A stretch of 64,000 nucleotides of DNA, from the NCBI RefSeq assembly GCF_965279435.1, contig NZ_CBDIHY010000002.1, positions 315,128 to 379,127 of the forward strand, given 5' to 3'. Positions 1 to 64,000 of the stretch are shown here, piece by piece. Within the stretch, counting starts at the first letter, position 1. The number at the start of each line of letters is the position of its first letter. Origin of the DNA: Pararhizobium sp. (GTDB lineage: Bacteria > Pseudomonadota > Alphaproteobacteria > Rhizobiales > Rhizobiaceae). The notes beneath the pieces are model-generated. The model worked only from the letters and a program-made list of their open reading frames with translations, was not told where the DNA came from and did not search any database. A program made the translations under genes and the position numbers.

Positions 1-195
1 TGTCTCGCCACCGGCTTCCACAACATAGTTGTCAAACAGCAGGCTGAGGGCTTTGCCGTCGGGGCTGATCGTCGCCGATACGCTATCGGAGGGGCAGCCG
101 CTGCCTCCATAGCCTGGTACGCCAAGTGAGATATCATCTGCATAAGCCGTAGAGGCCACGAACAGGGATGCGAATAGGATGCCGATAGCCTTCAT
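1..195 (-). CDS. Secreted protein, DUF4360-like (5' part only; runs off the window start)
   Basis: Hand translation from ATG at 195: MKAIGILFASLFVASTAYA|DDISLGVPGYGGSGCPSDSVSATISPDGKALSLLFDNY. Signal peptide and GAGGAA RBS. The GxGCP...SPDG..LSLLFD pattern is recalled from DUF4360. Not in the ORF track. Confidence 0.7.
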   Translation of the reverse strand, partial: MKAIGILFASLFVASTAYADDISLGVPGYGGSGCPSDSVSATISPDGKALSLLFDNYVVEAGGET

Positions 196-488
196 GTGAT
201 TTCCTCGGTGTTGTCGAACGAAGCGGCTGCTTCGCCTCAGAATTAGAGCCGCTGATCTGAACCTTTGATGAGCGCGTTGTTCATCTAGAGGTCATTTAGC
301 AAAGGTCTATGTGTAGGAAGGCCGGATTAATAAACTTTTAATCAAACACGACGGAAAGCGCGCAGTTGAAAGGCAAGATTGTGTCAAGGGAGGAATCTGG
401 CGGCGGTCGCCGGTTTGACGGTTCAGCCGGGGTTCATCCATTTTGCGATAGCCTTCACGGTGCAAAAAAGCAGGCGGAGAGACGCGGG

Positions 489-716
489 ATGCAAAAAGCA
501 ATGACGACCTTCAAAGCCTTTGCCGTTGCCGCCACGATTGGCTTTGTCACAGCAGGCTGCGCGACATCCACGCCGGTCGATAGCGAAAGGTCTCATGCGC
601 CTTCCGCGCAATTGATCGAACATCAACGCAAGCAGAAGATCCGGTTCCAGGAAGGGCACTACAAGCGGCTGTATCGTCCAAAGATCTGCCGGGATCGCCC
701 AAATTGCGGCATTTGA
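489..716 (+). CDS. Small lipoprotein (75 aa)
   Basis: GGAGA RBS before ATG 489. Lipoprotein-type signal ending VTAG|C, followed by a basic C-terminus. Confidence 0.6.
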   Translation: MQKAMTTFKAFAVAATIGFVTAGCATSTPVDSERSHAPSAQLIEHQRKQKIRFQEGHYKRLYRPKICRDRPNCGI

Positions 717-979
717 GCAGGCATCTGCATAAGGAGCATGGCGCCGACCGGCAGAGATAGTGCGCTTGAAGTGCGTGATTCCGGCGTTGGAGCGGACGTG
801 GCTTGTAACGTACAAGCAATCTTTTCATCCATTCTTTCAACGGATCTTGATCGTATGGTGGCCCCCTCCCCTATCAACGGCTTGGGGACCATCGCGTTGG
901 CAAAGATAGAGCCGGCTGCCGTGCCCTGTCGCAATCAATGCCACATTGTACGACGCAATACCCGTTTTCTACTTGTGTA

Positions 980-1501
980 TCAGGAATTGCCCTTGCGGCT
1001 TGTCTCGAAGAGAAACCACACGCGCTCTTCGGTTTCGTCGATCCAGTTTTCCAGGACGCTTGTACTCGCAACGTCGCCATGCTCGTCGCAAAGGGAGCGC
1101 GTTTCGCGCATGCGGGACAGAAGATCCGAATTGTCGTCGCGCAGCTCTGCCAGCATATCCTGCGGATCGACATAATCGGCATCATTGTCTGAAATTCGCT
1201 GGATCTTGCCGATATGGCCGATCGAGCGCAGCGTCGTGCCGCCGATCTTGCGGACCCGCTCTGCCAAGGGGTCGGTCATTGCCAGGATCTGTGCGGCCTG
1301 ATCGTCGAAGAGCAGGTGATAGTCGCGGAAATGCGGACCGGACATATGCCAGTGGAAATTCTTCGTCTTCAGATAGAGGGCAAACACGTCGGCAAGCAAA
1401 GCTGTCAAAGCACCGGAGATATCCCGGGTCGCGTCTTCTGAAAGGCCGGACGGTGTTCTCAAAGGTGCCATACGGCGCGCACGCGGTGTCTTGTCGGTCA
1501 T
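980..1501 (-). CDS. dps: Dps family DNA-protection/ferritin-like protein
   Basis: LYLKTKNFHWHMSGPHFRDYHLLFDDQ and DPLAERVRKIGG are hallmark Dps ferroxidase motifs. Start trimmed to ATG 1501. Confidence 0.92.
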   Translation of the reverse strand: MTDKTPRARRMAPLRTPSGLSEDATRDISGALTALLADVFALYLKTKNFHWHMSGPHFRDYHLLFDDQAAQILAMTDPLAERVRKIGGTTLRSIGHIGKIQRISDNDADYVDPQDMLAELRDDNSDLLSRMRETRSLCDEHGDVASTSVLENWIDETEERVWFLFETSRKGNS

Positions 1502-1538
1502 AACTCGGTTCCTTTGTTTCTGATTTGACGAGGCTTGT

Positions 1539-1724
1539 TCAGCGGATGGGTTGCAGAGAAAGGGGCGCGTTTGCAGGGAATGGTTCCTCCAAAGCCTCTT
1601 TGAGCAAATCCTCCTTGTTGTGCCTGCGATTGTTTGGCAGAACGAGATCTTGCAGGTCGAGGGGTTCTGGCAGCGAGGCAAGCGCGTCGCGGAGGTATTC
1701 GGGTTTGCTTGCGGCGTTTTTCAT
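1539..1724 (-). CDS. Small hypothetical protein (61 aa) upstream of dps
   Basis: GAGG RBS before ATG. C-terminal LLKEALEEPFPANAP resembles the LDEALEETFPASDP motif recalled from small alphaproteobacterial proteins. Confidence 0.55.
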   Translation of the reverse strand: MKNAASKPEYLRDALASLPEPLDLQDLVLPNNRRHNKEDLLKEALEEPFPANAPLSLQPIR

Positions 1725-2026
1725 GGCCTCTGTATCCCGGTGCTTTCATGCTTGGACCCGCCCCTTCATATAAGGCACTGCTCCAGTTCTTGCAGTAGGG
1801 TCTTGCCGAATTTTCGGCGTTCTCTTGCCGGCTGCGCTTCTGCCAATAATCTCCAGCCGTCAGCCAATCTGCATCTGCGGCAGGGACCACCGGCTGATGA
1901 TACAAAAGTACGGGATTGCTAAGTTTGTCTGTAAATTAGGTATATTTTACTGTGCTCTACGCCGATCTGCCTCTAATTTCGGCCGAACGAGCGACGCGCT
2001 CAAACGAACTTATGTACAGGAGACGA

Positions 2027-3619
2027 ATGATGAATGGACGATCCCGCCGGGCCAAGCTTCTCGGCGCCGTTTTCAGCTTTGCGCTTGCCGCCACGGCAGG
2101 GGTAGCCCACGCCGAAACACCCGCAAATGCCCTGATAGTTGCCCAGTCGATCGACGACGCAGTCAGCTTCGATCCGGCTGAAGGCTTCGAATTAACGACG
2201 GTACAGTCGTTCAACAACCTATACCAGCGCCTGATCGAATCCGACCGCACTGACGGCACCAAGATCGGTCCGGCCGTTGCAGCCTCCTGGGAATCTGGCG
2301 CCGACGGCAAGAGCTTGACGTTTACACTGACCGGCAAGTCGGTTTTCGCCTCCGGCAATCCGGTTCGCCCGGAAGACGTGATCTTCTCGCTGACCCGCGC
2401 CGTCAAGCTCAACAAGTCGCCGGCATTCATCCTGAACGAACTTGGCTGGACGGCAGAGAATGTCGATAACGCTGTCGAAAAGATTGATGACACGCATGTC
2501 AAGCTGACATGGACCGCCGATGTCGGCCCAGCCTTTGCATTGTCGCTGCTGACCGCACCGATCGCCTCGATTATCGACGAGAAGACTGTTTCGGCCGAAG
2601 CAAAGGATAATGACTTCGGTAATGGTTGGCTGAAGACCAATTCGGCCGGCAGCGGCGCCTTCAAGATCGCCTCCTATACGCCGCATGAGGCGCTGGTGCT
2701 GGAAGCCAACGGCCAGTCGGCCGATAAGCCAAAGCTTGAAAACGTCATTCTGCGCAACGTGCCTGACGTCGCCGCCCGTCGCCTGCTGGTTGAGCAGGGC
2801 GATGCCGATATCGCCCGTGGCCTTGGCGCCGACCAGATCGACGCGCTGAAGGACAAGCCCGGTATCAAGGTGCTCTCGGTTCCATCTGCCCGCACGGATT
2901 ACATCTTGATCAACTCCAAGGCCAACGAAACGCTCGGCAATCCCGCCTTCTGGGAAGCCGCCCGCTATCTGGTCGATTATAACGGTATCGCCAAGGATCT
3001 CCTGCGCGGCCAGAGCCAGGTGCATCAGGCCTTCCTGCCGGTCGGTTTCCCCGGCGCACTCACTGACACCCCATTCTCGCTCGACGTCGAAAAGGCCAAG
3101 AGGGTGCTCGCCGATGCTGGTATCAAGACGCCGGTCAAGGTCGAGTTCATCGTGTTCAACGATCAGCCGTTCCTGTCGATTGCGCAGTCGCTGCAGTCGT
3201 CGTTCGCCAAGGCCGGCATCGAGCTTGATATCCAGCCGGGTGTTGCCAGCGATATCTACGCCAAGGGCCGGTCGGGTCAGTATCAGATGACGCTGCGCTA
3301 CTGGATTCCGGATTATTTCGATCCGCATTCCAACGCCAGCGCATTCTCCAATAACCGTGACAACTCGACTAATACGGCTGCAAAATATGCCGGCTGGGTG
3401 ATCCCGGAACTGACCGACGAGACGCTGGCTGCTGTCAAGGAACAGGACCCCGCCAAGCGCACCGCGCTTTACGAAGACCTGCAGAAGAAGGTGCAGAAAA
3501 GCTCGCCTTTCGTTTTCCTGCTTCAGGGTAACGATCAGGTCGTGATAAGCGACAAGGTGAAAAACTATGTCCAGGGCCTGAACGCCGATCAGGTTTATTA
3601 CGATCACGTGGAGAAATAA
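2027..3619 (+). CDS. Peptide/nickel ABC transporter substrate-binding protein (family 5, DppA/DdpA-like)
   Basis: Signal peptide; SFDPAEGFE and FASGNPVRPEDVIFSLTR family-5 motifs; AGGAG RBS; first gene of a five-gene ABC operon. Confidence 0.92.
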   Translation: MMNGRSRRAKLLGAVFSFALAATAGVAHAETPANALIVAQSIDDAVSFDPAEGFELTTVQSFNNLYQRLIESDRTDGTKIGPAVAASWESGADGKSLTFTLTGKSVFASGNPVRPEDVIFSLTRAVKLNKSPAFILNELGWTAENVDNAVEKIDDTHVKLTWTADVGPAFALSLLTAPIASIIDEKTVSAEAKDNDFGNGWLKTNSAGSGAFKIASYTPHEALVLEANGQSADKPKLENVILRNVPDVAARRLLVEQGDADIARGLGADQIDALKDKPGIKVLSVPSARTDYILINSKANETLGNPAFWEAARYLVDYNGIAKDLLRGQSQVHQAFLPVGFPGALTDTPFSLDVEKAKRVLADAGIKTPVKVEFIVFNDQPFLSIAQSLQSSFAKAGIELDIQPGVASDIYAKGRSGQYQMTLRYWIPDYFDPHSNASAFSNNRDNSTNTAAKYAGWVIPELTDETLAAVKEQDPAKRTALYEDLQKKVQKSSPFVFLLQGNDQVVISDKVKNYVQGLNADQVYYDHVEK

Positions 3620-3623
3620 GTCA

Positions 3624-4703
3624 TTGCAGAAAGCGGTCCTCCGCAGCCTGCCTGAGCCAAACAACTCCCGCCAGCATCGCTGGCGGGAGTTGTCTTTGCT
3701 CGGGCCTTTTTCAAAATGGCTCGTGTCCTTTGCGATGACGCTGCTGGGCCTCGCGCTGGTGACATTTGCCATGACGCGGCTCTCGCCGATTGATCCCGCC
3801 TTGCAGATGGTCGGCGACCATGCCAGCCAGTCCACCTACCAGGCCGCTCGGCTTGAGCTCGGCCTTGACCAGCCGCTTCCAGTTCAATTCCTGCGCTATC
3901 TGCAACAGGCGGCCTCCGGCAATTTTGGCCAGTCGATCTCGACAGGCCAACCGGTCGCCTCCGATATTGCCCGAACGTTCCCCGCCACGCTGGAGCTTGC
4001 TACCGCTGCGATCATCATCGGCAGCGTCATCGGCCTGACGCTCGGTATTGCCGCCGCCATGCGCCAGGGCGGGCTGGTCGATGCAATTGCCCGCTTCGTC
4101 TCGCTGTTTGGCTATTCCGTGCCGATCTTCTGGCTCGGCCTGTTGATGCTGCTGCTGTTTTACGCGCGCCTGCATTGGGCGCCCGGGCCGGGGCGGCTCG
4201 ATGTCATGTTCCAATATACAGTGAAGCCCGTCACCGGCTTTGCCCTGATCGACACCTGGATGTCGGGCAAGGCCGGAGCATTCCGCGATGCGCTGGCGCA
4301 TCTGGCCCTGCCCGCCATCGTTCTGGCTTTTCACGCCCTTGCCGGGATTTCCCGACTGACGCGCGCCTCGATCCTCTCCGAGCTTGGGCAGGAATATGTG
4401 CTGACTGCGCGCGCCAAGGGCGCGAGCCTTTCCCGTGTCGTCTTTGTCCACATCCTGCCGAACATTGCCGGCACGCTTCTCACCGTCATCGCGCTTGCCT
4501 ATGCCAGTCTGCTCGAGGGCGCAGTGCTGACCGAGACAGTGTTTGCCTGGCCGGGTATTGGCCGCTACCTGACGACTGCGATGTTTTCCGGGGACATGCC
4601 CGCCATTCTCGGCGCCACGCTGGTCGTCGGCAGTTGCTTCGTGCTCCTGAACGCGCTCACCGATGTGGCTGCGGCCCGAATCCACAAAGGGCAGGCTCGA
4701 TGA
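3624..4703 (+). CDS. Peptide ABC transporter permease (DppB-like)
   Basis: LGLDQPLPVQFLRY, TARAKG EAA loop and ETVFAWPGIG. TTG start uncertain. Confidence 0.9.
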   Translation: MQKAVLRSLPEPNNSRQHRWRELSLLGPFSKWLVSFAMTLLGLALVTFAMTRLSPIDPALQMVGDHASQSTYQAARLELGLDQPLPVQFLRYLQQAASGNFGQSISTGQPVASDIARTFPATLELATAAIIIGSVIGLTLGIAAAMRQGGLVDAIARFVSLFGYSVPIFWLGLLMLLLFYARLHWAPGPGRLDVMFQYTVKPVTGFALIDTWMSGKAGAFRDALAHLALPAIVLAFHALAGISRLTRASILSELGQEYVLTARAKGASLSRVVFVHILPNIAGTLLTVIALAYASLLEGAVLTETVFAWPGIGRYLTTAMFSGDMPAILGATLVVGSCFVLLNALTDVAAARIHKGQAR

Positions 4704-5560
4704 GTGCGCTGACAACACCGCAAATTTCGCCGGCACGCTGGCTGCGGCTCCGCTTGTCCCGTTCGCCATCGTTGACGACCGGGGCCGCCATCATCCTGAT
4801 CGTGCTGTTTATGGCGATCTTTGCACCGTGGCTTGCGCCGTATGATCCGACGCTTCAGGAAACCGCTAACCGGCTGATGGCACCGAGCCAGCAGCACTGG
4901 CTGGGGACCGATGCGTTCGGCCGTGATATTCTCTCGCGGCTGATCTATGGCGCCCGTCCGACGCTGCTGCTGGTGCTGTTCGTCGTGCTGTTGATGGCGC
5001 CCGTGGGTATCACCATCGGTATTCTCGCAGGTTATCTCGGCGGTTTCGTCGAGCGCAGCCTTATGCGCATCACCGATATCGTCATGTCATTTCCACGCCT
5101 GCTGCTTGCCTTCGCCTTTGTCGCCATCATGGGACCGGGTCTGCTCAATGGTGCGCTGGCGCTAGCGCTGACCAGCTGGCCCGCCTATGCGCGGCAGGCG
5201 CGTGCCGAAACGGCAAAGCTGGCCAAAAGCGATTATCTTGCTGCTGCAGAAATGGTCGGCATCAAGGGCCCTCGCCTGTTGTTCGGCCATGTCCTGCCGC
5301 TTGTACTACCGTCGGCTGTCATCCGCCTGGCGCTCGATCTCTCGGGCATCATTCTGGCTGCAGCCGGACTGGGGTTTCTTGGCCTTGGCGTTCGTCCGCC
5401 AACGGCGGAATGGGGCTCGATGGTCGCCGACGGCACGCAGGTGATCTTCGATCAATGGTGGATCGCTGCAACGCCGGGCTTTGCCATCCTCATCACCTCC
5501 TTCGGCTTCAACCTGCTCGCCGACGGTCTGCGCGACCTGATGGATCCCCGCAATGACTGA
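4700..5560 (+). CDS. Peptide ABC transporter permease (DppC-like)
   Basis: HWLGTDAFGRDILSRLIYGAR and PPTAEWG. ATGA overlap with the upstream gene. Confidence 0.92.
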   Translation: MSALTTPQISPARWLRLRLSRSPSLTTGAAIILIVLFMAIFAPWLAPYDPTLQETANRLMAPSQQHWLGTDAFGRDILSRLIYGARPTLLLVLFVVLLMAPVGITIGILAGYLGGFVERSLMRITDIVMSFPRLLLAFAFVAIMGPGLLNGALALALTSWPAYARQARAETAKLAKSDYLAAAEMVGIKGPRLLFGHVLPLVLPSAVIRLALDLSGIILAAAGLGFLGLGVRPPTAEWGSMVADGTQVIFDQWWIAATPGFAILITSFGFNLLADGLRDLMDPRND

Positions 5561-6386
5561 TGCCCTGCTGACAGTGGAAGACCTCACCATCTCGTTTCCA
5601 TCGGATAACGGGCCTGTACCGGTCGTCAAATCCATCTCGCTCACGGTCGGCCGCGAGATCGTCGCCGTCGTCGGTGAATCCGGATCGGGCAAATCGCTGA
5701 CCGGGCGGGCGATCATGGGCCTCCTGCCGCGCCGCGCGCACGTTCGCGCATCCCGCATGCTGTTCGAGGGCATCGATTTGCAGACGCTCGGTCCATCCGG
5801 CTGGAACGGTTTGCGCGGCAGCGGCATGGGGCTGATCCTGCAGGATCCGAAATTCTCGCTCAACCCAGCCCATCGCGTCGGCCGCCAGGTCGAGGAGGCG
5901 CTGCTGCTGCACACCAAGCTTTCTGCAAGGGAGCGCAAGCAGCGCGCCCTCGATATGCTGGTAAAGGTCGGATTGCCGGATCCGGAACGGATTTATGCAA
6001 GCTATCCCGCAGCACTCTCCGGCGGCATGGGTCAGCGCGTGATGATTGCCGCCATGCTGATCAACCGGCCGAAGCTGATCATTGCCGACGAACCGACCTC
6101 CGCACTTGATCGCGGTCTGCAGGATCAGGTGCTCACCCTCCTGCGTTCGCTGACGGAGGAATTCGGCATGGGGCTGCTGCTGATCAGCCATGATCTGCAG
6201 CAGGTGTCGCGTTATGCCGACCGGGTGATCGTCATGCGCCAGGGGGAGATCGTCGAGCGTCTGCCGGCATCCGAGCTTGCGCAGGCGCAAACGGCCTACA
6301 CGCGCGGCCTCTGGGCAGCCCGGCCATCGTTCGCCACCTACGGAACGCGGCTGCCGGTGTTTGAAGACAGTGGAAACCCATCATGA
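5553..6386 (+). CDS. Peptide ABC transporter ATP-binding protein (DppD-like)
   Basis: Walker A GESGSGKS, LSGGMGQRV, IIADEPT. Confidence 0.93.
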   Translation: MTDALLTVEDLTISFPSDNGPVPVVKSISLTVGREIVAVVGESGSGKSLTGRAIMGLLPRRAHVRASRMLFEGIDLQTLGPSGWNGLRGSGMGLILQDPKFSLNPAHRVGRQVEEALLLHTKLSARERKQRALDMLVKVGLPDPERIYASYPAALSGGMGQRVMIAAMLINRPKLIIADEPTSALDRGLQDQVLTLLRSLTEEFGMGLLLISHDLQQVSRYADRVIVMRQGEIVERLPASELAQAQTAYTRGLWAARPSFATYGTRLPVFEDSGNPS

Positions 6387-7114
6387 TATCAACCGTTTCG
6401 GTCGAACAGCTGTCGATTTCCTTCCCGTCAGCCAAGACACGCTTCACGGCCGTCAGCAACGTCGCGTTTTCTGTTGAGGAAGGTCAAACCTTCGGCCTGA
6501 TCGGTCCGTCCGGATGTGGCAAGACCACTGTTCTGCGCGCCATTGCCGGGCTCAATACCAGCTGGACCGGCTTGATCGACATTTTCGGAGCCAAGCTCGA
6601 ACCGGGCCGGAAGATCACCGGTGACACCCGCTGCAATATCCAGATGGTATTTCAGGACCCCTATTCGTCGCTGCATCCCCGGCACCGGATCGCGCATATC
6701 CTTGGCGAGCCGCTGAAGGTTCACGGCGCTGAAGGTATCGATGCCGCGGTGCGTATCGCCCTTGATCAGGTCGGCCTTTCACCAGCCATTGCAGGGCGTT
6801 ATCCCCACCAGTTGTCGGGCGGCCAGCGGCAGCGTGTCGCGATTGCCCGCGCTTTGCTGTTGAAGCCGAAACTGTTGCTGCTTGATGAGCCGACATCCGC
6901 CCTCGATGTGACCGTTCAGGCAGAAATCCTCAACCTGCTCAACGATCTGAAGGCATCGCATCGCATGACGTTCATCCTCGTCAGCCATGATGCGGGGGTG
7001 ATTGGCCACATGTGTGATCGCGGCGTCCTGATGAGCCAAGGACGCATCGCCCGTGAACTCGACCGTGCGGCGCTATCGGAATTGACAGAAGAAACCGTCG
7101 AGGCCGCCGCCTGA
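6383..7114 (+). CDS. Peptide ABC transporter ATP-binding protein (DppF-like)
   Basis: [23 protein letters not shown]. Confidence 0.93.
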   Translation: MISTVSVEQLSISFPSAKTRFTAVSNVAFSVEEGQTFGLIGPSGCGKTTVLRAIAGLNTSWTGLIDIFGAKLEPGRKITGDTRCNIQMVFQDPYSSLHPRHRIAHILGEPLKVHGAEGIDAAVRIALDQVGLSPAIAGRYPHQLSGGQRQRVAIARALLLKPKLLLLDEPTSALDVTVQAEILNLLNDLKASHRMTFILVSHDAGVIGHMCDRGVLMSQGRIARELDRAALSELTEETVEAAA

Positions 7115-7156
7115 GACGAAACGCCCAGATATCGAGAAAATTTCCGGACTATTCTC

Positions 7157-7777
7157 TCAGTGGGACATGCCGGACTTGATCGCCTGTTCGGCAAGCGCCT
7201 CGGCATTCTGCGCTGGGGGCAGCTCGTAATTTCTGCGAGCCTTCGCTTTCATTTTCAGCAGGGACAGCAGCTCGTAGCCGCCTGTCCACCGGCCGAAACC
7301 GCTTTCGATGTTGATGTGGCCGGCCGGCCCGAGGTTTCTGACCTGCGTCTTCCAGAGGCGGCTGTAGAGCGACAGGCTTTCCAGCGGCATGTAGATATCG
7401 TTCAGGCTTCCGACCGTGATGGTTGGAAAGGGCAGAGTGCGGGTCGGCATCCGGCCAAAATGGATCGCGCCCGGATGAAGCCTTTCGGTGGTCGACAGAT
7501 CGCAGGGGGCAACCAGCAACGCGCCCTTGATCAATCTTGCCGATGGCCGGTCCGCACATTTCGCGGCCAGCAGGCAACCAAGGCTGTGCGCAACGATATA
7601 GGCTGGCCCTTCCTGAACAAGCACCTCTTCAAGACGGTCTGTCCAAGCTTCAACCTTTGGGGATTTCCAGTCGTCCTGCTCGACCAAACGGCTTTCCTTA
7701 TCGTCCTTGAGCCAGAACCGTTGCCAATGCCCGTCATCGGACCCGTTCAGCCCAGGCAGGATCAGGGTGGATGTCAT
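7157..7777 (-). CDS. Alpha/beta hydrolase, RBBP9/YdeN family
   Basis: LILPGLNGS..HWQ, nucleophile elbow AHSLG, LLVAP, and HINIESGFG. GAGGA RBS before ATG 7777. Confidence 0.85.
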   Translation of the reverse strand: MTSTLILPGLNGSDDGHWQRFWLKDDKESRLVEQDDWKSPKVEAWTDRLEEVLVQEGPAYIVAHSLGCLLAAKCADRPSARLIKGALLVAPCDLSTTERLHPGAIHFGRMPTRTLPFPTITVGSLNDIYMPLESLSLYSRLWKTQVRNLGPAGHINIESGFGRWTGGYELLSLLKMKAKARRNYELPPAQNAEALAEQAIKSGMSH

Positions 7778-7804
7778 TTGGTTGTTCCTCACCGTCTAAC
7801 GCCG

Positions 7805-7990
7805 TCAGCTTTGGAAAGAGCGAGACCGTTCCAGTGCTGAGATTTCCTGCGAAATCTCGGATATGCGCTCGCGCAGATCACGTCGTGCCCGGTAACCCAT
7901 TCCGGAAAAGCCCGCATCATCCAGGTCCAGCTTTGCTTCCAACTGGTCCCTCATGGTTTGAAGGCGGTCAAAATGTCTGAGCAAGCTCAT
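7805..7990 (-). CDS. Small coiled-coil-like hypothetical protein (61 aa)
   Basis: GAGGAC RBS 5 nt before ATG. Helical heptad-like composition; lies in tandem with the hydrolase gene. Confidence 0.55.
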   Translation of the reverse strand: MSLLRHFDRLQTMRDQLEAKLDLDDAGFSGMGYRARRDLRERISEISQEISALERSRSFQS

Positions 7991-8347
7991 TATGTCCTCA
8001 CATCTGCAACGCGAAATCCCATGATCTGTCGATCAGGGTAGAGTGAGCATTATTATCCATAAATTTAGTAGACAAAAGAAACTGCAGACTATCCGTGACC
8101 GCGATTGCGGAAATTCGAGCCTGCCGGTTGTTGAGGACACGGAAAAACTCACGGGAAAAGTGTTTTTCAGCTTTCAGGATGACATGGGCGCCAAGCGTTC
8201 AGGGAAGTGGCGACTGGCAAACGGTTACCCCAGGCGTCATGCGCAGAAACGGATGGATGCGGGTTTCACGGTGGGTAAAAAAGTGCGGGTTGAGACCGGA
8301 CTTTGGGCAAAACGTTTAAATTCGGGAACGGAGCAGGATGTCATTCG

Positions 8348-8376
8348 TTGTTTGCGGCCGCTGCATTGAGCATACT
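8348..8376 (+). promoter_or_regulatory. Sigma70-type promoter for the small RNA
   Basis: TTGTTT(8348-8353)-17 nt-CATACT(8371-8376), ending 6 nt before the first hairpin of the sRNA. Confidence 0.55.
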
Positions 8377-8382
8377 GACGGC

Positions 8383-8492
8383 GGTTGAAGTTCTCGGTGC
8401 CCTCTCCTCCCGGGCCATCGTTTTTCAACCGTTCCCTCTGGAGGTTAATCCTTCAAAACTCAGGGTCTCCGTTTACTGGAGGCCTTTTTTTT
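8383..8492 (+). ncRNA. AbcR-like (alpha-r15 family) trans-acting small RNA
   Basis: About 110 nt. 5' stem GGTTGAA/TTCAACC enclosing the anti-SD CTCTCCTCCC, second motif GTTCCCTCTGGAGGTT, then a Rho-independent terminator. Motifs and order match AbcR1/2 as recalled. Confidence 0.8.
8462..8492 (+). terminator. Rho-independent terminator of the sRNA
   Basis: GGTCTCC/GGAGGCC stem followed by 8 T. Confidence 0.85.
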
Positions 8493-8522
8493 GACCTGTT
8501 TTTGAAGCGTCGCACACCCGCA

Positions 8523-9353
8523 CTATGCGGTTCCCGTTCGCCGCCGCAGGATCTCGATCTCGTGCCGGTCAAGAGCGCGGGCCGACCCTTTCGCCAACTC
8601 GCCCAGCTTGATATCGTCGATCGCGACGCGAACCAATCGAAGGCATTCGATATCCAGGCCCTTGAGCATTCTCCGGATCTGACGGTAGCGGCCCTCACGC
8701 AGCTCGACTTCCAGCCAAGTGCTTCTTCCTCCCGACCGCAGAATCTCGACGGATGAAGCCTTGAGCATCTCGCCGCCCTCGCATACGCCGCGGCGCATAT
8801 GGGCAATCATGTCGTCCGTCGGGGTGCTCCTCACCTGCACGTGATAGATCTTCCCGACATTGGTGACCGGATCGAGCAGGCGTTGGGCGAGCACCGTATC
8901 ATTGGTGAACAGCAGCAATCCCTCGCTTGCCTTGTCCAAACGGCCGACGGGGGAAAGGAAGGGATTGTCCATCTGCGCAAGGCAATCGAACACCGTTGGG
9001 CGCCCTTCAGGATCGACCCTTGTCGTCACCATACCACGTGGCTTGTTGAGCATGAGATAGACGCTGGATTGCGCAACCAGCCGGATGCCGTCGACCGCAA
9101 TGATGTCCTTATGAACGTCTGCCCATGTCAGGATATCGGTGACCACCCGCCCGCCCAGCGTCACGCGCCGTTCGGCGATCAGTGTTTCGGCTTGCGTGCG
9201 CGAACAATAGCCAAGTTTGGAAAGCGCACGGCAGATGGTTGCGCGTGCGCCGCTGTCGAATGCTTGTTTAGCCAAGTCGAAGTATTCCGGAAGCTTTGCT
9301 GCCTGGACTGCGCTGAGACACGCCACATCGTTTGCAGTTGCGCAGCCAATCAA
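8523..9353 (-). CDS. rRNA pseudouridine synthase (RsuA/RluB/E/F family); start uncertain
   Basis: S4-like domain (ALSKLGYCSRTQAETLI), LNKPRGMVTT, catalytic GRLD, and EGRYRQIRRM. Confidence 0.88.
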   Translation of the reverse strand: MIGCATANDVACLSAVQAAKLPEYFDLAKQAFDSGARATICRALSKLGYCSRTQAETLIAERRVTLGGRVVTDILTWADVHKDIIAVDGIRLVAQSSVYLMLNKPRGMVTTRVDPEGRPTVFDCLAQMDNPFLSPVGRLDKASEGLLLFTNDTVLAQRLLDPVTNVGKIYHVQVRSTPTDDMIAHMRRGVCEGGEMLKASSVEILRSGGRSTWLEVELREGRYRQIRRMLKGLDIECLRLVRVAIDDIKLGELAKGSARALDRHEIEILRRRTGTA

Positions 9354-9699
9354 CAGGGCAGCGCGCGATCAAACATGGATGGGTATCGGAATCCCGTCGA
9401 ACTGTAACGGGTGCGCAAAGGCGGTAGAGTGATCATGTCAGAAACCTGGCCGTCCCGAACGTCAAGCCAGGGCTTCTTCAACGTTCGGGCTAAGTGCCGG
9501 TTTTCGAGAGTTTAGACTCTCGCCGAAGGTGGATCACGATACGCGACATCATCTCGTTGCGTTTAGCCAAAACCGCTTAGAAGTCAAGCTGGGCGGCCTG
9601 CGGCGCTTTATCCATCGGCGGTTCGTCTGGACCCGCACGCGCCTGTTGCCCGATTGGGCAGGAGGCACTATCCATCAGGTCGACACGAAGGATTCCGCG

Positions 9700-10404
9700 A
9701 TGAGTGAAGACATGCAACCGGCTCTAGTTGAAAGGAAGCGGGGCGAAGGTGCAAAATTCGTCTATGAAATCTTGCGCGACGACATATTGAACCTCGTGCT
9801 TGAGCCGGGAAGCCCGATTGACGAGATTCAGCTGTCGCAGCGGCTGTCTATGTCGCGAACACCCATCCGCGAGGCGCTGGTCAGGCTGGCGAGTGAAGGG
9901 CTGGTGACCACCCTTCCCAACAGGTCTACGGTCGTATCCCCGATCGACTTTCTGAACCTTCATACATTCTTCGACGCCATCACGCTGATGTATCGGGTCA
10001 CGACCCGCCTTGCCGCGCAACATTACAAATCCGCCGACCTCGACATCATCCGCCAAAAGCAGAACGACTTCGCCGAGGCAGTGGCTGCACAGGATGCACT
10101 GGCGATGATATCAACCAATCGCGACTTTCACGCTGCCATCGCGGATGCGGGGCGTAACGCCTATTTCACAGGGCTCTTCTGCCGCCTGCTGGATGAAGGG
10201 CGCCGTATCATGCGGATTTACTACTCGTCATTCGAAGACCGCCTGCCCCATCGCTACGTCGTCGAACACGAGGATATGATCGTGGCGATCGAGGCGCGGG
10301 ATATCGATCTGGCCGATCAGCTGGCCGCTGCCCATGCGGACCAGATCGTCAAACAGATACAGCAGATGATAGCAAGCGACCGGCGGGTCAGCGTTCCACT
10401 TTGA
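9700..10404 (+). CDS. GntR/FCD family regulator (HypR-like)
   Basis: wHTH LSMSRTPIREAL plus FCD domain (NRDFHAAI). Directly upstream of a hypD-like gene. Confidence 0.85.
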   Translation: MSEDMQPALVERKRGEGAKFVYEILRDDILNLVLEPGSPIDEIQLSQRLSMSRTPIREALVRLASEGLVTTLPNRSTVVSPIDFLNLHTFFDAITLMYRVTTRLAAQHYKSADLDIIRQKQNDFAEAVAAQDALAMISTNRDFHAAIADAGRNAYFTGLFCRLLDEGRRIMRIYYSSFEDRLPHRYVVEHEDMIVAIEARDIDLADQLAAAHADQIVKQIQQMIASDRRVSVPL

Positions 10405-10482
10405 CGGGCGGCGGCGCCGCGCTCTGTCAGTTTGATGCCTTCGATAGCGGAATATCAAGTGTCACATCAGCGATGATTTTTC

Positions 10483-10492
10483 TTGTCGACAA
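10483..10492. promoter_or_regulatory. Palindrome TTGTCGACAA, candidate GntR operator upstream of the hypD-like gene
   Basis: Perfect 10-bp palindrome in the AT-rich promoter region. Confidence 0.45.
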
Positions 10493-10583
10493 ATAAAATA
10501 CAAGATGTATTATCGACCTCAGGAATTAATCAGGGCTGGCGGTTTGCGATTGTGGGCGCAGCCTATTTAAAAGGGGAATCGTC

Positions 10584-11546
10584 ATGAAGAACGGCATTTT
10601 TTCCGGCTGTATCCCGGCGTTGATGACGCCATGCAAGGCCGACCGCAGCCCGGATTTTGAAACGCTGGTCCATACCGCCAAGGATCTGATCGCTGCTGGC
10701 ATGGCGTCGGTCGTCTATTGCGGCTCGATGGGTGACTGGCCCCTGCTCAGCGATGAACAGCGGATGGAGGGCGTCGAACGTCTCGTGAAGGCCGGCATTC
10801 CGGTTATCGTTGGAACGGGCGCCGTCAACACAGCCAAGGCTGTGGCACATGCCGCGCACGCGCAGAAGGTTGGTGCACAGGGTTTGATGGTTATTCCCCG
10901 CGTTCTCTCGCGTGGCCCGTCGATCGCGGCCCAGCGCCATCACTTCAAGGCCATTCTGTCAGCGGCACCGGATCTGCCGGCCGTTATCTACAACAGCCCG
11001 TATTACGGCTTTGCGACCCGCGCCGATCTGTTCTTTGCGCTGCGCAGCGAACATCCGAACCTCATTGGTTTCAAGGAATTCGGCGGACCGGCCGACATGC
11101 GCTATGCGGCCGAAAATATCACCAGCCAGGATGAAAACGTCTCGTTGATGATTGGCGTGGATACCGCAGTCTTCCACGGTTTCGTCAATTGCGGCGCAAC
11201 CGGTGCGATCACGGGTATCGGCAACGTGCTTCCGAAGGAAGTCCTGCATATGGTGGCACTTTCGCAAGCGGCTGCGAAAGGCGATGTCGATGCACGCCGG
11301 CGGGCGCTGGAGCTGGAAGCGGCGCTGGCCGTGCTGTCTTCCTTCGATGAAGGTCCCGATCTCGTGCTCTACTTCAAGCACATGATGGTCCTGAAGGGGC
11401 ATGCCGAGTACGCATTGAATTTTTACGAGACCGACGCCCTGTCTGCCAGCCAGCGCGGCTACGCCGAGGCACAGCTCGCCTTGTTCGATGCATGGTATGC
11501 GGAATGGTCCAAGCTTGCAGGCGCTGTCCAGAAATACGCTGCCTGA
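10584..11546 (+). CDS. hypD: DHDPS-family protein, probable delta1-pyrroline-4-hydroxy-2-carboxylate deaminase
   Basis: IFSGCIPALMTPC, VYCGSMGDWPLL, IYNSPYYGF and GFKEFGG closely match S. meliloti HypD as recalled. Confidence 0.75.
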   Translation: MKNGIFSGCIPALMTPCKADRSPDFETLVHTAKDLIAAGMASVVYCGSMGDWPLLSDEQRMEGVERLVKAGIPVIVGTGAVNTAKAVAHAAHAQKVGAQGLMVIPRVLSRGPSIAAQRHHFKAILSAAPDLPAVIYNSPYYGFATRADLFFALRSEHPNLIGFKEFGGPADMRYAAENITSQDENVSLMIGVDTAVFHGFVNCGATGAITGIGNVLPKEVLHMVALSQAAAKGDVDARRRALELEAALAVLSSFDEGPDLVLYFKHMMVLKGHAEYALNFYETDALSASQRGYAEAQLALFDAWYAEWSKLAGAVQKYAA

Positions 11547-11872
11547 GCAAGGCAAGGAGAGGCCCTGCCTGATGGAGGGCCTCTCTGCGGAACGATGTCA
11601 CCTCGATCCGATTGACAGCACGCCGAAACGCATGCACGAAAAAAGCGGTTCCGGTGGCTTTGTGAGAACATCTTATGGATCGCTTGATCGAAGCGCGATG
11701 GCAAGATCATCTGTGCGGCGCCGGATTTAATCCCCAATGGTGGACGCCGGCGGGTATTAGCCTCGTCGGCCCCCGGTATTTTGGTTACGATGCCGATTAC
11801 CAGCAGTATCCCTTTGCTGCGGCGGCGACGTAGCGCTGTTTGGGTAGGATATTGAAAAATAGGAACCCGGCG

Positions 11873-12127
11873 GTGGCGCTCAGTATCAAAGACCCCAGGA
11901 CCGTGCAGTTGGCCCGTGCTCTTGCTGAGCGTACAGGCGAGAGCATTACGACGGCCATACGTCATGCCCTGGAAGAACGTCTTCGCCGCGTTGGCTCTGA
12001 CGCCCGTAAAGCTGCGTTGCTCGATGACATGGCCGCCAGCCGCCGTCGATGGAGTGCACTACCCGTTCTGGATAGTCGCTCTGATGACGAGATCATCGGC
12101 TATGACGAGAACGGCTTGCTGAACTGA
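11873..12127 (+). CDS. vapB: Type II TA antitoxin, VapB (Rv0623-like)
   Basis: MALSIKDPRTVQLARALAERTGESITTAIRHALEERL and SDDEIIGYDENGL. TGATG overlap with the vapC remnant. Confidence 0.85.
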   Translation: MALSIKDPRTVQLARALAERTGESITTAIRHALEERLRRVGSDARKAALLDDMAASRRRWSALPVLDSRSDDEIIGYDENGLLN

Positions 12128-12309
12128 TGGTTATGGATACCTCCGCCATTTTGGCGATTGCTCAAAACGAGCCGGAAGCAATGACTTGCGAGCAAAACTG
12201 CGGATGTCCCGTGTAATATCAACCGCAACCATGTTTGAGGCCATACCGGCCGGAGCGCTTGTTCCACAAAGGCAACGATTTTTCGCAAACCGATACAAGA
12301 ACGGCGTGA
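12127..12309 (+). pseudogene. vapC: Decayed VapC (PIN) toxin
   Basis: Three frames carry MVMDTSAILAIAQNEPEA, then RVISTATMFEA, then LFHKGNDFSQTD*. Frameshifts are present and the central part of the PIN domain is missing. Confidence 0.85.
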
Positions 12310-12400
12310 TGCCGACGATGGAGTATATTTCATCGCCCCGGATCGTTCCTCGACACTGGCAAGGTTTGCGTCGCCGCTGTACTGATGCTTTGGACACGCG

Positions 12401-12417
12401 ATTTTCGTCTCGAAAAT
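12401..12417. promoter_or_regulatory. Inverted repeat ATTTTCG-N3-CGAAAAT upstream of the GS-like gene, candidate operator
   Basis: Perfect 7-bp arms about 45 nt before the ATG. Confidence 0.35.
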
Positions 12418-12461
12418 TGCAATGAAACCCATGCGACGCCAACGCCCTTACGGAGTAGATC

Positions 12462-13814
12462 ATGTCTAATGAAAAGCAGGGTTTGCCGGTTGGACACGAC
12501 GCAGGGCGCGGTGCCTACGTTCTCGCAGCGACCTGCGATCTCAACGGTTGCTTTCGTGGCAAACGCGTGGAAGCGGCATCGCTCGACAAGATTTTGAAGA
12601 ACGGCATCCGTATGCCGATGTCCTCCATCGGCGTCGATATCTGGGGCACCGATGTCTTTGCGAATTCTCTGACGCTGGATCAGGGCGATCTGGATGGTAT
12701 TTGTGAGCCGACGGAGCGTGGGCCGATCCCTTTGGCCTGGACCGCAACGCGGGCGCAATTCGTGCCGATGTGGATGCGTGCGGAAACCGGAGAGCCATTT
12801 TTCGGTGATCCGCGCCGTACATTGGCCGATATCCTCAACAGGTTTCGTGCCGTTCAACTGACCCCTGTCGTGGCGACGGAAGTTGAATTCTATCTGATCG
12901 ATCCCAAATCGCCACGGGCGAAGCCGCTGACGCAGATGCCGGTCGGCCATGCGGATGCCAAGGATACGATCTACTCGCTGGAGGAACTGGCCGAGGTCGG
13001 GCCTTTCCTCGACGATGTCTACGCGATGGCCGCCGCATGTGGCGTTGCCGTCGATGCCGCCACGTCCGAAAGCGGGCCGAGCCAGTTCGAATTCAACCTG
13101 GTGCATGGTCCCGATGCGCTCAGGGTGGCCGACGACACCGTCTTCTTCAAGCAGATCGTTCGCAACATGGCGCGCAAGCACGGGTTTGCTGCAACCTTCA
13201 TGGCCAAACCCTACCCCGCACATTCCGGCAGCGGGCTGCATGTGCATTTCAGCATCGTGGACGCTCAAGGCCGCAATGTCTTCGACAACGGTGGCCCTGA
13301 AGGCACGGTTTTGATGCGGCAAGCGGTTGCTGGCCTGATCGACGCCATGCCCGATTGCACCGCTTTGTTTGCGCCGCATCTGAACTCGTTTCGCAGGCTC
13401 TGCCCGGATAGCCTGGCGCCAACCACGGCGGCCTGGGGTTATGAAAACCGGACGGCAGCTATCCGCATTCCCGGTGGTCCTGCCGTTGCCCGGCGGATCG
13501 AACACCGCGTCGCCGGTATCGACGCCAACCCTTATCTTGTGGTCGCAGCCATTCTGGGCGCGGCCATTGACGGGATCACCCGGCGCGCGGAACCGCCGAT
13601 GCCAACGGCCGGCAACACCTATGCCAGCGACGCCAAGTCCCTCCCGGCAACATGGCTGGCCGCCCTCGACCTCTTCGAGCAAAGCGCAATCGTCAAACGG
13701 ATTTTCCAGCCGAAACTGATCGAGATGTTCTCGACCTGCAAACGCCAGGAGCTTGCCGTGTTCAACCGCGATATTTCCGACCTGGAATATGCCAGCTACC
13801 TGCACAGCGTTTAA
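12462..13814 (+). CDS. Glutamine synthetase-like gamma-glutamyl ligase (PuuA/PauA-type)
   Basis: TEVEFYL, ESGPSQFE, GSGLHVHFS, ENRTAAIRIP and EHRVAGIDANPY. The GS Glu-flap (GYEAP) is replaced by DSLAP. Confidence 0.85.
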   Translation: MSNEKQGLPVGHDAGRGAYVLAATCDLNGCFRGKRVEAASLDKILKNGIRMPMSSIGVDIWGTDVFANSLTLDQGDLDGICEPTERGPIPLAWTATRAQFVPMWMRAETGEPFFGDPRRTLADILNRFRAVQLTPVVATEVEFYLIDPKSPRAKPLTQMPVGHADAKDTIYSLEELAEVGPFLDDVYAMAAACGVAVDAATSESGPSQFEFNLVHGPDALRVADDTVFFKQIVRNMARKHGFAATFMAKPYPAHSGSGLHVHFSIVDAQGRNVFDNGGPEGTVLMRQAVAGLIDAMPDCTALFAPHLNSFRRLCPDSLAPTTAAWGYENRTAAIRIPGGPAVARRIEHRVAGIDANPYLVVAAILGAAIDGITRRAEPPMPTAGNTYASDAKSLPATWLAALDLFEQSAIVKRIFQPKLIEMFSTCKRQELAVFNRDISDLEYASYLHSV

Positions 13815-14157
13815 GACGGGCTTCGCGCAACCCAATGACGCCGTCGGGTGAGGCTGTTGTTATGAGTGTGGGCATGACATCATGTTTCCCATAGGCCAAA
13901 GCGGTCTCTGAGATCCCCAGTGCACATTTTCGTACGGACTTTTCAGCCGGTAGTCTTCCGGAAGTTGAGCTGGCTGGATGATGCAATCTCTTCCATCTGA
14001 GCCAACCCCTCGTTCCTTGCAAAAAGTGAACCCAACCGTCAGGGACGGTGGGACGGGTGTGCTCATCACCGGCTTCTTTTTTGGCAAATGCGGCATTTTG
14101 GCACATGCCTGCCTTGACCAACCGGTCGGGGCGGAATATTCGTTGGAGGAAAATAAT

Positions 14158-14172
14158 TTGCCTTTAAGGCAA
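14158..14172. promoter_or_regulatory. Near-palindrome TTGCCTTTAAGGCAA upstream of the permease operon
   Basis: 6-bp arms TTGCCT/AGGCAA around a 3-nt spacer, about 35 nt before ATG 14207. Confidence 0.35.
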
Positions 14173-14206
14173 TATCGGACTTGAAAGCGTATTCTGGGAG
14201 GAACGC

Positions 14207-14518
14207 ATGATAATCCACGAGGCAGGTGCCGACGCGCACCTTGCGACGCGCATCGACAAGATGCATTCCCGCGACAGGGCAGGCCTGATTATCTTCATAA
14301 CAGTGTTGTGGTGCACGATGGTGTTCGCCCTGGTGACGATCTGGCCCTACATCGCCGTACCCGCCATCCGGATCATCCTGACAACCGCTTGCGGCTTGGT
14401 TCTGGTGTTCAACACGGCGGCCATCATCGCGATGCTGAAGCACTACAGCGAAGACAAGCATTTCATTTACGGGCTCGACCTCAAGCATCTCGACGAGATG
14501 CGCCGGCGCCGGCGCTAG
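14207..14518 (+). CDS. Small membrane protein (103 aa, 2 TM)
   Basis: GGGAGGA RBS; two hydrophobic segments; first gene of a tightly spaced operon. Confidence 0.8.
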   Translation: MIIHEAGADAHLATRIDKMHSRDRAGLIIFITVLWCTMVFALVTIWPYIAVPAIRIILTTACGLVLVFNTAAIIAMLKHYSEDKHFIYGLDLKHLDEMRRRRR

Positions 14519-14527
14519 GAGGGGATC

Positions 14528-14911
14528 ATGGCTTACAAACCACCAAAACAAAGCTTTGCCGGGCAGATTTTCGACGTCATCACCCTCTTGGTCCTGACTG
14601 TCGGTGCGCTCTATCTTCCGCTCTATCTTGGCCTCGCAGGAGCGGCCAAGACCCCAGCACCCATCGCCAATCCCACATGGGAGACGCTCGGCCAGAATGC
14701 CACCGAGCAGCAGCAGTGGGCAGCCCTTGGTATCACTGATCCGGCGGCAGCCAACGATATCATCACCGCCCGTTTCGACTATTCGTTCAGCTGGATAGCC
14801 CTCGTGGTCATGGCAATCCTGGTCATCGGCTATTTCGTGCTGGTGGTGCGATTGTCTGACAGGGAATATCGCGACGTCATCGCGGAGCGCTTCGGCGCCA
14901 AGAAGAAATAG
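14528..14911 (+). CDS. Small membrane protein (127 aa, 2 TM)
   Basis: GGAGG RBS; N- and C-terminal hydrophobic helices around a polar loop. Confidence 0.8.
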   Translation: MAYKPPKQSFAGQIFDVITLLVLTVGALYLPLYLGLAGAAKTPAPIANPTWETLGQNATEQQQWAALGITDPAAANDIITARFDYSFSWIALVVMAILVIGYFVLVVRLSDREYRDVIAERFGAKKK

Positions 14912-14922
14912 TGGGGGCACCA

Positions 14923-15090
14923 ATGGATATCTGGACTGTTCTGGAATACGCGGCCTGGGCCCTTTCTGCGCTCTTCGCCTTTTTGATGCTCTCCGACATG
15001 GTGCGTATCGACATGACCTATGACAACGACCTGCTGACATCATCCCGCGAAGGCGAGATCGAAGCGGCAGCCGAACGTCACACGCTGTAA
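14923..15090 (+). CDS. Small membrane protein (55 aa, 1 TM), not in the ORF track
   Basis: Hand translation: MDIWTVLEYAAWALSALFAFLMLSDMVRIDMTYDNDLLTSSREGEIEAAAERHTL*. It fills the gap with 11- and 10-nt spacers and has a GGGGG RBS. Confidence 0.75.
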   Translation: MDIWTVLEYAAWALSALFAFLMLSDMVRIDMTYDNDLLTSSREGEIEAAAERHTL

Positions 15091-15100
15091 GGGGCCGGAT

Positions 15101-16498
15101 ATGGTAGACACGAAAACCACCTCCGGCCAGCCTGAACGGTTGCAGCTTTTGCGCGTTCTCGGCCCCGCCCATATCTGGGCGCTCGGCGTCGGCATCGTTC
15201 TTGTCGGCGAATATATGGGATGGAACTTCGCAGTCGGCAAAGGCGGCATGATCGCCGGCCTGATCGCATGCTGGGTGGCCGGCCTGCTGTATACATGCGT
15301 GGCAATGATTGATTCCGAGGTGACATCCACGGTTGCCGCAGCCGGCGGTCAATACGCCCAGGCCAAGCACATCGTTGGTCCGCTGATGGCCTTCAATGTC
15401 GGGCTGTTTCTGGTCATGGCCTATACGATGCTTGAGGCCGCCAACGCCATCACCATCGGCTTTCTGCTCGACACGGTGGCTGGGATGCAAGGCCATACGG
15501 GCCTGCACCAGCAGCCGTTCATCGTCCTCTGCGTGATGTTTCTGGCATGGCTGAACTATCGCGGCGTGCTGGCGACGCTGACATTCAATCTCGTGATCAC
15601 CGCAGTCGCGTTCATGGCCATCATCGCCCTGTTCCTGTCGGTGCAGTTCGGCGTGTCGAGCGTGCCGCTCGATTTCTCGGCGGTAACGACGGATCCGATG
15701 CCCTATGGCTGGATTGGCATTCTCGCCTCCCTGCATTTCGGTCTCTGGTATTATCTCGGCATCGAGGGTACCTGCCAGGCGGCCGAGGAAGTCCGTTCGC
15801 CCGCTCGCTCGCTGCCTTACGGCACCATGGCCGGCATCATGACGCTGCTGATCGCTGCGACCATGACCTGGTATGTCTGCTCCGGGCTTATCCCGTGGGA
15901 ATATCTCGGTCAGGCCGGAACGCCGCTGTTTGACGCGGCCCGCGTCACAGGCAATCGTGGCCTGATGGTTCTGCTGTTCATCGGCACGATGTTTTCGACG
16001 CTTGCCTCGGCAAACGGCTGCATCAACGATGCTTCGCGCGCCTGGTTCTCGATGGGCCGCGACCGCTATCTGCCGATCTGGTTCGGTGCCGTGCATCCGG
16101 TCTATCGCACACCGTACCGCTCGATCATCTTCCTCGTGCCGATCGCCTTGATCTTCGCACTCGGCGCACCGCTCGACCAGGTCGTCACCTTCTCGATCCT
16201 GTCGGGACTGCTGGGCTACACGTTCATGACGTTCAACATGGTGATGTTCCGCAGGAAATGGCCGCTCGATACCATCAAGCGCGGCTATGTCCATCCGATG
16301 CACCCGCTACCGACGATCGTTCTCCTGATCCTCTGCGCCACAGCCTATGTCGCCGTCTTCTTAGGGTACGGGACACAGCTGATCGCGATGGTCAGCTTCT
16401 ATATTATCGCATCGCTGTGGTTCCACTTCCGGCGTTACCGGTTCGTGCGCCGTGGCGATCAGTTCACCATGCCCTGGCCGCGGCCTGAAGGGTATTGA
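15101..16498 (+). CDS. APC-superfamily amino acid/amine permease (ethanolamine-transporter-like)
   Basis: LGPAHIWALGVGIVLVGEYMGWN, GIEGTCQAAEE and PAVHPVYRTP-type motifs (FGAVHPVYRTPY); many hydrophobic segments. Confidence 0.88.
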   Translation: MVDTKTTSGQPERLQLLRVLGPAHIWALGVGIVLVGEYMGWNFAVGKGGMIAGLIACWVAGLLYTCVAMIDSEVTSTVAAAGGQYAQAKHIVGPLMAFNVGLFLVMAYTMLEAANAITIGFLLDTVAGMQGHTGLHQQPFIVLCVMFLAWLNYRGVLATLTFNLVITAVAFMAIIALFLSVQFGVSSVPLDFSAVTTDPMPYGWIGILASLHFGLWYYLGIEGTCQAAEEVRSPARSLPYGTMAGIMTLLIAATMTWYVCSGLIPWEYLGQAGTPLFDAARVTGNRGLMVLLFIGTMFSTLASANGCINDASRAWFSMGRDRYLPIWFGAVHPVYRTPYRSIIFLVPIALIFALGAPLDQVVTFSILSGLLGYTFMTFNMVMFRRKWPLDTIKRGYVHPMHPLPTIVLLILCATAYVAVFLGYGTQLIAMVSFYIIASLWFHFRRYRFVRRGDQFTMPWPRPEGY

Positions 16499-16558
16499 TC
16501 TGAACACAGCCCGCAGCCGCATCAATGGCTGCGGGTCCAGCATCTGGAGGGATCAGCG

Positions 16559-17254
16559 TTGACGATCACCTATCTGCTCTTCGCCTTTGCCCTTTTGGCT
16601 GTCGCCTGGTTTATTCGTGCGGCCATACGCGGACATCGGGAGGCTATGCAGCAGCGCGGCTGCTTGCTCGATGAAGCCCACGGGCTGCTCAGCGAACCCG
16701 GCATCAGCATGGCGGCGGATGAGTTTCCCATCGTTACGGGCCGGATCGGCGACGGCCGCCGTGTCAGGCTTGAGCTGATCGCCGACACGATGGTGACGCG
16801 CCGCCTGCCGCAACTCTGGCTGAAAGTGACGTTGTTCGAAGGCGCGCTGCGTGACGGCCCATCGCTCGGCGCGCTCGCCCGTCCGACCGGTTCGGAATAT
16901 TACTCACTCGTTCATGGCTTTGCAGAATGGATGCGGCCGCCCGAGATGGACATGTCCTTGCTGATGCGCGGCGACGGGCGTGCGACCGCTGAGCAAGTGG
17001 CGATCGCCGGCCGTCATTTTCAGCGTCTGTTTGCTGATAAAAAGGTCAAGGAAGCGGTGATCACCGCGAAGGCAACCCGGCTTGTCTATCAGGCATCGCA
17101 AGGTGAGCGGGCGGCGCATATGTTTCTGCGGCAGGCGCGGTTTTCTCTTGAGACGGTTCCTGCCGCAACGATCACCCAGGCCATTGTGCTGGCGGCCGGT
17201 TTGAGTACGATTTACTCCGAAGCAGACAGGCCGCCTGTCTTGCAAGTTGCGTGA
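16559..17254 (+). CDS. Hypothetical protein with N-terminal membrane anchor
   Basis: TTG start with GGAGG RBS; hydrophobic N-terminus; GTGA overlap with the next gene. Confidence 0.7.
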   Translation: MTITYLLFAFALLAVAWFIRAAIRGHREAMQQRGCLLDEAHGLLSEPGISMAADEFPIVTGRIGDGRRVRLELIADTMVTRRLPQLWLKVTLFEGALRDGPSLGALARPTGSEYYSLVHGFAEWMRPPEMDMSLLMRGDGRATAEQVAIAGRHFQRLFADKKVKEAVITAKATRLVYQASQGERAAHMFLRQARFSLETVPAATITQAIVLAAGLSTIYSEADRPPVLQVA

Positions 17255-17526
17255 GGACTGATGTGTCGAAGCCGGTAAACCCTTACCTCGTTCTCCTTCT
17301 GTCGATCATCCTGCCCGGCGCCGGCCATGTTGCAATCGGCGAGGCCCGCCGTGGGCTGGCATTCGCGCTGTTCGTGCTTCTGTTTTCGTTCCTGACCTAC
17401 ATGACCACCACGCCGGAACAATCCTTTCTCGGACGGCATGCAGGTGGATTGTTCATCTGGGCGCTCTCCATCCCGGACGCCTATCGCAGGGCACGGATCC
17501 GGTTTTCGCTCAGGTCGCAAGCGTAG
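17251..17526 (+). CDS. Small membrane protein (91 aa)
   Basis: LSIILPGAGHVAIG plus further TM segments; overlaps the upstream stop codon. Confidence 0.7.
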   Translation: MRTDVSKPVNPYLVLLLSIILPGAGHVAIGEARRGLAFALFVLLFSFLTYMTTTPEQSFLGRHAGGLFIWALSIPDAYRRARIRFSLRSQA

Positions 17527-17600
17527 ACGTGCAGGAGCGAAGTTGGCAGCCGTCTCCCAAGCCCCGGCAATAGCCGCAAGCCTATACTTTCCTGTTGAAA

Positions 17601-18662
17601 CTATAGGATTGGAAGAGGCCTGCAGATGGCTGTCGACGCGCGCTCCACCAGATGGCAGGCGAGTTCGACGCGGCGCGGCGGCATCGGCAGGCCGGACAGG
17701 CTGTCGCGCAAAAGATCGAGGGCAACCGAACCGATCTCGCGCATCGGGATGTGCATTGTCGTCAACGGTGGATTGAGGAAAGAGGCCTGCGGCAGGTCGT
17801 CCATACCCATGACAGACACATCGCCTGGAACGGAATAGCCCCGCTGCTGCACGCCCATCATCGCGCCAACGGCCAGGCTGTCGCCGGCGGCCAAAACTGC
17901 AGTAAAATCCAGCCCATGCGCTTCTATCCTTGACGCAATGGCCTGCGCCGCCAGTTCCGGCAGCCAGTCATCGACGGGGACAACCAGATCCGCATCTGCG
18001 GCAAGCCCGTGATGTAGCAACGCATCCTTCCAGCCCTCGTAACGCCGCTCGATGGTGCGCCGCCCCGGCCGCATCAGGAACAAGATGCGCTCGTGACCGA
18101 GCCCGATCAGATGATCGGCTGCCAGCCGCGCGCTGGACCGGTTGCAGGGGGTGACGCTGGAAAGCCGCATGAACGGATCGTCGCTGTTGAGCAGCACAAC
18201 CGGCTTGTCGAAGCCGCGTGTTGCGGCCAGCATGCCCTCGTCATCGACGGTCAGGAACAGAAGGCCCGCAACCTGCGGATCATCCTGCGCCTCCTTGAGT
18301 ACGGCCAGTTCCTCGTTGCGATCGGCGATCGGTCGCGTGACGATCTCAAGCCCCAGTGCCAGCGCCCGTTCCTTCAGACCCTCGAGCACATAGAGGGTGA
18401 ACTGGTTGCGCACATAGTCGATCATCGCAGCACTCGATGCCGCCAGAATGACCTTCTGGCCTGCAATCGCCGTTGGAACCACGTAATTGGCGAGCTTCGC
18501 CGCTTCGAGCACCAGCTGGCGGATTTCCGGCCGCACACCTTTTTCGCCCGCAATCGCCCGCGACGCCGTGCTCAGCGATACGCCGCAGGCCTCGGCGATA
18601 TCCTCCAGACGCACACGCTTGCTCTTCTTTCCGCGTTTGCCCGCGATGGGTTTGACAGCCAT
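17601..18662 (-). CDS. LacI family transcriptional regulator
   Basis: RLEDIAEACGVSLSTASRAI HTH and NPPLTTMHIP. Divergent from the GH105 operon. Confidence 0.92.
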   Translation of the reverse strand: MAVKPIAGKRGKKSKRVRLEDIAEACGVSLSTASRAIAGEKGVRPEIRQLVLEAAKLANYVVPTAIAGQKVILAASSAAMIDYVRNQFTLYVLEGLKERALALGLEIVTRPIADRNEELAVLKEAQDDPQVAGLLFLTVDDEGMLAATRGFDKPVVLLNSDDPFMRLSSVTPCNRSSARLAADHLIGLGHERILFLMRPGRRTIERRYEGWKDALLHHGLAADADLVVPVDDWLPELAAQAIASRIEAHGLDFTAVLAAGDSLAVGAMMGVQQRGYSVPGDVSVMGMDDLPQASFLNPPLTTMHIPMREIGSVALDLLRDSLSGLPMPPRRVELACHLVERASTAICRPLPIL

Positions 18663-18777
18663 ATCGATCTCCGTTGCACCAACATGAGAAAAATTTTCAG
18701 ATTGCGCAAGGAAATTCGGCGTGCATTTATTTCCCCAACGAGCCGTCCCCAAGAGCGGCACATGTGGAGGAGCATTC

Positions 18778-19878
18778 ATGGGTCCAGATGGCCGCGATAT
18801 CAGCAACGGTCTCGATCGCCTTGTCGCCGGAACAACCGGCCTCAGGCACGACGGCCGTTTCCATGAGCCTAATCTCGATGGTACGGCTGGCGATTACATC
18901 AGCTTCGACAGCTGGGAATGGCCGCAGGGCGTTGGTCTCTATGGCCTGATCAAGCTCTGGCTGTTCACCGGCCGCGACGACCTGCGCCAGTTGGTCGAAG
19001 ACTGGTATCAGCAGCGTATCGATGCCGGGCTGCCACAGCTCAACGTCAACACCACCGCGCCGATGCTCGGCCTGTCGGTGCTCTGGGCAAAAACCCGTGA
19101 TCCACGCTGGCAGCCGGTTCTCGATGAATGGGCAAACCGGGTGATGGCGGAGCTTGGCCGCACGCCGGAAGGTGGCTTCGAACATCACGTCTCCGACAAG
19201 GTCAATCACGACGAACTGTGGGACGACACGCTCTATATGGTGGCCCTGTTTCTCGCATCCTATGGTCAGGCCAGCGGCCGTCGCGAACTGATTGACGAAG
19301 CCTCGCGCCAGTTCCTCGTCCACACCCGCTACCTCGCCGACACCCATACCGGCCTCTGGTTCCATGGCTGGACGTTTGACGGACGGCACAATTTCGCCCG
19401 GGCGCGCTGGGCGCGCGGCAATGCATGGATCACAGCGGGCCTGCTCGATCTGTTCGATCTCGCCGACCTTGCCAAGCCCGTAAAGGACTTCCTTCAGGGC
19501 GTACTGGTCGCCCAGGTCGATGCACTGTTGTCGCTTCAGGCCCCCTCCGGCGCATGGCGCACATTGCTCGACGATGCGACATCCTATGAGGAAATCTCCG
19601 CCACGGCCGGGATCGGTTACGGCCTGCTGAAGGGGTATCGCCTCGGCCTCGGCACTCCGGTGTGGCGCGAAGCCGGCCTCAAGGCCTTGCAGGTGGTGAT
19701 GGACAATATCGACGAGACTGGCACCGTTGGCAATGTTTCCTACGGCACCCGCATGGGCCATGACCTCCAGTTCTACAAGGACATTCCCATTCAACCGACC
19801 GGCTACGGCCAGGCACTGGCGATCCTGTGCCTTTCCGAAGGCCTGCAGCACGTCGGACAAGAAGGACAAGCAGCATGA
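18778..19878 (+). CDS. Glycoside hydrolase family 105/88 (unsaturated rhamnogalacturonyl/glucuronyl hydrolase, YteR-like)
   Basis: WEWPQGVGLYG, ELWDDTLYM, WARGNAW and YEEISATAG. GGAGGAG RBS. Confidence 0.9.
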   Translation: MGPDGRDISNGLDRLVAGTTGLRHDGRFHEPNLDGTAGDYISFDSWEWPQGVGLYGLIKLWLFTGRDDLRQLVEDWYQQRIDAGLPQLNVNTTAPMLGLSVLWAKTRDPRWQPVLDEWANRVMAELGRTPEGGFEHHVSDKVNHDELWDDTLYMVALFLASYGQASGRRELIDEASRQFLVHTRYLADTHTGLWFHGWTFDGRHNFARARWARGNAWITAGLLDLFDLADLAKPVKDFLQGVLVAQVDALLSLQAPSGAWRTLLDDATSYEEISATAGIGYGLLKGYRLGLGTPVWREAGLKALQVVMDNIDETGTVGNVSYGTRMGHDLQFYKDIPIQPTGYGQALAILCLSEGLQHVGQEGQAA

Positions 19879-20711
19879 CGATGAAGATTTTGTACGGCGC
19901 GGCCCCCGAAGACGTCAAAGGCTATGACACGGAAAAACTCCGCAGCGCCTTCCTGATGACCGACCTGTTCGTGCCGGACGCCGCCAGTTTCACCTATACC
20001 CATGTCGATCGCCTCCTTCTCGGCGGCGCCATGCCGGTGTCCAAAAGCGTGACCTTCGGTTCCGGCGACGAGATCGGTACGCCCTATCTGCTGTCGGCGC
20101 GTGAAATGGGCATCGCCAATCTGGGCGGTACGGGTACTGTGACCGTTGACGGGCAGGCGTTCACCCTGGAAAATCGCGACGTGCTCTATCTCGGCCGTGG
20201 CGCCCGCGAGATTTCAATGGAAAGCCTGTCGGGAAAGACCCCGGCCCGCTTCTACATGAACTCCGTCCCCGCTGGTGCCGATATCCCCCACAAGCTGATC
20301 AAGAAGGCGGAATCGAAGGCCATCGACCTGGGCGACGGCCGCCGCTCCAACAAGCGCCGCCTCGCCATGTACATCCATCCGGAAGTGACCCCATCCTGCC
20401 TGCTGTTGATGGGTATAACCGATCTCGCCGAAGGCAGCGTCTGGAACACCATGCCGCCGCACCTGCATGAGCGCCGCATGGAAGCCTATTGCTATTTCGA
20501 CATGGCGGCGGAAGATCGCATCATTCATCTGATGGGCCGACCCGAAGAAACGCGCCATCTGATCGTCGCCAATGGCGACGCCGTCCTGTCACCCGCCTGG
20601 TCTATCCACATGGGCGCCGGCACCGGCCCGTATGCCTTCGTCTGGGGCATGACCGGAGAAAACCAGGAATATAACGACGTGGCCCCGGTGGCCTTGGCAG
20701 AGCTGAAATGA
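19875..20711 (+). CDS. kduI: 5-dehydro-4-deoxy-D-glucuronate isomerase
   Basis: YTHVDR, WNTMPPHLHERRMEAYCYF and SPAWSIH are KduI motifs. Confidence 0.92.
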   Translation: MTMKILYGAAPEDVKGYDTEKLRSAFLMTDLFVPDAASFTYTHVDRLLLGGAMPVSKSVTFGSGDEIGTPYLLSAREMGIANLGGTGTVTVDGQAFTLENRDVLYLGRGAREISMESLSGKTPARFYMNSVPAGADIPHKLIKKAESKAIDLGDGRRSNKRRLAMYIHPEVTPSCLLLMGITDLAEGSVWNTMPPHLHERRMEAYCYFDMAAEDRIIHLMGRPEETRHLIVANGDAVLSPAWSIHMGAGTGPYAFVWGMTGENQEYNDVAPVALAELK

Positions 20712-23191
20712 CCCCGATGAGATCCTTGATGAACCGCAAATTGAACGCTGGCGACGCCATCCGCTACTGGCAGCTCGGAACGATTGCCGAAGAGCGCTTC
20801 GACGTGCCCGATGCACCGATGAAGGGCGAGATGGATCCGTTCTTCTTTCTCACCAAGCACAAGAACTTCATTCCGCACGAATATCCTTGCCGGACGATCT
20901 TTGCCGAAACCTATCGCGGCAAGCGCCCCGATGTCCGCGGCGCCTTCGAAGCGGTCCGTTGGTGGTTGCCGTTCGGCTCGCCGCGCCTCGATCTCTCCGG
21001 CTTCTGGTTCCGCCCGACCCGGCTTGCCACCTTTGCCCGCACATTCATTGCCGCTGAGAAAGCCGGAACCGCCAAGGTTCGCCTCGGCACCTGTGGCGGC
21101 GCGGTCCTCTGGGTGAACGGTACCGAAGCCGGCTGGATGGCGCCCTATAGTCGCAATCTGGAGGCAAAGGCGGAATTCGACCTGACGCTGCAGGAAGGCC
21201 TGAACGAGGTCACGATCTTCTTCGATGATCTGGCCGAACGCGACGCCCGCTACTTCTTCCAGCTCGATTACCTCAATGGCCCGGCGGCCAGCATTGCCGT
21301 TCCCGTGCCGATCGAGGGCAAGGTGGCCGAGACGATCGAGGCCGCCCTCGACAGCATGCATTTCGAGCGCACGGCCTATTTCGAAGGCGACATCACGCTG
21401 CGGCTTGCCGAGCCCCTGCCAGTGGATGTCGCTGTCAATGTCACGGTTGAGGGCGACTTCATGTCGACCGAACGCTTCGACTATGACTTTATCCTCAAGG
21501 CTGGCGACGCGCGTCTGGTCATCGGCCCTTCGGAAGCTGCACCCGCCGATTTCCGCCATTTCCGCATCGCGCTGAAAGCCGGCAACTTCGTTGCCTCGCG
21601 CTCGCTCGGTATCGAGATATGCCATACCGGCCGCCAAGGCACGGCACCGGCGACGCTTACTGAGCGCATCACGGAGACGCTCACCGAAGTCTCGGAATTT
21701 TCCGAACGCGACACTGTCCGCGCTTTCGCCCGGCTGGCGAGCGGCCGGAGCGGTGCCGATACCGATGCGATGATCGAGGAGATCCTGCCGTCGATCGAGG
21801 ATTGCCACGACTGCGCCGATTTTTCCCTCGTGCCGCTGATCTGGTCGCGCACCGTCTGGGGCAAGGATATCGGCGAAAAGACCCGCGCCCGCATCGACCG
21901 GGCCATTCTCGATTTCCGCTACTGGATGGACGAGCCCGGAAACGATGTTCAGTGGTATTTCTCCGAAAACCACGCCCTGCTTTTCCACACTTCCGCCTAT
22001 CTCGCAGGACACCTGCTGGCAGAAGAAACCTTCGCCCGCTCCGGCCGCAAGGGTGCCGAGCAGAGCGCCATTGGTGCCACCCGTGTGCGCGCCTGGCTCG
22101 ATCATTTCGAAGCTTGGGAAATGGCCGAGTTCAACTCGGCGCCCTACTTCCCGATCGATCTCAAGGGCCTGACGGCGCTCGCCGCGCTGTCGCCCGATGC
22201 GGATATCGCCGAACGGGCGAAGAAGGGCATCGTGCGCCTCTGCGAAGTGATTGCCCGCTCTGCGCACCACGGCATGGTCACGGCAGCACAAGGACGTTCC
22301 TATGAGCACACGCTCTGCGCCGGCCGCTCACTGGAGCTTTCTGGCGTCACCCGCCTGCTCTGGGGTGCTGGCTGGTATGGCCGCCGCGTCCATGCGCTTC
22401 CGCAGCTTGCTGTCTGCCTGCGCGATCATGATTTGGTCATTCCAGAAACGCTCGCCGCCGTTGCCAGCCATCAGGCAGACGAACATCAGGAATGGCGGTT
22501 TGCCCAGGGCCAGGACCGGTTTGCAGCCCTCTATCACTACAAGGGCCGCGATTTCGCCATGGGCTCCGCCGCGCATTATCGCTGGAATGAATGGGGCTAT
22601 CAGGAAACCATCCTGCATCTGCGCCTCGGCAAGCGGCCCGAAGCCGCAGTCTGGATCAACCATCCGGGCGAAACCATTCAGTTCGGGTACGGCCGGCCGT
22701 CCTTCTGGGGTGGGTGCGGCACTCTCCCTCGCGCTCACCAGTATCGGGGGCTGGCCGTACTCGACTTTGTGACCTTTGAAGAACAGCCTGATTTCACCCA
22801 TGCCTGGTTCCCGATCGCCGAATTCGACGAAAGCACTGTTCGCGGACGCCTTGCCATCGCCCGCAGCGGTGGCGGTGCGGTGATCCTGCTCGGCAGCACC
22901 GACCTGCAGCCAGTGACCACAGGTCCCTCGGCCAATGCGGAACTGCGCCAATACGGCCAGAACACCCGCTGGATCGTTCGGGTTTGCGAAGCCACTGATC
23001 TTAACACGGTGGAAAGCCGGTTCGCCTCACTGTCCGTCGCAGAGACGGCAGACGGCACGCTGGTCGTCGAAGACCCCGACTACGGCACGGTCACGTTCCG
23101 CAAGGATGGGTCGGTCGAGGCCGAAGGGCGGACAATCGTCCCCAGGGATTTCACGGTCGCGGGCGAAGTCGCCATGCTGGCCGCACACTAA
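20708..23191 (+). CDS. Large hypothetical protein (827 aa); candidate carbohydrate-active enzyme
   Basis: Translationally coupled to kduI; no signal peptide. Contains aromatic/acidic motifs DFRYWMDEPGNDVQWYFSENHALLFH, EFNSAPYFPID and HHGMVTAAQGRSY. Confidence 0.8.
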   Translation: MTPMRSLMNRKLNAGDAIRYWQLGTIAEERFDVPDAPMKGEMDPFFFLTKHKNFIPHEYPCRTIFAETYRGKRPDVRGAFEAVRWWLPFGSPRLDLSGFWFRPTRLATFARTFIAAEKAGTAKVRLGTCGGAVLWVNGTEAGWMAPYSRNLEAKAEFDLTLQEGLNEVTIFFDDLAERDARYFFQLDYLNGPAASIAVPVPIEGKVAETIEAALDSMHFERTAYFEGDITLRLAEPLPVDVAVNVTVEGDFMSTERFDYDFILKAGDARLVIGPSEAAPADFRHFRIALKAGNFVASRSLGIEICHTGRQGTAPATLTERITETLTEVSEFSERDTVRAFARLASGRSGADTDAMIEEILPSIEDCHDCADFSLVPLIWSRTVWGKDIGEKTRARIDRAILDFRYWMDEPGNDVQWYFSENHALLFHTSAYLAGHLLAEETFARSGRKGAEQSAIGATRVRAWLDHFEAWEMAEFNSAPYFPIDLKGLTALAALSPDADIAERAKKGIVRLCEVIARSAHHGMVTAAQGRSYEHTLCAGRSLELSGVTRLLWGAGWYGRRVHALPQLAVCLRDHDLVIPETLAAVASHQADEHQEWRFAQGQDRFAALYHYKGRDFAMGSAAHYRWNEWGYQETILHLRLGKRPEAAVWINHPGETIQFGYGRPSFWGGCGTLPRAHQYRGLAVLDFVTFEEQPDFTHAWFPIAEFDESTVRGRLAIARSGGGAVILLGSTDLQPVTTGPSANAELRQYGQNTRWIVRVCEATDLNTVESRFASLSVAETADGTLVVEDPDYGTVTFRKDGSVEAEGRTIVPRDFTVAGEVAMLAAH

Positions 23192-23272
23192 CGACGAAGC
23201 GCCGGCGAGGAGAAACCGGCGCCGGTTGCAATGCGGGCAAGGAGAAGCCCGTCCACAAAGGAGGAGGAAAGC

Positions 23273-24541
23273 ATGACCAGGACCAGAACGATGCTCGCGG
23301 CATTCGCCGTCGGGCTTTTGACGTCCACGGCAGCATTGGCCGGGGACGTACGAATCATGTGGTATTCCGATGGCGTCGAGGGCGAGGTCCTGAAGGACCT
23401 GATCGGCCGCTTCATGAAGGACAATCCGGATATCAAGGTCACCATCGACAACGTGTCTTACAGCGTTGTGCGCGAACAGCTGCCAGTGCAGCTTGAGGCC
23501 GGCGACGGTCCCGATATTGCCCGCGTCACTGCCCTGAAGGCATTGAGCAAGCATTGGCTGGATCTCAGGCCGCTGGTTGCCGACGCCGCCTATTGGGACA
23601 CGAACTTCGGCGATCAGGCGGACTGGATGCGCCCCGACGGCACCAACCAGATTTCCGGCTTTATGACACAGATCACGCTGACCGGCGGCTTTGCCAACAA
23701 GACGCTGTTCGAACAGGCCGGCGTTGCCCTGCCTGGCAAGGATGCGACCTGGGATGACTGGGCCAAGGCTTCCAAGCAGGTCGCCGAAAGCCAGCAGATC
23801 CCCTTCCCGATGGCGCTGGATCGCTCCGGGCATCGCCTGACCGCGCCCGACATTGCATTCGGGGCCAATTACATCGGCGCTGACGGCAAACCGGCGCCGC
23901 TTGACGAGAGCTCCAAGGCTTTCATCTCCAAGTTCATCGGCTGGATCGAAGACGGTACGATGAGCAAGGACGTCTGGGTATCGGCAGCCGGCTCGACCTA
24001 CCGCGCCGGTGCCGACGACTTCATCAACGGCCAGGTCGCGTTCTACTATTCCGGCTCCTGGCAGGTGCCGAACTTCTCGACCAAGATCGGCTCGAACTTT
24101 GACTGGGTCGCGACCGGTAGTCCCTGCGGCCCGGCAAACTGCACCGGCATGCCGGGCGGGGCGGGTCTGGTGGCGATCAAGTACACCAAGAACCCGAAAG
24201 ACGTTGCCGAGGTCATGGACTATCTGGCCAGCGAGCCGGTCGTGAAGGAGTTTTCCGAACGCACCCTGTTCCTGCCGGCCCACAAGGGCGTGATCGAGAA
24301 GGGGCTGGACTTCAAGACGGACGATGCGCAGGCCAAGACGGCGCTCGGCATCTTCGTCACGGCGTCTACCTCTCTGGCTGACCTGGCGCGCAAGCTGCCG
24401 GGTTGGGGCTGGTCCGACACGATCTACGGTGCACTCGTGACCCGTGTCAGCCAGGCGGCGGCCGGCGAGATGACGCTTGATGAGGCCTATACCCGTATCG
24501 ACGCGGATATCGCTGCCAAGGTCAAGGACTCGGCTCTCTAA
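23273..24541 (+). CDS. Carbohydrate ABC transporter substrate-binding protein (CUT1)
   Basis: Signal peptide; LEAGDGPDI and FINGQVAFYYSGSW. GGAGGAGG RBS. Confidence 0.9.
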   Translation: MTRTRTMLAAFAVGLLTSTAALAGDVRIMWYSDGVEGEVLKDLIGRFMKDNPDIKVTIDNVSYSVVREQLPVQLEAGDGPDIARVTALKALSKHWLDLRPLVADAAYWDTNFGDQADWMRPDGTNQISGFMTQITLTGGFANKTLFEQAGVALPGKDATWDDWAKASKQVAESQQIPFPMALDRSGHRLTAPDIAFGANYIGADGKPAPLDESSKAFISKFIGWIEDGTMSKDVWVSAAGSTYRAGADDFINGQVAFYYSGSWQVPNFSTKIGSNFDWVATGSPCGPANCTGMPGGAGLVAIKYTKNPKDVAEVMDYLASEPVVKEFSERTLFLPAHKGVIEKGLDFKTDDAQAKTALGIFVTASTSLADLARKLPGWGWSDTIYGALVTRVSQAAAGEMTLDEAYTRIDADIAAKVKDSAL

Positions 24542-24652
24542 GGTGGAAACATGCGGGCGGCGGCGGGCAATCCAGCTCCGTCGCCCGCTTCATATCTTCG
24601 ATGAAAGCCGGGCCGTGGCGCCATTCGCCGCGCAAGAGGAGAGAGATCAATA

Positions 24653-25687
24653 ATGGCAGAGATATCCCGCCAGACCAGCCAGACGGGCCAAAGCCTGGGC
24701 GAGGCCGCCATGATGCCGGTGCGCCTTGCCATGGGCATCATCGATGCCCCCCTGCGCTGGGTCCAGAAGAAGTTTGGTCTGGGCGGCATGGCGGCATTCT
24801 TCCTGCTGCCCAACATGCTGATCTTCGGCATCTTCGTACTTCTGCCGTTCTTCATCAATTTCGCCTATTCCATGACTGGCGGCACCGCGCTGTTCCTGTC
24901 GGACCGTACCTTCGTCGGCGCGGACCAATATTCCAGGCTGTTCGACTGCTCGAACTACCTGAACCCCAATACCTGCGCCGAAGACACGTTCTGGACAGCA
25001 GTTGGAAACACCGGCTGGTTCGTCATCCTGCAGGTCACACTGATGATCGCGGTTTCGCTGATCACCGCGCTGATCCTCAACCGCAACCTGATGGCCCGCA
25101 GTTTCTGGCGCGCGGTGTTCTTCTTCCCAGTGCTGCTGTCGCCGGTCGTCGTCGGCCTGATCTGGAAATGGATCCTGCAGCGGCAGGGGCTGCTCAACTT
25201 CGGTCTCTACGGCTTTGGTTTTGATCCGCATGTCTGGCTGAACGACCGTAACTGGGCTTTCGCCGCCACCGTCGGTGTCTCGATCTGGGCGCATATGGGC
25301 TTCTACACGCTGATCATTCTCGCAGGCCTTCAGGCTATCCCGAAGGATCTGTACGAGGCCGCCGAGATGGATGGCACGCGAGCGATGCGCGTCTTTAGCC
25401 GTATCACCCTGCCTCTGCTGATGCCGAACCTGCTGGTCGTCATCGTGCTGGTGCTGATCCGTGCCGTGCAGATTTTCGATGAAGTCTATGTGCTGACCGG
25501 CGGCGGTCCAGGCACCAGCACACTGTTTGTCACGCAGTACATTTACGAGACCGGCTTTGCTGCACAGTTGCGCAATCCAGGCCTTGCCGCCGCTGCCTCG
25601 ATCCTGATGGGCCTCGTGCTCGTTGTCCTCACACTCGTGCAACTCGGCCTCAGCCGTTCACGTGACAAGAAGGGAGCCCGCAAATGA
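24653..25687 (+). CDS. Carbohydrate ABC transporter permease
   Basis: LAGLQAIPKDLYEAAEMDG EAA loop. Confidence 0.92.
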   Translation: MAEISRQTSQTGQSLGEAAMMPVRLAMGIIDAPLRWVQKKFGLGGMAAFFLLPNMLIFGIFVLLPFFINFAYSMTGGTALFLSDRTFVGADQYSRLFDCSNYLNPNTCAEDTFWTAVGNTGWFVILQVTLMIAVSLITALILNRNLMARSFWRAVFFFPVLLSPVVVGLIWKWILQRQGLLNFGLYGFGFDPHVWLNDRNWAFAATVGVSIWAHMGFYTLIILAGLQAIPKDLYEAAEMDGTRAMRVFSRITLPLLMPNLLVVIVLVLIRAVQIFDEVYVLTGGGPGTSTLFVTQYIYETGFAAQLRNPGLAAAASILMGLVLVVLTLVQLGLSRSRDKKGARK

Positions 25688-26736
25688 GCCGGGCCATCGA
25701 ATTCCTGTTTCGCCGCAAAGGCGGCAAAGGCTGGCACTGGACGGATATCGTCACCTGGGTCTGGCTGATCGTCGGCCTGTTCGTGATGTTCGGCCCGGCC
25801 GTCTGGCTGACGGCATCCTCGTTCAAGTCGCCCGCAGCCCTTGCCGAGTTCCCGCCGACCATCCTGCCCTATGTCACCCAGAAGGTGACGGTTGAAGGTT
25901 ATGACAAGCCGCTCGATCTCTACACCGCGACGCTGGAAGATGGCAGCACGGCGACGCTCGCTGAAGTTCGCCGCATCGGTACCGTCAGCCAGATGGTCGA
26001 TCCCGAAAAGCCCGCCGAGATCATCAAGGTCAACATCGCCAAGCGCACGCCGGTCCGGCAGATGTCGTTTGCGACCGAGAACTATACCGAGCCCTTCACC
26101 CATTTCGATTTCGTCCGCTACCTCTGGAACTCCGTCTTCGTCACGGTAACCGCAACGCTGATCACATTGGTGGTCAATTCCATGGCGGCGTTTGCGCTGA
26201 GCAAATACGAGTTTCGCGGCCGCACGTTCGCGATGCTCCTCATCCTCGCGACGCTGATGGTGCCGCTGTCGGTCATCATGGTGCCGCTCTATTCCATCGT
26301 CTCGGCGCTTGGCCTGTTCAACAATCTCTGGGGCGTGATCCTGCCGACGGTGGCGACGCCGACCGGCGTTTTCATCCTGCGCCAATATATGCTGACCATC
26401 CCCGACGAACTGCTGGACGCCGCCCGCATGGACAAGGCGTCTGAATGGCAGATCTACTGGCGCATCATCCTGCCCCTGACAGCACCGGCGCTCGCCGTAC
26501 TCGCCATCTTCTCCGTCGTCTGGCGCTGGAACGACTTCCTTTGGCCGCTGATCGTGCTGTCGCGCAAAGAGCTCTATACCTTGCAGGTGGGCCTCAGCAT
26601 CTATTCCGGCGAGCTCAACGTGCAATGGCATTTCATCCTGGCGATGACGGTCGTGACCATGATCCCCGTGGTTCTGGTCTTCCTCTTCCTGCAGCGCTTC
26701 ATCACCACCGGCATCGCCGGAACCGGCCTGAAATAA
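25684..26736 (+). CDS. Carbohydrate ABC transporter permease
   Basis: IPDELLDAARMD EAA loop and WNDFLWPL. Confidence 0.92.
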   Translation: MSRAIEFLFRRKGGKGWHWTDIVTWVWLIVGLFVMFGPAVWLTASSFKSPAALAEFPPTILPYVTQKVTVEGYDKPLDLYTATLEDGSTATLAEVRRIGTVSQMVDPEKPAEIIKVNIAKRTPVRQMSFATENYTEPFTHFDFVRYLWNSVFVTVTATLITLVVNSMAAFALSKYEFRGRTFAMLLILATLMVPLSVIMVPLYSIVSALGLFNNLWGVILPTVATPTGVFILRQYMLTIPDELLDAARMDKASEWQIYWRIILPLTAPALAVLAIFSVVWRWNDFLWPLIVLSRKELYTLQVGLSIYSGELNVQWHFILAMTVVTMIPVVLVFLFLQRFITTGIAGTGLK

Positions 26737-26745
26737 GGGTTCATC

Positions 26746-27831
26746 ATGGGACATATCAAACTCACCAATGTCGCAAAGTCTTTCGGGGCAATCGACGTGC
26801 TCCATGACATCAATCTGGAGATTGCTGACGGCGAGTTCGTCGTCTTCGTCGGCCCGTCCGGCTGCGGCAAGTCCACGTTGCTGCGCATGATCGCCGGTCT
26901 CGAAAAGCCGACCGGCGGCGAACTCGCCATCGATGGCAAAGTGGTCAACGCCATTCCCGCCGCCGATCGGGGGCTTGCCATGGTGTTCCAGTCCTATGCC
27001 CTCTACCCGCATATGAGCGTGCGCCAGAACCTCGCCTTCGGGCTCGAAAATACCAAGATGCCGAAGGCGGAGATTAACACCCGCATCACCGAAGCGGCCC
27101 GCATGCTGGAGATCGAGCATTACCTCGACCGCCGACCCGGCCAGCTCTCTGGCGGCCAGCGCCAGCGCGTCGCTATCGGCCGGGCGATCGTGCGCCGTCC
27201 CGTCGCCTTCCTGCTTGATGAGCCACTGTCCAACCTCGACGCTGAACTGCGTGGCTCAACCCGCGCCGAACTGGCTGCCCTGCATGCCCGCTTGTCCGCA
27301 ACCATGATCTACGTCACCCACGATCAGGTCGAGGCGATGACGCTTGCCGACCGCATCGTCGTGCTGCGTGCCGGACGCATCGAGCAGATCGGCACGCCGA
27401 TGGAACTCTACAATTCCCCGGCAAACCGCTTCGTCGCCGGCTTCATCGGCTCGCCACACATGAATTTCCTCGAAGGCTCGGTGGAACCGTCATCCACCGG
27501 CAAGGCCGTCGCCACCTTCGCCGGCGGCAACAGGCTGGAACTGCCGGTCGCCGCCAGCAGCCTTGCCCACGGTTCCGCCATCACGCTCGGCGTCCGGCCG
27601 CAGCACGTCTCGATTGGTACCAACGGCGAAGGCATTGCGGCCAAGATCAGGCTGGTCGAAGCGCTGGGTTCGGAGACCATCGTTCACACCGATGTCGCCG
27701 GTCAGAAAATCCTGGTCGTCGCGCAAGGACAGCATAACCTGACGCCGGGAGCGGATATCCGCCTGGCACTGTCATCGGCGCCGTTGCATCTGTTCAACGA
27801 GAAGGGGTTGCGCCTTGAGCACGCTGTTTGA
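26746..27831 (+). CDS. Sugar ABC transporter ATP-binding protein (MalK/UgpC-like)
   Basis: [25 protein letters not shown]. Confidence 0.94.
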
Positions 27832-28573
27832 TCTTTCTGGAAAGGTGGCGCTGGTCACCGGCGCGCGAACGGGCCTTGGCCAGGGCATGGCGCTGGCGCT
27901 CGCCCGCGCGGGCGCCGATATCGCCGCCCTCGGCTCCAGTCCGATGCCGGAAACGGCCGAAGCCATCGGCCAGACCGGCCGCCGGTTTCATGCGCTCGAA
28001 GTAGATCTTTCGCAAAAATTCGATGCAAAAGAGGTCATGGGCTCGGTCGTCTCTGCACTCGGGGGCATCGATATCCTCGTCAACAATGCCGGCATCATCC
28101 GCCGGGCCGATCTGCTCGATCATTCGGAAGAGGATTGGGACGCTGTCCTCGACGTCAACCTGAAGTCGGCCTTTCTGCTGTCGCAGGCCGTGGCAAGCCA
28201 CATGGTCGAGACTAGGCGGCCCGGACGGATCATCAATGTCGCGTCGATGCTGTCTTACCAGGGCGGCATTCGCGTGCCCGCCTATACTGCATCCAAACAC
28301 GGTATTGCCGGCCTGACCAAAGCCATGGCCAACGAACTTGCGCCGTTCGGCATCACCGTCAATGCCATCGCGCCCGGCTACATGGAAACCGACAATACCG
28401 AAGCATTGCGCAACGACACCAACCGCAATGCCCAGATCTCCGCCCGCATCCCGATGGGCCGCTGGGGCACGCCGGACGATCTCGCCACCTCGGTACTATT
28501 CCTTTCCTCTCCCGCCTCCAGCTATGTCACCGGTATTACCGTCCCGGTCGATGGCGGCTGGCTGGTGCGCTAA
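27815..28573 (+). CDS. kduD: 2-dehydro-3-deoxy-D-gluconate 5-dehydrogenase
   Basis: SDR with [32 protein letters not shown] and VDGGWL. Same operon as kduI. Confidence 0.88.
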
Positions 28574-28665
28574 GAAAAGGCCATCTCCATCGAACCGCTG
28601 AGATTCCGGCTGCGTGTGGCGAAACCGTTCAAAGCCTCCTGTATAGGCTCCGGATTTCGGGAAGA

Positions 28666-29211
28666 CTATTCTTCACCAGGCAATTTTACGCTCGTATCGT
28701 AGGAGCATCCGACCAGGGTTTTGCCCGGATGACTGCTGACATTGGATATATTCCGCGTTATGCGCGTGGTGACGGTCCAGCCCGTTTCCTGATCCTTTTC
28801 GACCTTGTTGATCAGCTCACGCTCACCAAGGAATTTGTCGGTTCCCGGAAAACTGTTCTGGATGTTTTCCTGGAGCGCCAATTGGCTTGGATCTGCAACA
28901 TCAAGCACGGCCAGCACAGCATTGGCACTGAAAACAATCGTGCTGGTTTCATGGCCGGCGATCGTGATTGGCGAAGGAAGCAGATACTGTGACAGGAACA
29001 GGTTGCCGGATTCCTGTTTCTTCCAGCCCCTTTTTTTAAACCCGCCATCCTCGTCACCCAACGTGATCGAAAACCCCATATACTGAGGCGCCTCGAGCTT
29101 GCAGTCGATAGCATCAACGATATTGACGGCATTGGGATCGTATTCTTCAGCGTGAGCCAAAACAGTCGTTGTGATCAGCAATAGTCCAGTGAAGAACACA
29201 CGTGCGATCAT
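28666..29211 (-). CDS. Secreted hypothetical protein (181 aa), AT-richer than its neighbours
   Basis: Signal peptide ending LAHA|EE; two Cys; GGAG RBS. Confidence 0.7.
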   Translation of the reverse strand: MIARVFFTGLLLITTTVLAHAEEYDPNAVNIVDAIDCKLEAPQYMGFSITLGDEDGGFKKRGWKKQESGNLFLSQYLLPSPITIAGHETSTIVFSANAVLAVLDVADPSQLALQENIQNSFPGTDKFLGERELINKVEKDQETGWTVTTRITRNISNVSSHPGKTLVGCSYDTSVKLPGEE

Positions 29212-29609
29212 TTTACAGTCTCCATCGTTTGAATACTGCTGCAAGTTCTGGGTTAGCAAGCGGCCTAATCCTGTAATTATTCAAGGCTTTGGCATATCTG
29301 CTTTCATTCAAGCATCATAGCTGTAATCGGTTATCACGGGTGTGGAAAAGCCAACATTGCAAGGGAACCCAATAGGAAAGTGGAGTTGTCATCATCTGTC
29401 TGTCCACACAGATCGTTACAGTCAAAATTCATCGGTAGTGATCCATCGTCGATCTATTTGCGAAAATGATCACATCTGCACGCCAGTGAGCGTCCGGGTG
29501 GCCTCCTGGAAGTTCTGCGAAACAATCAACGCCGAAGAGATTTCTGTTGTGGCAATTGAAAAATCTGATTTACTGATATTTCGCGGATTGGCTTTGGGGG
29601 ATATTGCCG

Positions 29610-30275
29610 ATGGTGTCGACGCGTAGAGATATGTTGCTTGGTGGCTTGGCGTTACTTGGCGCCGGCGCGGTCCAGAATCCGGCGTTTGCGGCGGCGGCTT
29701 CCTATTTCGCCGGAACCGCCGTCGATAATGGCGTAACGTTCCGGACGACCAACTTTGCCAAGATCGACAAGCAGTGGCGCCGCCAGGTCGTTAAATACTT
29801 CAGCGCCGAGCCGGTCGGTACCGTGGTCGTCGATACGAGAAACCATTTTCTCTACGTGATCATGGAGAACAAGACGGCCATCCGCTACGGCGTCGGCGTC
29901 GGCCGCGATGGCTTCAAGTGGTTCGGCCGGGCGACTGTCGATCAGAAATCTCTGTGGCCGCGCTGGACGCCGCCGGCCGATATGCGCAAGCGCCATCCTG
30001 AGCTGCCGGAATTTGTCGAAGGCGGCTCGCCGAAGAACCCGCTTGGCCCCCGCGCCATGTATCTGCATCGCGACGGCGTCGATACCGGCTATCGCTTCCA
30101 TGGCACGCTGGAACCGGGCAGCATCGGCAAGGATGCCTCCAGCGGCTGTATCCGCATGTTCAACGAAGACGCCATCGACCTTTACCAGCGTTGTCCCATT
30201 GGCACCGCAGTGCAGGTTCTGCCGCATATTGCCGACCAGGCCCCCCAGGTCAGCGACGCTACCCCGGTCGAATGA
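29610..30275 (+). CDS. L,D-transpeptidase (YkuD family) with Tat signal
   Basis: STRRDMLL twin-arginine motif; NPLGPRAMYL and FHGT...ASSGCIRM catalytic His/Cys. Confidence 0.92.
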   Translation: MVSTRRDMLLGGLALLGAGAVQNPAFAAAASYFAGTAVDNGVTFRTTNFAKIDKQWRRQVVKYFSAEPVGTVVVDTRNHFLYVIMENKTAIRYGVGVGRDGFKWFGRATVDQKSLWPRWTPPADMRKRHPELPEFVEGGSPKNPLGPRAMYLHRDGVDTGYRFHGTLEPGSIGKDASSGCIRMFNEDAIDLYQRCPIGTAVQVLPHIADQAPQVSDATPVE

Positions 30276-30288
30276 GGAATTTCCCCTG

Positions 30289-30825
30289 ATGTCTGCAATG
30301 ATCGGATACGCGCGGCATGTTTTGGCCGCGTCCATGCTCTTGGCGCTCACTGCCTGCAACACCACCGATATCGCCTCCGTCGAAGAGCCTGCGGCGGTCC
30401 CGATGACCGGCCAGACCAACGATCCCGCACCCGGCTTCGAAACCGTCTCGGCTGGCAGCGAAGAGGATTTCATCCTCAATGTCGGCCGCCGGGTCTATTT
30501 CACGCAGGATTCGGCTACGCTCGATTCTGTCGCCAAGGCAACGTTGGACAACCAGGCGGTCTGGCTCAACAGCAACCCGCGCTGGCTGGTCAAGCTGCAG
30601 GGCTTTGCCGACGATTCCGGATCGGAATCCAAAATGCAGGCGCTGTCGCAGAAGCGCGCCGATGCGACGATGGCCTATCTGACTTCGAAAGGTGTGGACG
30701 CCCAACGCCTGTGGGCCAAGGGTTACGGCAAGGACCGCGAAGTCCGCGACTGCACGGATCGCTCCTGCAAGGTGCAAAACCGCCGTGTGGTCTCCAACCT
30801 GCGCACCCAGCGAGACGCGCTCTGA
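30289..30825 (+). CDS. OmpA-family/Pal-like lipoprotein
   Basis: Lipobox LTAC; RVYFTQDSATL, GFADD and LSQKRA form an OmpA C-domain. Confidence 0.88.
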   Translation: MSAMIGYARHVLAASMLLALTACNTTDIASVEEPAAVPMTGQTNDPAPGFETVSAGSEEDFILNVGRRVYFTQDSATLDSVAKATLDNQAVWLNSNPRWLVKLQGFADDSGSESKMQALSQKRADATMAYLTSKGVDAQRLWAKGYGKDREVRDCTDRSCKVQNRRVVSNLRTQRDAL

Positions 30826-31012
30826 GCGCAGATTGCGTGTTTGCAGAGTAGCCGGCCGACGAAACGCAAACGCGCATGTGTCTCTCAGCTTTACGCGAAA
30901 GTTTCAGGGTTGGCGTCGATACGACGCGCGAGCACAGAGATGATGCTGCACGATCATAGCCAGCATGGTGCTGGAAGCGATTGTTGCCGCAAGCGGTGCT
31001 GCCTGAAACGTA

Positions 31013-31732
31013 TTAGCGTACTTCCCTGACACGGAGGGGAAAATTCCGTTGGTAGGTGGCGCGGATCAGTCGTTCCGCAGCTTCGGAGGCGCGTGTCTCA
31101 TCGCGAGCCTCGATTGCGTCGATGATGGCCTCGTGCATTTTCAACGAGTGCTGCAGCCCTCCGAACGTCTTCAACGTCTTTGGGATGCTGATCGTCAGTG
31201 CCGCGCGGATGACGGAGGAGACAGGCAGCAGGAACCGGTTGTGGGCGGCTTGAAATATTTGCAGATGGAAGCTGATGTCGGCTTCGATTGCCGCCTGTGC
31301 CGTCGCGTGGTCTTCGGCCATACGGGAAAACGCCGCCCTGATCTGCGCATGTTCGGCGTCGGAGCCGCGACGCGCGGCAAGGCTGGCGGCCAGCGGCTCG
31401 ACAGCCGAACGGATTTCGAACAGCTCTTCCGCCAGCGCGTCCTGATCATCGGCATCGCCCTGCCAGGCGAGAACCACCGGATCGAGTGTGTTCCAGAATT
31501 CCGGAGATCTGACGCGGGTGCCAAGACGCGGTTTGGCCTCGATGAACCCCTTGGTCGACAGGATCTTCAACGCTTCCCGCAGCGTCGTCCGGCTGACCCG
31601 CAGGTTGGTGAGGAGGTCGGATTCTGTTGGCAGGATCTCGCCGACTTTGAGCTCGCCAAGCGTAATGCGCCGGCCGATCTCGCCGGCAATTTGCGCCGGA
31701 AGCCCCCGGTCTCCGATGGCAAAGGTCTTCAT
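31013..31732 (-). CDS. FadR/GntR family regulator
   Basis: LPTESDL, VSRTTLREAL and EADISFH. Confidence 0.9.
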   Translation of the reverse strand: MKTFAIGDRGLPAQIAGEIGRRITLGELKVGEILPTESDLLTNLRVSRTTLREALKILSTKGFIEAKPRLGTRVRSPEFWNTLDPVVLAWQGDADDQDALAEELFEIRSAVEPLAASLAARRGSDAEHAQIRAAFSRMAEDHATAQAAIEADISFHLQIFQAAHNRFLLPVSSVIRAALTISIPKTLKTFGGLQHSLKMHEAIIDAIEARDETRASEAAERLIRATYQRNFPLRVREVR

Positions 31733-31800
31733 CCGTCATCCATTCACGTATTGTGCTCTGCATGTCATAGGGCAAGTACAGACGACATGCACCTGTCCAG

Positions 31801-32730
31801 TCAAGGCCAACACGAAGGCTGGTACGACACCTCGAATGCGCCAAGATCCTCCGCATAGCGCTTTGTCATCGCAAGACCTGCGTCGCTGGGGCGAAGCGCC
31901 GGTGCGCGATCGTAGATGGGGATTCCTGCACGCTCCCCGAAGAGGCGTTTGCCATAGCACAACAGGTTTTCGATGCCCTGCATGGTAAAGACGACCGCTG
32001 GCAGCATGCGGCGATAGTCGTCCTCAGCGTGTTCCTCCCATCCGTCGCAGAAGAATTCGTAAACCCTGACGGCGTAGTCGATGCAGTCAGGTGCCAGGAT
32101 CAGCCCGCGACAGCCGGCGCGCAGATTGTCCGGCAGTTCCAGCCCTGCCCTGCCGTTGAAGACCGGAAGTGTTCCATCGGTCACCTCGATCAGCGCTGCG
32201 ATATCGACGACCGGCCCCTCACCCTTGACGAGCTGGATATTCGGGTGCTGCTGAACCAGATCACGAATATCGGTGGCCGACAATCCGCGCCCCATCAGGG
32301 CCGGGGCATTCTGGATGGCGACCGGCAGATCGGTCTGGTCCGCGACGCGGCCAAAGAACTGCATATATTCGCGTGCCGCGAACTGCCCGATCATCGGCGG
32401 CTGCAGGATCAGCCAGTCGGCGCCAACATTGGCCGCATGGCGGGCCTGGCGCACCTGTTCCTCGACGGAGGACCCGAAGATCGTCAGCGCCACCGGCACG
32501 CGGCCGGCCGTATCCTCGACGGTCCACTCCATCACCGTCAGCCGCTCATGTTCGCTCAACTTGGAGACCTCGGTGGCAAGACCAAGCGCTGCCATGCCGT
32601 GCACACCACTGGCCAGACACAGTTCGACCTGCCGGCGCATCGCATTGCGATCGAGCTTTTCGTCGCTATCGAACAGCGCGTAGAGAATGGCATGAATGCC
32701 GTGCAGATCCTGCACCCGGAAATTGTTCAT
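31801..32730 (-). CDS. DHDPS-family aldolase/dehydratase
   Basis: GMAALGLATE, AIQNAP and Schiff-base Lys in LVKGE. Start trimmed to ATG 32730. Confidence 0.85.
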   Translation of the reverse strand: MNNFRVQDLHGIHAILYALFDSDEKLDRNAMRRQVELCLASGVHGMAALGLATEVSKLSEHERLTVMEWTVEDTAGRVPVALTIFGSSVEEQVRQARHAANVGADWLILQPPMIGQFAAREYMQFFGRVADQTDLPVAIQNAPALMGRGLSATDIRDLVQQHPNIQLVKGEGPVVDIAALIEVTDGTLPVFNGRAGLELPDNLRAGCRGLILAPDCIDYAVRVYEFFCDGWEEHAEDDYRRMLPAVVFTMQGIENLLCYGKRLFGERAGIPIYDRAPALRPSDAGLAMTKRYAEDLGAFEVSYQPSCWP

Positions 32731-32740
32731 AACCGCCGCC

Positions 32741-34462
32741 TCAATGACTGTCGCGCGGGACCGCATGACCGCGGCCACCGACGAGGAAATCGAGATCGGC
32801 GCCCGTGTCCGCCTGCATGACCCGTTCGACATAAAGGCCTTGGTAGCCTCCCGCCATTGCGGGCTGAGGCGGCCTCCATTTTGCCCGCCGCCTTTCCAGT
32901 TCAGCGTCGTCAACTTCGAGATGAAGCCTGCGGTTTTTAACGTCGAGTTCGATGAAGTCACCGTTCTCGACAAGCGCCAGTACCCCGCCCACCGCCGCTT
33001 CCGGCGCGACATGCAGTATGACGGTGCCAAAAGCCGTGCCGGACATGCGGGCGTCGGAGATGCGGACCATGTCGCGCACGCCTTTTTTCAGCAGCTTCTG
33101 CGGCAGCGCCATGTTGCCGACTTCGGCCATGCCGGGATAACCCTTGGGTCCGCAGTTTTTCAGCACCATGATGCAGGTTTCATCGATATCGAGATCAGGG
33201 TCGTCAACGAGGCTCTTGTAGTGATCGATGGTTTCGAAGACCACGGCCCGGCCCCGATGCTGCATCAGGCTGGCTGTAGCCGCAGAAGGCTTGAGAATAG
33301 CACCTTGCGGTGCAAGATTGCCCTTCAGAACGGCGATGCCGCCTTGCTGGGTCAAAGCCTTTTCGCGCGGCAGAATGACATCCGTATTGTAGTTTTCAGC
33401 AGTCTCGATGTTGGCGCCGACGCTGTTGCCTGTCACCGTCAGACAGGTCAGGTCGAGCATGTCGGCGATCTGCTTCATCACCACGGGCAGACCACCGGCG
33501 TAACAGAAATCCTCCATCAGATGCTTGCCGGACGGCATCAGGTTGAGGATGGTCGGTACGTCACGGCCGAAACGGTCCCAGTCATCGAGCGTCAATTCGG
33601 TGCCGATCCGGCCCGCAATCGCCAGGAGATGGACGACGGCATTGGTCGAGCCGCCGATTGCACCATTCACCTTGATGGCATTGGCAAAGGCCTGCCGGGT
33701 CAGGATCTGCGACGGGCGCAAGTTTTCGGCAACCATCTCGACGATGCGGCGGCCGGTCAGCCGCGCTAGCCGGGCGCGGTGCGCATCGACCGCCGGGTAA
33801 GCAGCGTTTCCGGGAAGTGCCAGCCCAAGGGCCTCGGCCATCGACGCCATGGTGGAGGCTGTACCCATCGTCATGCAATGGCCGGGGGAGCGCGACATGG
33901 CGCTTTCGGCGGCCATGAAATCCGCTGGCGACATGACACCGGCCCGCACATCCTCGGAGAATTTCCAGACATCGGTGCCCGAGCCGATGGTGCGGCCCTT
34001 CAGCCGGCCGTTCAGCATCGGCCCGCCGGAGATGACGATTGCGGGCAGATCGCAGGATGCAGCCCCCATGACCAGCGATGGCGTGGTCTTGTCGCAGCCC
34101 GCCATCAGCACGACACCATCCATCGGATTGCCGCGAATGGCCTCCTCGACATCCATTGATGCCAGGTTGCGAAACAGCATGGCCGTCGGGCGAAGGTTGG
34201 ATTCACCGCAGGAAAAGACAGGAAACTCCAGCGGCAGGCCACCCGCTTCCAGCACGCCGACCTTGATCTGTTCGACCAGCCCCCGGAAATGCGCGTTGCA
34301 GGGCGTTAGCTCGGAGAAGGTGTTGCAGATACCAATCACGGGGCGGCCGTCAAAGACGTCGTCCGGCAAGCCATTGTTCTTCATCCAGCTGCGATGGATG
34401 AAGGCATCCTTATCAAGCCCGCCAAACCAGTTTTGCGATCTCAGTTTCCGGGACATGGGCAT
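32741..34462 (-). CDS. IlvD/Edd-family sugar-acid dehydratase (L-arabinonate dehydratase-like)
   Basis: IGICNTFSELTPCNAH, GCDKTTP, GHCMTMGTAST and SDARMSGT. Confidence 0.9.
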   Translation of the reverse strand: MPMSRKLRSQNWFGGLDKDAFIHRSWMKNNGLPDDVFDGRPVIGICNTFSELTPCNAHFRGLVEQIKVGVLEAGGLPLEFPVFSCGESNLRPTAMLFRNLASMDVEEAIRGNPMDGVVLMAGCDKTTPSLVMGAASCDLPAIVISGGPMLNGRLKGRTIGSGTDVWKFSEDVRAGVMSPADFMAAESAMSRSPGHCMTMGTASTMASMAEALGLALPGNAAYPAVDAHRARLARLTGRRIVEMVAENLRPSQILTRQAFANAIKVNGAIGGSTNAVVHLLAIAGRIGTELTLDDWDRFGRDVPTILNLMPSGKHLMEDFCYAGGLPVVMKQIADMLDLTCLTVTGNSVGANIETAENYNTDVILPREKALTQQGGIAVLKGNLAPQGAILKPSAATASLMQHRGRAVVFETIDHYKSLVDDPDLDIDETCIMVLKNCGPKGYPGMAEVGNMALPQKLLKKGVRDMVRISDARMSGTAFGTVILHVAPEAAVGGVLALVENGDFIELDVKNRRLHLEVDDAELERRRAKWRPPQPAMAGGYQGLYVERVMQADTGADLDFLVGGRGHAVPRDSH

Positions 34463-34624
34463 TCCTCCGATTTCTTATATATTCTCATATAATCGGAGTT
34501 ATTATTCGTCAAGCATGCAACATGCGCGAAATCATCGTGACGCCCATAAGCAGAACGACCCGACCGCAGGCCTCTGCGATCGGGTCGTTCCTCATTAAGG
34601 AAGTGTGTAATGCAGCGCGCCCGG

Positions 34625-35404
34625 TCAGACCGGGTGGTGCTGAACACTCAGGCCGCCATCGATGGTCAGGCATGTAGCGTTCATGAACGGACATTCGTCG
34701 GAGATCATGAAGAGTGCAGCTAGCGCGATCTCGTCGGCCGTAGCGATGCGCCCGCCCGGATGCAGCTTCATCGTCGCAGCCTCGGCGGCAACCGGATCAG
34801 GAAAACTGTTCCAGTATTCGGTGGCCTTTTGCGTCAGCACATAACCTGGCGCCAGCGCATTCACCCGCACGCCCTTCGGCGCGTATTCGATGCCGAGGGA
34901 TTTTGTCATGCCCAAAAGCGCGTGCTTGGCGACCGGATAGGGGAACGTGTGCGGAATGATGGTGAAGGCATGGGTCGAGGCGATGTTAAGGATCACGCCG
35001 CCGCCCTGCCCGATCATGCCGGGAAGCACGGCCTTCGAGCAATTCCAGGCACCTTTCAGATTGATGTCGAAGCAGCGCTGCCATTCGGCGTCGCTGGTAT
35101 CCAAAGGCTCATGAAAGACGTTGACCCCGGCATTATTGATCAGCGCATTGATTGGGCCGATCTCGGTTGCGGCCCGTTCGACGGCTACGGAAATTGCAGA
35201 TGTATCGGTGATGCTGGCGATAGCATAGCCGATTGTGGCACCGCCCGCCTGCAATGCCTTTGCTTCCGTCTCCAGCAAGCCGGCATCGAGGTCGATGAGA
35301 AACAGGCTTGCGCCTTCCTTGATGCAGGCCCGGGCGATCGCAAGGCCGATGCCTTGTGCCGCTCCGGTGATCATGATCCGTTTGCCCTTGAGCCGGTCCG
35401 TCAT
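34625..35404 (-). CDS. SDR oxidoreductase, probable aldose (galactose/arabinose) 1-dehydrogenase
   Basis: TGAAQGIG, NNAG and ASTHAF...FPYPVAKH. Follows dgoD; the function call rests on context. Confidence 0.75.
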   Translation of the reverse strand: MTDRLKGKRIMITGAAQGIGLAIARACIKEGASLFLIDLDAGLLETEAKALQAGGATIGYAIASITDTSAISVAVERAATEIGPINALINNAGVNVFHEPLDTSDAEWQRCFDINLKGAWNCSKAVLPGMIGQGGGVILNIASTHAFTIIPHTFPYPVAKHALLGMTKSLGIEYAPKGVRVNALAPGYVLTQKATEYWNSFPDPVAAEAATMKLHPGGRIATADEIALAALFMISDECPFMNATCLTIDGGLSVQHHPV

Positions 35405-35419
35405 CGCGTTACTCCTCCA

Positions 35420-36568
35420 TTACCACTCGGCAAAACTGCCATCTTCATGGCGCCAGATCGGGTTGCGCCAGCGATGGCCTTCCTTGGCGCGCTCGATGAC
35501 GTAGGCCTCATCGACCTCGATGCCGAGGCCCGGCCCCTGCGGGATCGAGACGAAGCCGTCGGCATACTGGAAGACCTCCTTGTTGGAGATGTAATCGAGA
35601 ATATCGTTGCTCTTGTTGTAGTGGATGCCGAGGCTCTGCTCCTGGATGAAGGCATTGTAGCTGACAGCATCGATCTGCAGGCAGGCGGCAAGGGCAATCG
35701 GCCCAAGCGGGCAATGCGGCGCCAGCGCCACGTCATAGGCTTCCGCCATGGCCGCGATCTTGCGGCATTCGGTGATGCCGCCGGCATGGGACAGATCGGG
35801 CTGGATGATATCGACGAAGCCGTCGGAGAGAACCTGCTTGAAATCCCAGCGCGAATACAGGCGTTCCCCAAGCGCGATCGGCGTCGAGGTGTGATTGACG
35901 ATATCGCGCAGCGCCTCCTTGTTTTCCGAGAGAACAGGTTCTTCGATGAACATCAGCTTGTAAGGGTCGAGTTCCTTGGCCATCACCTTGGCCATCGGCT
36001 TGTGGACGCGGCCATGGAAATCCACGCCGATACCGATATAGGGACCGACCGCTTCCCGAATGGTGGCGATGGTCTGGACGGCTTTTTCGACCTTGTCGTA
36101 GCTGTCGACGATCTGCATTTCCTCGCAGCCGTTCAGCTTGATCGCCTTGAAGCCACGGGCAACCACGTCGCGGGCATTGTTGGCAACGTCAGCCGGACGG
36201 TCGCCACCGATCCAGGAATAGACCTTGATCTTGTCACGCACCTGGCCGCCGAGCAGCGAATGAATCGGTTGGCCGAGCGCCTTGCCCTTGATGTCCCAGA
36301 GTGCCTGATCGATACCGGAAATGGCGCTCATGTGGATGGCGCCACCGCGATAGAAGCCGCCACGATACATGACGTTCCAGTGGTCCTCGATGAGGAATGG
36401 ATCCTTGCCGATCAGGTAATCTTCCAGTTCGTGAACGGCAGCCTGCACCGTCAGGGCACGCCCCTCGACCACCGGCTCGCCCCAGCCGACGATGCCCTCA
36501 TCTGTCTCGACCTTCAGAAACAGCCAGCGTGGCGGAACGATATAGGTGGTCAGTTTGGTGATCTTCAT
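35420..36568 (-). CDS. dgoD: D-galactonate dehydratase
   Basis: [37 protein letters not shown] and EQSLGIHYN closely match DgoD. Confidence 0.93.
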
Positions 36569-36640
36569 CAGCGAAGGTCCTGTGTCGAAGGGAAGTGTCG
36601 GTCCGGAATTTTCGCGCCAAAGCGCTTGTGCGCCGGACTG

Positions 36641-37417
36641 TTAGGAGGAGGACTGCGGCACGTGCCGTTTAACGGCGACAGCAAGATCGCGTGCGGCCAG
36701 AGACAGCAGTTGCAAGGAGCAGTTCCTGGCGGCGGCCGTGTCGCGCATGCGCAGCGCTTCCACCAGCTGCCGGTGGATATCGATTGCCTCGTCGCGCGTA
36801 TCCACCGCTTCGTTGGACGCATGCAGCGAGAACTCCAAGGCCACCTGGATGATGCTCGCCAATTGCAGAAACACCTGATTGTGGCTCGCCTTCAGGAGAT
36901 TGGTATGAAAGGCGACGTCAGCCTTGGTGAAGCGCTCGATATCGCCATCGGCATCGCGCATCTCGTGCCAGGCGCGTTCGACATCGGCGATTTCCTGTAC
37001 CGTCGCCCGCTCGGCGGCTAGTTCGGCAGCAGCCGGCTCGATCGCCCGGCGGGCTTCCAGGATGCAATTCAAGAGATCGAATTCAAAGATTCTGGGACCG
37101 ATCCATTCCAGCACCTGCTGATCGAGGATGTTCCACTCGTCCTTGCGGCAGACAACGGTACCGACCCGCGAGCGTCCGCGCACCAGGCCCTTGGATTCGA
37201 GGATCTTCAGGGATTCGCGGATGACCGTGCGGCTGACGCCGTAGCGCTCGCAAAGTTCGTTCTCCGTCGGAAGGAAGTCGCCAGCCGAGAAGATGTCGGC
37301 GCAGATATCAGCGGCGATAGCCCTCGTCACGTTTTTCTGGACACGCGGCCGCCGGACGGCCTTGTCGCCGGCGTCATCCGCTGATCGTTCCTGTTGTCCT
37401 TCCACCGGCATCTCCAT
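36641..37417 (-). CDS. FadR family regulator (DgoR-like); start uncertain
   Basis: LPTENELCERYGVSRTVIRE and ADVAFH. Lies upstream of dgoD. Confidence 0.88.
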   Translation of the reverse strand: MEMPVEGQQERSADDAGDKAVRRPRVQKNVTRAIAADICADIFSAGDFLPTENELCERYGVSRTVIRESLKILESKGLVRGRSRVGTVVCRKDEWNILDQQVLEWIGPRIFEFDLLNCILEARRAIEPAAAELAAERATVQEIADVERAWHEMRDADGDIERFTKADVAFHTNLLKASHNQVFLQLASIIQVALEFSLHASNEAVDTRDEAIDIHRQLVEALRMRDTAAARNCSLQLLSLAARDLAVAVKRHVPQSSS

Positions 37418-37622
37418 CCCCGTCGCCGCACGCTCAACGAGCCTTCGGCGATGCATATCGCAGTTTGAATTGCATGGCGACCGTTGCGAACGGACCATCA
37501 CGTTCATTCTCAGTATCATACATAGATATTTTAATCATCATACAAAGGCAATTGACCAGTATGATGTTTCGTCCTACACAAATGACCACTGCAGGGAGCA
37601 GTTTGATCTAGGGAGAGAGACC

Positions 37623-38606
37623 ATGCGCTTTTTAAAAGCAGCCATCCTGGCTGGCACCGTCGCCGTTTTCGCTGCCACGTCGGCTTATGCTGCCGATGTG
37701 AAAATCGGTTTCATCGTCAAGCAGCCTGAAGAGCCCTGGTTCCAGGACGAATGGAAGTTTGCTGAAGTTGCCGCCAAGGAAAAGGGCTTCACGCTGGTCA
37801 AGATCGGCGCCGAAGACGGCGAAAAAGTTCAGTCCGCAATTGACAACCTCGGCGCACAGGGCGCGCAGGGTTTCATCATCTGCACTCCCGACGTCAAGCT
37901 CGGCCCCGGCATCATCGCCAAGGCTGCTGCCAACGATCTCAAGCTGATGACGGTTGATGACCGCCTGGTCAACGCCGACGGCAGCCCGATCGAAGATGTG
38001 CCGCACATGGGCATTTCCGCCACCAAGATCGGCGAAGCGGTTGGCCAGTCCATTGTCGACGAGATCAAGAAGCGCGGCTGGAACATGAGCGAAGTCGGCG
38101 CGATCCGCGTTTCCTACGACCAGCTTCCAACGGCCGTCGATCGTATCGAAGGCGCCCTTTCCGTGTTGAAGGCAAACGGTTTCCCGGAAGCCAATATCTT
38201 TGATGCACCACAGGCAAAGACCGATACGGAAGCCGCACTCAACGCTTCGACCGTCGTTCTCAACAAGAATGCCAATATCAAGAAATGGGTCGCAGTCGGC
38301 CTCAATGACGAAGCCGTTCTCGGTGCCGTGCGCGCCACCGAAAGTGTCGGCATTCCAGCAGACAGCGTGATCGGCGTCGGTATCGGTGGTGCGGATTCGG
38401 CGATCAATGAATTCAAGAAGCCAACGGCAACCGGCTTTTTCGGCACGATCATCATCTCGCCGAAGCGTCACGGCTATGAGACTGCGCTGAACATGTACGA
38501 CTGGATCGCCAACGGCAAGGAGCCGGAAAAGCTGACCCTGACGGCAGGCCAGGTCGCCTTGCGCGACAATTATGAAGCGGTCCGCAAGGAACTTGGTATC
38601 GAATAA
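37623..38606 (+). CDS. araF: L-arabinose ABC transporter substrate-binding protein
   Basis: KIGFIVKQPEEPWFQDEW and ICTPDVKLGP are AraF signatures; signal peptide present. Confidence 0.9.
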   Translation: MRFLKAAILAGTVAVFAATSAYAADVKIGFIVKQPEEPWFQDEWKFAEVAAKEKGFTLVKIGAEDGEKVQSAIDNLGAQGAQGFIICTPDVKLGPGIIAKAAANDLKLMTVDDRLVNADGSPIEDVPHMGISATKIGEAVGQSIVDEIKKRGWNMSEVGAIRVSYDQLPTAVDRIEGALSVLKANGFPEANIFDAPQAKTDTEAALNASTVVLNKNANIKKWVAVGLNDEAVLGAVRATESVGIPADSVIGVGIGGADSAINEFKKPTATGFFGTIIISPKRHGYETALNMYDWIANGKEPEKLTLTAGQVALRDNYEAVRKELGIE

Positions 38607-38670
38607 TCGTCGCATCAACGAAAACGCCCGGCGGCTTTAACCGCTGGGCGCCCCTATTCGGAGCGCGGCT

Positions 38671-40203
38671 ATGCAAGACCTTCTCGACTTCAAATCCATA
38701 TCAAAGGGTTATCCCGGCGTTCAGGCTCTGTCCGACGTCTCTTTCTCCGTCCGGAAAGGGACCGTTCACGGCCTGATGGGCGAAAATGGTGCCGGGAAAT
38801 CCACCCTGATCCGTATTCTGTCCGGTGATCAGGCTGCCGATACCGGTGAAATCCGCATCGGTGGCGAACGGCAGGTGTACAAATCCGTCCGCGACGCCTT
38901 TCAAGCCGGCGTGATCGTCATCCACCAGGAATTGCAGCTGGTCGCCGAGCTGACTGTTGCCGAAAACCTCTGGCTTGGCCGCTTCCCAGCCAAAGCCGGC
39001 GTGCTCGACAGGCGCAAGCTGCTCGGTGTCGTGGCTGAAAAACTCACTGAAATGGGCATCGATGTCGATCCGGCGGCGAAGGTCGCCTCGTTGTCCATCG
39101 GTGAACGGCAGATGGTCGAGATCGCCAAGGCCGTGATGGTCGATGCGCGCGTTATCGCACTGGATGAACCAACCTCCTCATTATCTTCCAAAGAAAGCGA
39201 AATCCTGTTCTCGCTGATCGACCGCCTACGGGCGAACGGCACTGTCATTCTCTATGTCTCGCACCGTCTCGACGAGATTTTTCGCCTCTGCGACAGCCTG
39301 ACAGTGCTACGCGACGGCAAGCTTGCCGCCCACCATTCGGACATTTCCAAGGTGACACGCGATCAGATCATCGCCGAGATGGTCGGGCGCGAGATCGCCA
39401 ATATCTGGGGATGGCGCGGCCGGCCGCTCGGCGCCGAACGGCTGCGGGTCGAAAATATCACCGGCCCCAAACTTCCCAAACCAATCGATTTCACGGTGCG
39501 GAAAGGTGAGATCCTCGGCTTTTTCGGGTTGATCGGCGCCGGGCGCAGCGAAATGGCGCGGCTCCTCTATGGCGCCGATGCACGGTCACAGGGCACGGTC
39601 GCGGTAGACGGAGAAACGGTCACCGCCGATAGCCCCGCGCACTCGATCCGTGCCGGTGTGGTTCTGTGTCCCGAAGATCGCAAGTTGGACGGCATCATTC
39701 AGGGCCGGTCCATCGAAGAGAACATGGCGATTTCCTCGCGCCGCCACTTTTCGCCCTTCGGTATCCTTAACCCGAAGAAGGAAGGTGAATTGGCCGAAAC
39801 CTTTATCGCCAAGCTGCGTGTGCGCACGCCGTCCCGCAAGCAGGACATCATCAATCTGTCCGGTGGCAACCAACAGAAGGTGATCCTCGGCCGCTGGCTT
39901 TCCGAGCAGGGCGTCAAGGTTCTCTTGATCGACGAACCGACGCGCGGCATTGACGTCGGCGCCAAATCGGAAATCTACGAAATCCTCTATGAGCTTGCGG
40001 CACAAGGCATGGCCATCATCGTCATCTCCAGCGAGTTGCCGGAGATCATGGGCATTACCGACCGGATTATGGTCATGTGCGAAGGCCGCATTGCTGCCGA
40101 GATCGAGCGACCTGATTTCGACGATCGGCGCATCTTGGCCGCTGCCCTGCCGGACGTTTCCAATGCCGCCGACCTTCCCATTCAACAGGTACAGAGCCGA
40201 TGA
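38671..40203 (+). CDS. araG: L-arabinose ABC transporter ATP-binding protein
   Basis: Tandem ATPase domains (GENGAGKST, LSGGNQQK); follows araF. Confidence 0.9.
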   Translation: MQDLLDFKSISKGYPGVQALSDVSFSVRKGTVHGLMGENGAGKSTLIRILSGDQAADTGEIRIGGERQVYKSVRDAFQAGVIVIHQELQLVAELTVAENLWLGRFPAKAGVLDRRKLLGVVAEKLTEMGIDVDPAAKVASLSIGERQMVEIAKAVMVDARVIALDEPTSSLSSKESEILFSLIDRLRANGTVILYVSHRLDEIFRLCDSLTVLRDGKLAAHHSDISKVTRDQIIAEMVGREIANIWGWRGRPLGAERLRVENITGPKLPKPIDFTVRKGEILGFFGLIGAGRSEMARLLYGADARSQGTVAVDGETVTADSPAHSIRAGVVLCPEDRKLDGIIQGRSIEENMAISSRRHFSPFGILNPKKEGELAETFIAKLRVRTPSRKQDIINLSGGNQQKVILGRWLSEQGVKVLLIDEPTRGIDVGAKSEIYEILYELAAQGMAIIVISSELPEIMGITDRIMVMCEGRIAAEIERPDFDDRRILAAALPDVSNAADLPIQQVQSR

Positions 40204-41150
40204 CATCCTTGAAAAAACTTCTTCTCGGCGAACAGGGACTGGTCGTCATTTTCGCCCTTGCCTTCGCGATCGTCTCGCTGACGGTTCCCAACTTCCTGAC
40301 CGAGCGCAACATGCTCGGCCTGCTGCAGTCGGTGGTCACCATCGGCATCGTTGCCTGCACCATGATGTTCTGCCTGGCGTCGCGCGACTTCGACCTTTCC
40401 GTCGGCTCGACGGTAGCGTTTTCCGGCATGATCGCCGTCATGGCGTCGAATGCCACTGGATCGATCGTTCTTGGCCTGCTTGCGGCGCTGGTTTGTGGCG
40501 GCTTTGTCGGCCTGGTCAACGGCGTCGTCATTGCCCGTTTTCGCATCAATGCGCTGATCACGACGCTGGCGACCATGCAGATCGTTCGCGGCCTGGCGTT
40601 AATCTCGTCAGACGGCCGCGCCGTCGGCATCAACGATTCCGGTTTCTACCAGCTGGCCCTGTCAAAATTCCTCGGTGTGCCGACACCGATCTGGGTCATG
40701 GGTATCCTCTTCCTCGCCTTCGGCTTTCTGCTGAACCGCACCGTCTTCGGCAAGAACACGCTGGCAATCGGCGGCAATCCCGAGGCTTCGCGGCTGGCCG
40801 GCGTCAACGTCGCCCGCATGCGCATCTGGATCTTCATGCTGCAGGGACTGGTCTGCGGCATCGCCGGCGTGCTGCTTGCCTCCCGGATCACCTCCGGCCA
40901 GCCGAATGCCGCAACTGGCCTTGAACTCTCGGTTATTTCGGCCTGTGTTCTCGGTGGCGTCTCGCTTGCTGGCGGTCGCGCTGCCATGGCTGGTGTCATC
41001 GTCGGTGTCCTGATCATGGGCATTGCCGAAAATGTCATGAACCTGCTCAACATCCAGGCCTTCTACCAATATGTAGTGCGCGGTTTGATCCTGTTGCTGG
41101 CGGTTCTGCTCGACAATCTGCGCTCCGTGGCCGCCGGCCGGCGTGGGTGA
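40200..41150 (+). CDS. araH: L-arabinose ABC transporter permease
   Basis: LASRDFDLSVGS and SRITSGQPN. Confidence 0.9.
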   Translation: MTSLKKLLLGEQGLVVIFALAFAIVSLTVPNFLTERNMLGLLQSVVTIGIVACTMMFCLASRDFDLSVGSTVAFSGMIAVMASNATGSIVLGLLAALVCGGFVGLVNGVVIARFRINALITTLATMQIVRGLALISSDGRAVGINDSGFYQLALSKFLGVPTPIWVMGILFLAFGFLLNRTVFGKNTLAIGGNPEASRLAGVNVARMRIWIFMLQGLVCGIAGVLLASRITSGQPNAATGLELSVISACVLGGVSLAGGRAAMAGVIVGVLIMGIAENVMNLLNIQAFYQYVVRGLILLLAVLLDNLRSVAAGRRG

Positions 41151-42039
41151 TCCGCGGATGGATCAGGACGTTCTGCATCTGCGGAATGGCGATCTCTCGG
41201 TAGACGTGAGCCGCTTCGGTGGCTCGCTTCTAACTGGAAGTTATCGCGGCGTCCCTTTCCTGAAGCCAACGACGACCGCCGGGCTCGCGTCGCACCGTTT
41301 CGGAGCCGAGGCAAGCTTTCCGCTCGTGCCCTACGGCAACCGGATCGAGGCGAACGCCTTCGATTTTTCGGGCAAGCATTTCTCGATGGTGCCCAACACA
41401 GCCGATCCTTATTGCCTGCATGGCGACGGCTGGCTTGCTGAATGGGAAATCCTGTCGCAATACGGCGGCGAAGCGGTGCTGCGGTATATCCATCGTCAAA
41501 ATCCGTCAGACCCGTATGCCTACGATGTCATCCAGACGGTGCGGCTCGATGGCGATGCGCTGACACTGGCGCTGACGGTCACCAACACCTCCTACGAACC
41601 GTTGCCGTTCGGGATCGGATTTCACCCCTTCTTTGCGCGCACACCGCAAACCCGCCTGAAGGCAAAGGCAAGCCGATTTTGGAGCGAACGTAGCGGGCAC
41701 TTGCCGGATGCTCCTACCTTAATCCCCAGACATCTGGACTTTACGGAAGCGGGTCCCCTTCCCCCGCACTGGATCAACAATGCCTATGATGGGTGGGACG
41801 CAAAGGCACGGATAGAGTGGCCGGAACACGGCCTTGGTCTTACGCTCACAGCCGAAGGCCCATTCGACTGCTTCATGATCTATTCGCCGGATGCCGACGC
41901 CGGCTTTTTCTGCTTCGAACCGATGACCCACCTGCCCAATGCCCACAACATGCCGTCAAGCGCAGGGCTGGTGACGCTGGAGCATGGCCAAAGCCTGACC
42001 GGTCGCATCGCCCTATGTCCGGCGGTGTTGCCGGCTTGA
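41143..42039 (+). CDS. Aldose 1-epimerase family protein
   Basis: PLVPYGNRI, LHGDGW, GFHPFF and FCFEPMTH. An alternative start at 41158 is possible. Confidence 0.88.
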   Translation: MGDPRMDQDVLHLRNGDLSVDVSRFGGSLLTGSYRGVPFLKPTTTAGLASHRFGAEASFPLVPYGNRIEANAFDFSGKHFSMVPNTADPYCLHGDGWLAEWEILSQYGGEAVLRYIHRQNPSDPYAYDVIQTVRLDGDALTLALTVTNTSYEPLPFGIGFHPFFARTPQTRLKAKASRFWSERSGHLPDAPTLIPRHLDFTEAGPLPPHWINNAYDGWDAKARIEWPEHGLGLTLTAEGPFDCFMIYSPDADAGFFCFEPMTHLPNAHNMPSSAGLVTLEHGQSLTGRIALCPAVLPA

Positions 42040-42190
42040 AGACTTCGCGTCTTGATCCCCGAATTTCAGGCGGTTGGGCCTTCCTGAAGGCTCATCTGTA
42101 AAGAACGCCTGTTCTCCCTCCCCAATGGCCTTTGCTGTCTTCCCGCGAATGGGCTATGGCGCTCATGTACTGGCATGCCTCATATTTCGA

Positions 42191-42204
42191 AGTAAAAATT
42201 TACT
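42191..42204. promoter_or_regulatory. Operator AGTAAA-N2-TTTACT upstream of the LacI-family regulator
   Basis: Perfect 6-bp arms; a related site lies at 43344-43357. Resembles EbgR/LacR-type LacI operators. Confidence 0.6.
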
Positions 42205-42270
42205 GAAACCATTTCGGAAATTTGTCGAATATGGCAGAGTGCGGTGCTTGAAAAGAACGGAATGACGGGC

Positions 42271-43317
42271 ATGGTAACGATCAAGGAAATCGCCAAGGCG
42301 GTCGGCGTGTCTTCTGCCACCGTGTCGCGGGTACTGAATTACGACCCGGTGTTGTCGATTTCCCCAACCAAGCGACAGGCGATCATCGAGACCGCCGAGG
42401 CGCTGAACTACGAGACGCCGCGCAATCGCAACAAGGCCAATGGGGCAACGGCGCCCAGCCCATTGACCAAACTTGTCATCGTCCACTTCCTGGAGCCATC
42501 CGACGAGATCGCCGATCCATACTATGTCGGCGTCCGGCTCGGCATCGAAACCCGCTGCCGGGATCTCAAGACGGAGATTGTCAAAGTCTTCCACTCCGAC
42601 GCGCTGCCCGAGGCTGGGCTGCTCGAAAGCGCCTCCGGCGTCATCGTCATTGGCAAGCATTCCGACAACGAGATCACATGGCTGAGCGGCCATGCGCGAC
42701 ATGTCGTCTTTGCCGATTTCGATCCCGGCCGAGATTGGATCGACAGCGTTTTCTCCGACATGGGTCTTGCGACGCTGAAAATCCTCGATTCTCTGAAATC
42801 CAGCGGCTACAGCCGGATAGGGTTCATCGGTAGCCACGAGAGCCTCAATGGTAGCGTGCAGCGCTTCGCCGAACGGCGCTGCGCGGCATATATCGACTGG
42901 CAGAAGAAAAAAAATACATTTGATCCTGCCTTGCTGGCGCTCGCCGATTGCTCAGGCGGGCAGAGCTTGAGACTTGAAACCGGCTACCGCCTTGCCCGCG
43001 AGCTTCTGGCTCTGGCAGAGCGGCCGGACGTCATCGTAACCTCGAACGACAACATGGCAATTGGCGCCTATCGTGCCATTCAAGAAGCCGGTCTTTCGAT
43101 CCCGAGCGATATTGCCGTCATCTCGTACAACGACATTCCCGTCGCACAGTTTCTGACGCCGCCGCTCACCACCGTGCGGATCCACGGTGAGCATATCGGC
43201 GAGACCGCCGTCGATCTGCTCCTGGAGCGCCTTTCCGGCCGCAGCTACGGGAAGCAGGTTCGCATCGCCACAGAGCTGATTTGGCGGAACAGTTGCCGCA
43301 AGCCGCTGGAATTGTAG
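42271..43317 (+). CDS. LacI family regulator of the lactose operon (EbgR/LacR-like)
   Basis: TIKEIAKAVGVSSATVSRVLN and TPPLTTVRI. Confidence 0.92.
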   Translation: MVTIKEIAKAVGVSSATVSRVLNYDPVLSISPTKRQAIIETAEALNYETPRNRNKANGATAPSPLTKLVIVHFLEPSDEIADPYYVGVRLGIETRCRDLKTEIVKVFHSDALPEAGLLESASGVIVIGKHSDNEITWLSGHARHVVFADFDPGRDWIDSVFSDMGLATLKILDSLKSSGYSRIGFIGSHESLNGSVQRFAERRCAAYIDWQKKKNTFDPALLALADCSGGQSLRLETGYRLARELLALAERPDVIVTSNDNMAIGAYRAIQEAGLSIPSDIAVISYNDIPVAQFLTPPLTTVRIHGEHIGETAVDLLLERLSGRSYGKQVRIATELIWRNSCRKPLEL

Positions 43318-43343
43318 CGCTTTCTTGTGCTTGGTAATAACGA

Positions 43344-43357
43344 GATAAATATTTACT
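43344..43357. promoter_or_regulatory. Operator-like GATAAA-TA-TTTACT upstream of lacE
   Basis: Matches the 42191 site at 10 of 12 arm positions. Confidence 0.5.
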
Positions 43358-43452
43358 AAATTTCTGTTGCGTGTTTTCCCAAATTCGGTAAATCTTGTGT
43401 GGCTGGCAGGAGAGGAGAACCCTGCCCCATTAGAGTTTCTTGGGAGGAAACG

Positions 43453-44721
43453 ATGTATCACAGGACGATTCTGTCGCGCTTTGTGGCTGGTGCCCTTGCC
43501 GGCGCAAGCCTTTTTGCATCCACGGCTGCTTTTGCAGGCGAAGTCACCATCTGGTGCTGGGACCCGAATTTCAACGTTGCCATCATGAAGGAAGCTGCCG
43601 CGCGTTACACGGCGCAGCATCCCGACACCACGTTTAACATCGTCGATTTCGCCAAGGCCGACGTCGAGCAGAAGCTGCAGACCGCACTTGCTTCCGGCAC
43701 GACGGACGCGCTGCCGGACATTGTCCTGATCGAGGATTACGGCGCGCAGAAATATCTCCAATCTTTCCCCGGCGCTTTCGCCGAGCTTTCCAGCAAGATC
43801 GATTTTTCCGGGTTCGCTCCCTACAAGGTTCAGCTGATGACGGTCGATGGGGCCGTTTACGGCATGCCATTCGATTCCGGCGTTACCGGCCTTTACTACC
43901 GAAAAGACTATATCGAACAGGCCGGCTTCAAGCCGGAGGACATGCAGAACCTCACCTGGGACCGCTTCATCGAGATCGGCAAGCAGGTGGAGGCCAAGAC
44001 CGGCAAGAAGATGCTTGGCCTGGATGTCAACGACGCCGGCTTCATCCGTATCCTGATGCAGTCCGCCGGCGGCTGGTATTTCGACAAGGACGGCGCGCTG
44101 TCCATCGAGGGTAATCCGGCGCTGAAGGCAGCCCTTGAAACCGAACAGAAGATCCTGCAGGCAGGCATCTACAAGCCGGCCGCCGGCTGGACCGAGTGGG
44201 TCGGAACCTTCACCACGGGCGATGTCGCGACTGTAACGACGGGCGTCTGGATTACCGGCACCGTCAAGGCGCAGGCTGACCAGTCCGGCAAGTGGGGCGT
44301 CGCGCCGATACCCAAACTTAATGTCGAGGGCGCTTCGAATGCCTCGAACCTCGGCGGGTCGAGCTGGTACGTCACCGCGAATTCCGCAGAAAAAGACGAG
44401 GCGATCGACTTTCTGAACGAAGTCTACGCCAAGGACATCGATTTCTATCAGAAGATTCTGACCGAGCGGGGCGCCGTCGGTTCACTGCTCGCCGCGCGCA
44501 CCGGCAAGGCTTACTCGGAAGCCGATCCATTCTTCGGTGGTGAAAAGGTCTGGCAGAATTTTTCCGACTGGCTGGTGAAAGTTCCCGCCGTCAACTATGG
44601 CGTTTTCACCAACGAGGTGGACACGGCCGTGACGGCACATTTGCCCTCCCTCGGACAGGGAACTCCAGTTGACGATGTGCTCAAGGCAATCGACAGCCAG
44701 GCGCAGGGCCAGATTCAGTAA
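43453..44721 (+). CDS. lacE: Lactose ABC transporter substrate-binding protein
   Basis: Signal peptide; ITIWCWDPNFN-type N-terminus (VTIWCWDPNFN); first gene of the ABC/beta-galactosidase operon. Confidence 0.8.
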   Translation: MYHRTILSRFVAGALAGASLFASTAAFAGEVTIWCWDPNFNVAIMKEAAARYTAQHPDTTFNIVDFAKADVEQKLQTALASGTTDALPDIVLIEDYGAQKYLQSFPGAFAELSSKIDFSGFAPYKVQLMTVDGAVYGMPFDSGVTGLYYRKDYIEQAGFKPEDMQNLTWDRFIEIGKQVEAKTGKKMLGLDVNDAGFIRILMQSAGGWYFDKDGALSIEGNPALKAALETEQKILQAGIYKPAAGWTEWVGTFTTGDVATVTTGVWITGTVKAQADQSGKWGVAPIPKLNVEGASNASNLGGSSWYVTANSAEKDEAIDFLNEVYAKDIDFYQKILTERGAVGSLLAARTGKAYSEADPFFGGEKVWQNFSDWLVKVPAVNYGVFTNEVDTAVTAHLPSLGQGTPVDDVLKAIDSQAQGQIQ

Positions 44722-44827
44722 AAATCCTCCCCGGCTGGCGGTCGCCGCCCGCCTCTCTCCCGGAATGTCGCGCGTCCCTTGGCGCGTGGCATTCCGGTCC
44801 TTGTCCCTTGGCAATGAAGGTCGTCCC

Positions 44828-45724
44828 ATGGCTGCCGGCAAAACAGGCGGGTTGAAACGCTATTATGATCTGAATGGCTGGCTGTTCATCGCCCCTTCGC
44901 TGCTTCTGATCTCAGTATTCCTTGTCTTTCCAATTTTGCGTTCGCTCTATCTGTCATTCTTTTCCGGCAAGGGCATGATGATGAAGTTTGCCGGCTTCGG
45001 AAACGTGGTCCGGCTGTGGAACGATCCGGTATTCCTCCAGGCACTGAAAAACACCGTCACCTTCTTCGTGGTGCAGGTGCCGATCATGATCGTGCTGGCG
45101 CTGCTGCTTGCCTCCGTGCTCAACAATGACCGGTTGAAATTTATCGGCTTTTTCCGCACGGCGATTTTCCTGCCCTGCGTCGCCTCGCTGGTCGCCTATT
45201 CGGTTCTGTTCAAGAGCATGTTTTCGGTCGATGGCGTCGTGAACCAGGCCCTGTTCGCGATTGGCTTCATTGACACACCCATAGGCTGGCTGACGGAACC
45301 CTTCTGGGCCAAGGTTCTGGTGATCCTTGCCATCACCTGGCGCTGGACCGGATACAACATGATTTTCTATCTGGCAGCGCTCCAGAACATCGACAAGTCG
45401 ATCTATGAGGCGGCGCGGATTGACGGCGTGCCGGCATGGGCGCGGTTTCTCTACATCACAGTGCCCATGTTGAAGCCAGTGATCCTCTTCACCACGATCA
45501 TCTCGACGATCGGCACGATCCAGCTTTTCGACGAAGTCTACAACCTCACCGAGGGACGCGGTGGCCCGGCAAACGCGACCATCACGCTATCGCTCTACAT
45601 CTATAATCTGACCTTCCGCTTCATGCCGAGTTTCGGCTATGCGGCGACGATCTCCTACGTCATCGTGCTCATGGTGGCTCTCTTGTCCTTCCTGCAGTTC
45701 TATGCCGCGAGGGACCGCTCATGA
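44828..45724 (+). CDS. lacF: Lactose ABC transporter permease
   Basis: TWRWTGYNMIFYLAALQNIDKSIYEAARIDG. Confidence 0.82.
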   Translation: MAAGKTGGLKRYYDLNGWLFIAPSLLLISVFLVFPILRSLYLSFFSGKGMMMKFAGFGNVVRLWNDPVFLQALKNTVTFFVVQVPIMIVLALLLASVLNNDRLKFIGFFRTAIFLPCVASLVAYSVLFKSMFSVDGVVNQALFAIGFIDTPIGWLTEPFWAKVLVILAITWRWTGYNMIFYLAALQNIDKSIYEAARIDGVPAWARFLYITVPMLKPVILFTTIISTIGTIQLFDEVYNLTEGRGGPANATITLSLYIYNLTFRFMPSFGYAATISYVIVLMVALLSFLQFYAARDRS

Positions 45725-46536
45725 ACATCTCGCGCATCCTGACAACGGCGTCGCAATACGTTTTCCTTGGTGTCGCGGCTTTCCTGTCGCTGTTCCCGTT
45801 CCTCTGGATGGTAATCAGTTCGACGAACACCTCGATCGACATTATCAGCGGCCGGATGGGGTTGGGCGACGCCTTGCGCACCAATGTCGTGAATTTCTTC
45901 ACGCTGGTCGATGTGCCACTGGTTTTCTGGAATTCGGCGAAAGTCGCCGTACTCGCGACACTGCTGACGATCCTCGTTTCATCGCTCGCAGGTTATGGCT
46001 TCGAGATGTTTAAATCGAAGGCACGCGACCGGATCTATTCGCTCGTGCTCTTGACGCTGATGGTCCCCTTTGCCGCGCTGATGATCCCGCTGTTCATGAT
46101 GATGGCAAAGACAGGCCTGATCAACACGCATGTCGCCATCATGCTGCCGACGATCGCCTCTGCCTTCATCATTTTCTACTTCCGCCAGTCGACCAAAGCA
46201 TTTCCGACGGAGCTGCGGGATGCTGCCAAGGTGGACGGGCTCAAGGAATGGCAGATTTTCCTCTACATCTATGTTCCGGTAATGCGCTCAACCTATGCGG
46301 CCGCCTTCGTGATCGTTTTCATGGTCAACTGGAACAACTACCTCTGGCCGCTCATCGTCCTTCAATCGAATGACACCAAGACGATTACGCTCGTCGTCTC
46401 CTCGCTCGCCTCGGCCTATTACCCCGATTACGGCGTGGTCATGATCGGCACGATCCTCGCCACGCTCCCCACCCTCCTCGTCTTCTTCGTCATGCAGCGC
46501 CAGTTCGTCCAAGGCATGCTGGGCTCAGTGAAATAG
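45721..46536 (+). CDS. lacG: Lactose ABC transporter permease
   Basis: FPTELRDAAKVDG and WNNYLWPL. Confidence 0.82.
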   Translation: MNISRILTTASQYVFLGVAAFLSLFPFLWMVISSTNTSIDIISGRMGLGDALRTNVVNFFTLVDVPLVFWNSAKVAVLATLLTILVSSLAGYGFEMFKSKARDRIYSLVLLTLMVPFAALMIPLFMMMAKTGLINTHVAIMLPTIASAFIIFYFRQSTKAFPTELRDAAKVDGLKEWQIFLYIYVPVMRSTYAAAFVIVFMVNWNNYLWPLIVLQSNDTKTITLVVSSLASAYYPDYGVVMIGTILATLPTLLVFFVMQRQFVQGMLGSVK

Positions 46537-46548
46537 GAAATTCCGTCA

Positions 46549-48795
46549 ATGCGCATTACAGAAGGTTTCAACGGAAACTGGATTTTCAGCCACGGCTTCG
46601 ATCAGGCCAGCGTCAACAGCCCGCAGCCGGGCGAAACGGTACGCCTGCCGCACAGCGCCGTTGAACTGCCTTACAATTATTTCGACGAGACCGAATACCA
46701 GAAGCCCTTCACCTATCAGAAGCGCTTTGAGTGGCGGCCGGAATTCGAGGGCCGCGAAGTATCGCTGGTCTTCGATGCGGCGATGGCCGACAGCGTCGTT
46801 TATCTCAACGGCAAGGAAATCATCGCCCACAAGGATGGCTACACGCCGTTCGAGGCCCGGCTGACACCGCATCTGAAGCGTGGCGAAAACCTGGTTACCG
46901 TAAAGGTCGACGGTTCGGAAAACCCCGAAATCCCGCCGTTCGGCGGCCAGATCGACTACCTTTGCTATGCCGGCATCTACCGCGATGTCTGGCTGAAGAT
47001 CGCAAGCCCGGTCTCGATCGCAAACGTCAAGATCGAAACGCCGGATGCCCTTGCTGAAGTGAAGACAGCGACGGTGCGCGTCTTCCTCGCCAACCCGCAA
47101 GGCCTCAGCCTCTCCGGCACGCTTGCTGCAAAAATCCGCCGGCCGGGCGGCGGCGAAGTCGCTTCCGCGACAGTGACCGTGAGCGGCAAAGAAGCCTTCC
47201 TGACTTTCTCGGATCTTTCCGGCATCGACCTGTGGGATCTCGACAACCCCATTCTCTATGCCCTGTCGCTCAAGCTGGAAACGGAACATGGCGAAGACGT
47301 CCTGACCCGTCGTTTTGGCTTTCGCACCGCGCAATTCACGCCGGATGGTTTCCTCCTCAACGGCAAACTGCTGAAACTGCGTGGCCTCAACCGTCACCAG
47401 GCCTGGCCACACACGGGTTATGCGATGGGACGCCGGGCGCAGGAAAAAGATGCCGACATCCTGAAATATGAACTCGCATGCAACATCGTGCGCACCTCGC
47501 ACTACCCGCAGTCGAAGTGGTTCCTCGACCGCTGCGACGAGATCGGTCTGCTCTGCTTCGAGGAGATCCCCGGCTGGCAGCATATCGGCGGCGAAGCCTG
47601 GCAACAGGAATCGATCGAAAACGTCCGCCGCATGATCGAGCGCGACTGGAACCACCCCTCGATCATCATCTGGGGCGTCCGCATCAATGAAAGCCAGGAC
47701 AACCACGCCTTTTACGCCGAGACGAACCGGCTGGCGCGCGAACTCGACCCGTCACGCCAGACCGGCGGAGTTCGCTTCATCACCAATTCGGAGATGCTGG
47801 AAGACGTCTACACGATGAACGATTTCATTCTCGGCCAGGAGGAAATGCCGGGCAACAATCGCGGCCGGGTCGTCCTGCGCGACCGGGTGGAGACAACCGG
47901 CATTACCAAGCCGATCCCCTACATGATCACCGAGTATAACGGCCACATGTATCCGACAAAACGCTTCGACCAGGAGCAGCGCCAGGCCGAGCATGTCACC
48001 CGTCACCTGCTGATCCTCAATGCCGTGGCCGGTGATACGAATATCTCCGGCTCCACCGGTTGGTGCATGTTCGACTACAACACCCACAAGGACTTCGGCT
48101 CCGGCGACCGCATCTGCTATCACGGTGTGCTCGACATGTACCGCATCCCGAAACTCGCTGCTTACGCCTACTCGTCGCAGGGCGATCCGAAGGACAATGT
48201 CGTGCTGCAGCCGGTGACGTTCTGGGCGCGCGGCGAGCGCAATATTGGTGGTGTGCTGCCGCTGATCATCCTGACCAACTGCGATTATATCGATGTGAAG
48301 TTTGGAGAGTGGCCAGCCAAACGCATCTATCCCGACACGGAAAATTATCCGCATCTGCCGCATCCGCCCGTGGTACTCGACCTGCGCACCGTGACGCCCG
48401 AGGAATTCGGCACCTGGGGGCGCGTCTGGCGCGAAGGCACGCTGACAGGGTTTGTCGATGGCAATCCCGTGAAGACGATCACCATGCCCGCCGATCCCGT
48501 ACCAACCACACTGGACGTCACACCCGACGAGACGGTGTTGCGCCGTGGCGAGAAGGATGCCGTTCGTGTTGTTGTCCGCGCGCTCGATCAGTGCGGCAAT
48601 CTGCTGCCGTTCTTTGAAGAGCCGGTGTCGCTGGCGCTTGAAGGCCCCGGCCGCATCATCGGCCCTATCGACCACACGCTCAAAGGCGGCGCCACGGGGT
48701 TTTGGGTGGAAGCCGGCGACGAGCCGGGTGTGCTCAACCTTACGGTCAAAAGCCACCGCTTCGACACCCAGACCATCACCTTCACGATCAACTGA
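46549..48795 (+). CDS. lacZ: GH2 beta-galactosidase
   Basis: YAGIYRDV, RGLNRHQ, NIVRTSHYPQ, WGVRINE (acid/base) and ITEYNGH (nucleophile). Confidence 0.9.
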   Translation: MRITEGFNGNWIFSHGFDQASVNSPQPGETVRLPHSAVELPYNYFDETEYQKPFTYQKRFEWRPEFEGREVSLVFDAAMADSVVYLNGKEIIAHKDGYTPFEARLTPHLKRGENLVTVKVDGSENPEIPPFGGQIDYLCYAGIYRDVWLKIASPVSIANVKIETPDALAEVKTATVRVFLANPQGLSLSGTLAAKIRRPGGGEVASATVTVSGKEAFLTFSDLSGIDLWDLDNPILYALSLKLETEHGEDVLTRRFGFRTAQFTPDGFLLNGKLLKLRGLNRHQAWPHTGYAMGRRAQEKDADILKYELACNIVRTSHYPQSKWFLDRCDEIGLLCFEEIPGWQHIGGEAWQQESIENVRRMIERDWNHPSIIIWGVRINESQDNHAFYAETNRLARELDPSRQTGGVRFITNSEMLEDVYTMNDFILGQEEMPGNNRGRVVLRDRVETTGITKPIPYMITEYNGHMYPTKRFDQEQRQAEHVTRHLLILNAVAGDTNISGSTGWCMFDYNTHKDFGSGDRICYHGVLDMYRIPKLAAYAYSSQGDPKDNVVLQPVTFWARGERNIGGVLPLIILTNCDYIDVKFGEWPAKRIYPDTENYPHLPHPPVVLDLRTVTPEEFGTWGRVWREGTLTGFVDGNPVKTITMPADPVPTTLDVTPDETVLRRGEKDAVRVVVRALDQCGNLLPFFEEPVSLALEGPGRIIGPIDHTLKGGATGFWVEAGDEPGVLNLTVKSHRFDTQTITFTIN

Positions 48796-48804
48796 GAAGC
48801 TCCC

Positions 48805-49893
48805 ATGGCCGATGTTCGCCTGACCGACATACGCAAAAACTTCGGCGCCCTGGAGATCATCAAGGGCGTGGACCTCTCGATCAAGACTGGCGAGTTCGTT
48901 GTCTTCGTCGGGCCGTCCGGTTGCGGAAAATCGACCCTGCTGCGGATGATCGCCGGCCTTGAAGACATTACGTCCGGCGAACTGACGATCGGCGGGACAC
49001 GGATGAACGATGTCGATCCGTCCAAGCGCGGCATCGCCATGGTTTTTCAATCCTATGCGCTTTATCCGCACATGACGGTGCGCGAGAACATGGGTTTTGC
49101 CCTGAAATTCGCCGGCATGGCCAAAGAGGAAATCGCCCGGCGCGTCAACGATGCCGCCCGCATCCTTGAGCTGGGTCCGCTGATGGAGCGGAAGCCGAAG
49201 GCGCTGTCGGGTGGCCAGCGCCAACGTGTCGCCATCGGCCGCGCCATTGTGCGCAACCCGGACGTCTTCCTCTTCGACGAACCGCTCTCAAACCTCGATG
49301 CCGAATTGCGTGTGCATATGCGCGTTGAAATTGCCAAGCTGCACAAGGCGCTGAAATCGACAGTCATCTACGTGACGCATGACCAGGTGGAGGCAATGAC
49401 GCTTGCCGACAAGATCGTCGTCTTGCGGGCCGGTGTGGTCGAGCAGGTCGGGGCGCCGCTCGACCTCTACGATGACCCAGCCAATACCTTTGTCGCCGGC
49501 TTCATCGGCTCGCCGCGCATGAATTTTCTGAAAGCCCGGATTATCGCCGTCGAGGCAGGGCGTGCCGGTATAGTGCTTGTCGAGCAGCCAGATGTGAAGC
49601 TCAGCCTGCCGCTGACCCCATCGTCGCTTAATCCCGGTGACAATGTCAGTCTCGGTGTTCGGCCGGAGCATTTTCTTGGAGCCGGAATGGGCGATGCCGA
49701 CCTGACGCTTGAAGTCGATGTTGCCGAGCATCTTGGCAATACGAGCTACGTCTATGCCCACATCTCCCCAGAGGAGCGGATCATCGTCGAGCATGAGGGA
49801 TTCCGCGGGGCAAGCTCCAGGGACAAGCTGACTGTCGGCCTTTCGGCGGAAAAATCCTTCCTCTTCGACAGCACCGGAAATCGTATTCGATAA
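48805..49893 (+). CDS. lacK: Lactose ABC transporter ATP-binding protein
   Basis: [17 protein letters not shown] and DEPLSNLD; follows lacZ. Confidence 0.88.
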   Translation: MADVRLTDIRKNFGALEIIKGVDLSIKTGEFVVFVGPSGCGKSTLLRMIAGLEDITSGELTIGGTRMNDVDPSKRGIAMVFQSYALYPHMTVRENMGFALKFAGMAKEEIARRVNDAARILELGPLMERKPKALSGGQRQRVAIGRAIVRNPDVFLFDEPLSNLDAELRVHMRVEIAKLHKALKSTVIYVTHDQVEAMTLADKIVVLRAGVVEQVGAPLDLYDDPANTFVAGFIGSPRMNFLKARIIAVEAGRAGIVLVEQPDVKLSLPLTPSSLNPGDNVSLGVRPEHFLGAGMGDADLTLEVDVAEHLGNTSYVYAHISPEERIIVEHEGFRGASSRDKLTVGLSAEKSFLFDSTGNRIR

Positions 49894-49914
49894 AGACATT
49901 TGGAGGCGGCCGCC

Positions 49915-51924
49915 ATGAGCGAGACACAACGGATACGCTGGGGGATCATTGGTCCTGGCGGCATTGCTAAAACCTTTGCTGGTGGCATTGCCCATTCCCG
50001 AACCGGTGTATTGACGGCGATTGCGACGCGAAATCCGGAAAAACCCGGCCTTTCGGACGATTTCCCCAATGCGCGTATTCTGCACGGTTACGAGGCCTTG
50101 CTCGCCGATCCGCAGGTTGACGCGGTTTACATCGCCACACCGCACACCGGTCATGCGCAATGGGCGATCAAGGCCATCCGTGCCGGCAAGCATGTGCTGG
50201 TCGAAAAGCCGATCGCCTTATCGGCCTATGAGGCAGAAACGATCTATCACGAGGCCAAAAAGGCGGGCGTGTTTGCCGGCGAGGCCTATATGTACCGCCT
50301 GCATCCGCAAACTCGCAAGATCGCCGAGCTGGTTCGCAGCGGCACGATCGGCGCTGTTCGGATGATCAAGTCAAGCTTCGGCTTCGACATGGGCGCGGTG
50401 AAGCCAGAACACAGGCTATTTTCCAACGCGCTTGCCGGTGGTGGTATCCTCGACGTTGGTGGTTATCCGGTTTCCATGGCGCGGCTCATTGCCGGTGCAG
50501 CGTGTGGTAAGCCTTTCCTTGAGCCGCTGCAGGTCCTCGGCACCGGTCAAATCGGCGAAACCAACGTCGATGAATGGGCATCCGCTTTGCTCAAATTTCC
50601 AAACGGCATCATCGCCGAGGTTTCGTGTTCCATTCGCGCACGGCAGGACAATGTGTTGCGGATCATAGGTGCTAAGGGCCGGATCGAGGTTGCCGATTTC
50701 TGGTTCGCGTCGGGCCATACCGGCGGTACCGGAAGGATCGACATCATCCACAATGACGGCAACCGCGAGACGGTGGAGATCGATGAAAAAGGCTGGCTCT
50801 ATTCCTTCGAGGTGGACGCCGCCGGAGACGCGATCCGCAACGGCCGGGGGGAATTTGCCGCGCCCGGCGTGACCTGGGCCGATACCATCGGCAATCTGCG
50901 GGTGATGGACCAGTGGCGCGCTGCCATCGGCCTTGAATATCGTCATGAACAGGCGGCCGAACGCCGCGTGAACATTCGTGGCGAGATCGTTCGCCCCGGC
51001 AATACCCTGCGGCGGCGGACGATTCCTGGAATTGCCAAGCCGATGTCGCCGGTGGCGCTCGGCTTCGAATTCTTTCCAAACTTCGCCGCCGCCTCACTGA
51101 CGCTTGATGCCTTTTACGAGGCCGGCGGCAACGTCTTCGATACGGCCTGGATCTACAATCGCGGGGTCACCGAAGCGATCTTCGGCGAATGGTGGACGAG
51201 CCGCAGCGTGCCGCGCGAGGAGGTTGTTCTGATCGGCAAGGGCGCCCATTCGCCCCTGGTCTATCCGGATCAGATCGGCAAGCAGCTTGCCCAATCGCTT
51301 GATCGTCTCAAGACCGATTATGTCGATGTCTATTTCATGCACCGCGACGACGAGCAGGTGCCGGTCGGCGAATTCGTCGATGCGATGGACGCTGAGGTTC
51401 GCGCCGGGCGCATCCGTGGTGTTTTTGGTGGGTCGAACTGGACCCGCGCGCGGCTGCAAGAGGCGGTTGCCTATGCGCAGTCAAACGGCAAGGCAGTGCC
51501 CGGAGCTCTTTCCAACAACTTCTCACTGGCGGAAATGCGCGAGCCAATCTGGGCGGGTTGCGTGGCTGCCTCCGATGACGAGTGGAAGCACTGGCTGACC
51601 GAAACGCAGATGCCCAATTTCGCCTGGTCCAGCCAGGGCCGCGGCTTTTTTACCGACCGTGCCGGCCGCGACAGGCGCGACGACGAGGAACTGGTTCGTT
51701 GCTGGTATAGCGAGCGCAACTTCATCCGCCGCGATCGTGCCATCGAACTGGCGCAACGCCTGAACCGAAAGCCCATCCACATCGCGCTCGCCTACGTTCT
51801 GGCCCAACCCTTCCCGGTCGTGCCGCTCATCGGGCCAAGAACGGTGGCCGAACTGGAAGACAGCCTTTCCGCTCTCGATATCCGGCTGAGTGGAGATGAT
51901 GTTGCGTCGCTGGAAGCCCGTTAG
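49915..51924 (+). CDS. Gfo/Idh/MocA oxidoreductase fused to an aldo/keto reductase
   Basis: N-half has GPGGIA and VEKP. C-half has FDTAWIY, IGKG and YFMHRD (AKR tetrad D/Y/K/H). One continuous ORF. Confidence 0.88.
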   Translation: MSETQRIRWGIIGPGGIAKTFAGGIAHSRTGVLTAIATRNPEKPGLSDDFPNARILHGYEALLADPQVDAVYIATPHTGHAQWAIKAIRAGKHVLVEKPIALSAYEAETIYHEAKKAGVFAGEAYMYRLHPQTRKIAELVRSGTIGAVRMIKSSFGFDMGAVKPEHRLFSNALAGGGILDVGGYPVSMARLIAGAACGKPFLEPLQVLGTGQIGETNVDEWASALLKFPNGIIAEVSCSIRARQDNVLRIIGAKGRIEVADFWFASGHTGGTGRIDIIHNDGNRETVEIDEKGWLYSFEVDAAGDAIRNGRGEFAAPGVTWADTIGNLRVMDQWRAAIGLEYRHEQAAERRVNIRGEIVRPGNTLRRRTIPGIAKPMSPVALGFEFFPNFAAASLTLDAFYEAGGNVFDTAWIYNRGVTEAIFGEWWTSRSVPREEVVLIGKGAHSPLVYPDQIGKQLAQSLDRLKTDYVDVYFMHRDDEQVPVGEFVDAMDAEVRAGRIRGVFGGSNWTRARLQEAVAYAQSNGKAVPGALSNNFSLAEMREPIWAGCVAASDDEWKHWLTETQMPNFAWSSQGRGFFTDRAGRDRRDDEELVRCWYSERNFIRRDRAIELAQRLNRKPIHIALAYVLAQPFPVVPLIGPRTVAELEDSLSALDIRLSGDDVASLEAR

Positions 51925-51991
51925 GAACTGACGGCCGTCAGGTTTCTAAATTTCATGTTCCTTACTCATAGGGCACTATCGACCCCCGGGA

Positions 51992-53419
51992 TCACAGCGC
52001 AGATGGCTTGATTTCGCTGCCGCCCCCACACAGCTTGCGTGCGTTTAAAAGCCCCCATCCGAACACCGGGTCTTTCCCCGGCTTTCCGATATCATCGGTA
52101 AATTCTCTCAGCCTTGCCTCCAGACTTTCCGTTGGCATATCCGGCTCGCCGGCAATCAGCGCCGAGACCGCCGCCGTTACGAAGGGGGCGGCGAAGGATG
52201 TGCCGGTTTTTTGCCGGGCGCCAGAGACGGACGCCGCAGTCCAGACCCCGACACCGGGAGCGGCAATATCAACATGATCGCCGCGCACGGCCCGGCGGTA
52301 AGGGTTGCGCGCCTTATCGACCGCCGTTACGGCAATCACGTCTTCATAGGCCGCAGGATAGACAGGCTTGGCATTCGGGCCATCATTGCCAGCGGCGGCC
52401 ACAAGGATCATGCCGCGATCGGCCGCCGCTTTCACGGACCTCTCGAGCACCGCGTTCGCCGGGCCGGTCAAGCTCAGATTGACGACCTTGATGTCACGTT
52501 GAACGAGCAGATCGAGCGCCCGTACGAGGTCGTAGGTGTCGGCGATATCCTTCGATTTTCCGAATCGCTTAAAGGCATCGACGGCGATGAGTTCGGCCCC
52601 TGGCAGGAGGCCCGGGACGCGGCTGTCCGATGCGCCGATCAAAAGGGCGGCGACGGCAGTGCCATGCTGTTCGCCCGATCTTTCCTCTTCCCCCTCACCG
52701 AGGCGAATGACCTCCAGCCGGGTATTCGTCAGGGTCACATGATCGACATTGATTGCCGTGTCGATAAGTCCGAGACGGGGCGGCTTGCCACACCCTGCGT
52801 TTTCGCCGGCCGGCCATCCAACGATGTCCCGGACGAGCGCGCAATCCTGCCCCGCACATCCTGTATTGCTCTCCGCTTGCGGCTGGTAGAAATGGTTGAA
52901 ATCGACCGCCGCCGTCGGGCTGCGGGCAACAACGGCAGCACGCGCCGTTGCGAGCGTCATGCCGCGCGGCACCACGAGACGCACCATTTCGCTGCCGATC
53001 AGCGAAATCTGTGTGCGCTCATCAACGGTAAAGCCCTGCTGGATCAATCCGGCGATCGCCTCTTCTTCAAGACCGACCGCGACGAGTTCGTTTGCCGCGC
53101 GCTCCGGCACGGCGGCTGGACGGCGCACCGGTGCACGGCGCTCGCGCGTTGGCCAGCGAAAGAGCGAACGCAGATCGCGCAAAGTGTCTCCGCCACGGTG
53201 ATATCCGGGGTTGCCACCGTCTCCACTGCGATTGTTACCACCGCCGCCGCTTCTACCGCCACCACCGCCGTTATCGTCGTCTCCATCGTCGTCATCGGCA
53301 AGCGCAACGGGGATGGTGAAGGCCGCGTCGTTCAGCGGCAGAGGCAGAACCACCAATGCTCCCACGGCGATTGCCGCAGTCAGGCGGCGCAATGGTTTTA
53401 TATTAGCAATGAACAGCAC
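51992..53419 (-). CDS. Secreted S8 (subtilase) serine protease
   Basis: Triad motifs LIDTAIN, HGTAVA and GTSFAAP; AAGNDG oxyanion motif; signal peptide followed by an Asp/Gly-rich linker. Confidence 0.92.
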   Translation of the reverse strand: MLFIANIKPLRRLTAAIAVGALVVLPLPLNDAAFTIPVALADDDDGDDDNGGGGGRSGGGGNNRSGDGGNPGYHRGGDTLRDLRSLFRWPTRERRAPVRRPAAVPERAANELVAVGLEEEAIAGLIQQGFTVDERTQISLIGSEMVRLVVPRGMTLATARAAVVARSPTAAVDFNHFYQPQAESNTGCAGQDCALVRDIVGWPAGENAGCGKPPRLGLIDTAINVDHVTLTNTRLEVIRLGEGEEERSGEQHGTAVAALLIGASDSRVPGLLPGAELIAVDAFKRFGKSKDIADTYDLVRALDLLVQRDIKVVNLSLTGPANAVLERSVKAAADRGMILVAAAGNDGPNAKPVYPAAYEDVIAVTAVDKARNPYRRAVRGDHVDIAAPGVGVWTAASVSGARQKTGTSFAAPFVTAAVSALIAGEPDMPTESLEARLREFTDDIGKPGKDPVFGWGLLNARKLCGGGSEIKPSAL

Positions 53420-53495
53420 GCTCAGTCTCCTGTGGCCGCTTCTTAATCCAGATTGTCAAACCAGGAAGCCGCTTTCGATCAAACTATCCTGAAAA

Positions 53496-53520
53496 TACGT
53501 TTGACTCGACAGCTTATTCC
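53496..53520 (-). promoter_or_regulatory. ECF-type promoter 1 (subtilase): GGAATA-N15-CGTA
   Basis: The minus strand reads GGAATA AGCTGTCGAGTCAAA CGTA. Confidence 0.72.
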
Positions 53521-53525
53521 CTGGC

Positions 53526-54083
53526 GTGCAAAAAAGCGGAATGACCAACGACATGCAGACAGTACCGGAACGGCTGGTTGCCTTCCTGCCGAACCTTAGG
53601 CGTTTTGCGATCTCGCTTTGCCGTTCCCGGGAGCTGGCGGACGATCTTGTGCAGACAGCCTGCGAGCGCGCCATCCTCGCCGCCGACAGTTTTATACCCG
53701 GCAGCCGCTTCGACGCCTGGATATTCCGCATTCTGCGCAATCTGTGGATCGATCACCTGCGCCGCCAGAAAACGGCAGGCCCGCAGACCGATCTGGAGGA
53801 GGCGCGCGATGTATCGGTTCCGTCCGGCGAAGCTGCATCGCTTGCGCGCATGGATCTGCGTGACGTCACCGCTGCCCTGCAAAAACTGCCGGACGAGCAG
53901 CGCGAAGTGCTCGTACTGGTCTGCGTCGAGGAACTGAGCTATCGCGACACGGCCGAGGTTCTGTCGATCCCAATCGGGACAGTGATGAGCCGGCTGGCCC
54001 GGGCACGGAAAAATCTTGCGGAACTGACAGGAATAAGTTTCGGGGAAAAACGTTCGTCCGATACGAAAGGGAGCCTTGCATGA
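53526..54083 (+). CDS. ECF RNA polymerase sigma factor (ECF26-like); start uncertain
   Basis: Sigma2 (ADDLVQTACERA, WIFRILRNLWID) and sigma4 (LSYRDTAEVLSIPIGTVMSRLARAR). Confidence 0.93.
   Translation: MQKSGMTNDMQTVPERLVAFLPNLRRFAISLCRSRELADDLVQTACERAILAADSFIPGSRFDAWIFRILRNLWIDHLRRQKTAGPQTDLEEARDVSVPSGEAASLARMDLRDVTAALQKLPDEQREVLVLVCVEELSYRDTAEVLSIPIGTVMSRLARARKNLAELTGISFGEKRSSDTKGSLA
54030..54054 (+). promoter_or_regulatory. ECF-type promoter 2, inside the sigma gene 3' end (anti-sigma): GGAATA-N15-CGTT
   Basis: GGAATA AGTTTCGGGGAAAAA CGTT, 25 nt before the anti-sigma ATG. Confidence 0.68.
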
Positions 54084-54811
54084 CCCGGCAGGATTTTGAC
54101 GACGAAACATTGATGGCTTTCGCCGACGGCGAACTGGACGAGGCGACAAGCGTGCAGCTGGAAGCAGCCCTTGCCGGCGACGAAGCGCTGGCCGAGCGCC
54201 TGGCTGTGTTTTTCGAAACCCGCCTGCTGGTCGCTGACGCCTTGAAGCCGCTGGCAGAAGAGCCTGTACCGGAAGCGCTGCTGGAATCCGTTCGCCGCAT
54301 GGCGGAAGAAGCGCGAAGCCGGGAAGCTCAGGCGGGCAACGTTGTGCCCTTCCGCGCAAAGCCGCTACAGGAGACACGCCGTTGGCTCATGCCCCTGGCG
54401 GCAAGTATCGTGGCGGTGATTACCGGCGTTGCCGGTTTCACGGTGGGCCGAAATCTGAACCCGTCCGCAGTGGATTCCAGCGCCGAAATCGCGGCAGTGC
54501 TGGACCGCGAGGCATCCGGGCGGGATATTGCGCTCAGCGCACCCGGTCAGACGCTTCATGTGATCGCCACCTTTCGCGACAAGAGCGGCGCACTCTGCCG
54601 CGAGTACGAGCTGAAACAGCCGTCGAGCAGCACGGTCTCGATCGCCTGCCGGCAGGACCGGACGTGGGTGACGCAGCTTGCCCTGACATCTGCGAAAGTT
54701 GAGGGTTACGTGCCTGCGTCGTCGCAGGACATGATCGATGCCTATCTCTCGTCGATCGAGGCCGGCGCACCGCTGTCGCCCGAAGAGGAACGGGGCATCC
54801 TGGCGCCCTGA
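54080..54811 (+). CDS. Membrane-anchored anti-sigma factor
   Basis: DDETLMAFADGELD anti-sigma domain, one TM, and a periplasmic C-domain with two Cys (CREY/IACR). ATGA overlap with the sigma gene. Confidence 0.88.
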   Translation: MTRQDFDDETLMAFADGELDEATSVQLEAALAGDEALAERLAVFFETRLLVADALKPLAEEPVPEALLESVRRMAEEARSREAQAGNVVPFRAKPLQETRRWLMPLAASIVAVITGVAGFTVGRNLNPSAVDSSAEIAAVLDREASGRDIALSAPGQTLHVIATFRDKSGALCREYELKQPSSSTVSIACRQDRTWVTQLALTSAKVEGYVPASSQDMIDAYLSSIEAGAPLSPEEERGILAP

Positions 54812-54831
54812 ATGAAATATTGTGTGCGCCG

Positions 54832-54856
54832 GGAATAAGTCTTTCCCGGCGCCGTT
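54832..54856 (+). promoter_or_regulatory. ECF-type promoter 3 (DUF6065-like gene): GGAATA-N15-CGTT
   Basis: GGAATA AGTCTTTCCCGGCGC CGTT. Confidence 0.72.
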
Positions 54857-54887
54857 CTTCTCGCATCAGTTCATGAGGAGAACAGCC

Positions 54888-55604
54888 ATGGCATTTGCCT
54901 TTCTGAAGACGCCACAGCCCCGGCTGACCTTTCTCTGCCGCAAGGAGGACGATGGCGTAATCCCCGCCCCCGTTCGCGCCAAGACGGCGCTGCCCGACTG
55001 GTTCCGCAAGCTGCCGCCGATCGACGAGGCGCATCTCTCGCCCACCAATAGCGGGCTGACGGTGAAACGCTGCATGCCCTTTCTCGATGCCATGGCGGCG
55101 GGCTGGATAATCGGGCTTGCGGCGACTGTGCGCATGGAAATCTCCGACGGCGGAAAGACGGTGGATTGCGGCTGGGATTTCGACCGCACGCTCGTCAGCA
55201 ATCATGCGAGCCATCAGGTTGCCGGTAATCCGCGCGGGCCGCTGCCGCCCTGCAAGTTTCACAATTACTGGACCATCCGCACGCCACCCGGCTGGAGCTG
55301 CCTGTTCGTGCCGCCGCTCAATCGCCCGAACGGTGTGTTCGAAATCGTCGCCGGGGTCGTGGATACGGACACCTATCAGTCGGAAATCCACTTCCCGTTC
55401 TTCGCCACCGGCGAGGACGGCCTGCATCTGCTGGAACGTGGCACGCCGATCGTCCAGGTTATTCCGTTCCGCCGGGAGACGTCGGACCTCGACGCGGACA
55501 TCCGCACTGAAAGCCAGGCGGAGGGTAACGTTCGCCAGACGATCCTGCGCAAGACGCTCGCATCGGATGGCTGGTATCGCAGGTTTGCCCGCGCGCCGCG
55601 GTAA
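54888..55604 (+). CDS. Hypothetical protein, DUF6065-like
   Basis: GAGGAG RBS; KRCMPFLDAMAAGW, WTIRTPPGWSCLFVPPLNR, GVVDTD and GTPIVQVIPF. Family recalled from memory. Confidence 0.72.
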   Translation: MAFAFLKTPQPRLTFLCRKEDDGVIPAPVRAKTALPDWFRKLPPIDEAHLSPTNSGLTVKRCMPFLDAMAAGWIIGLAATVRMEISDGGKTVDCGWDFDRTLVSNHASHQVAGNPRGPLPPCKFHNYWTIRTPPGWSCLFVPPLNRPNGVFEIVAGVVDTDTYQSEIHFPFFATGEDGLHLLERGTPIVQVIPFRRETSDLDADIRTESQAEGNVRQTILRKTLASDGWYRRFARAPR

Positions 55605-55620
55605 TTTCCCTGCCCATTTA

Positions 55621-55660
55621 GCGTTTTGCCGCCGCTGCCCACCCAGCGGCGGCAAAACGC
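55621..55660. terminator. Perfect 17-bp inverted repeat downstream of the DUF6065-like gene
   Basis: GCGTTTTGCCGCCGCTG-cccacc-CAGCGGCGGCAAAACGC; no U-tract on the + strand. Confidence 0.5.
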
Positions 55661-55708
55661 GTGGTGTCAGATGCGGATCATGCCTCTGAAAATATTTTCA
55701 TTTTCTCG

Positions 55709-55733
55709 GGAATAGGAAAAGCCCACCGCCGTT
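55709..55733 (+). promoter_or_regulatory. ECF-type promoter 4 (NSSS-repeat gene): GGAATA-N15-CGTT
   Basis: GGAATA GGAAAAGCCCACCGC CGTT. Confidence 0.72.
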
Positions 55734-55777
55734 TCTCCTCTGCAGCCAACGAGGCTGTCACTCCAAGGAGAAACGGC

Positions 55778-56137
55778 ATGAAGAAGTTCATCGCAATCCT
55801 GAGCGCATTCCTGGTCGTCGGTGCAGCAGCACCCGCGCCAGCCAGCGCCGACGATCCGGTCACGCGCTTTCTGCAGAAGGTAACGCGGAGCAACAAGGCG
55901 AGCCACGCCCACTATAATCGCGAGCGCGATGACAATCGGGGCGGCGGCTGGAGTTCGAACCGCAATTCCAACAGCTCGTCGAATTCCTCCCGCAATTCCA
56001 GCTCGAATTCGAACTCCAACAGCAGCTCCAATTCCTCAAGCAATTCAAGCTCAAACAGTTCGTCCAATTCCTCGAGCAACTCGAGCTCGAATTCATCGTC
56101 CAATTCGTCGTCGAATTCCTCTTCTGACGACGATTAA
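55778..56137 (+). CDS. Secreted Ser/Asn-repeat protein (119 aa)
   Basis: AAGGAG RBS; signal peptide MKKFIAILSAFLVVGAAAPAPASA; the C-terminal half is almost all Ser/Asn and ends in DDD. Confidence 0.82.
   Translation: MKKFIAILSAFLVVGAAAPAPASADDPVTRFLQKVTRSNKASHAHYNRERDDNRGGGWSSNRNSNSSSNSSRNSSSNSNSNSSSNSSSNSSSNSSSNSSSNSSSNSSSNSSSNSSSDDD
56018..56125 (+). repeat. Nine tandem NSSS peptide repeats encoded by nine different 12-mers
   Basis: Direct codon-by-codon reading; all six Ser codons are used. Confidence 0.9.
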
Positions 56138-56170
56138 GACACAGCCGACCAGACCGAAAGGAGGGCGATC

Positions 56171-57649
56171 ATGGCCCTTTATGCAATCGTTCCTCCCGAA
56201 CCCCACGCCGATCGGCGTGGGGAACCGTCTCCTGCCACAGAGCCGGCCGTACCGCTTACCCGTGTCAAGCAGATCGTCGCGGTGATCGTACTCGTCTTCA
56301 GTGCCATGCTGATCTTCCTGGCGATCGACGGTCTCAGCGTGAACATGCGGCTGACGCTCGCCGTCTTTGTCGCAACCATCACCGCCTGGACCATTCTCGA
56401 CTTGCCGGACACGCCGGTGGCGCTTGCGGGCGCGGCTACCCTGGCCGTTGTCGGTGCAATTGACGAGGACGTGCTTTACCGCTCGCTCGGCAATGACATT
56501 GTCTGGCTGATGCTGGCGGCTTTCGTCGTTGCCGGCGTGCTGCGTCAGGTCGGCGTCATCGAACAGATCATTCGCCGCCTGCTCGCCCGGCTCGCCACCG
56601 TGCAAGGTCTGTTCTGGGCGCTGACGCTGTTGATTTTCGCCACTGCCTTCATCATCCCCTCGACCTCGGCGCGTGCCGCCATGCTGGCGCCGGTCTATCT
56701 CGGCATCGCCGTCGCGATCGGCAATGCACGGGTTAATCGGGCGCTCGCGTTGCTCTTCCCCTCCGTCATCCTGCTTTCGGCCGGTGCTTCGCTGATTGGT
56801 GCCGGCGCCCATCTCGTCGCGGCGGGGATGATGCAGCGTTTGAGCGGCCAAAGCCCCGATTTCCTGGGCTGGATCACGCTTGCCGGCCCCTTCTCGCTTC
56901 TATGCTCGCTGCTCGCTTGCGCCGTGCTGCTGCGCTTCTTCCTGACACGCGAAGAGCGGGTAATGGCGATCGCAGAACGCAACGCCGACGAGGCCCCGAC
57001 CCCACTGACGCGCCAGCAATGGACTGTGCTTGCGGTCACCGGCGCGATGATCCTGCTCTTTGCAGCCCAACCCATGCACGGCGTCGGCATGCCGCTGATC
57101 GGCATCGCCGCCGCGCTGCTTTTGGCCAACCAAAAGGTCTCCGGCCTGCCATTGAAGACAGCGCTCAAGAGCGTCGAATGGAACCTGCTGCTATTCCTCG
57201 CCGGCACGCTCGTCATCGGCGAGGCGCTGCTGGAGACCGGCACAGCAAAGGTGCTGGCCGACCGGATGGTCGGTCTTGCCAGCAGCGGTATCGCGGCCTG
57301 GCCCGCACTTATTGTCGCGTTCGCCGCTATTGCCGCTACGCTCTCCCACCTCGTCATCACGTCGCGCACGGCACGAGCGACCGTCCTCATACCTGCGCTT
57401 GCGCTGCCGGTCGCAGCCCTCGGCGTTGACCCGCTCAATCTCGTCATGGTCGTCACGCTGGCGAGCGGCTTTTGCCAGACGCTGATGGTATCCGCCAAAC
57501 CGGTGGCGCTGTTCGGCGCAATGGATCCGCCGCCCTTCGGGCAGTCCGACCTGTTGCGGCTCGCCGGCTTTCTGATCGTGCCCTTCGTGCTACTGCTCGT
57601 TGTCTTTGCCACACTCGTTTGGCCGCTGCAGGGTCTGCCGCTGCACTGA
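56171..57649 (+). CDS. SLC13/DASS family anion permease
   Basis: Many TM segments; FIIPSTSARAAML and HLVITSRTARATVLIP hairpin-like motifs; GGAGG RBS. Confidence 0.85.
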   Translation: MALYAIVPPEPHADRRGEPSPATEPAVPLTRVKQIVAVIVLVFSAMLIFLAIDGLSVNMRLTLAVFVATITAWTILDLPDTPVALAGAATLAVVGAIDEDVLYRSLGNDIVWLMLAAFVVAGVLRQVGVIEQIIRRLLARLATVQGLFWALTLLIFATAFIIPSTSARAAMLAPVYLGIAVAIGNARVNRALALLFPSVILLSAGASLIGAGAHLVAAGMMQRLSGQSPDFLGWITLAGPFSLLCSLLACAVLLRFFLTREERVMAIAERNADEAPTPLTRQQWTVLAVTGAMILLFAAQPMHGVGMPLIGIAAALLLANQKVSGLPLKTALKSVEWNLLLFLAGTLVIGEALLETGTAKVLADRMVGLASSGIAAWPALIVAFAAIAATLSHLVITSRTARATVLIPALALPVAALGVDPLNLVMVVTLASGFCQTLMVSAKPVALFGAMDPPPFGQSDLLRLAGFLIVPFVLLLVVFATLVWPLQGLPLH

Positions 57650-57669
57650 ACGATGCCGACAGACACAGG

Positions 57670-57696
57670 AAAAGGCCGCCGCGTGCGGCCTTTTTT
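57670..57696 (+). terminator. Rho-independent terminator after the SLC13 gene
   Basis: AAAAGGCCGC-cgcgt-GCGGCCTTTTTT. Confidence 0.85.
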
Positions 57697-57727
57697 ATTT
57701 AGTCGGCTAATTTATTTTCAGTTTGCC

Positions 57728-57752
57728 GGAATAGATTGAGAACCGCCCCGTT
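57728..57752 (+). promoter_or_regulatory. ECF-type promoter 5 (glycerate kinase): GGAATA-N15-CGTT
   Basis: GGAATA GATTGAGAACCGCCC CGTT, just after the terminator. Confidence 0.72.
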
Positions 57753-57795
57753 CCTCCCCTGTCACATCGTTGTCACAGTCAAAAAGGAACACCCC

Positions 57796-58971
57796 ATGTC
57801 TTTCACGGTTCTCGTCGCCCCCTCCGGTTTCAAGGAAAGCCTGTCGGCAGACCAGGCAGCGGATTGCATCGAAAGTGGCGTTCTGCGCGCCTTTCCCGGC
57901 GTTACCATCATCAAGGCGCCAATGGTCGATGGCGGCGAGGGTTTCGCCAAAGCGCTCGTCAAGGCGACCAACGGTACGCTTTACAATCTGACCGTGACCG
58001 GCCCAGTCAACGACCCGGTCGAAGCACATTTTGGGTTCCTCGGCGGTAGCGGTGAGCCGACCGCTGTGATCGAGATGGCCGCGGCCGCCGGGCTCAGCCT
58101 TGTACCGCGCGACCGGCGTAATCCCTGTCTGACAACGAGCTACGGCGTCGGCGAACTGGTGCGTGCAGCACTTGACCGGGGTGCGCGCCGCATCCTTCTC
58201 GGTTGTGGCGACAGCGGTATCAACGATGGCGGCGCCGGTATGGCCGAAGTGCTCGGTATCCGGTTTCTGGACGGGGCGGGCGATCCCTTGCCCCGCGGTG
58301 GGGCGGCGCTTGCCCGCCTCGAGACGATTGACATGAGCGGCCGCGATCCGCGCCTTGACGGCGTTCGCATCGATGCCGCCGTCAACTGGCACAATGTGCT
58401 CCTTGGCGAGCGCGGTGTGGCGCGCATTTTCGGGCCACAGAAGGGCGCAACGCCGGAACAGGTGGAACTGCTCGTTGCGGCGATGGAGACATACGCTGCA
58501 GCGATCCAGGGCACGACGGGCATCGCAGTCGGGATGGCACCCGGATCCGGTGCGTCCGGCGGTCTCGGTGCTGCGGTGTTCGGCCTCCTCGGCGGCAAGC
58601 TGCACCCGCGCTACGATATCGTCATGCAATATCTGGAGCTCGACCGTTTCATCGCGCAGGCTGATCTGGTCATCACCGCAGAGGGCAGCCTCGACGGGCA
58701 AACCCCATTCGGAAAGGTGCCTGCCGAAGTGGCCGCACGGGCAAAAATTGCCGGTGTGCCCGTCATCGCGCTTGCCGGCACCATCGGCAAAGGCGTGCGC
58801 CTGAATTTCGAGCATGGTATTGATGCCTTTGCCTCGATCCTCAGCAGGCCCTGCTCGCTAGAAGACGCCATCTTCAGCGCTCCAAAACTGCTGTCCCGGG
58901 CGGCAGAAGATGCAGCACGCATGGTGATGGTGGGTATGAAACTTGGGGCAAGATGGCGCCAGGTTGCGTGA
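57796..58971 (+). CDS. Glycerate kinase (GlxK/GarK family)
   Basis: VAPSGFKESL, MVDGGEG, IEMAAAAGL, GSGASGG, TAEGSLDGQT and GKVP. Confidence 0.92.
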   Translation: MSFTVLVAPSGFKESLSADQAADCIESGVLRAFPGVTIIKAPMVDGGEGFAKALVKATNGTLYNLTVTGPVNDPVEAHFGFLGGSGEPTAVIEMAAAAGLSLVPRDRRNPCLTTSYGVGELVRAALDRGARRILLGCGDSGINDGGAGMAEVLGIRFLDGAGDPLPRGGAALARLETIDMSGRDPRLDGVRIDAAVNWHNVLLGERGVARIFGPQKGATPEQVELLVAAMETYAAAIQGTTGIAVGMAPGSGASGGLGAAVFGLLGGKLHPRYDIVMQYLELDRFIAQADLVITAEGSLDGQTPFGKVPAEVAARAKIAGVPVIALAGTIGKGVRLNFEHGIDAFASILSRPCSLEDAIFSAPKLLSRAAEDAARMVMVGMKLGARWRQVA

Positions 58972-59049
58972 TTGCTTGCTGCGGCAATGGGATTGATCGG
59001 TTGCAGGGGGCTGTCCACCCCCTGCGGTTCCGCTGTACTCCCGCTGTTA

Positions 59050-59958
59050 TTACTGCACCGGCAACCAGCTGCTGATGATGCTTGCGTCCAGGGCCTCGTA
59101 CCCTTTCAGGTCGATGAGATCGTACAATTGCGCACGTGTCTGCATCCTTTCAACGACACCGGTGGTGGAACCCTCGGCGGCAAGATGCCCATAGAGATCA
59201 TGCTGTGCCTTGTTCGCCATGCGAAGCGAGGAGACGGGCCAGATCACCATGCGGTATCCGATCTCCTGCAACTCGCCTGCGGTCGGCGGCGGCGATTTGC
59301 CGAATTCGGTCATGTTCGCCAGCAGCGCAACTCCTTTCATCGCTTTAGCGAACTCCGTAAACATCTCCCTGGTCGTCAGCGCCTCCGGGAAAATCGCATC
59401 CGCACCCGCTTCGACATAGAGCCTTGCGCGGTCGATTGCCTTGTCGAGCCCTTCATCGGCTGCGGCATCCGTTCGCGCCAGGATGAGAAGCGAACGCCGG
59501 GCACGCGCGGCGGCGGCGACCTTGGCAGCCATATCTGAGGGGCTTGCCAGCTTCTTGTCGTTCAGGTGGCCGCATTTCTTCGGCAGGACCTGATCCTCTA
59601 TCTGGATGGCCGCAGCGCCTACCTCTTCAAGCCTCCGAACGGTGTGCATGACATTTAGCGCCTCGCCGAAGCCCGTGTCGGCGTCGACAAGCAATGGCAA
59701 GCCTGACGCCCGGACAATCTGCCGTGTGAAAAAGAGAACATCCTCGAGTGTCAGGATTCCAAGATCCGGCAGTCCCATGGACGCGCTCATCGCCGCACCT
59801 GACAGGTATAGCGCCGAGAAACCTGCGCCCTTTGCCTGAAGGGCTGCAAGACCATTGTGCGCGCCCGGCATCCGCACGATCCCGGGCCTGGAGAGAAGGG
59901 TGCGAAGGCGGGTACCGGCGGGCACGGCCTCGTCTACGACAGGAACAAGATACGACAT
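59050..59958 (-). CDS. prpB: ICL/PEP-mutase family lyase, methylisocitrate lyase-like
   Basis: LYLSGA, MGLPDLG, VDADTGFG, IEDQVLPKKCGH, ARTDA and LLANMTEFGK. Confidence 0.8.
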   Translation of the reverse strand: MSYLVPVVDEAVPAGTRLRTLLSRPGIVRMPGAHNGLAALQAKGAGFSALYLSGAAMSASMGLPDLGILTLEDVLFFTRQIVRASGLPLLVDADTGFGEALNVMHTVRRLEEVGAAAIQIEDQVLPKKCGHLNDKKLASPSDMAAKVAAAARARRSLLILARTDAAADEGLDKAIDRARLYVEAGADAIFPEALTTREMFTEFAKAMKGVALLANMTEFGKSPPPTAGELQEIGYRMVIWPVSSLRMANKAQHDLYGHLAAEGSTTGVVERMQTRAQLYDLIDLKGYEALDASIISSWLPVQ

Positions 59959-59968
59959 CGTTTGAACC

Positions 59969-61498
59969 TCAATCCGTTTCTGTCACCGTTTCATGCCGCC
60001 AACGCCGGAACTTCGGCATCAGCAGCGGAATAAGAAGAACGGCAGCTGCCATGATCCAGAGGGTGATGGAAATCGGGCTGGACCAGAGGATGGAGATATC
60101 GCCTGCTGATAGCGACAACGCGCGGCGCAGGCTCTGTTCGAGGATTTTGCCAAGCACCAGGCCGAGGATCAGGGGCGCCATCGGAACGCTTGCCCGGCGC
60201 AGGAAGTAGGCCCCGATACCAAGCCCCACCATGAGCACGAGATCGAAGGTCGTGGACTTGCCGGAATAGACGCCAATGGTGCTGACGACGACGATGAAGG
60301 GCACAAGGACCCAAGCCGGCACCGAAAGCATGCGCGCGAAAACGCCGACGAGCGGGATGTTGATTGCGAGCAGGATGAAGTTCCCGATGAACAAAGATGC
60401 GATCAGCCCCCACACGAGATCGGGTTGCGACCGGAAAAGTGCGGGCCCTGGGGTTATGTTGTAGAGTGTGAGGACGCCGAGCATGATCGCAGTCGTGCCC
60501 GAACTCGGAATGCCAAGTGTCAGCATGGGAATGAAGTTGCTGTTCGAGGCGCTGTTGTTGGCGGCTTCTACGGAAGCAAGACCGCGCATATCGCCGTTCC
60601 CGAAACGGCTGCCCTCCGGATCGGTTCTATCCACGACGCGCTTTTCCGTCGTATAGGCAAGCGCTGAAGCGACCGTCCCCCCTGCCCCCGGCAGGATCCC
60701 AACAAAGAACCCGATAATCGATCCACGCAGCGTGGCTGCATTGGTGAACCGCATCTCACTCAGGTTGAACAGCGATCGCCCAAGCTGCTGGATGCGGACC
60801 GAAGTGCCTCCATGCATCGTCTCCAGCATGATCAGCAGTTCGCTGATCGCGAAAAGGCCGATGACGACTGTCGCGAATTGAACGCCGTCGACGAGGTTTG
60901 GTGATCCGAAAGTATACCGGTAAACTCCCGAGTTAGCATCGATACCGATTGTCGAGATGCCGAGCCCCAGCATGATCGCAAGCAGCGCCTTCACCGGCTG
61001 GTCTGTCAGCAGCCCGGTCAGGCATGCAAACGCGAAAATCATCAGCGCAACATACTCGACGGGGCCAAATGCCAGCGCCCAGCTAGCGAGTACCGGCGCT
61101 GCCAGCACTATGCCGGTGGTCGCGATCGCAGACCCGACGAAGGATGTCCAGGCCGAAAGGGAAAGAGCGATGCCGGCCTTGCCTTGACGGGCGAGCGGAT
61201 ATCCTTCCAGTGCCGTCATGACCGCGGAGGCCTCTCCCGGCACATTGAGAAGAATGGCACTGATGCGGCCACCGTATTCAGAGCCGATATAGATGGCCGC
61301 CATCAGGATCAATGAGCTTTCGGGAGGCAGATCCAGCGCGAAGACGACCGGGACCAGCATCGCGACCGCGTTGATCGGTCCCAGTCCTGGCAGGACCCCG
61401 ACCATGGTGCCGACGATGGCTCCGAGTGTTGCCAGCAACAGGTTGGTTGGCGCCAGCGCGACGCCGAACCCGTGCATGAGATAGCCGATCATTTCCAT
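59969..61498 (-). CDS. tctA: Tripartite tricarboxylate transporter large subunit
   Basis: GVLPGLGP, YGGRISAILLNVPGEA, EAANNSA and PMLTLGIP. Confidence 0.92.
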   Translation of the reverse strand: MEMIGYLMHGFGVALAPTNLLLATLGAIVGTMVGVLPGLGPINAVAMLVPVVFALDLPPESSLILMAAIYIGSEYGGRISAILLNVPGEASAVMTALEGYPLARQGKAGIALSLSAWTSFVGSAIATTGIVLAAPVLASWALAFGPVEYVALMIFAFACLTGLLTDQPVKALLAIMLGLGISTIGIDANSGVYRYTFGSPNLVDGVQFATVVIGLFAISELLIMLETMHGGTSVRIQQLGRSLFNLSEMRFTNAATLRGSIIGFFVGILPGAGGTVASALAYTTEKRVVDRTDPEGSRFGNGDMRGLASVEAANNSASNSNFIPMLTLGIPSSGTTAIMLGVLTLYNITPGPALFRSQPDLVWGLIASLFIGNFILLAINIPLVGVFARMLSVPAWVLVPFIVVVSTIGVYSGKSTTFDLVLMVGLGIGAYFLRRASVPMAPLILGLVLGKILEQSLRRALSLSAGDISILWSSPISITLWIMAAAVLLIPLLMPKFRRWRHETVTETD

Positions 61499-61938
61499 CA
61501 GATGATCCCTCCCAAAGGACCGGTTGGCAGGACCACGTCAAGGACCCGGTCAAAAAGTAGAAATGACGAGACTGCGAGGACTGCGCCCACCAAAACCCCC
61601 TGCCACCATTTCGCACCGAAGATCATGGCGATCGGGATCATGAATGCGGTCGTGGCGACGACAAAACCCAGCGGCTGGAAGAGGAGTGCGTATGCGAGCA
61701 GCGATCCCGACAGAGCGACGACGGCTCTGCCGGGCATCGGAAGTACCGACGGGTCTGCCTCACTCGGCTTCAACACGAGTATCACGCCGCACACGGCGAT
61801 CATTGCCGCCGCAATCAAAGGAAAAGCGCGGGGGCCTGTCGGCTCATAGGCAAAGGGTGCCTCCAAGCCATAGCCAAAGGCAAGCATGAGCGCTGCAACC
61901 GCAATTGCGGCTGCACCCAGAGTGCGGTCGGTGTGCAT
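61498..61938 (-). CDS. tctB: Tripartite tricarboxylate transporter small subunit
   Basis: About 4 TM; YEPTGPRAFP; lies between tctC and tctA with an ATGA overlap. Confidence 0.88.
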   Translation of the reverse strand: MHTDRTLGAAAIAVAALMLAFGYGLEAPFAYEPTGPRAFPLIAAAMIAVCGVILVLKPSEADPSVLPMPGRAVVALSGSLLAYALLFQPLGFVVATTAFMIPIAMIFGAKWWQGVLVGAVLAVSSFLLFDRVLDVVLPTGPLGGII

Positions 61939-61948
61939 GGTTTAAACC

Positions 61949-62941
61949 TTACTTGACGGCGAGCCCGAAATCGGCGGCGAGTTTCTTGTAGGCTGTTACC
62001 CGTTCCTCAACGAACGCCGTGGTCTGCTCACCGGTCATCGGCAGCGGGAAAAGGTTCCGCTTCTGCAGTTCGGCAGCATAGTCCGGAGACTTCATCGTTG
62101 CGGTAAAGGCGTCCGCCCACCACGCGTAATCGGCATCACTGACATCCGGACCGACGTAGAAGCCGCGCACGATCGGCCACTGGATATCGAAGCCCTGCTC
62201 CTTGGCGGTAGGCACACCGGCGAGCTTGCCCGGAAGTCTGTCTTCAGAAAAGATGGCCAGAAGCTTGAGCGGTGCACCGCCGTCGATCGCCGCCTGGCTG
62301 TCACCGACGTCGTTCATGCAGACATCGACGTGTCCACCCTGGAGAGCCGTCGCGCAGTCTCCGCCGCCTTCAAATGCAACAAACCGCATGGCCTTGTAAT
62401 CGATCCCTGCGGCGCGTGCCGCCATGGCGGCCTTCATCCAGTCCTGGCTACCGATCGTACCGCCCGCGCCGATAATGACGGAGGTGACGTCCTTCTTGAT
62501 GGCAGACATCAGGCCATCAAGTGACTTGAACTCGCTTTCATTGCGAACGACGACCGCACCATAGTCGGCGCCGATGCTGGCGACCCACCGGACATCCTTC
62601 TCGGTGTAGGCGCCGAATTTGCCCTGCGCGAGATTGAGCAGGGAGCCAGCCGAAAAAGCAATGATCGTACCGGGCTCAGCGCGGCGCTGGCCGACAACAG
62701 CATTGTAGGCAACGGCACCGATACCGCCAGGCATATAGGATAAACGGACCTGCGACTTTACCGCGCCCGACTGCTTCAGGGTTGCCTGGGCTAGCTTGCA
62801 GGTGATGTCGAAACCACCGCCAGGCTGAGCGGGTGCAATACATTCAGGATTTCGGGGTTCGGCGGCGCCTGTCGATGGCACCGCCGCAAATGCGGTCAAT
62901 GAAATAGCGGCCGCAGAGACGGCGCGGGAAACGAACGGCAT
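61949..62941 (-). CDS. tctC: Tripartite tricarboxylate transporter substrate-binding protein
   Basis: Signal peptide; CIAPAQPGGGFDITC, YMPGGIGAVA and GSQDWMK. Confidence 0.9.
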   Translation of the reverse strand: MPFVSRAVSAAAISLTAFAAVPSTGAAEPRNPECIAPAQPGGGFDITCKLAQATLKQSGAVKSQVRLSYMPGGIGAVAYNAVVGQRRAEPGTIIAFSAGSLLNLAQGKFGAYTEKDVRWVASIGADYGAVVVRNESEFKSLDGLMSAIKKDVTSVIIGAGGTIGSQDWMKAAMAARAAGIDYKAMRFVAFEGGGDCATALQGGHVDVCMNDVGDSQAAIDGGAPLKLLAIFSEDRLPGKLAGVPTAKEQGFDIQWPIVRGFYVGPDVSDADYAWWADAFTATMKSPDYAAELQKRNLFPLPMTGEQTTAFVEERVTAYKKLAADFGLAVK

Positions 62942-63021
62942 TGATATCTCCTCCAAGACTGTGTGCAGATCTCCACATCTGCAGGTAAGGCAAATATCCG
63001 AGTGAAGCTTTCATTCGCCTT

Positions 63022-63999
63022 TCAATCAACGATCGGTAGAGAAATCCTTACGATCAGCCCGCTGCGGTCCTGCCGGTTTAGGACAGTCATTGTTCCGCCG
63101 TTGGCCCTTGCGACCGTCAGGGCGATTGCAAGGCCAAGCCCGCTGCCGCTGGCGAGATGCTTGCCGCTACGAAAACGCGTGCCCGCATGTGCGATCTCGT
63201 CTTTGCTCATCCCAAGGCCCTCATCCATCACTTCGATGATCGCCGTATCGCTATCGGTTTTTAGGAAGACCGATATCAGCGAGTTCTCCGGTGCATACGT
63301 TGCCGCATTATCAATGAGATTGGCGAGCGCCTCGCATAACAAGGCCCCATTAACGCGAACCGCCACCTTGGTATCGGGTGCCTCGAATATGCAATCCATC
63401 TTCCTGCTTCGGATGCGGGGCCAGAGCATTCTGACCGTATCTGCAATCATTTCGGAGAGGCCAAGGACTTCCTGCGGGTAGATATCGGTCCCCTGCGATG
63501 TCCGTGCCTTTGCAAGAGCGAGGAGCTGATTGGTTGTCCGGATAGACCGTTCCAGCACGTCTTTGGAGGCATGCAGCGTGGCGCGAACCCCTTCGCTATC
63601 CTGCTGGTGCAGCGCATAGTCGATCTGGGTGCGCAGGATGGTCATCGGAGTTCGAAGCTGATGCGAGGCGTCGTCGAGGAAACGCCGCTGCTGTGTCGCC
63701 TCCTCCACCGTTTTCTGCATCAGGCCATTCATCGCCTCGACCAGCGGACGTACCTCGCTCGGCAACGACGCGACGGCCACGGGCTTCAGATCCTCCGGCT
63801 CTCGATTATCGATCGCTACCCGCAGACTGTGCAGCGGTTTCAGCGCCTTGACGACACCCAATGCGATCAACACCGCCAAGATCAGCACGACCAGCAGATC
63901 ACGAAGGATCGCCCGTCCGATAAGCTCGTTTTGAAAGGCCGACCGTGAAGTCTTGGTTTCCGCAACCTGGATGGTGATCTGAACCCCATCGGGATCGTG
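63022..63999 (-). CDS. Sensor histidine kinase, TctE-like (5' end outside the window)
   Basis: H-box DASHQLRTPM, N-box NLIDNA and G-boxes DEGLG/GSGLGL. The frame stays open to the window edge (IQVAET). Confidence 0.88.
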   Translation of the reverse strand, partial: HDPDGVQITIQVAETKTSRSAFQNELIGRAILRDLLVVLILAVLIALGVVKALKPLHSLRVAIDNREPEDLKPVAVASLPSEVRPLVEAMNGLMQKTVEEATQQRRFLDDASHQLRTPMTILRTQIDYALHQQDSEGVRATLHASKDVLERSIRTTNQLLALAKARTSQGTDIYPQEVLGLSEMIADTVRMLWPRIRSRKMDCIFEAPDTKVAVRVNGALLCEALANLIDNAATYAPENSLISVFLKTDSDTAIIEVMDEGLGMSKDEIAHAGTRFRSGKHLASGSGLGLAIALTVARANGGTMTVLNRQDRSGLIVRISLPIVD

Positions 64000-64000
64000 G

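Follow-up and report, generated by a model that had tools for sequence, protein, structure and literature searches.

Our analysis of the window (the whole stretch of 64,000 nucleotides from Pararhizobium sp., a soil bacterium, that was analysed) revealed a genuine member of the alpha-r15/AbcR family of small RNAs at positions 8383-8491 of the plus strand, the third copy of the family in this genome and an extrachromosomal one. In all likelihood it is an independent gene for a trans-acting sRNA of about 110 nt, a third alpha-r15/AbcR paralogue carried by a 910-kb repABC replicon, whose transcript and function we infer. Purifying selection acts on the RNA and approximately 120 nt upstream of it in 13 congeneric species, and the megaplasmid copy probably serves to silence genes of nutrient uptake, as do its chromosomal siblings.

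The sequence-only reading of the region had proposed an AbcR/alpha-r15-like sRNA here, together with an Infernal search with the Rfam ar15 model as a check. This search (cmscan, whole window against Rfam 15) yielded a full-length match at exactly 8383-8491, covering positions 1-112 of the ar15 model (RF02345) with 51.5 bits, above the gathering score of 40, and an E-value of 1.4e-7 counted for the whole window and library; the three-hairpin fold described below also bears out the proposal. The match is the single one above threshold in the window and was recovered in the whole-genome search as well. At this site cmscan retained ar15 as the best match and discarded a single overlapping one of lower score that belongs to the same clan, and a permissive Rfam scan of 7700-8600 added only a chance match to ylbH on the other strand (17.8 bits, gathering score 50, E 0.33). 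The Rfam score of the window copy is about half that of the canonical chromosomal copies (~100 bits). The locus deserves the label of an ar15/AbcR-family sRNA gene in the annotation.

The source genome consists of three contigs of 4.43, 0.91, and 0.35 Mb. A RepC gene was found on each of the two smaller contigs, which are therefore repABC replicons; the window copy sits on the 0.91-Mb secondary replicon (C2). Genome-wide, exactly three ar15 matches are present: the window copy and two chromosomal ones (105.9 and 98.8 bits), located 90 nt apart on the 4.43-Mb contig. The latter form a tandem (G000:C3:4370337-4370660) flanked by a LysR-family gene and an ArsR-family gene, and this lysR-AbcR-AbcR-arsR order is the arrangement described for AbcR1/AbcR2 in Rhizobiaceae. 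As the canonical chromosomal tandem is present, the window copy is a third one, residing on a repABC replicon, in agreement with the initial suggestion of an extra copy on an accessory replicon. Rhizobiaceae genomes as a rule have a third alpha-r15 gene outside the chromosome, and the plasmid copies show fragmented microsynteny (del Val 2012, PMC3346310).

The sRNA lies in an intergenic gap, convergent, as had been seen from the sequence alone, with a pseudouridine synthase gene (8523-9353, minus strand; PF00849 and S4 domain). Among public records, plasmid p2 (900 kb) of Pararhizobium qamdonense T808 comes closest to the locus; hydrolase, small ORF, sRNA element, and pseudouridine synthase follow one another there as they do here. 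A 61-aa ORF of the window (7805-7990, minus strand) has no Pfam family above threshold and is kept in the nine closer orthologous loci with 85.7% DNA identity; its P. qamdonense counterpart is annotated as 'hypothetical protein' (WP_328518513.1). The 130 nt upstream of this ORF (7991-8120), including the AT-rich stretch GCATTATTATCCATAAATTTAGTAGACAAAAG, are 77% conserved and could possibly be its promoter or leader. A peptide-type ABC importer operon encoding two permeases and two ATPases (3624-7114, plus strand) stops roughly 1.2 kb upstream of the sRNA, outside the conserved neighbourhood, P. qamdonense having DUF4360 and copper-protein genes there. The operon's solute-binding-protein leader is absent from the top predicted sRNA targets.

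The features of the gene and its upstream region are collected in Table 1.

Table 1. Features of the third ar15 copy and of its upstream region (window coordinates).
Feature	Position	Strand	Basis
Conserved upstream promoter module (~-121 to -36), presumed transcription-factor site(s)	8262-8347	+	Conservation
Block A, GACTTTGGGCAAAACGTTTAA	8299-8319	+	Conservation
Palindrome AAACGTTT inside block A (-73 to -66)	8310-8317	+	Sequence
Conserved block AGGAyGyCATTCGTTGTT, starting in the upstream module	8335-8353	+	Conservation
Putative sigma-70-type core promoter: -35 TTGTTT (8348-8353), 17-nt spacer, -10 CATACT (8371-8376)	8348-8376	+	Best hexamer pair, inferred
SL1, 5' hairpin	8383-8430	+	MFE, centroid, RNAalifold consensus
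SL1 loop, 9 nt, UCUCCUCCC	8403-8411	+	Fold
aSD1, CUCCUCCC, inside the 9-nt loop	8404-8411	+	Exact 8-mer, identical to the published aSD1 (PMC8844928)
Linker with variant aSD2, GUUCCCUC (published motif UUCCCCUC)	8431-8438	+	Unpaired in MFE
SL2, short hairpin UGGAGG / CCUUCA	8439-8455	+	Fold, RNAalifold
A/U-rich single strand AAACUC, presumed Hfq-binding signature	8456-8461	+	Unpaired in fold
Rho-independent terminator: 10-bp stem, 5-nt loop (hairpin 8462-8486), U tail	8462-8492	+	Terminator scan, fold

The RNA folds with -40.6 kcal/mol (z = -4.07), and none of 200 dinucleotide shuffles folds as well. The MFE and centroid structures coincide in the three-hairpin architecture of the ar15 family, and the RNAalifold consensus on 13 orthologues agrees with it. 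The structural elements pointed out earlier were recovered in this fold: a 5' hairpin (8383-8430) exposing the motif CUCUCCUCCC (8402-8411), a second C/U-rich element, GUUCCCUCUGGAGGUU, at 8431-8446, whose 5' part is single-stranded and whose 3' part belongs to SL2, and a clean terminator with a U run extending to 8492. The loop of SL1 is closed by CCC/GGG, leaving 9 nt open; pairing beyond these would cost an opening energy of 3.9-7.9 kcal/mol, whereas the chromosomal AbcR1-like copy, with its 14-nt loop, needs 0.2 kcal/mol. In the known family members, aSD1 in the 5' loop and aSD2 between SL1 and SL2 each independently silence many transport and metabolic mRNAs (PMC8844928), and experiments in S. 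meliloti, A. tumefaciens, and B. abortus have demonstrated both motifs as well as Hfq dependence (PMC8844928, PMC3712013, PMC7486931). The seed string CTCTCCTCCCGG is invariant in all 13 orthologues. The aSD2 of the window copy (UUCCCUC), unpaired between SL1 and SL2, is one C short of the published motif. This deletion is common to the nine closest orthologues, while the four distant ones hold the exact 8-mer with the canonical CCCC; the loss happened once and has been kept ever since. The description of the seed context as divergent (CCCG rather than CCCA, and one C fewer) also holds against the AbcR1/2 genes of the same genome, with CCCGG vs CCCAG in the first motif and GUUCCCUC vs GUUCCCCUC in the second.

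An A/U-rich Hfq signature has been described for all alpha-r15 members (PMC3712013). In the window copy, CAAAACTC of the A/U stretch is conserved across the orthologues, and the free U tail (8487-8492) provides a second Hfq-type sequence signature; an hfq gene is present in the genome (G000:C3:3322859).

A sigma70-like promoter had also been read from the sequence, and its hexamers (TTGTTT-N17-CATACT) are indeed present there. The putative core promoter ends 7 nt before the modelled 5' end of the RNA, G at 8383, and matches the E. coli consensus at 7 of 12 positions, the -35 hexamer being weak; a generic sigma-70 scan over 7900-8700 reported no promoter. The assignment is based on position, on likeness in layout to the chromosomal AbcR1-like copy, and on conservation. 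The layout and score of the core are the same as in the AbcR1-like copy, the first gene of the tandem (TTGCGA-N17-CATACC), and the -35 block CATTCGTTGTT and the -10 positions G81, C82, A83, A85, and T87, including the key A at position 2 and T at position 6 of the hexamer, are invariant in the 13 orthologues.

Transcription of AbcR1 needs LsrB/VtlR acting via a GCAT-N3-TG-N3-T box, and that of AbcR2 needs RpoH1 (PMC8844928, PMC7486931). The strict box is absent within 150 nt upstream of all three ar15 copies; this test has little power, since the genome's own AbcR1-like promoter is among those without a strict match and the box occurs 963 times genome-wide. The window copy has neither the strict box of the AbcR1 subtype (expected at about -61 to -49) nor an adjoining LysR gene that could correspond to its lsrB/vtlR neighbour. 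The best upstream match to the promoter of the AbcR2 subtype, CTTGAA-N16-CCTATAT, comprises 6 of 13 positions. The second gene of the chromosomal tandem (AbcR_b) possesses an RpoH-like promoter, ATTGAA-N16-CCCACAT (10 of 13), like AbcR2 of S. meliloti. The conserved module upstream of the core shows indels between orthologues. In a regulon search of the same genome, no other copy of block A was found at up to four mismatches, and the matches to the core and to block B look like chance. The 390-nt spacer 7991-8382 contains no conserved ORF (indels; 42-50% identity in its middle part).

Full-length orthologues of the gene, with 79-96% identity, were identified in 12 other congeneric species. Among the 13 orthologues, mean pairwise identity is 87.6-90.3% over the RNA (8383-8492), reaching 93% in the seed loop and 96% in aSD2 with SL2; it is 72-76% in the promoter module (8262-8382) and 41.6-49.8% in the adjacent upstream spacer (8121-8261). 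Of the cells in the 31 pairs of the consensus structure, 97.5% are standard pairs; sliding the partners by 1-3 columns lowers this share to 37-60%. Three consensus pairs changed on both sides, and SL1 shows compensatory changes at pairs 1:50 (GC/AU/GU), 8:43, and 18:34. All six pairs of SL2 are invariant and hence uninformative for or against the structure, while in the terminator 96.9% of cells are paired across the orthologues, with many one-sided G-C/G-U/A-U changes. The covariation score of 0.169 (shuffled mean 0.136) was reached by one of 500 shuffles; the covariation is modest, as expected at such divergence, and agrees with the fold.

The flanking genes are different in the four most distant orthologues, all of which keep intact the unit of about 230 nt that extends from approximately -120 to the terminator. 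The neighbours are a serine acetyltransferase gene and an HTH-cupin regulator gene in G005, and a ParB-like gene and a rearranged hydrolase gene in G028. As promoter and RNA are kept as one module amid changed flanks, they behave like an autonomous gene under selection and not like a relic or an accessory to a terminator. At the G028 locus (L016, G028:C1), the ParB-like gene is found upstream, and a truncated Ser_hydrolase gene (895-1419; 174 aa, profile positions 55-164) lies 3' and not 5' of the sRNA, the neighbourhood being rearranged around the intact sRNA module.

The chromosomal AbcR tandem is present in all 38 genomes of the genus, in which the number of ar15 matches varies from two to seven per genome. 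The highest number belongs to P. qamdonense (G035), and five matches each were found in G014, G008, G017, and G034. The lineage of the window copy occurs in 13 of the 38 species. Its members score 43.8-89.4 bits with the Rfam model, the window copy being among the more derived ones, near the bottom of this range. A lineage-specific covariance model built from the 13 orthologues gives about 120 bits on members and about 55 on copies that are canonical or belong to other extra lineages; applied to 251 Rhizobiaceae genomes (135 genera), it found nothing above ~67 bits outside the genus, to which the lineage thus appears restricted. Extra copies of other kinds in the genus fall into separate lineages of a more canonical type (110-119 bits with Rfam, ~56 with the lineage model). 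Several of them outscore the chromosomal tandem; the genus therefore has, besides the lineage of the window copy, at least one more extra-copy lineage that is closer to the canonical form.

A duplicate AbcR gene on an accessory replicon could also be silent or decaying, that is, no longer expressed or usefully regulating. This would fit the ar15 score of the window copy, 51.5 bits against ~100 for canonical copies, the downward drift of scores along the lineage, the 1-nt deletion in aSD2, the weak -35 hexamer, and the presence of the lineage in only 13 of the 38 species; the plasmid copy of S. meliloti, Smr15A (pSymA), is barely detectable on Northern blots (PMC3346310; also PMC3712013). We nevertheless consider decay unlikely, given that the RNA is 88-90% identical over 13 species and the adjacent spacer only 42-50%, that the seed CTCTCCTCCCGG is invariant and the stems stay paired through one- and two-sided changes, and that the -35 and -10 hexamers and the upstream blocks are conserved, the module staying intact through rearrangements of its flanks. 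Even the one-C deletion in aSD2 has been stably inherited in nine species.

The end of the terminator hairpin and the convergent gene's stop codon (8523) are 31 nt apart, and adjacency to the pseudouridine synthase is kept in the nine closer orthologues. The element could accordingly be viewed as a bidirectional terminator or a 3' structure serving that gene, with an incidental likeness to AbcR; the A-rich run before the stem on the plus strand means that the hairpin could also end minus-strand transcription. However, a terminator would need far less than a full-length match to ar15 together with a conserved promoter of its own, and the modules of G005 and G028 are conserved with no pseudouridine synthase as a neighbour, which makes such a role very improbable. 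A small protein-coding gene overlapping the element has a practically negligible probability. Mechanically called ORFs do overlap it (8303-8494 and 8385-8756 on the plus strand, 8237-8428 on the minus strand), but a coding reading of 8383-8491 is excluded because single-nucleotide indels separate the orthologues inside the element, and conservation tracks the RNA structure and the seeds rather than codons. A further ORF, 8043-8369, has no Pfam match and crosses the spacer 8121-8261, which is only 42-50% identical. An sRNA gene of its own is the reading that we retain.

For a crude genome-wide ranking of predicted targets of this sRNA, we used gene calls of our own together with RNAduplex and the opening energies of the two partners. 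The seeds were limited to the loop, as the background became uninformative (mean about -19 kcal/mol) once stem nucleotides were included. Among the ten best predicted targets of the first seed there are five solute-binding proteins (two Peripla_BP_4, C2:46109 and C3:2207553; Peripla_BP_6, C1:137611; TctC, C2:466498; and SBP_bac_3, C2:417560) and one ABC ATPase. With the seed of the AbcR1-like chromosomal copy, used as a positive control, seven of the top ten were solute-binding proteins. This enrichment is weak evidence, since any anti-SD sequence favours strong Shine-Dalgarno sites. The two top-ten lists have one gene in common, which fits a target range partly unlike that of AbcR1; the in-silico ranking is consistent with the earlier suggestion that it may differ, which stays a prediction. 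The best predicted target, a solute-binding-protein gene (C2:46109), is confined to G022, apart from a partial copy in G021, and absent from nearly all carriers of the sRNA; being accessory and not co-occurring with the sRNA, it cannot represent the conserved function. Four of the five best predicted seed-1 sites are on secondary replicons (C2:46109, C1:137611, C2:466498, and C2:417560), which may only reflect the richness of these replicons in transporters.

From these features and from the experimentally studied relatives, the following mode of action could be proposed. Transcription would proceed from TTGTTT-N17-CATACT, starting near 8383, and end at the terminator; Hfq would bind through the A/U stretch and the U tail; and the two C/U-rich motifs would pair with Shine-Dalgarno regions of mRNAs and repress their translation. 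Periplasmic solute-binding proteins belonging to ABC, TRAP, and TTT transporters would be the chief targets. As both the seed flanks (UCUCCUCCC-GG vs UUUUCCUCCC-AG) and the promoter differ, the third copy probably responds to a signal different from that of the chromosomal AbcR copies and probably prefers ribosome-binding sites of the GGGAGGAGA type, its target set overlapping that of AbcR1/2 only partly. A more specific proposal, possible but tentative, is that the lineage represents a functionally specialised, genus-restricted 'AbcR3'. Its own signal would act via the conserved -121 to -36 module, which contains the palindrome AAACGTTT and neither an LsrB nor an RpoH signature, and its seed, with the 9-nt UCUCCUCCC loop and a short aSD2, would be redirected to leaders of the GGGAGGAGA type, mostly of transporters encoded by secondary replicons. 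Nothing relevant was found in the literature under the names 'AbcR3' or 'third AbcR'.

If the 'AbcR3' proposal is true, the megaplasmid has its own post-transcriptional control of nutrient uptake. The window copy leaves the known working of the AbcR family unchanged and adds to it a conserved third paralogue lineage, in a genus whose sRNAs are unstudied. Its seed, promoter module, and candidate targets give concrete handles on the reasons for the retention of further AbcR copies on the accessory replicons of rhizobia. In the family survey of 2012, the sole plasmid copy probed, Smr15A, was barely expressed.

Compared with AbcR1/AbcR2 of S. meliloti, Agrobacterium tumefaciens, and Brucella abortus, the window copy has the same three hairpins within about 110 nt, with the exact aSD1 in the 5' loop and a C/U-rich aSD2 in the SL1-SL2 linker, followed by GGAGGUU in SL2, an A/U stretch, and a U-tailed terminator; its predicted targets are likewise rich in periplasmic solute-binding proteins. 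It differs from them in its location on a repABC megaplasmid, outside the chromosomal slot between lysR and arsR, and in its 5' stem (GGUUGAAG vs AGCUGAUGC). The seed loop comprises 9 nt with the CCC/GGG closure, compared to about 14 nt, aSD2 is one C shorter, and the promoter lacks both the LsrB/VtlR box of PabcR1 and the RpoH1 signature of PabcR2. Like Smr15A from pSymA of S. meliloti and other plasmid alpha-r15 genes, it is an extra extrachromosomal paralogue outside the tandem, with fragmented microsynteny; however, it is not an orthologue of Smr15A, as the lineage model finds nothing above ~67 bits outside the genus in the 251 Rhizobiaceae genomes. NfeR1/alpha-r14 ('cuckoo') is also an anti-SD, multi-copy rhizobial family with plasmid copies, Hfq-independent or Hfq-dependent, and has some targets in common with AbcR1/2. 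The window copy is set apart from that family by the cmscan result, in which only ar15 was retained, and by its layout of two motifs and three hairpins, which is that of ar15.

Follow-up and report, generated by a model that had tools for sequence, protein, structure and literature searches.

Where do the unsaturated sugars come from in an operon that is dedicated to their use and has no recognisable lyase? The GH105, KduI and KduD enzymes process unsaturated uronides released by polysaccharide lyases, and all three are encoded in one operon of the window that we analysed, a stretch of 64,000 nucleotides of a Pararhizobium sp. genome. In the middle of this operon lies a gene, hereafter X, whose 827-aa product is annotated as "hypothetical" in every source. 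We propose that X is probably a cytoplasmic oligouronide lyase, presumably exo-acting and directed at pectic oligomers, which would feed GH105 and would represent a new polysaccharide lyase (PL) family built on a known fold.

The genes are arranged in the order GH105-KduI-X-SBP-permease-permease-ATPase-KduD, with a divergent LacI repressor upstream. The neighbours are those named in the original prediction, which had also seen that no recognisable lyase was among them. The features of the locus are as follows:

17601 to 18662, minus strand: LacI-family repressor, divergent from the operon, 353 aa (ATG on the complement at 18660-18662; Pfam LacI and Peripla_BP_3)
18691 to 18709, no strand: invariant 19-nt block AAATTTTCAGATTGCGCAA, with the palindrome TTGCGCAA, in the spacer between lacI and the GH105 gene (comparative alignment)
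18778 to 19878, plus strand: GH105-type unsaturated uronyl hydrolase, 366 aa, ribosome-binding site GGAGGAG (PF07470, E 3.5e-82)
19875 to 20711, plus strand: KduI, 5-dehydro-4-deoxy-D-glucuronate isomerase, 278 aa (NCBIfam NF002091 equivalog, 374 bits; PDB 1xru, 7e-86)
20708 to 23191, plus strand: X, 827-aa predicted cytoplasmic protein, candidate oligouronide lyase (ORF translation, homologues, AlphaFold2, Foldseek, conservation)
23273 to 24541, plus strand: periplasmic solute-binding protein (SBP) of a CUT1-type sugar ABC importer, signal peptide MTRTRTMLAAFAVGLLTSTAALA (Pfam SBP_bac_1)
24653 to 26736, plus strand: two ABC permeases (24653-25687 and 25684-26736; Pfam BPD_transp_1 for both)
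26746 to 27831, plus strand: ABC ATPase of the MalK/UgpC type (Pfam ABC_tran, OB_MalK, TOBE_2)
27815 to 28573, plus strand: KduD, 2-dehydro-3-deoxy-D-gluconate 5-dehydrogenase (TIGR01832 equivalog, 375 bits for a cut-off of 339)

The start of the LacI gene was refined using an alignment of 7 species, and 79 of 88 loci keep this gene next to the operon. Across 7 Rhizobiaceae loci, AAATTTTCAGATTGCGCAA does not differ in a single column, in contrast to the variable intergenic DNA on either side, and we regard this block, with its palindrome, as a candidate operator. A promoter and terminator scan of the same spacer, together with an inverted-repeat search, gave nothing convincing. The GH105 gene is the sole GH88/105 gene of the host genome. 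Its product matches PDB entries 3qwt, 3pmm and 4xuv with E-values of 1e-80 to 1e-90, and its alignment to 1nc5 shows that it keeps the YteR active-site residues His132, Trp141, Asp143, Met147, His189, Trp211 and Trp217 (residue list from PMC4528949). The SBP start at 23273 is marked by an AGGAGG ribosome-binding site and by the signal peptide; this protein has distant PDB relatives only.

X is tightly embedded in this array. Its reading frame has zero internal stops, and its ATG (20708-20710) overlaps the kduI stop codon TGA (20709-20711) in an ATGA motif, as also occurs at 19875-19878 between the GH105 stop and the kduI start. The likely SBP start lies 81 nt beyond the end of X, and the terminator scan found no terminator-like site in this gap. 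The coupling of X between kduI and the sugar ABC genes, as originally described, holds. The same is true of the absence of a signal peptide, since the maximal hydropathy over 12 residues in the first 60 aa is 0.22 for X, against 1.99 for the SBP. Without a signal peptide, and with an oligosaccharide importer in its operon, X is predicted to be cytoplasmic. It is not a chance ORF, since more than 777 homologues were found in 90% clusters and an exhaustive search returned 1,711 representatives of clusters at 50% identity, that is a family of about 1,700 clusters.

No sequence method connects X to a curated family, and because of this its initial status of unknown protein and candidate new CAZyme still applies. 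Pfam gave only a sub-threshold pentapeptide match, NCBIfam gave nothing and neither did phmmer against the PDB. When phmmer and hmmsearch were run against all PDB chains at E <= 10, X matched no lyase, and hmmsearch with two family profiles (A1, built from 28 sequences, and A4, from 58 diverse sequences) gave no lyase either, the N-terminus yielding faint PA14/CBM matches only. When 58 diverse members were compared one by one with Pfam (E <= 1), none provided a bridge to Hepar_II_III, DUF4962 or Alginate_lyase. Aligned by hhalign, the X profiles matched the heparinase II/III-family protein of the same genome with a probability of 0.4%. With PL15, represented by one sequence on its own and by a profile of 60, the probability was at most 0.6%. 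This PL15 profile, which is shallow, its homologues being 78-100% identical, was aligned to full-length X and to residues 395-500 only, and the X profile matched it with a probability of 0.2%. Membership of CAZy family PL15 was consequently rejected, X and the 58 members having neither DUF4962 (PF16332) nor Hepar_II_III_C (PF07940) and the hhalign probability being 0.2%. So was membership by sequence of PL17, PL35, PL39, PL12, PL21 and PL8, for lack of significant HMM similarity to their solved members, and identity with PL22, as X has no Pectate_lyase22 (PF14583) match and a different fold. A literature search returned nothing relevant on a characterised member of the X family, on newly founded PL families or on where the name "beta-galactosidase BglB" in NCBIfam comes from.

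It is the predicted structure that makes X recognisable. AlphaFold2 models of the protein reached pLDDT values of 84 and 89, and they bear out the beta, helical, beta layout that had been guessed from the sequence, with strands over residues 1-304, helices over 305-590 and strands over 593-827. Three domains can be delineated:

20960 to 21307, plus strand: PA14-like or GH2-N-terminal-like jelly-roll, X residues ~85-200 (weak PA14 matches, Foldseek)
21620 to 22477, plus strand: predicted (alpha/alpha) toroid of ~12 helices, X residues 305-590 (model secondary structure, Foldseek, conservation)
22484 to 23188, plus strand: predicted antiparallel beta-sandwich, X residues 593-827 (models, Foldseek, conservation)

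The jelly-roll is probably carbohydrate-binding; PA14 matches below the gathering score were found in 16 of the 58 diverse members (best E 5e-4), the sequence of X itself being unmatched. In the whole-chain Foldseek search, GH2 N-terminal sugar-binding domains dominate with a TM of ~0.12. As this search reaches GH2 and GH78 through the N-terminal jelly-roll and is thus uninformative on catalysis, residues 305-827 were modelled separately (pLDDT 88.7, pTM 0.90). Compared with the PDB, this catalytic half gave 19 matches at E <= 1e-3, all of them toroid-plus-sandwich uronate lyases or dermatan-sulfate epimerase: GAGases II and VII (PL35), Alg17c (PL17), Atu3025 (PL15), Dp0100 (PL39), chondroitinase AC, xanthan lyase, a PL8 alginate lyase and the human dermatan-sulfate epimerase. 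Their probability is ~1.0 and their TMq moderate, from 0.22 to 0.44 and mostly 0.34-0.44. The comparison of AlphaFold models by Foldseek that the original prediction had called for thus finds PL15, PL17, PL35, PL39 and PL8 among the matches, and the heparinase II/III-like toroid and beta-sandwich that it had guessed is confirmed at the level of the models: the predicted fold of X is that of the superfamily comprising PL8, 12, 15, 17, 21, 23, 35 and 39.

The same searches bear on another reading, in which X would be a glycoside hydrolase on a lyase scaffold, taking the saturated sugar that GH105 exposes on imported lyase products made outside the cell, for example as an exo-rhamnosidase or exo-galacturonidase on rhamnogalacturonan-I (RG-I) or homogalacturonan oligomers. 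GH78 rhamnosidases are indeed listed by the whole-chain search, but these GH78 and GH2 matches have TM values of 0.11-0.17 and are gone once the N-terminal beta domains are removed, and the best glycoside hydrolase for the catalytic half has an E-value of 0.017, with probabilities of 0.1-0.6 for such enzymes. Two specific assignments were discarded on the way: the six-hairpin hydrolases (such as GH78, GH127/146 and GH95), glycoside hydrolases appearing for the catalytic half only at E >= 0.017 and probability <=0.6, and a GH127/146-like Cys-Zn hydrolase, the family having only one conserved Cys (C369) and the fold probability being 0.4.

Residue conservation was assessed on 106 diverse sequences, down to ~23% identity. 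About 45 positions are at least 90% conserved across 23-60% identity, clustered in the loops of both the toroid and the sandwich. The motifs that had been picked out by eye are all present, as E420-N421-H422, E474-F-N-S-A-P-Y480 and H520-H-G...G529-R-S-Y532. Among the best conserved polar positions are, in the toroid, N421 and H422 (nt 21968-21973), each at 99%, Y480 (nt 22145-22147) at 98%, and R530 and Y532 (nt 22295-22303) at 98% and 96%. In the sandwich they are R663 (96%), H698 (89%) and H652 (84%; nt 22661-22663), the last within N651-H652-P-G-E655, so that the two His candidates are less conserved than the toroid residues. Lyases of this superfamily have a cleft lined by a catalytic Tyr and His and by an Asn/His, or Arg/Glu, neutraliser of the carboxylate. 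In the published catalytic sets, an Asn/His neutraliser is followed 52-57 residues on by a Tyr, and the sandwich His comes 130-166 residues after this Tyr (PMC12088678 Tables 3, 4); relative to the C-terminal boundary of the toroid, they lie at -141 to -169, -87 to -116 and +38 to +79 (PMC12088678). In X, the corresponding positions are -168, -110 and +62, and the two spacings are 58 and 172. We argue, on the strength of conservation and linear position, that N421-H422, Y480 and H652 or H698 would be the equivalents of the Asn/His-Tyr-His catalytic set. It is not obvious what a hydrolase would do with such a near-invariant Asn-His...Tyr set, placed as in lyases.

A group of acidic residues is conserved in the family as well: D368, D371, D408 (96%), E409 (97%), D413 (98%), E420 (99%) and E474 (98%). 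Of these, D408, E409, D413 and E420 lie in a near-invariant loop, R404-Y-W-x-D408-E409-P-G-N-D413...S419-E420-N421-H422. So many acidic side chains would not normally be expected near an anionic substrate, and they could belong to a hydrolase or to a metal site; in particular, D408, E409, D413, E420 and E474 could provide the acid/base carboxylates of a hydrolase.

The gene neighbourhood connects X to lyase products. In an even sample of Pseudomonadota, 10 of the 401 genomes carry X, and we inspected 10 loci from 8 of the 9 carriers besides the host. X directly adjoins GH105 in 8 of these 10 loci, at 28-78% identity and in three gene orders, and two X-GH105 fusion proteins are found in independent lineages. 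The operon as a whole is conserved in ~79 of 88 loci. X occurs with GH28 on R. leguminosarum pR132501 and in locus L005, and beside PL22 in loci L002 and L091. The host genome has one GH105, plus KduI and KduD, and a family search found PL1, PL10 and PL22 to be absent from it. Within the families covered by this search, X is thus the only protein of the host that could be expected to generate unsaturated ends.

The operon logic fits the hydrolase equally well, including in the R. leguminosarum operon that combines X, GH105 and GH28, and although the host has no secreted PL1 or PL10, neighbouring microbes could provide it with unsaturated oligomers. The GH105 fusions, however, fit a producer-consumer relation more naturally, and we consider a hydrolase unlikely. 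As X usually adjoins or is fused to an enzyme that acts on lyase products, it is a strong candidate for a new PL family. The functional proposal is strengthened by the GH105 neighbourhood and fusions and by the lack of PL1, PL10 and PL22 in the host, and from these and the fold we infer both the lyase activity of X and its pectic substrate.

As a lyase, X would operate as follows. The CUT1 importer, whose genes are observed, would bring in acidic oligosaccharides, most likely pectic ones (homogalacturonan or the RG-I backbone). X would then abstract the C5 proton of the uronate at subsite +1, as its fold, conserved residues and context suggest, N421/H422 neutralising the carboxylate and Y480 and the sandwich His (H652 or H698) possibly serving as base and acid. 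This would parallel the mechanism of PL35 and of the PL8, PL12, PL21 and PL39 toroid lyases, where Tyr and His are the Bronsted acid and base and Asn the neutraliser (PMC12088678). The resulting beta-elimination would cut the bond at O4: the sugar on the non-reducing side would be released, and the rest of the oligomer would now begin with a 4,5-unsaturated uronate. GH105, whose active-site residues are in place, would hydrate and free this unsaturated uronate. The product would open to 5-keto-4-deoxyuronate, which KduI and KduD, judging from their equivalog matches and the established pathway, would convert to KDG. By acting in alternation, X and GH105 could take an oligomer down to monomers, which would account for their genes being adjacent or fused in many lineages.

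The family may not be uniform. Some X clades come with NagB-like and ROK genes and without GH105, and one paralogue has LacI and ABC genes only, so that specificity, and possibly chemistry, varies within the family. In a more radical version, X would not be a conventional Tyr/His lyase at all: the acidic loop would join D368 and D371 in a centre of the metal or acid/base kind, supporting new chemistry on a lyase scaffold, either a metal-assisted elimination unseen in toroid lyases or the hydrolysis of the GH105-exposed sugar, and the clades would be split between pectic oligomers (those with GH105, GH28, PL22) and amino-sugar-containing oligomers (those with NagB-like and ROK). We hold this to be rather improbable.

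A uronate modifier of the same fold that does not cleave the chain, such as a C5-epimerase resembling dermatan-sulfate epimerase or another C5-carbanion enzyme readying imported oligomers, is much harder to sustain. One of the best structural matches is human DS-epimerase 1 (6hzn), at a TMq of 0.44, and epimerases of the toroid-sandwich fold share the His/Tyr/His chemistry, but no gene of the operon requires an epimerised product, since GH105, KduI and KduD all act after an elimination; where cytoplasmic oligosaccharide operons of bacteria encode this fold (PL15, PL17), the enzyme is an exolyase, and the tight linkage and fusion to GH105 indicate the production of unsaturated ends. Finally, that X would be a non-catalytic passenger of the operon, carbohydrate-binding or regulatory, is scarcely credible, for although its N-terminal domains are PA14/CBM-like and its catalysis is a prediction, its ~45 positions of at least 90% conservation cluster in the toroid and sandwich loops, it has the size and fold of an enzyme and its gene overlaps those of neighbouring enzymes at start and stop codons, as is usual for enzyme genes, and the GH105 fusions are single bifunctional-looking polypeptides.

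If X is indeed a lyase, it would found a new PL family, ~1,700 sequence clusters in size, all of which escape current CAZyme annotation, and it would fill the "missing lyase" gap of many GH105/KduI/KduD operons in rhizobia, roseobacters and other bacteria, among them operons carried by large plasmids in Rhizobium leguminosarum, R. etli and R. phaseoli. This would alter how the genomes of root- and alga-associated bacteria are read for the use of pectin and acidic glycans, and would provide another exo-acting enzyme to make or degrade defined uronate oligosaccharides.

Among known systems, the closest are Alg17c of PL17 (4NEI/4OJZ) and Atu3025 of PL15 (3A0O/3AFL), which are among the top Foldseek matches and have, as X does, a toroid followed by an antiparallel beta-sandwich; Atu3025 also shares the N-terminal beta domain. 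Both are exo-type cytoplasmic oligo-alginate lyases whose substrates are imported oligomers and whose products enter the DEH/KDG route, and their catalytic Asn/His, Tyr and His lie at linear positions comparable to those of the candidate residues of X. Their sequence similarity to X is nevertheless undetectable (7-12% identity in the Foldseek alignments, hhalign probability below 1%). Unlike them, X has no DUF4962, Alginate_lyase or Hepar_II_III_C domain, and it has a PA14-like domain and the acidic WxDEPGND loop; the H-x-H-G-D sandwich motif of Atu3025 is missing from X. The genomic partners of X (GH105, GH28, PL22) indicate pectin and are not alginate genes.

The PL35 GAGases (8KHV/8KHW) and the toroid lyases of PL8, PL12, PL21 and PL39 have the two-domain fold in common with X, whose best Foldseek E-value, 7e-7, is to PL35 8KHV. 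They are secreted or periplasmic endo- or exo-lyases on glycosaminoglycans or alginate; they belong to sequence families other than that of X, and their toroid spans 317-342 aa against ~285 aa in X. Human dermatan-sulfate epimerase 1 (6HZN) shares the fold, with the highest TMq of all and with no sequence similarity, and is a eukaryotic Golgi enzyme that applies His/Tyr/His chemistry at the uronate C5 and leaves the chain uncleaved. In physiological terms, the counterpart of X would rather be the PL22 Ogl (PF14583), a Mn-dependent beta-propeller of unrelated fold, which has the very role that we propose for X, namely to cleave pectic oligomers as a lyase once they have been imported into the cytoplasm and before KduI and KduD come into play. 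The two are neighbours in two lineages, which suggests that they are complementary rather than interchangeable.

The 827-residue protein under study, hereafter X, is encoded by a reading frame without internal stops, and its ATG overlaps the stop of kduI as ATGA, in agreement with the coupling to kduI that had been proposed from the sequence; kduI in turn overlaps the stop of the GH105 gene in the same way. The longest-ORF calls for lacI (17601-18806, TTG at 18806) and GH105 (18721-19878, GTG at 18721) are over-extended and overlap each other; by comparative alignment, the true start codons are at 18662 (minus strand) and 18778 (plus strand), and the solute-binding protein (SBP) begins at 23273, not 23231. 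The resulting gene limits are as follows.

17601-18662, minus strand, LacI repressor (refined limit)
18778-19878, GH105-type hydrolase (refined limit)
19875-20711, KduI (passes the NCBIfam equivalog cut-off)
20708-23191, plus strand, X (refined limit)
23273-24541, SBP (refined limit; its solved relatives are all distant)
24653-26736, two permeases
26746-27831, ABC ATPase
27815-28573, KduD (passes the NCBIfam equivalog cut-off)

The lacI-GH105 spacer contains a 19-nt block, AAATTTTCAGATTGCGCAA (18691-18709), which is invariant in 7/7 Rhizobiaceae loci within an otherwise variable spacer, and which encloses the palindrome TTGCGCAA; on this sequence evidence it is likely a LacI operator. Downstream of X, the 81 nt that precede the SBP gene can form two small GC-rich hairpins (23199-23252; MFE -29.1 kcal/mol, z-score -2.0 against shuffles), which may stabilise the mRNA or act as an attenuator inside the operon.

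The GH105 protein (18778-19878) retains the active-site residues listed for YteR, namely His132, Trp141, Asp143, Met147, His189, Trp211 and Trp217 (PMC4528949). It has a Trp at the position of Tyr41, as also reported for RhiN and YesR (PMC4528949). This protein passes the equivalog cut-off of NF051900, 'beta-galactosidase BglB' (541 bits, cut-off 420). That name seems hard to reconcile with a gene that lies between the candidate LacI operator and kduI and carries a full YteR-type unsaturated-uronyl hydrolase active site; a literature search did not trace its source.

X has neither a signal peptide, as anticipated, nor a hydrophobic segment, and the motifs noticed by eye are all present in its translated sequence. 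Pfam gave only a sub-threshold pentapeptide match and NCBIfam none, and neither phmmer nor profiles built from 28 close and from 58 diverse members matched any PDB entry. When these 58 were scanned singly against Pfam, only weak PA14 matches appeared, in the N-terminal part of 16 of them. Using hhalign, the probability was below 1% against the PL15 profile, an Atu3025 orthologue and the host's own heparinase II/III-family protein. The latter (G000:C3:1313355-1314089; L093 1480-3165, minus strand) is the only canonical member in the host genome, a 561-aa PF07940 protein adjoining purH. Judging by its sequence relatives, the X family is nevertheless large and real despite the absent curated match: it has at least 777 matches in 90%-identity clusters, all named "hypothetical" or "uncharacterized", and clustering at 50% identity leaves 1,711 representatives, of which 610 reach E <= 1e-30. 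Relatives on plasmids are called "hypothetical protein" in RefSeq, and our literature search found no paper on the family.

The full-length AlphaFold2 model (pLDDT 84, pTM 0.85) consists of beta domains (1-304), about a dozen helices (305-590) and a beta-sandwich (593-827). When Foldseek was run on the whole chain, the N-terminal jelly-roll dominated the result and drew GH2 sugar-binding domains at TM ~0.12. Residues 305-827 were therefore modelled separately, from an alignment to which fetched loci contributed members at 25-37% identity (pLDDT 88.7, pTM 0.90). This model gave 19 PDB matches at E <= 1e-3, with probability ~1.0, TMq of 0.22-0.44 (most 0.34-0.44) and identity of 7-12%. They are GAGases II and VII (PL35), Alg17c (PL17), Atu3025 (PL15), Dp0100 (PL39), chondroitinase AC, xanthan lyase, a PL8 alginate lyase, an apo chondroitinase (9o3q) and human dermatan-sulfate epimerase 1; glycoside hydrolases appear only from E 0.017 onward, at low probability. 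The heparinase II/III-like layout guessed in the original prediction was thus correct, and the models place X, at fold level, in the toroid-plus-sandwich lyase superfamily. The segments of lowest confidence (41-57, 414-420, 473-478, 526-540 and 658-670) fall on the loops that are most strongly conserved, as would be expected of a flexible active site.

Conservation was computed from 106 sequences spanning 23-100% identity. N421 and H422 (both 99%), Y480 and R530 (both 98%), Y532 (96%), H698 (89%) and H652 (84%) stand out, the other top-conserved polar residues being D368, D371, R404, D408, E409, D413, S419, E420, H427, E474, S477, Q632 and R663. The catalytic sets of PL35, 12, 15, 17, 21 and 39 each use Asn and/or His as neutraliser, followed 52-57 residues on by a Tyr and 130-166 past the Tyr by a sandwich His; relative to the toroid's C-terminal boundary, the three are located at -141 to -169, -87 to -116 and +38 to +79 (PMC12088678, Tables 3 and 4). 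The corresponding positions in X are -168 (N421/H422), -110 (Y480) and +62 (H652), and the two spacings are 58 and 172 residues. In the full-length model, H422 and Y480 each lie at a helix N-terminus, two helices apart, and in the Atu3025 alignment H311 and Y365 occupy a sequence pattern of the same type. This match in linear position, rather than by superposition, is suggestive of a lyase catalytic set.

We consider it reasonably probable that X is a cytoplasmic exo-type lyase that acts on imported uronate oligomers and supplies GH105, and this is the most economical reading. X would beta-eliminate at a uronate to leave a 4,5-unsaturated end, GH105 would take off this end, and KduI and KduD would convert the released product to KDG. 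A hydrolase built on the lyase scaffold would fit the operon equally well and could employ the conserved acidic cluster, but both the structural matches and the Asn-His...Tyr set oppose it, and we regard it as unlikely. A C5-epimerase-like activity, brought to mind by the DS-epimerase among the top fold matches, is a good deal less probable still, as nothing in the operon requires an epimerase. That X is non-catalytic is very improbable in view of its conservation. A small share of the probability is assigned to none of these four readings.

The order LacI / GH105-KduI-X-SBP-permease-permease-ATPase, with KduD optional, is kept in ~79 of the 88 fetched loci, which are mostly from Rhizobiaceae (76-96% identity). 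The distribution of X is patchy, with carriers amounting to 10/401 in an even sample of Pseudomonadota genomes. Among ten loci extracted from carrier genomes other than that of the window, X directly adjoins GH105 in eight (28-78% identity; GH105-KduI-X, GH105-X or X-GH105), and the two exceptions are second X paralogues with LacI and ABC genes only. Such paralogues, found in some Rhizobiaceae (loci L099, G442:C114, and L104, G328:C1), are 61% identical to X and accompany LacI and a paralogous ABC importer, without GH105, KduI or KduD. One of the two host genomes, G442, also holds a 31%-identical X adjoining GH105 (L097). Two independent metagenomic lineages fuse X to a C-terminal GH88/105 domain, one adjoining GH28 and the other a YdjC-type deacetylase, an MFS_2 transporter and an SDR. 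The fusion forms (L005 8288-11806; L006 4426-7920; P0234; P0131 and P0133) comprise X-GH105 of 1,164 and 1,172 aa, X-ROK of 1,040 aa and ~1,500-aa proteins with X as the C-terminal half, whose N-terminal ~800 aa have no Pfam match.

Further arrangements are LacI / GH105-X-TRAP adjoining a PL22 gene in a betaproteobacterium, another member directly 5' of PL22, X-GH88 family-GH28-ABC on pR132501 of R. leguminosarum WSM1325, and GH88 family, TRAP, kduD, LacI and kduI-X on Pseudosulfitobacter plasmids. Because of these GH28 and PL22 partners, the GH105-linked clades point to pectic oligomers as substrates, either homogalacturonan or the Rha-GalA backbone of RG-I. The host genome itself has a single GH105 and a marginal GH28 match; searches of it for PL22, PL1 and PL10 returned none. 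Other clades occur with NagB-like (Glucosamine_iso) and ROK genes, or fused to ROK, which suggests different substrates. In divergent clades (~30% identity; L089 10001-13270, L090 4059-7346), a Glucosamine_iso gene (NagB / 6-phosphogluconolactonase family) is next downstream, and the loci also contain ROK and ABC genes or an ADP-ribosylglycohydrolase-family gene, a hint of amino-sugar-containing substrates. Relatives are also present on 200 records of a plasmid collection, including 123 from Rhizobium (~30% identity), 40 from Pseudosulfitobacter of diatom cultures (50% identity), others from Photobacterium and three from the haloarchaeon Haladaptatus.

X failed sequence membership of every PL family tested and is therefore not to be filed under any of them; it probably represents a new PL family that uses an established scaffold, supplemented by a PA14-like module and bearing an acidic loop that is unusual. 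In its proposed function, it resembles the PL15 and PL17 exo-oligoalginate lyases and, in its proposed physiological role, Ogl (PL22).

Follow-up and report, generated by a model that had tools for sequence, protein, structure and literature searches.

Gene content of the locus

The window, a stretch of 64,000 nucleotides from Pararhizobium sp., holds a module of seven genes centred on a sigma/anti-sigma pair. The gene identities given in an initial annotation of the same DNA agree with the Pfam and NCBIfam matches. The ECF sigma factor (53541..54083, plus strand, 180 aa) contains only the sigma2 and sigma4 regions, matched by Pfam as Sigma70_r2 (residues 20-82) and Sigma70_r4_2 (residues 112-164). 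It scored 101 bits against TIGR02937 (cut-off 42.9), and its NCBIfam matches were to generic ECF models only, all under the equivalog cut-offs. In an intergenic alignment, its start codon ATG 53541 is common to the relatives. The sigma aligns over 99% of its length with its Sinorhizobium meliloti homolog at 64-65% identity (65% for the sigma of the S. meliloti locus L002); two paralogs in its own genome (C2:85886-86329 and C3:6316-6765) reach 41-43%, 43% being the maximum among paralogous ECF sigmas. By orthology to S. meliloti RpoE6, we assign it as a putative RpoE6-type member of group ECF26; its neighbourhood, with a divergent serine protease and a downstream anti-sigma factor, and its presumed target elements, a GGAATA -35 and a -10 with (C)GT, are those of this group.

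The anti-sigma gene (54080..54811, plus strand, 243 aa) starts within the sigma stop codon (ATGA, 54080-54083). Profile matches of its product were weak (zf-HC2 17.1 bits against a cut-off of 22.2; NF052375 41.5 against 100). In its AF2 model (pLDDT 80.8), helices span residues 8-84 and a domain predicted with confidence spans 128-243; between them, residues 100-128 are hydrophobic and modelled with low confidence. The predicted layout is an N-terminal helical anti-sigma domain, a membrane segment at about residues 101-123 and a periplasmic alpha/beta domain (128-243) that contains two invariant cysteines, C173 and C190. A structure search with the model found no structural relative of this periplasmic domain. 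As modelled, the helical N-terminus, the one membrane segment and the extracytoplasmic C-terminal domain, together with the coupling of the gene to that of the sigma, are those of a Class I, single-pass anti-sigma factor.

On the minus strand lies the gene of a secreted S8 (subtilase) serine protease of 475 aa (51992..53419; Pfam Peptidase_S8, PF00082, 1.4e-31, 110.3 bits against a cut-off of 21.8), with the catalytic D/H/S motifs LIDTA, HGTAVA and GTSFAAP of peptidase family S8. Its N-terminus is a hydrophobic signal or anchor followed by an Asp/Gly-rich tract, and it is the ortholog of S. meliloti SMa0142.

Downstream of the anti-sigma gene, a cytoplasmic DUF6065 protein of 238 aa is encoded (54888..55604, plus strand). 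It scored 30.6 bits against PF19541 (cut-off 26.6), a match that spans residues 60-200 only. The top Foldseek PDB matches of its AF2 model (pLDDT 84.3) were all trimeric dUTPases (E from 5e-5, TM normalized to the target of 0.6-0.77), and the predicted beta-barrel core superposes on those of human DUT (1q5h) and the Drosophila enzyme (3ecy). The conserved stretches AGVVDTDTY..EIHFPF and PIVQVI resemble dUTPase motifs III and IV. The protein is, however, about 100 residues longer than trimeric dUTPases, the C-terminal P-loop-like motif V of these enzymes is not recognisable in it, and no Pfam dUTPase/DCD match appeared up to E = 10. Membership in the dUTPase enzyme family was rejected on these grounds: the similarity is one of fold only, and we therefore term the protein dUTPase-fold and not dUTPase.

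The next gene (55778..56137, plus strand) encodes a secreted protein of 119 aa, identified from its translation and repeat count, in which a signal peptide, a charged linker, a Ser/Asn tract with 11 NSSS units and a DDD tail follow one another. The 11 NSSS units are encoded by 11 different 12-mers, which argues for selection on the peptide. Counterparts of this (NSSS)n protein occur across Alphaproteobacteria, S. meliloti included. After a gap of 33 nt follows a VcINDY-like DASS/SLC13 anion permease of 492 aa (56171..57649, plus strand), placed in this family by its Pfam matches to Na_sulph_symp (PF00939, 80.6 bits against a cut-off of 27) and CitMHS (PF03600, 103.6 against 31.9). It aligned with VcINDY in the PDB at 2e-13 over residues 34-484 and scored 105.9 against TIGR00785, under the cut-off of 198.6. 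The last gene (57796..58971, plus strand, 391 aa) encodes a full-length glycerate kinase of the Gly_kinase family (PF02595, 7e-135, 450 bits; TIGR00045, 437.9 against a cut-off of 168), which scored under the cut-offs of the equivalog models for both the 2-kinase and the 3-kinase. A single tblastn match makes it the genome's only copy of the family.

A bipartite motif ahead of five genes

The initial annotation had claimed five copies of the motif GGAATA-N15-CGTW, and an exact pattern search found all five and no other in the window, where shuffled sequence gave 0.04 on average and never more than 1; GGAATA hexamers alone number 35. Each copy marks a candidate promoter with a predicted start. 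On the minus strand, GGAATAAGCTGTCGAGTCAAACGTA (53496..53520; predicted start ~53487) ends 76 nt before the GTG 53419 of the protease gene. On the plus strand, GGAATAAGTTTCGGGGAAAAACGTT (54030..54054; start ~54063) would serve the anti-sigma gene from within the 3' end of the sigma ORF, in its last codons and 25 nt before ATG 54080, and GGAATAAGTCTTTCCCGGCGCCGTT (54832..54856; start ~54865) would serve the DUF6065 gene, 31 nt before ATG 54888. The putative promoter of the NSSS-protein/SLC13 unit, GGAATAGGAAAAGCCCACCGCCGTT (55709..55733; start ~55742), ends 44 nt before ATG 55778, and that of the glycerate kinase gene, GGAATAGATTGAGAACCGCCCCGTT (57728..57752; start ~57761), ends 43 nt before ATG 57796. 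Four copies are thus intergenic ahead of start codons, as first described, and a ribosome-binding site precedes all five start codons that the motifs serve. Upstream of the sigma gene, the plus strand contains no GGAATA-N15-CGT, and no promoter for this gene itself was recognised.

In the entire genome of 5.69 Mb we counted 16 exact matches, five of which fall within a stretch of 4.3 kb in the window; the majority of the other 11 lie within coding sequence. The scan with a weight matrix (PWM) that had been proposed as a check, here built from orthologous sites, ranked the five sites of the window as the top five of the genome (scores 23.5-31.2), the next site scoring 20.4.

Hairpins had been noted before two of the copies. 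Such hairpins are present, but their number is higher: a strong hairpin precedes or overlaps three of the copies on the plus strand. Past the anti-sigma stop, a GC-rich hairpin of 10 bp (54826..54852, plus strand; -21 kcal/mol, z = -4.65) encloses the -35 element of the DUF6065 promoter with its arms, and a counterpart exists in only some relatives. A perfect hairpin of 17 bp without a T-run (55621..55660, plus strand; -37.5 kcal/mol, z = -8.45) lies past the DUF6065 stop and probably bounds the DUF6065 transcript. The permease gene is followed by an intrinsic terminator with a GC stem and T6 (57670..57696, plus strand; -19.6 kcal/mol, z = -3.96). Since only 33 nt and no terminator separate the NSSS gene from the permease gene, co-transcription of the two is likely.

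Conservation in related loci

Is this arrangement of motifs kept in other genomes? We compared 82 related loci from many alphaproteobacterial families and found that the place of the motif and its 15-nt spacing, whose loss in orthologous loci was to count against the promoter assignment, are retained, while spacers and flanks diverge. With spacers varied from N10 to N21, N15 gave 294 matches and the other lengths 4-18. The motif is always oriented toward the downstream gene, 18-76 nt before the start codon. An exact copy stands upstream of the S8 gene in 51 of 60 related loci. In 71 of 82, one precedes the DUF6065 start by 18-47 nt, with unrelated spacers and flanks. For the (NSSS)n gene, it was found at all 19 genes detected by tblastn and at about 50 further NSSS ORFs; in most of the 82 loci, it precedes the ATG of such a gene by 42-57 nt. 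The internal copy ahead of the anti-sigma gene is present in 49 of the 58 loci with this gene, and it is mutually exclusive with a motif upstream of the sigma gene.

The motif also persists where the regulon is divided between two distant loci. Seven genomes carry the DUF6065/NSSS pair far from any sigma gene; the orthologous anti-sigma gene is found elsewhere in all seven, and in six of them an S8-sigma-anti-sigma triad elsewhere bears both its motifs. Among the species genomes scanned, there are at least 579 DUF6065 relatives. The best 80 loci belong to Rhizobiaceae, Phyllobacteriaceae, Hyphomicrobiaceae, Paracoccaceae, Stappiaceae and others, with the motif in nearly all. The description of the seven genes as a self-contained module was borne out as well: the flanks differ in relatives, and no other site of the genome scores as high.

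Discussion

The module, a small regulon of stress type, very probably is the ortholog of the RpoE6/EcfR6 (group ECF26) sigma/anti-sigma module of S. meliloti and comprises its entire local regulon. In S. meliloti, this regulon resides on pSymA (SMa0142-SMa0148; Lang et al. 2018, mSphere, PMC6180224). Overexpression of RpoE6 induces SMa0142 (the protease; log2FC 4.7), ecfR6, SMa0146 and SMa0148, the strongest target (log2FC 6.5); transcription starts were mapped behind GGAATA-N15-CGTT, 9-12 nt past CGTT, that of SMa0142 by 5'-RACE and RNA-seq, and the ecfR6 promoter was described inside the sigma ORF (PMC6180224). In an S. meliloti strain free of ECF sigmas, RpoE6 strongly activates a heterologous ECF26 promoter (PMC10880074). 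The published promoter strings of the RpoE6 regulon occur verbatim in locus L002, which carries the S8, DUF6065 and (NSSS)n ORFs; SMa0146 is probably the (NSSS)n gene.

Both loci share an S8 gene divergent from that of the sigma, a downstream anti-sigma gene with overlapping stop and start and a promoter in the sigma ORF, the GGAATA-N15-CGTT architecture, DUF6065 (SMa0148) and (NSSS)n secreted proteins as nearby targets, and a sigma gene without ECF-type promoter. They differ in the position of DUF6065, which is convergent and placed after the NSSS gene in S. meliloti but in the window is flanked by the anti-sigma and NSSS genes, with which it shares the strand. The S. meliloti locus lacks the SLC13 permease and the glycerate kinase, both regulon members in the window, whereas the RpoE6 target SMa0139 (a glyoxalase-type enzyme) has no counterpart in the module. 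Thus, the statement that no system of such composition had been described did not survive: the S8 protease, the sigma, the anti-sigma with internal promoter, SMa0148 and SMa0146 are the published RpoE6 regulon. Because its core is orthologous to that regulon, the module is not an undescribed system, nor is it a new kind of regulatory system. This core, i.e. S8 protease, sigma, anti-sigma, DUF6065 and secreted (NSSS)n protein, has already been mapped experimentally in S. meliloti, and only the permease and the kinase go beyond the published description. Given the spread of related loci, however, the S. meliloti regulon is not a Sinorhizobium curiosity.

Group ECF26 is reportedly named in the classifications of Staron 2009 and Casas-Pastor 2021. 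The module resembles the group generally in its -35 GGAATA and its -10 containing GT, and the likeness to ECF26-type promoters noted in the initial annotation amounts to identity with the published -35 consensus (PMC6180224). Unlike other ECF26 subgroups, that of the window is tied to S8 protease, DUF6065 and (NSSS)n protein; subgroup ECF26s1 is tied to catalase/cytochrome b561 (PMC7826278), and S. meliloti RpoE1 and RpoE4, also ECF26, to sulfite response and oxidation (PMC3511301).

The orthology to RpoE6 and the mapped S. meliloti starts strongly support the reading of the motifs as ECF-type promoters that belong to the local sigma/anti-sigma pair. Could they instead be mainly served by another ECF sigma, an ECF26-type paralog or the general stress sigma, with the local sigma as one of several inputs? 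Two paralogs, at 41-43% identity, are indeed encoded in the genome. For S. meliloti, weak cross-activation among ECF26 paralogs has been described, as have a weak induction of SMa0142 by RpoE4 and an overlap between the regulons of RpoE6 and RpoE2 (PMC6180224), and the heterologous ECF26 promoter is also activated by RpoE1 and RpoE4 (PMC10880074). We nevertheless consider such a division of labour improbable: the induction of the local S. meliloti genes by RpoE6 (log2FC 3.6-6.5) far exceeds that by its paralogs (PMC6180224), the motif-bearing genes co-occur with an RpoE6-type sigma/anti-sigma pair across families and also in split genomes, and the best PWM sites of the genome are confined to the module.

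Repeated extragenic elements often sit in hairpins, and one motif copy does lie inside the hairpin 54826-54852, as it might if the motif were part of a repeated or mobile sequence, or the site of a non-sigma DNA-binding regulator. The motif consists, however, of two short fixed blocks at a rigid spacing of 15 nt with a free spacer, is non-palindromic and oriented to the downstream gene, and in S. meliloti starts are mapped 9-12 nt past its CGTT. A repeat element is excluded by the lack of conservation outside the two blocks, and taken together this explanation has a very small probability. Smaller still, to the point of being negligible, is that of a chance cluster of a short degenerate pattern. 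The 11 further exact matches, most in coding sequence, speak for it, but the shuffles, the positions kept in the 82 loci and the specificity of the spacing already refute it.

For the RpoE6-type module, we propose that the membrane anti-sigma holds the sigma via its N-terminal helical domain, as the domain architecture suggests, and that the sigma would be freed when the C-terminal domain, with its cysteines, senses a cue in the periplasm. Sigma-RNA polymerase would then initiate about 9 nt downstream of each GGAATA-N15-CGTW; starts had been expected 5-8 nt past CGTW, which is roughly right but shorter than the mapped S. meliloti distances. Five transcription units, insulated by hairpins or terminators, would be expressed. 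One, divergent from the rest, encodes the secreted S8 protease; a second, read from within the sigma ORF, the anti-sigma; a third the cytoplasmic DUF6065 protein of dUTPase fold; a fourth the secreted (NSSS)n repeat protein and the DASS/SLC13 permease; and the last the glycerate kinase. Of these functions, the first four, from protease to (NSSS)n protein, make up the conserved core of the regulon. Many ECF sigmas are positively autoregulated. The RpoE6-type clade, unlike these, drives only its anti-sigma gene. With no such promoter ahead of the sigma gene in this clade, the design would be negative feedback without positive autoregulation. For seven genes otherwise annotated separately, this provides a checkable annotation of five promoters, five units, predicted starts and a feedback design.

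What might the regulon be for? The loci demonstrate a conserved co-regulation of the RpoE6-type regulon genes, in a module whose S8 protease, dUTPase-fold protein and secreted (NSSS)n protein form a constant core, to which other genes are variably added. Beyond this, we speculate, as a rather unlikely reading, that the regulon is an envelope programme of a hitherto undescribed kind, widespread in Alphaproteobacteria, which makes new extracytoplasmic material and has its own salvage route. As a conjecture, its centre would be the secreted (NSSS)n polypeptide, whose maturation or turnover would fall to the co-regulated S8 protease and which the dUTPase-fold cytoplasmic enzyme would serve; some lineages add poly-Asp and RTX-type calcium-binding proteins, or the DASS permease and glycerate kinase. 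The material could be, for instance, a cation-binding, hydration or surface-coating polymer.

In a subset of lineages, the regulon has recruited the permease and the kinase as an accessory pair. With low confidence, we conjecture that the pair plausibly imports an organic anion and feeds glycerate into glycolysis; that both genes were recruited repeatedly, each behind this type of promoter, gives a new clue to the physiology of the regulon. Both genes occur in 19 of the 82 loci, where their arrangements number at least four, and in three rearranged loci the permease has its own motif. At the glycerate kinase gene, the motif is present in all 19 loci, as an exact copy 35-54 nt upstream in 18 and overlapping the start in the remaining one (L039).

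Promoter motif and gene arrangement

A pattern search of the 64-kb window for GGAATA-N15-CGTW returned five exact matches, at 53520-53496 on the minus strand and at 54030, 54832, 55709 and 57728 on the plus strand, i.e. at the five places named in the initial annotation. Dinucleotide-preserving shuffles of the window yielded a mean of 0.04 matches and never more than one. As the window contains 35 GGAATA hexamers in total, the special feature is the coupling to CGTW at +15.

The gene identities proposed initially were likewise borne out. The minus strand encodes an S8 subtilase (51992-53419), while the plus strand carries genes for an ECF sigma factor (53541-54083), a single-pass anti-sigma factor (54080-54811, its start overlapping the sigma stop in ATGA), a DUF6065 protein (54888-55604), a secreted Ser/Asn repeat protein of 119 aa (NSSS protein, 55778-56137), a DASS/SLC13 permease (56171-57649) and a glycerate kinase (57796-58971). 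The motif ends 76 (S8), 25 (anti-sigma), 31 (DUF6065), 44 (NSSS) and 43 nt (glycerate kinase) before the respective start codon, each of which is preceded by a ribosome-binding site. Four copies are indeed intergenic, and only the copy at 54030 lies within the final codons of the sigma ORF. The view that hairpins separate the transcripts also held, but their number had been set at two, whereas three keep the plus-strand units apart: one at 54826-54852 (-21 kcal/mol) wrapping the -35 element of the DUF6065 promoter, a perfect 17-bp stem at 55621-55660 (-37.5 kcal/mol) and a GC stem followed by T6 at 57670-57696 (-19.6 kcal/mol).

The 5' arm and loop of the hairpin that ends the anti-sigma transcript include the -35 of the DUF6065 promoter, so that terminator and promoter occupy the same 30 nt (54826-54856). 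A comparable overlap occurs in some, not all, of the related loci (L013, L030, L034-L038, L040).

The core is the RpoE6 regulon

The system had initially been taken as undescribed, a claim that did not survive comparison with Sinorhizobium meliloti, since its core is a known, experimentally mapped regulon. Overexpression of RpoE6 induces SMa0142 (log2FC 4.7), ecfR6 (3.6), SMa0146 and SMa0148 (6.5), and transcription starts were mapped by 5'-RACE and/or RNA-seq behind GGAATAGACCGACGACTCAGCCGTT for SMa0142, behind GGAATAACACAGGCGACCGGACGTT, inside the rpoE6 ORF, for ecfR6, and behind GGAATAGAAGCCTCTCCGTTCCGTT for SMa0148 (Lang et al. 2018, PMC6180224). All three promoters read GGAATA-N15-CGTT with the start 9-12 nt past CGTT, and the cross-species ECF26 consensus is -35 GGAATA / -10 GT (PMC6180224). 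The window sigma factor is 64-65% identical to its S. meliloti homolog over 99% of the length. Locus L002, from S. meliloti, contains the published promoter strings verbatim, including the RpoD/RpoH-like rpoE6 promoter, and encodes, as does the window, an S8 protease, an anti-sigma factor and a DUF6065 protein. It is this match to the RpoE6 locus in sigma factor, promoter motif and gene content that identifies the core, and the DUF6065 gene beside the published strings identifies the DUF6065 protein of L002 as SMa0148. The window system is thus a further RpoE6-type ECF26 regulon, to which a permease and a kinase have been added. Given the experiments in the ortholog and the very strong phylogenetic footprint described below, we consider the promoter and regulon reading very probably correct.

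A fourth motif in L002 (9348+) is located between the anti-sigma and DUF6065 genes and is followed by AAGGAG and by the ATG (9422) of a signal peptide with an (NSSS)n tract. In this region of the S. meliloti M162 accessory plasmid (L002:9331-9784), RefSeq instead annotates an antisense, minus-strand 'hypothetical protein' of 129 aa (9331-9720), which is probably an artefact of the NSSS repeat.

The library of papers searched contained no mention of DUF6065 and only Lang et al. treating SMa0146 and SMa0148; SMa0142 is named once in one further paper. Of the ECF26 subgroups, the ECF reclassification paper covers in its main text ECF26s1 (catalase/cytochrome b561) and leaves out the RpoE6-type one. 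The wide conservation of the odd core lends the regulon moderate interest, but the system does not represent a new type.

Conservation across related loci

Is the motif retained in orthologous loci, as a regulon would require? We compared 82 loci, 80 of them chosen through a DUF6065 protein alignment from at least 579 relatives on one-genome-per-species contigs, together with two plasmid loci; they span Rhizobiaceae, Phyllobacteriaceae, Hyphomicrobiaceae, Paracoccaceae, Stappiaceae, Xanthobacteraceae, Inquilinus and others. In these 1.53 Mb, GGAATA-N15-CGT occurs 294 times, against 4-18 occurrences for each other spacer from N10 to N21. Among loci with the respective gene, the motif stands just upstream of DUF6065 in 71/82 and of the S8 protease in 51/60, and ahead of the anti-sigma gene, inside the sigma ORF, in 49/58. 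It precedes all 19 NSSS genes detected by tblastn and is found at the glycerate kinase in 19/19 loci, of which 18 are convincing, as the motif in L039 overlaps the start codon. Most of the remaining 73 instances precede ORFs for proteins with a signal peptide, followed by an (NSSS)12-25 tract and a tail that is short and charged. Conservation outside the two fixed blocks is limited to an A/G behind GGAATA, the final T of CGTT and a run rich in pyrimidines following CGTT; between clades, neither spacers nor flanks are related.

Seven genomes have a DUF6065/NSSS pair that retains its motifs with no sigma gene within 10 kb. All seven carry an orthologous anti-sigma gene elsewhere, and in six of them a remote S8-sigma-anti-sigma triad has the protease promoter as well as the internal promoter of the anti-sigma gene. 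Hence, the motif tracks the sigma factor rather than the genomic context. Split regulons, with two distant parts mostly on different contigs and the motif in both, were seen for L017, L042, L048, L055, L061, L068, L071 and L090-L096. Within the host's genus, the module is patchy (the genome itself and 4/36 species) and it is often plasmid-borne, which marks it as accessory and mobile.

Specificity within the host genome

The host assembly comprises three contigs (C1-C3) of 5.69 Mb, with the window on a 910-kb replicon. Sixteen exact matches exist genome-wide, five of them in the 4.3-kb stretch of the regulon; most others lie within coding regions or have no plausible gene downstream. In a genome scan with a weight matrix built from orthologous sites, the five local sites ranked first with 23.5-31.2 bits, and the next-best sites (C3:114451, C3:3045770, C3:1796562) scored clearly lower, at 20.4 bits for the highest. 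All seven regulon genes are single-copy and the closest sigma paralogs are only 41-43% identical, so that, together with the ranking, the regulon looks self-contained in this genome, as was first suggested.

Two of the lower-scoring GGAATA-N15-CGT sites, C3:1796562(+) and C3:3045770(-), have intergenic-looking positions and could be served by a paralogous ECF sigma factor. Downstream of them are encoded, respectively, a protein of 219 aa that has two H-x-T/S motifs and looks 2H-phosphoesterase/LigT-like on inspection by eye, and a protein of 93 aa. An identical 33-mer, CAGGAATAGGTCCTTGCGACCGCCGTCATCAGG, occurs four times (C3:1124339(-), C3:1881249(+), C3:2048669(+), C1:222092(-)) and presumably belongs to a repeated element, for instance an insertion sequence, unrelated to the regulon.

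Permease and glycerate kinase as probable regulon members

The S. meliloti RpoE6 locus lacks the DASS/SLC13 permease and the glycerate kinase found in the window, and the kinase is absent from the main text of Lang et al. (PMC6180224). Both genes are present in 19/82 loci in at least four arrangements: NSSS-SLC13, terminator, promoter and kinase in the Rhizobium type, as in the window; both genes beyond the protease, each with its own motif, in L029; S8-SLC13, motif and kinase in the Paracoccaceae locus L058; and a motif for each of the two genes in L066 (Hyphomicrobium) and L071 (Stappiaceae). That the two genes have come to lie behind this promoter repeatedly and independently argues for permease and kinase being true regulon members in the lineages carrying them. 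The permease is similar to VcINDY-type dicarboxylate carriers, and the kinase is the sole member of its family in the host genome.

Other lineage-specific genes behind the motif encode RTX/hemolysin-type calcium-binding proteins with GGxGxD repeats or small poly-Asp proteins that are secreted (L019:11471+, L081:9908-, L088:6935+, L089:9877-; L029:6706+, L040:4025+), additions that hint at a cation-related theme of the regulon.

Feedback and the sigma-gene promoter

In the window's clade, GGAATA-N15-CGT was not found upstream of the sigma gene, and the motif inside the sigma ORF drives the anti-sigma gene only. Across the 82 loci, the internal anti-sigma promoter is present in 49 and a motif upstream of the sigma gene in nine (Hyphomicrobium, Paracoccaceae and other distant clades), with both in none. 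The arrangement in the window predicts negative feedback without positive autoregulation, as discussed for ecfR6 by Lang et al. (PMC6180224).

A sigma-70 consensus scan upstream of the sigma gene found nothing, and the intergenic alignment revealed no counterpart of the S. meliloti RpoD/RpoH-like rpoE6 promoter. The spacer of the protease promoter (53497-53520; plus strand ACGTTTGACTCGACAGCTTATTCC) is, unlike other spacers, near-invariant in the Rhizobium-type clade and contains TTGACT about 35 nt ahead of the sigma ATG. This element may be the -35 of a sigma-gene promoter, whose mRNA would then be near-leaderless; alternatively, another regulator may bind there.

Protein products

The DUF6065 model is confident (pLDDT 84.3), and its top PDB matches are all trimeric dUTPases (E from 5e-5, target-normalised TM 0.6-0.77), which led us to reject our initial guess of a cupin or 2-oxoglutarate oxygenase. 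As none of the dUTPase-family sequence profiles matches the protein, we call it dUTPase-fold only.

The anti-sigma factor begins with a helical domain, crosses the membrane in one segment and ends in a periplasmic alpha/beta domain that has two invariant cysteines. This last domain was modelled with confidence, with no significant Foldseek relative (best E = 0.065) and an empty PDB sequence search; neither search brought out the RsiW similarity noted by Lang et al. (PMC6180224).

Each of the 11 NSSS units in the NSSS protein is encoded by a different 12-mer, which indicates selection on the peptide. NSS is an N-X-S sequon, and the repeat is reminiscent of phosphophoryn with its (DSS)n repeats. 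Throughout Alphaproteobacteria, DUF6065 is almost always accompanied by a secreted (NSSS)n protein, in about 60 related loci (e.g. L042:11186-, L052:11209-, L071:11244-), and the tail of this protein is of two types, either ...SSDDD or Arg/Trp-rich after an IIVAGNSSS entry.
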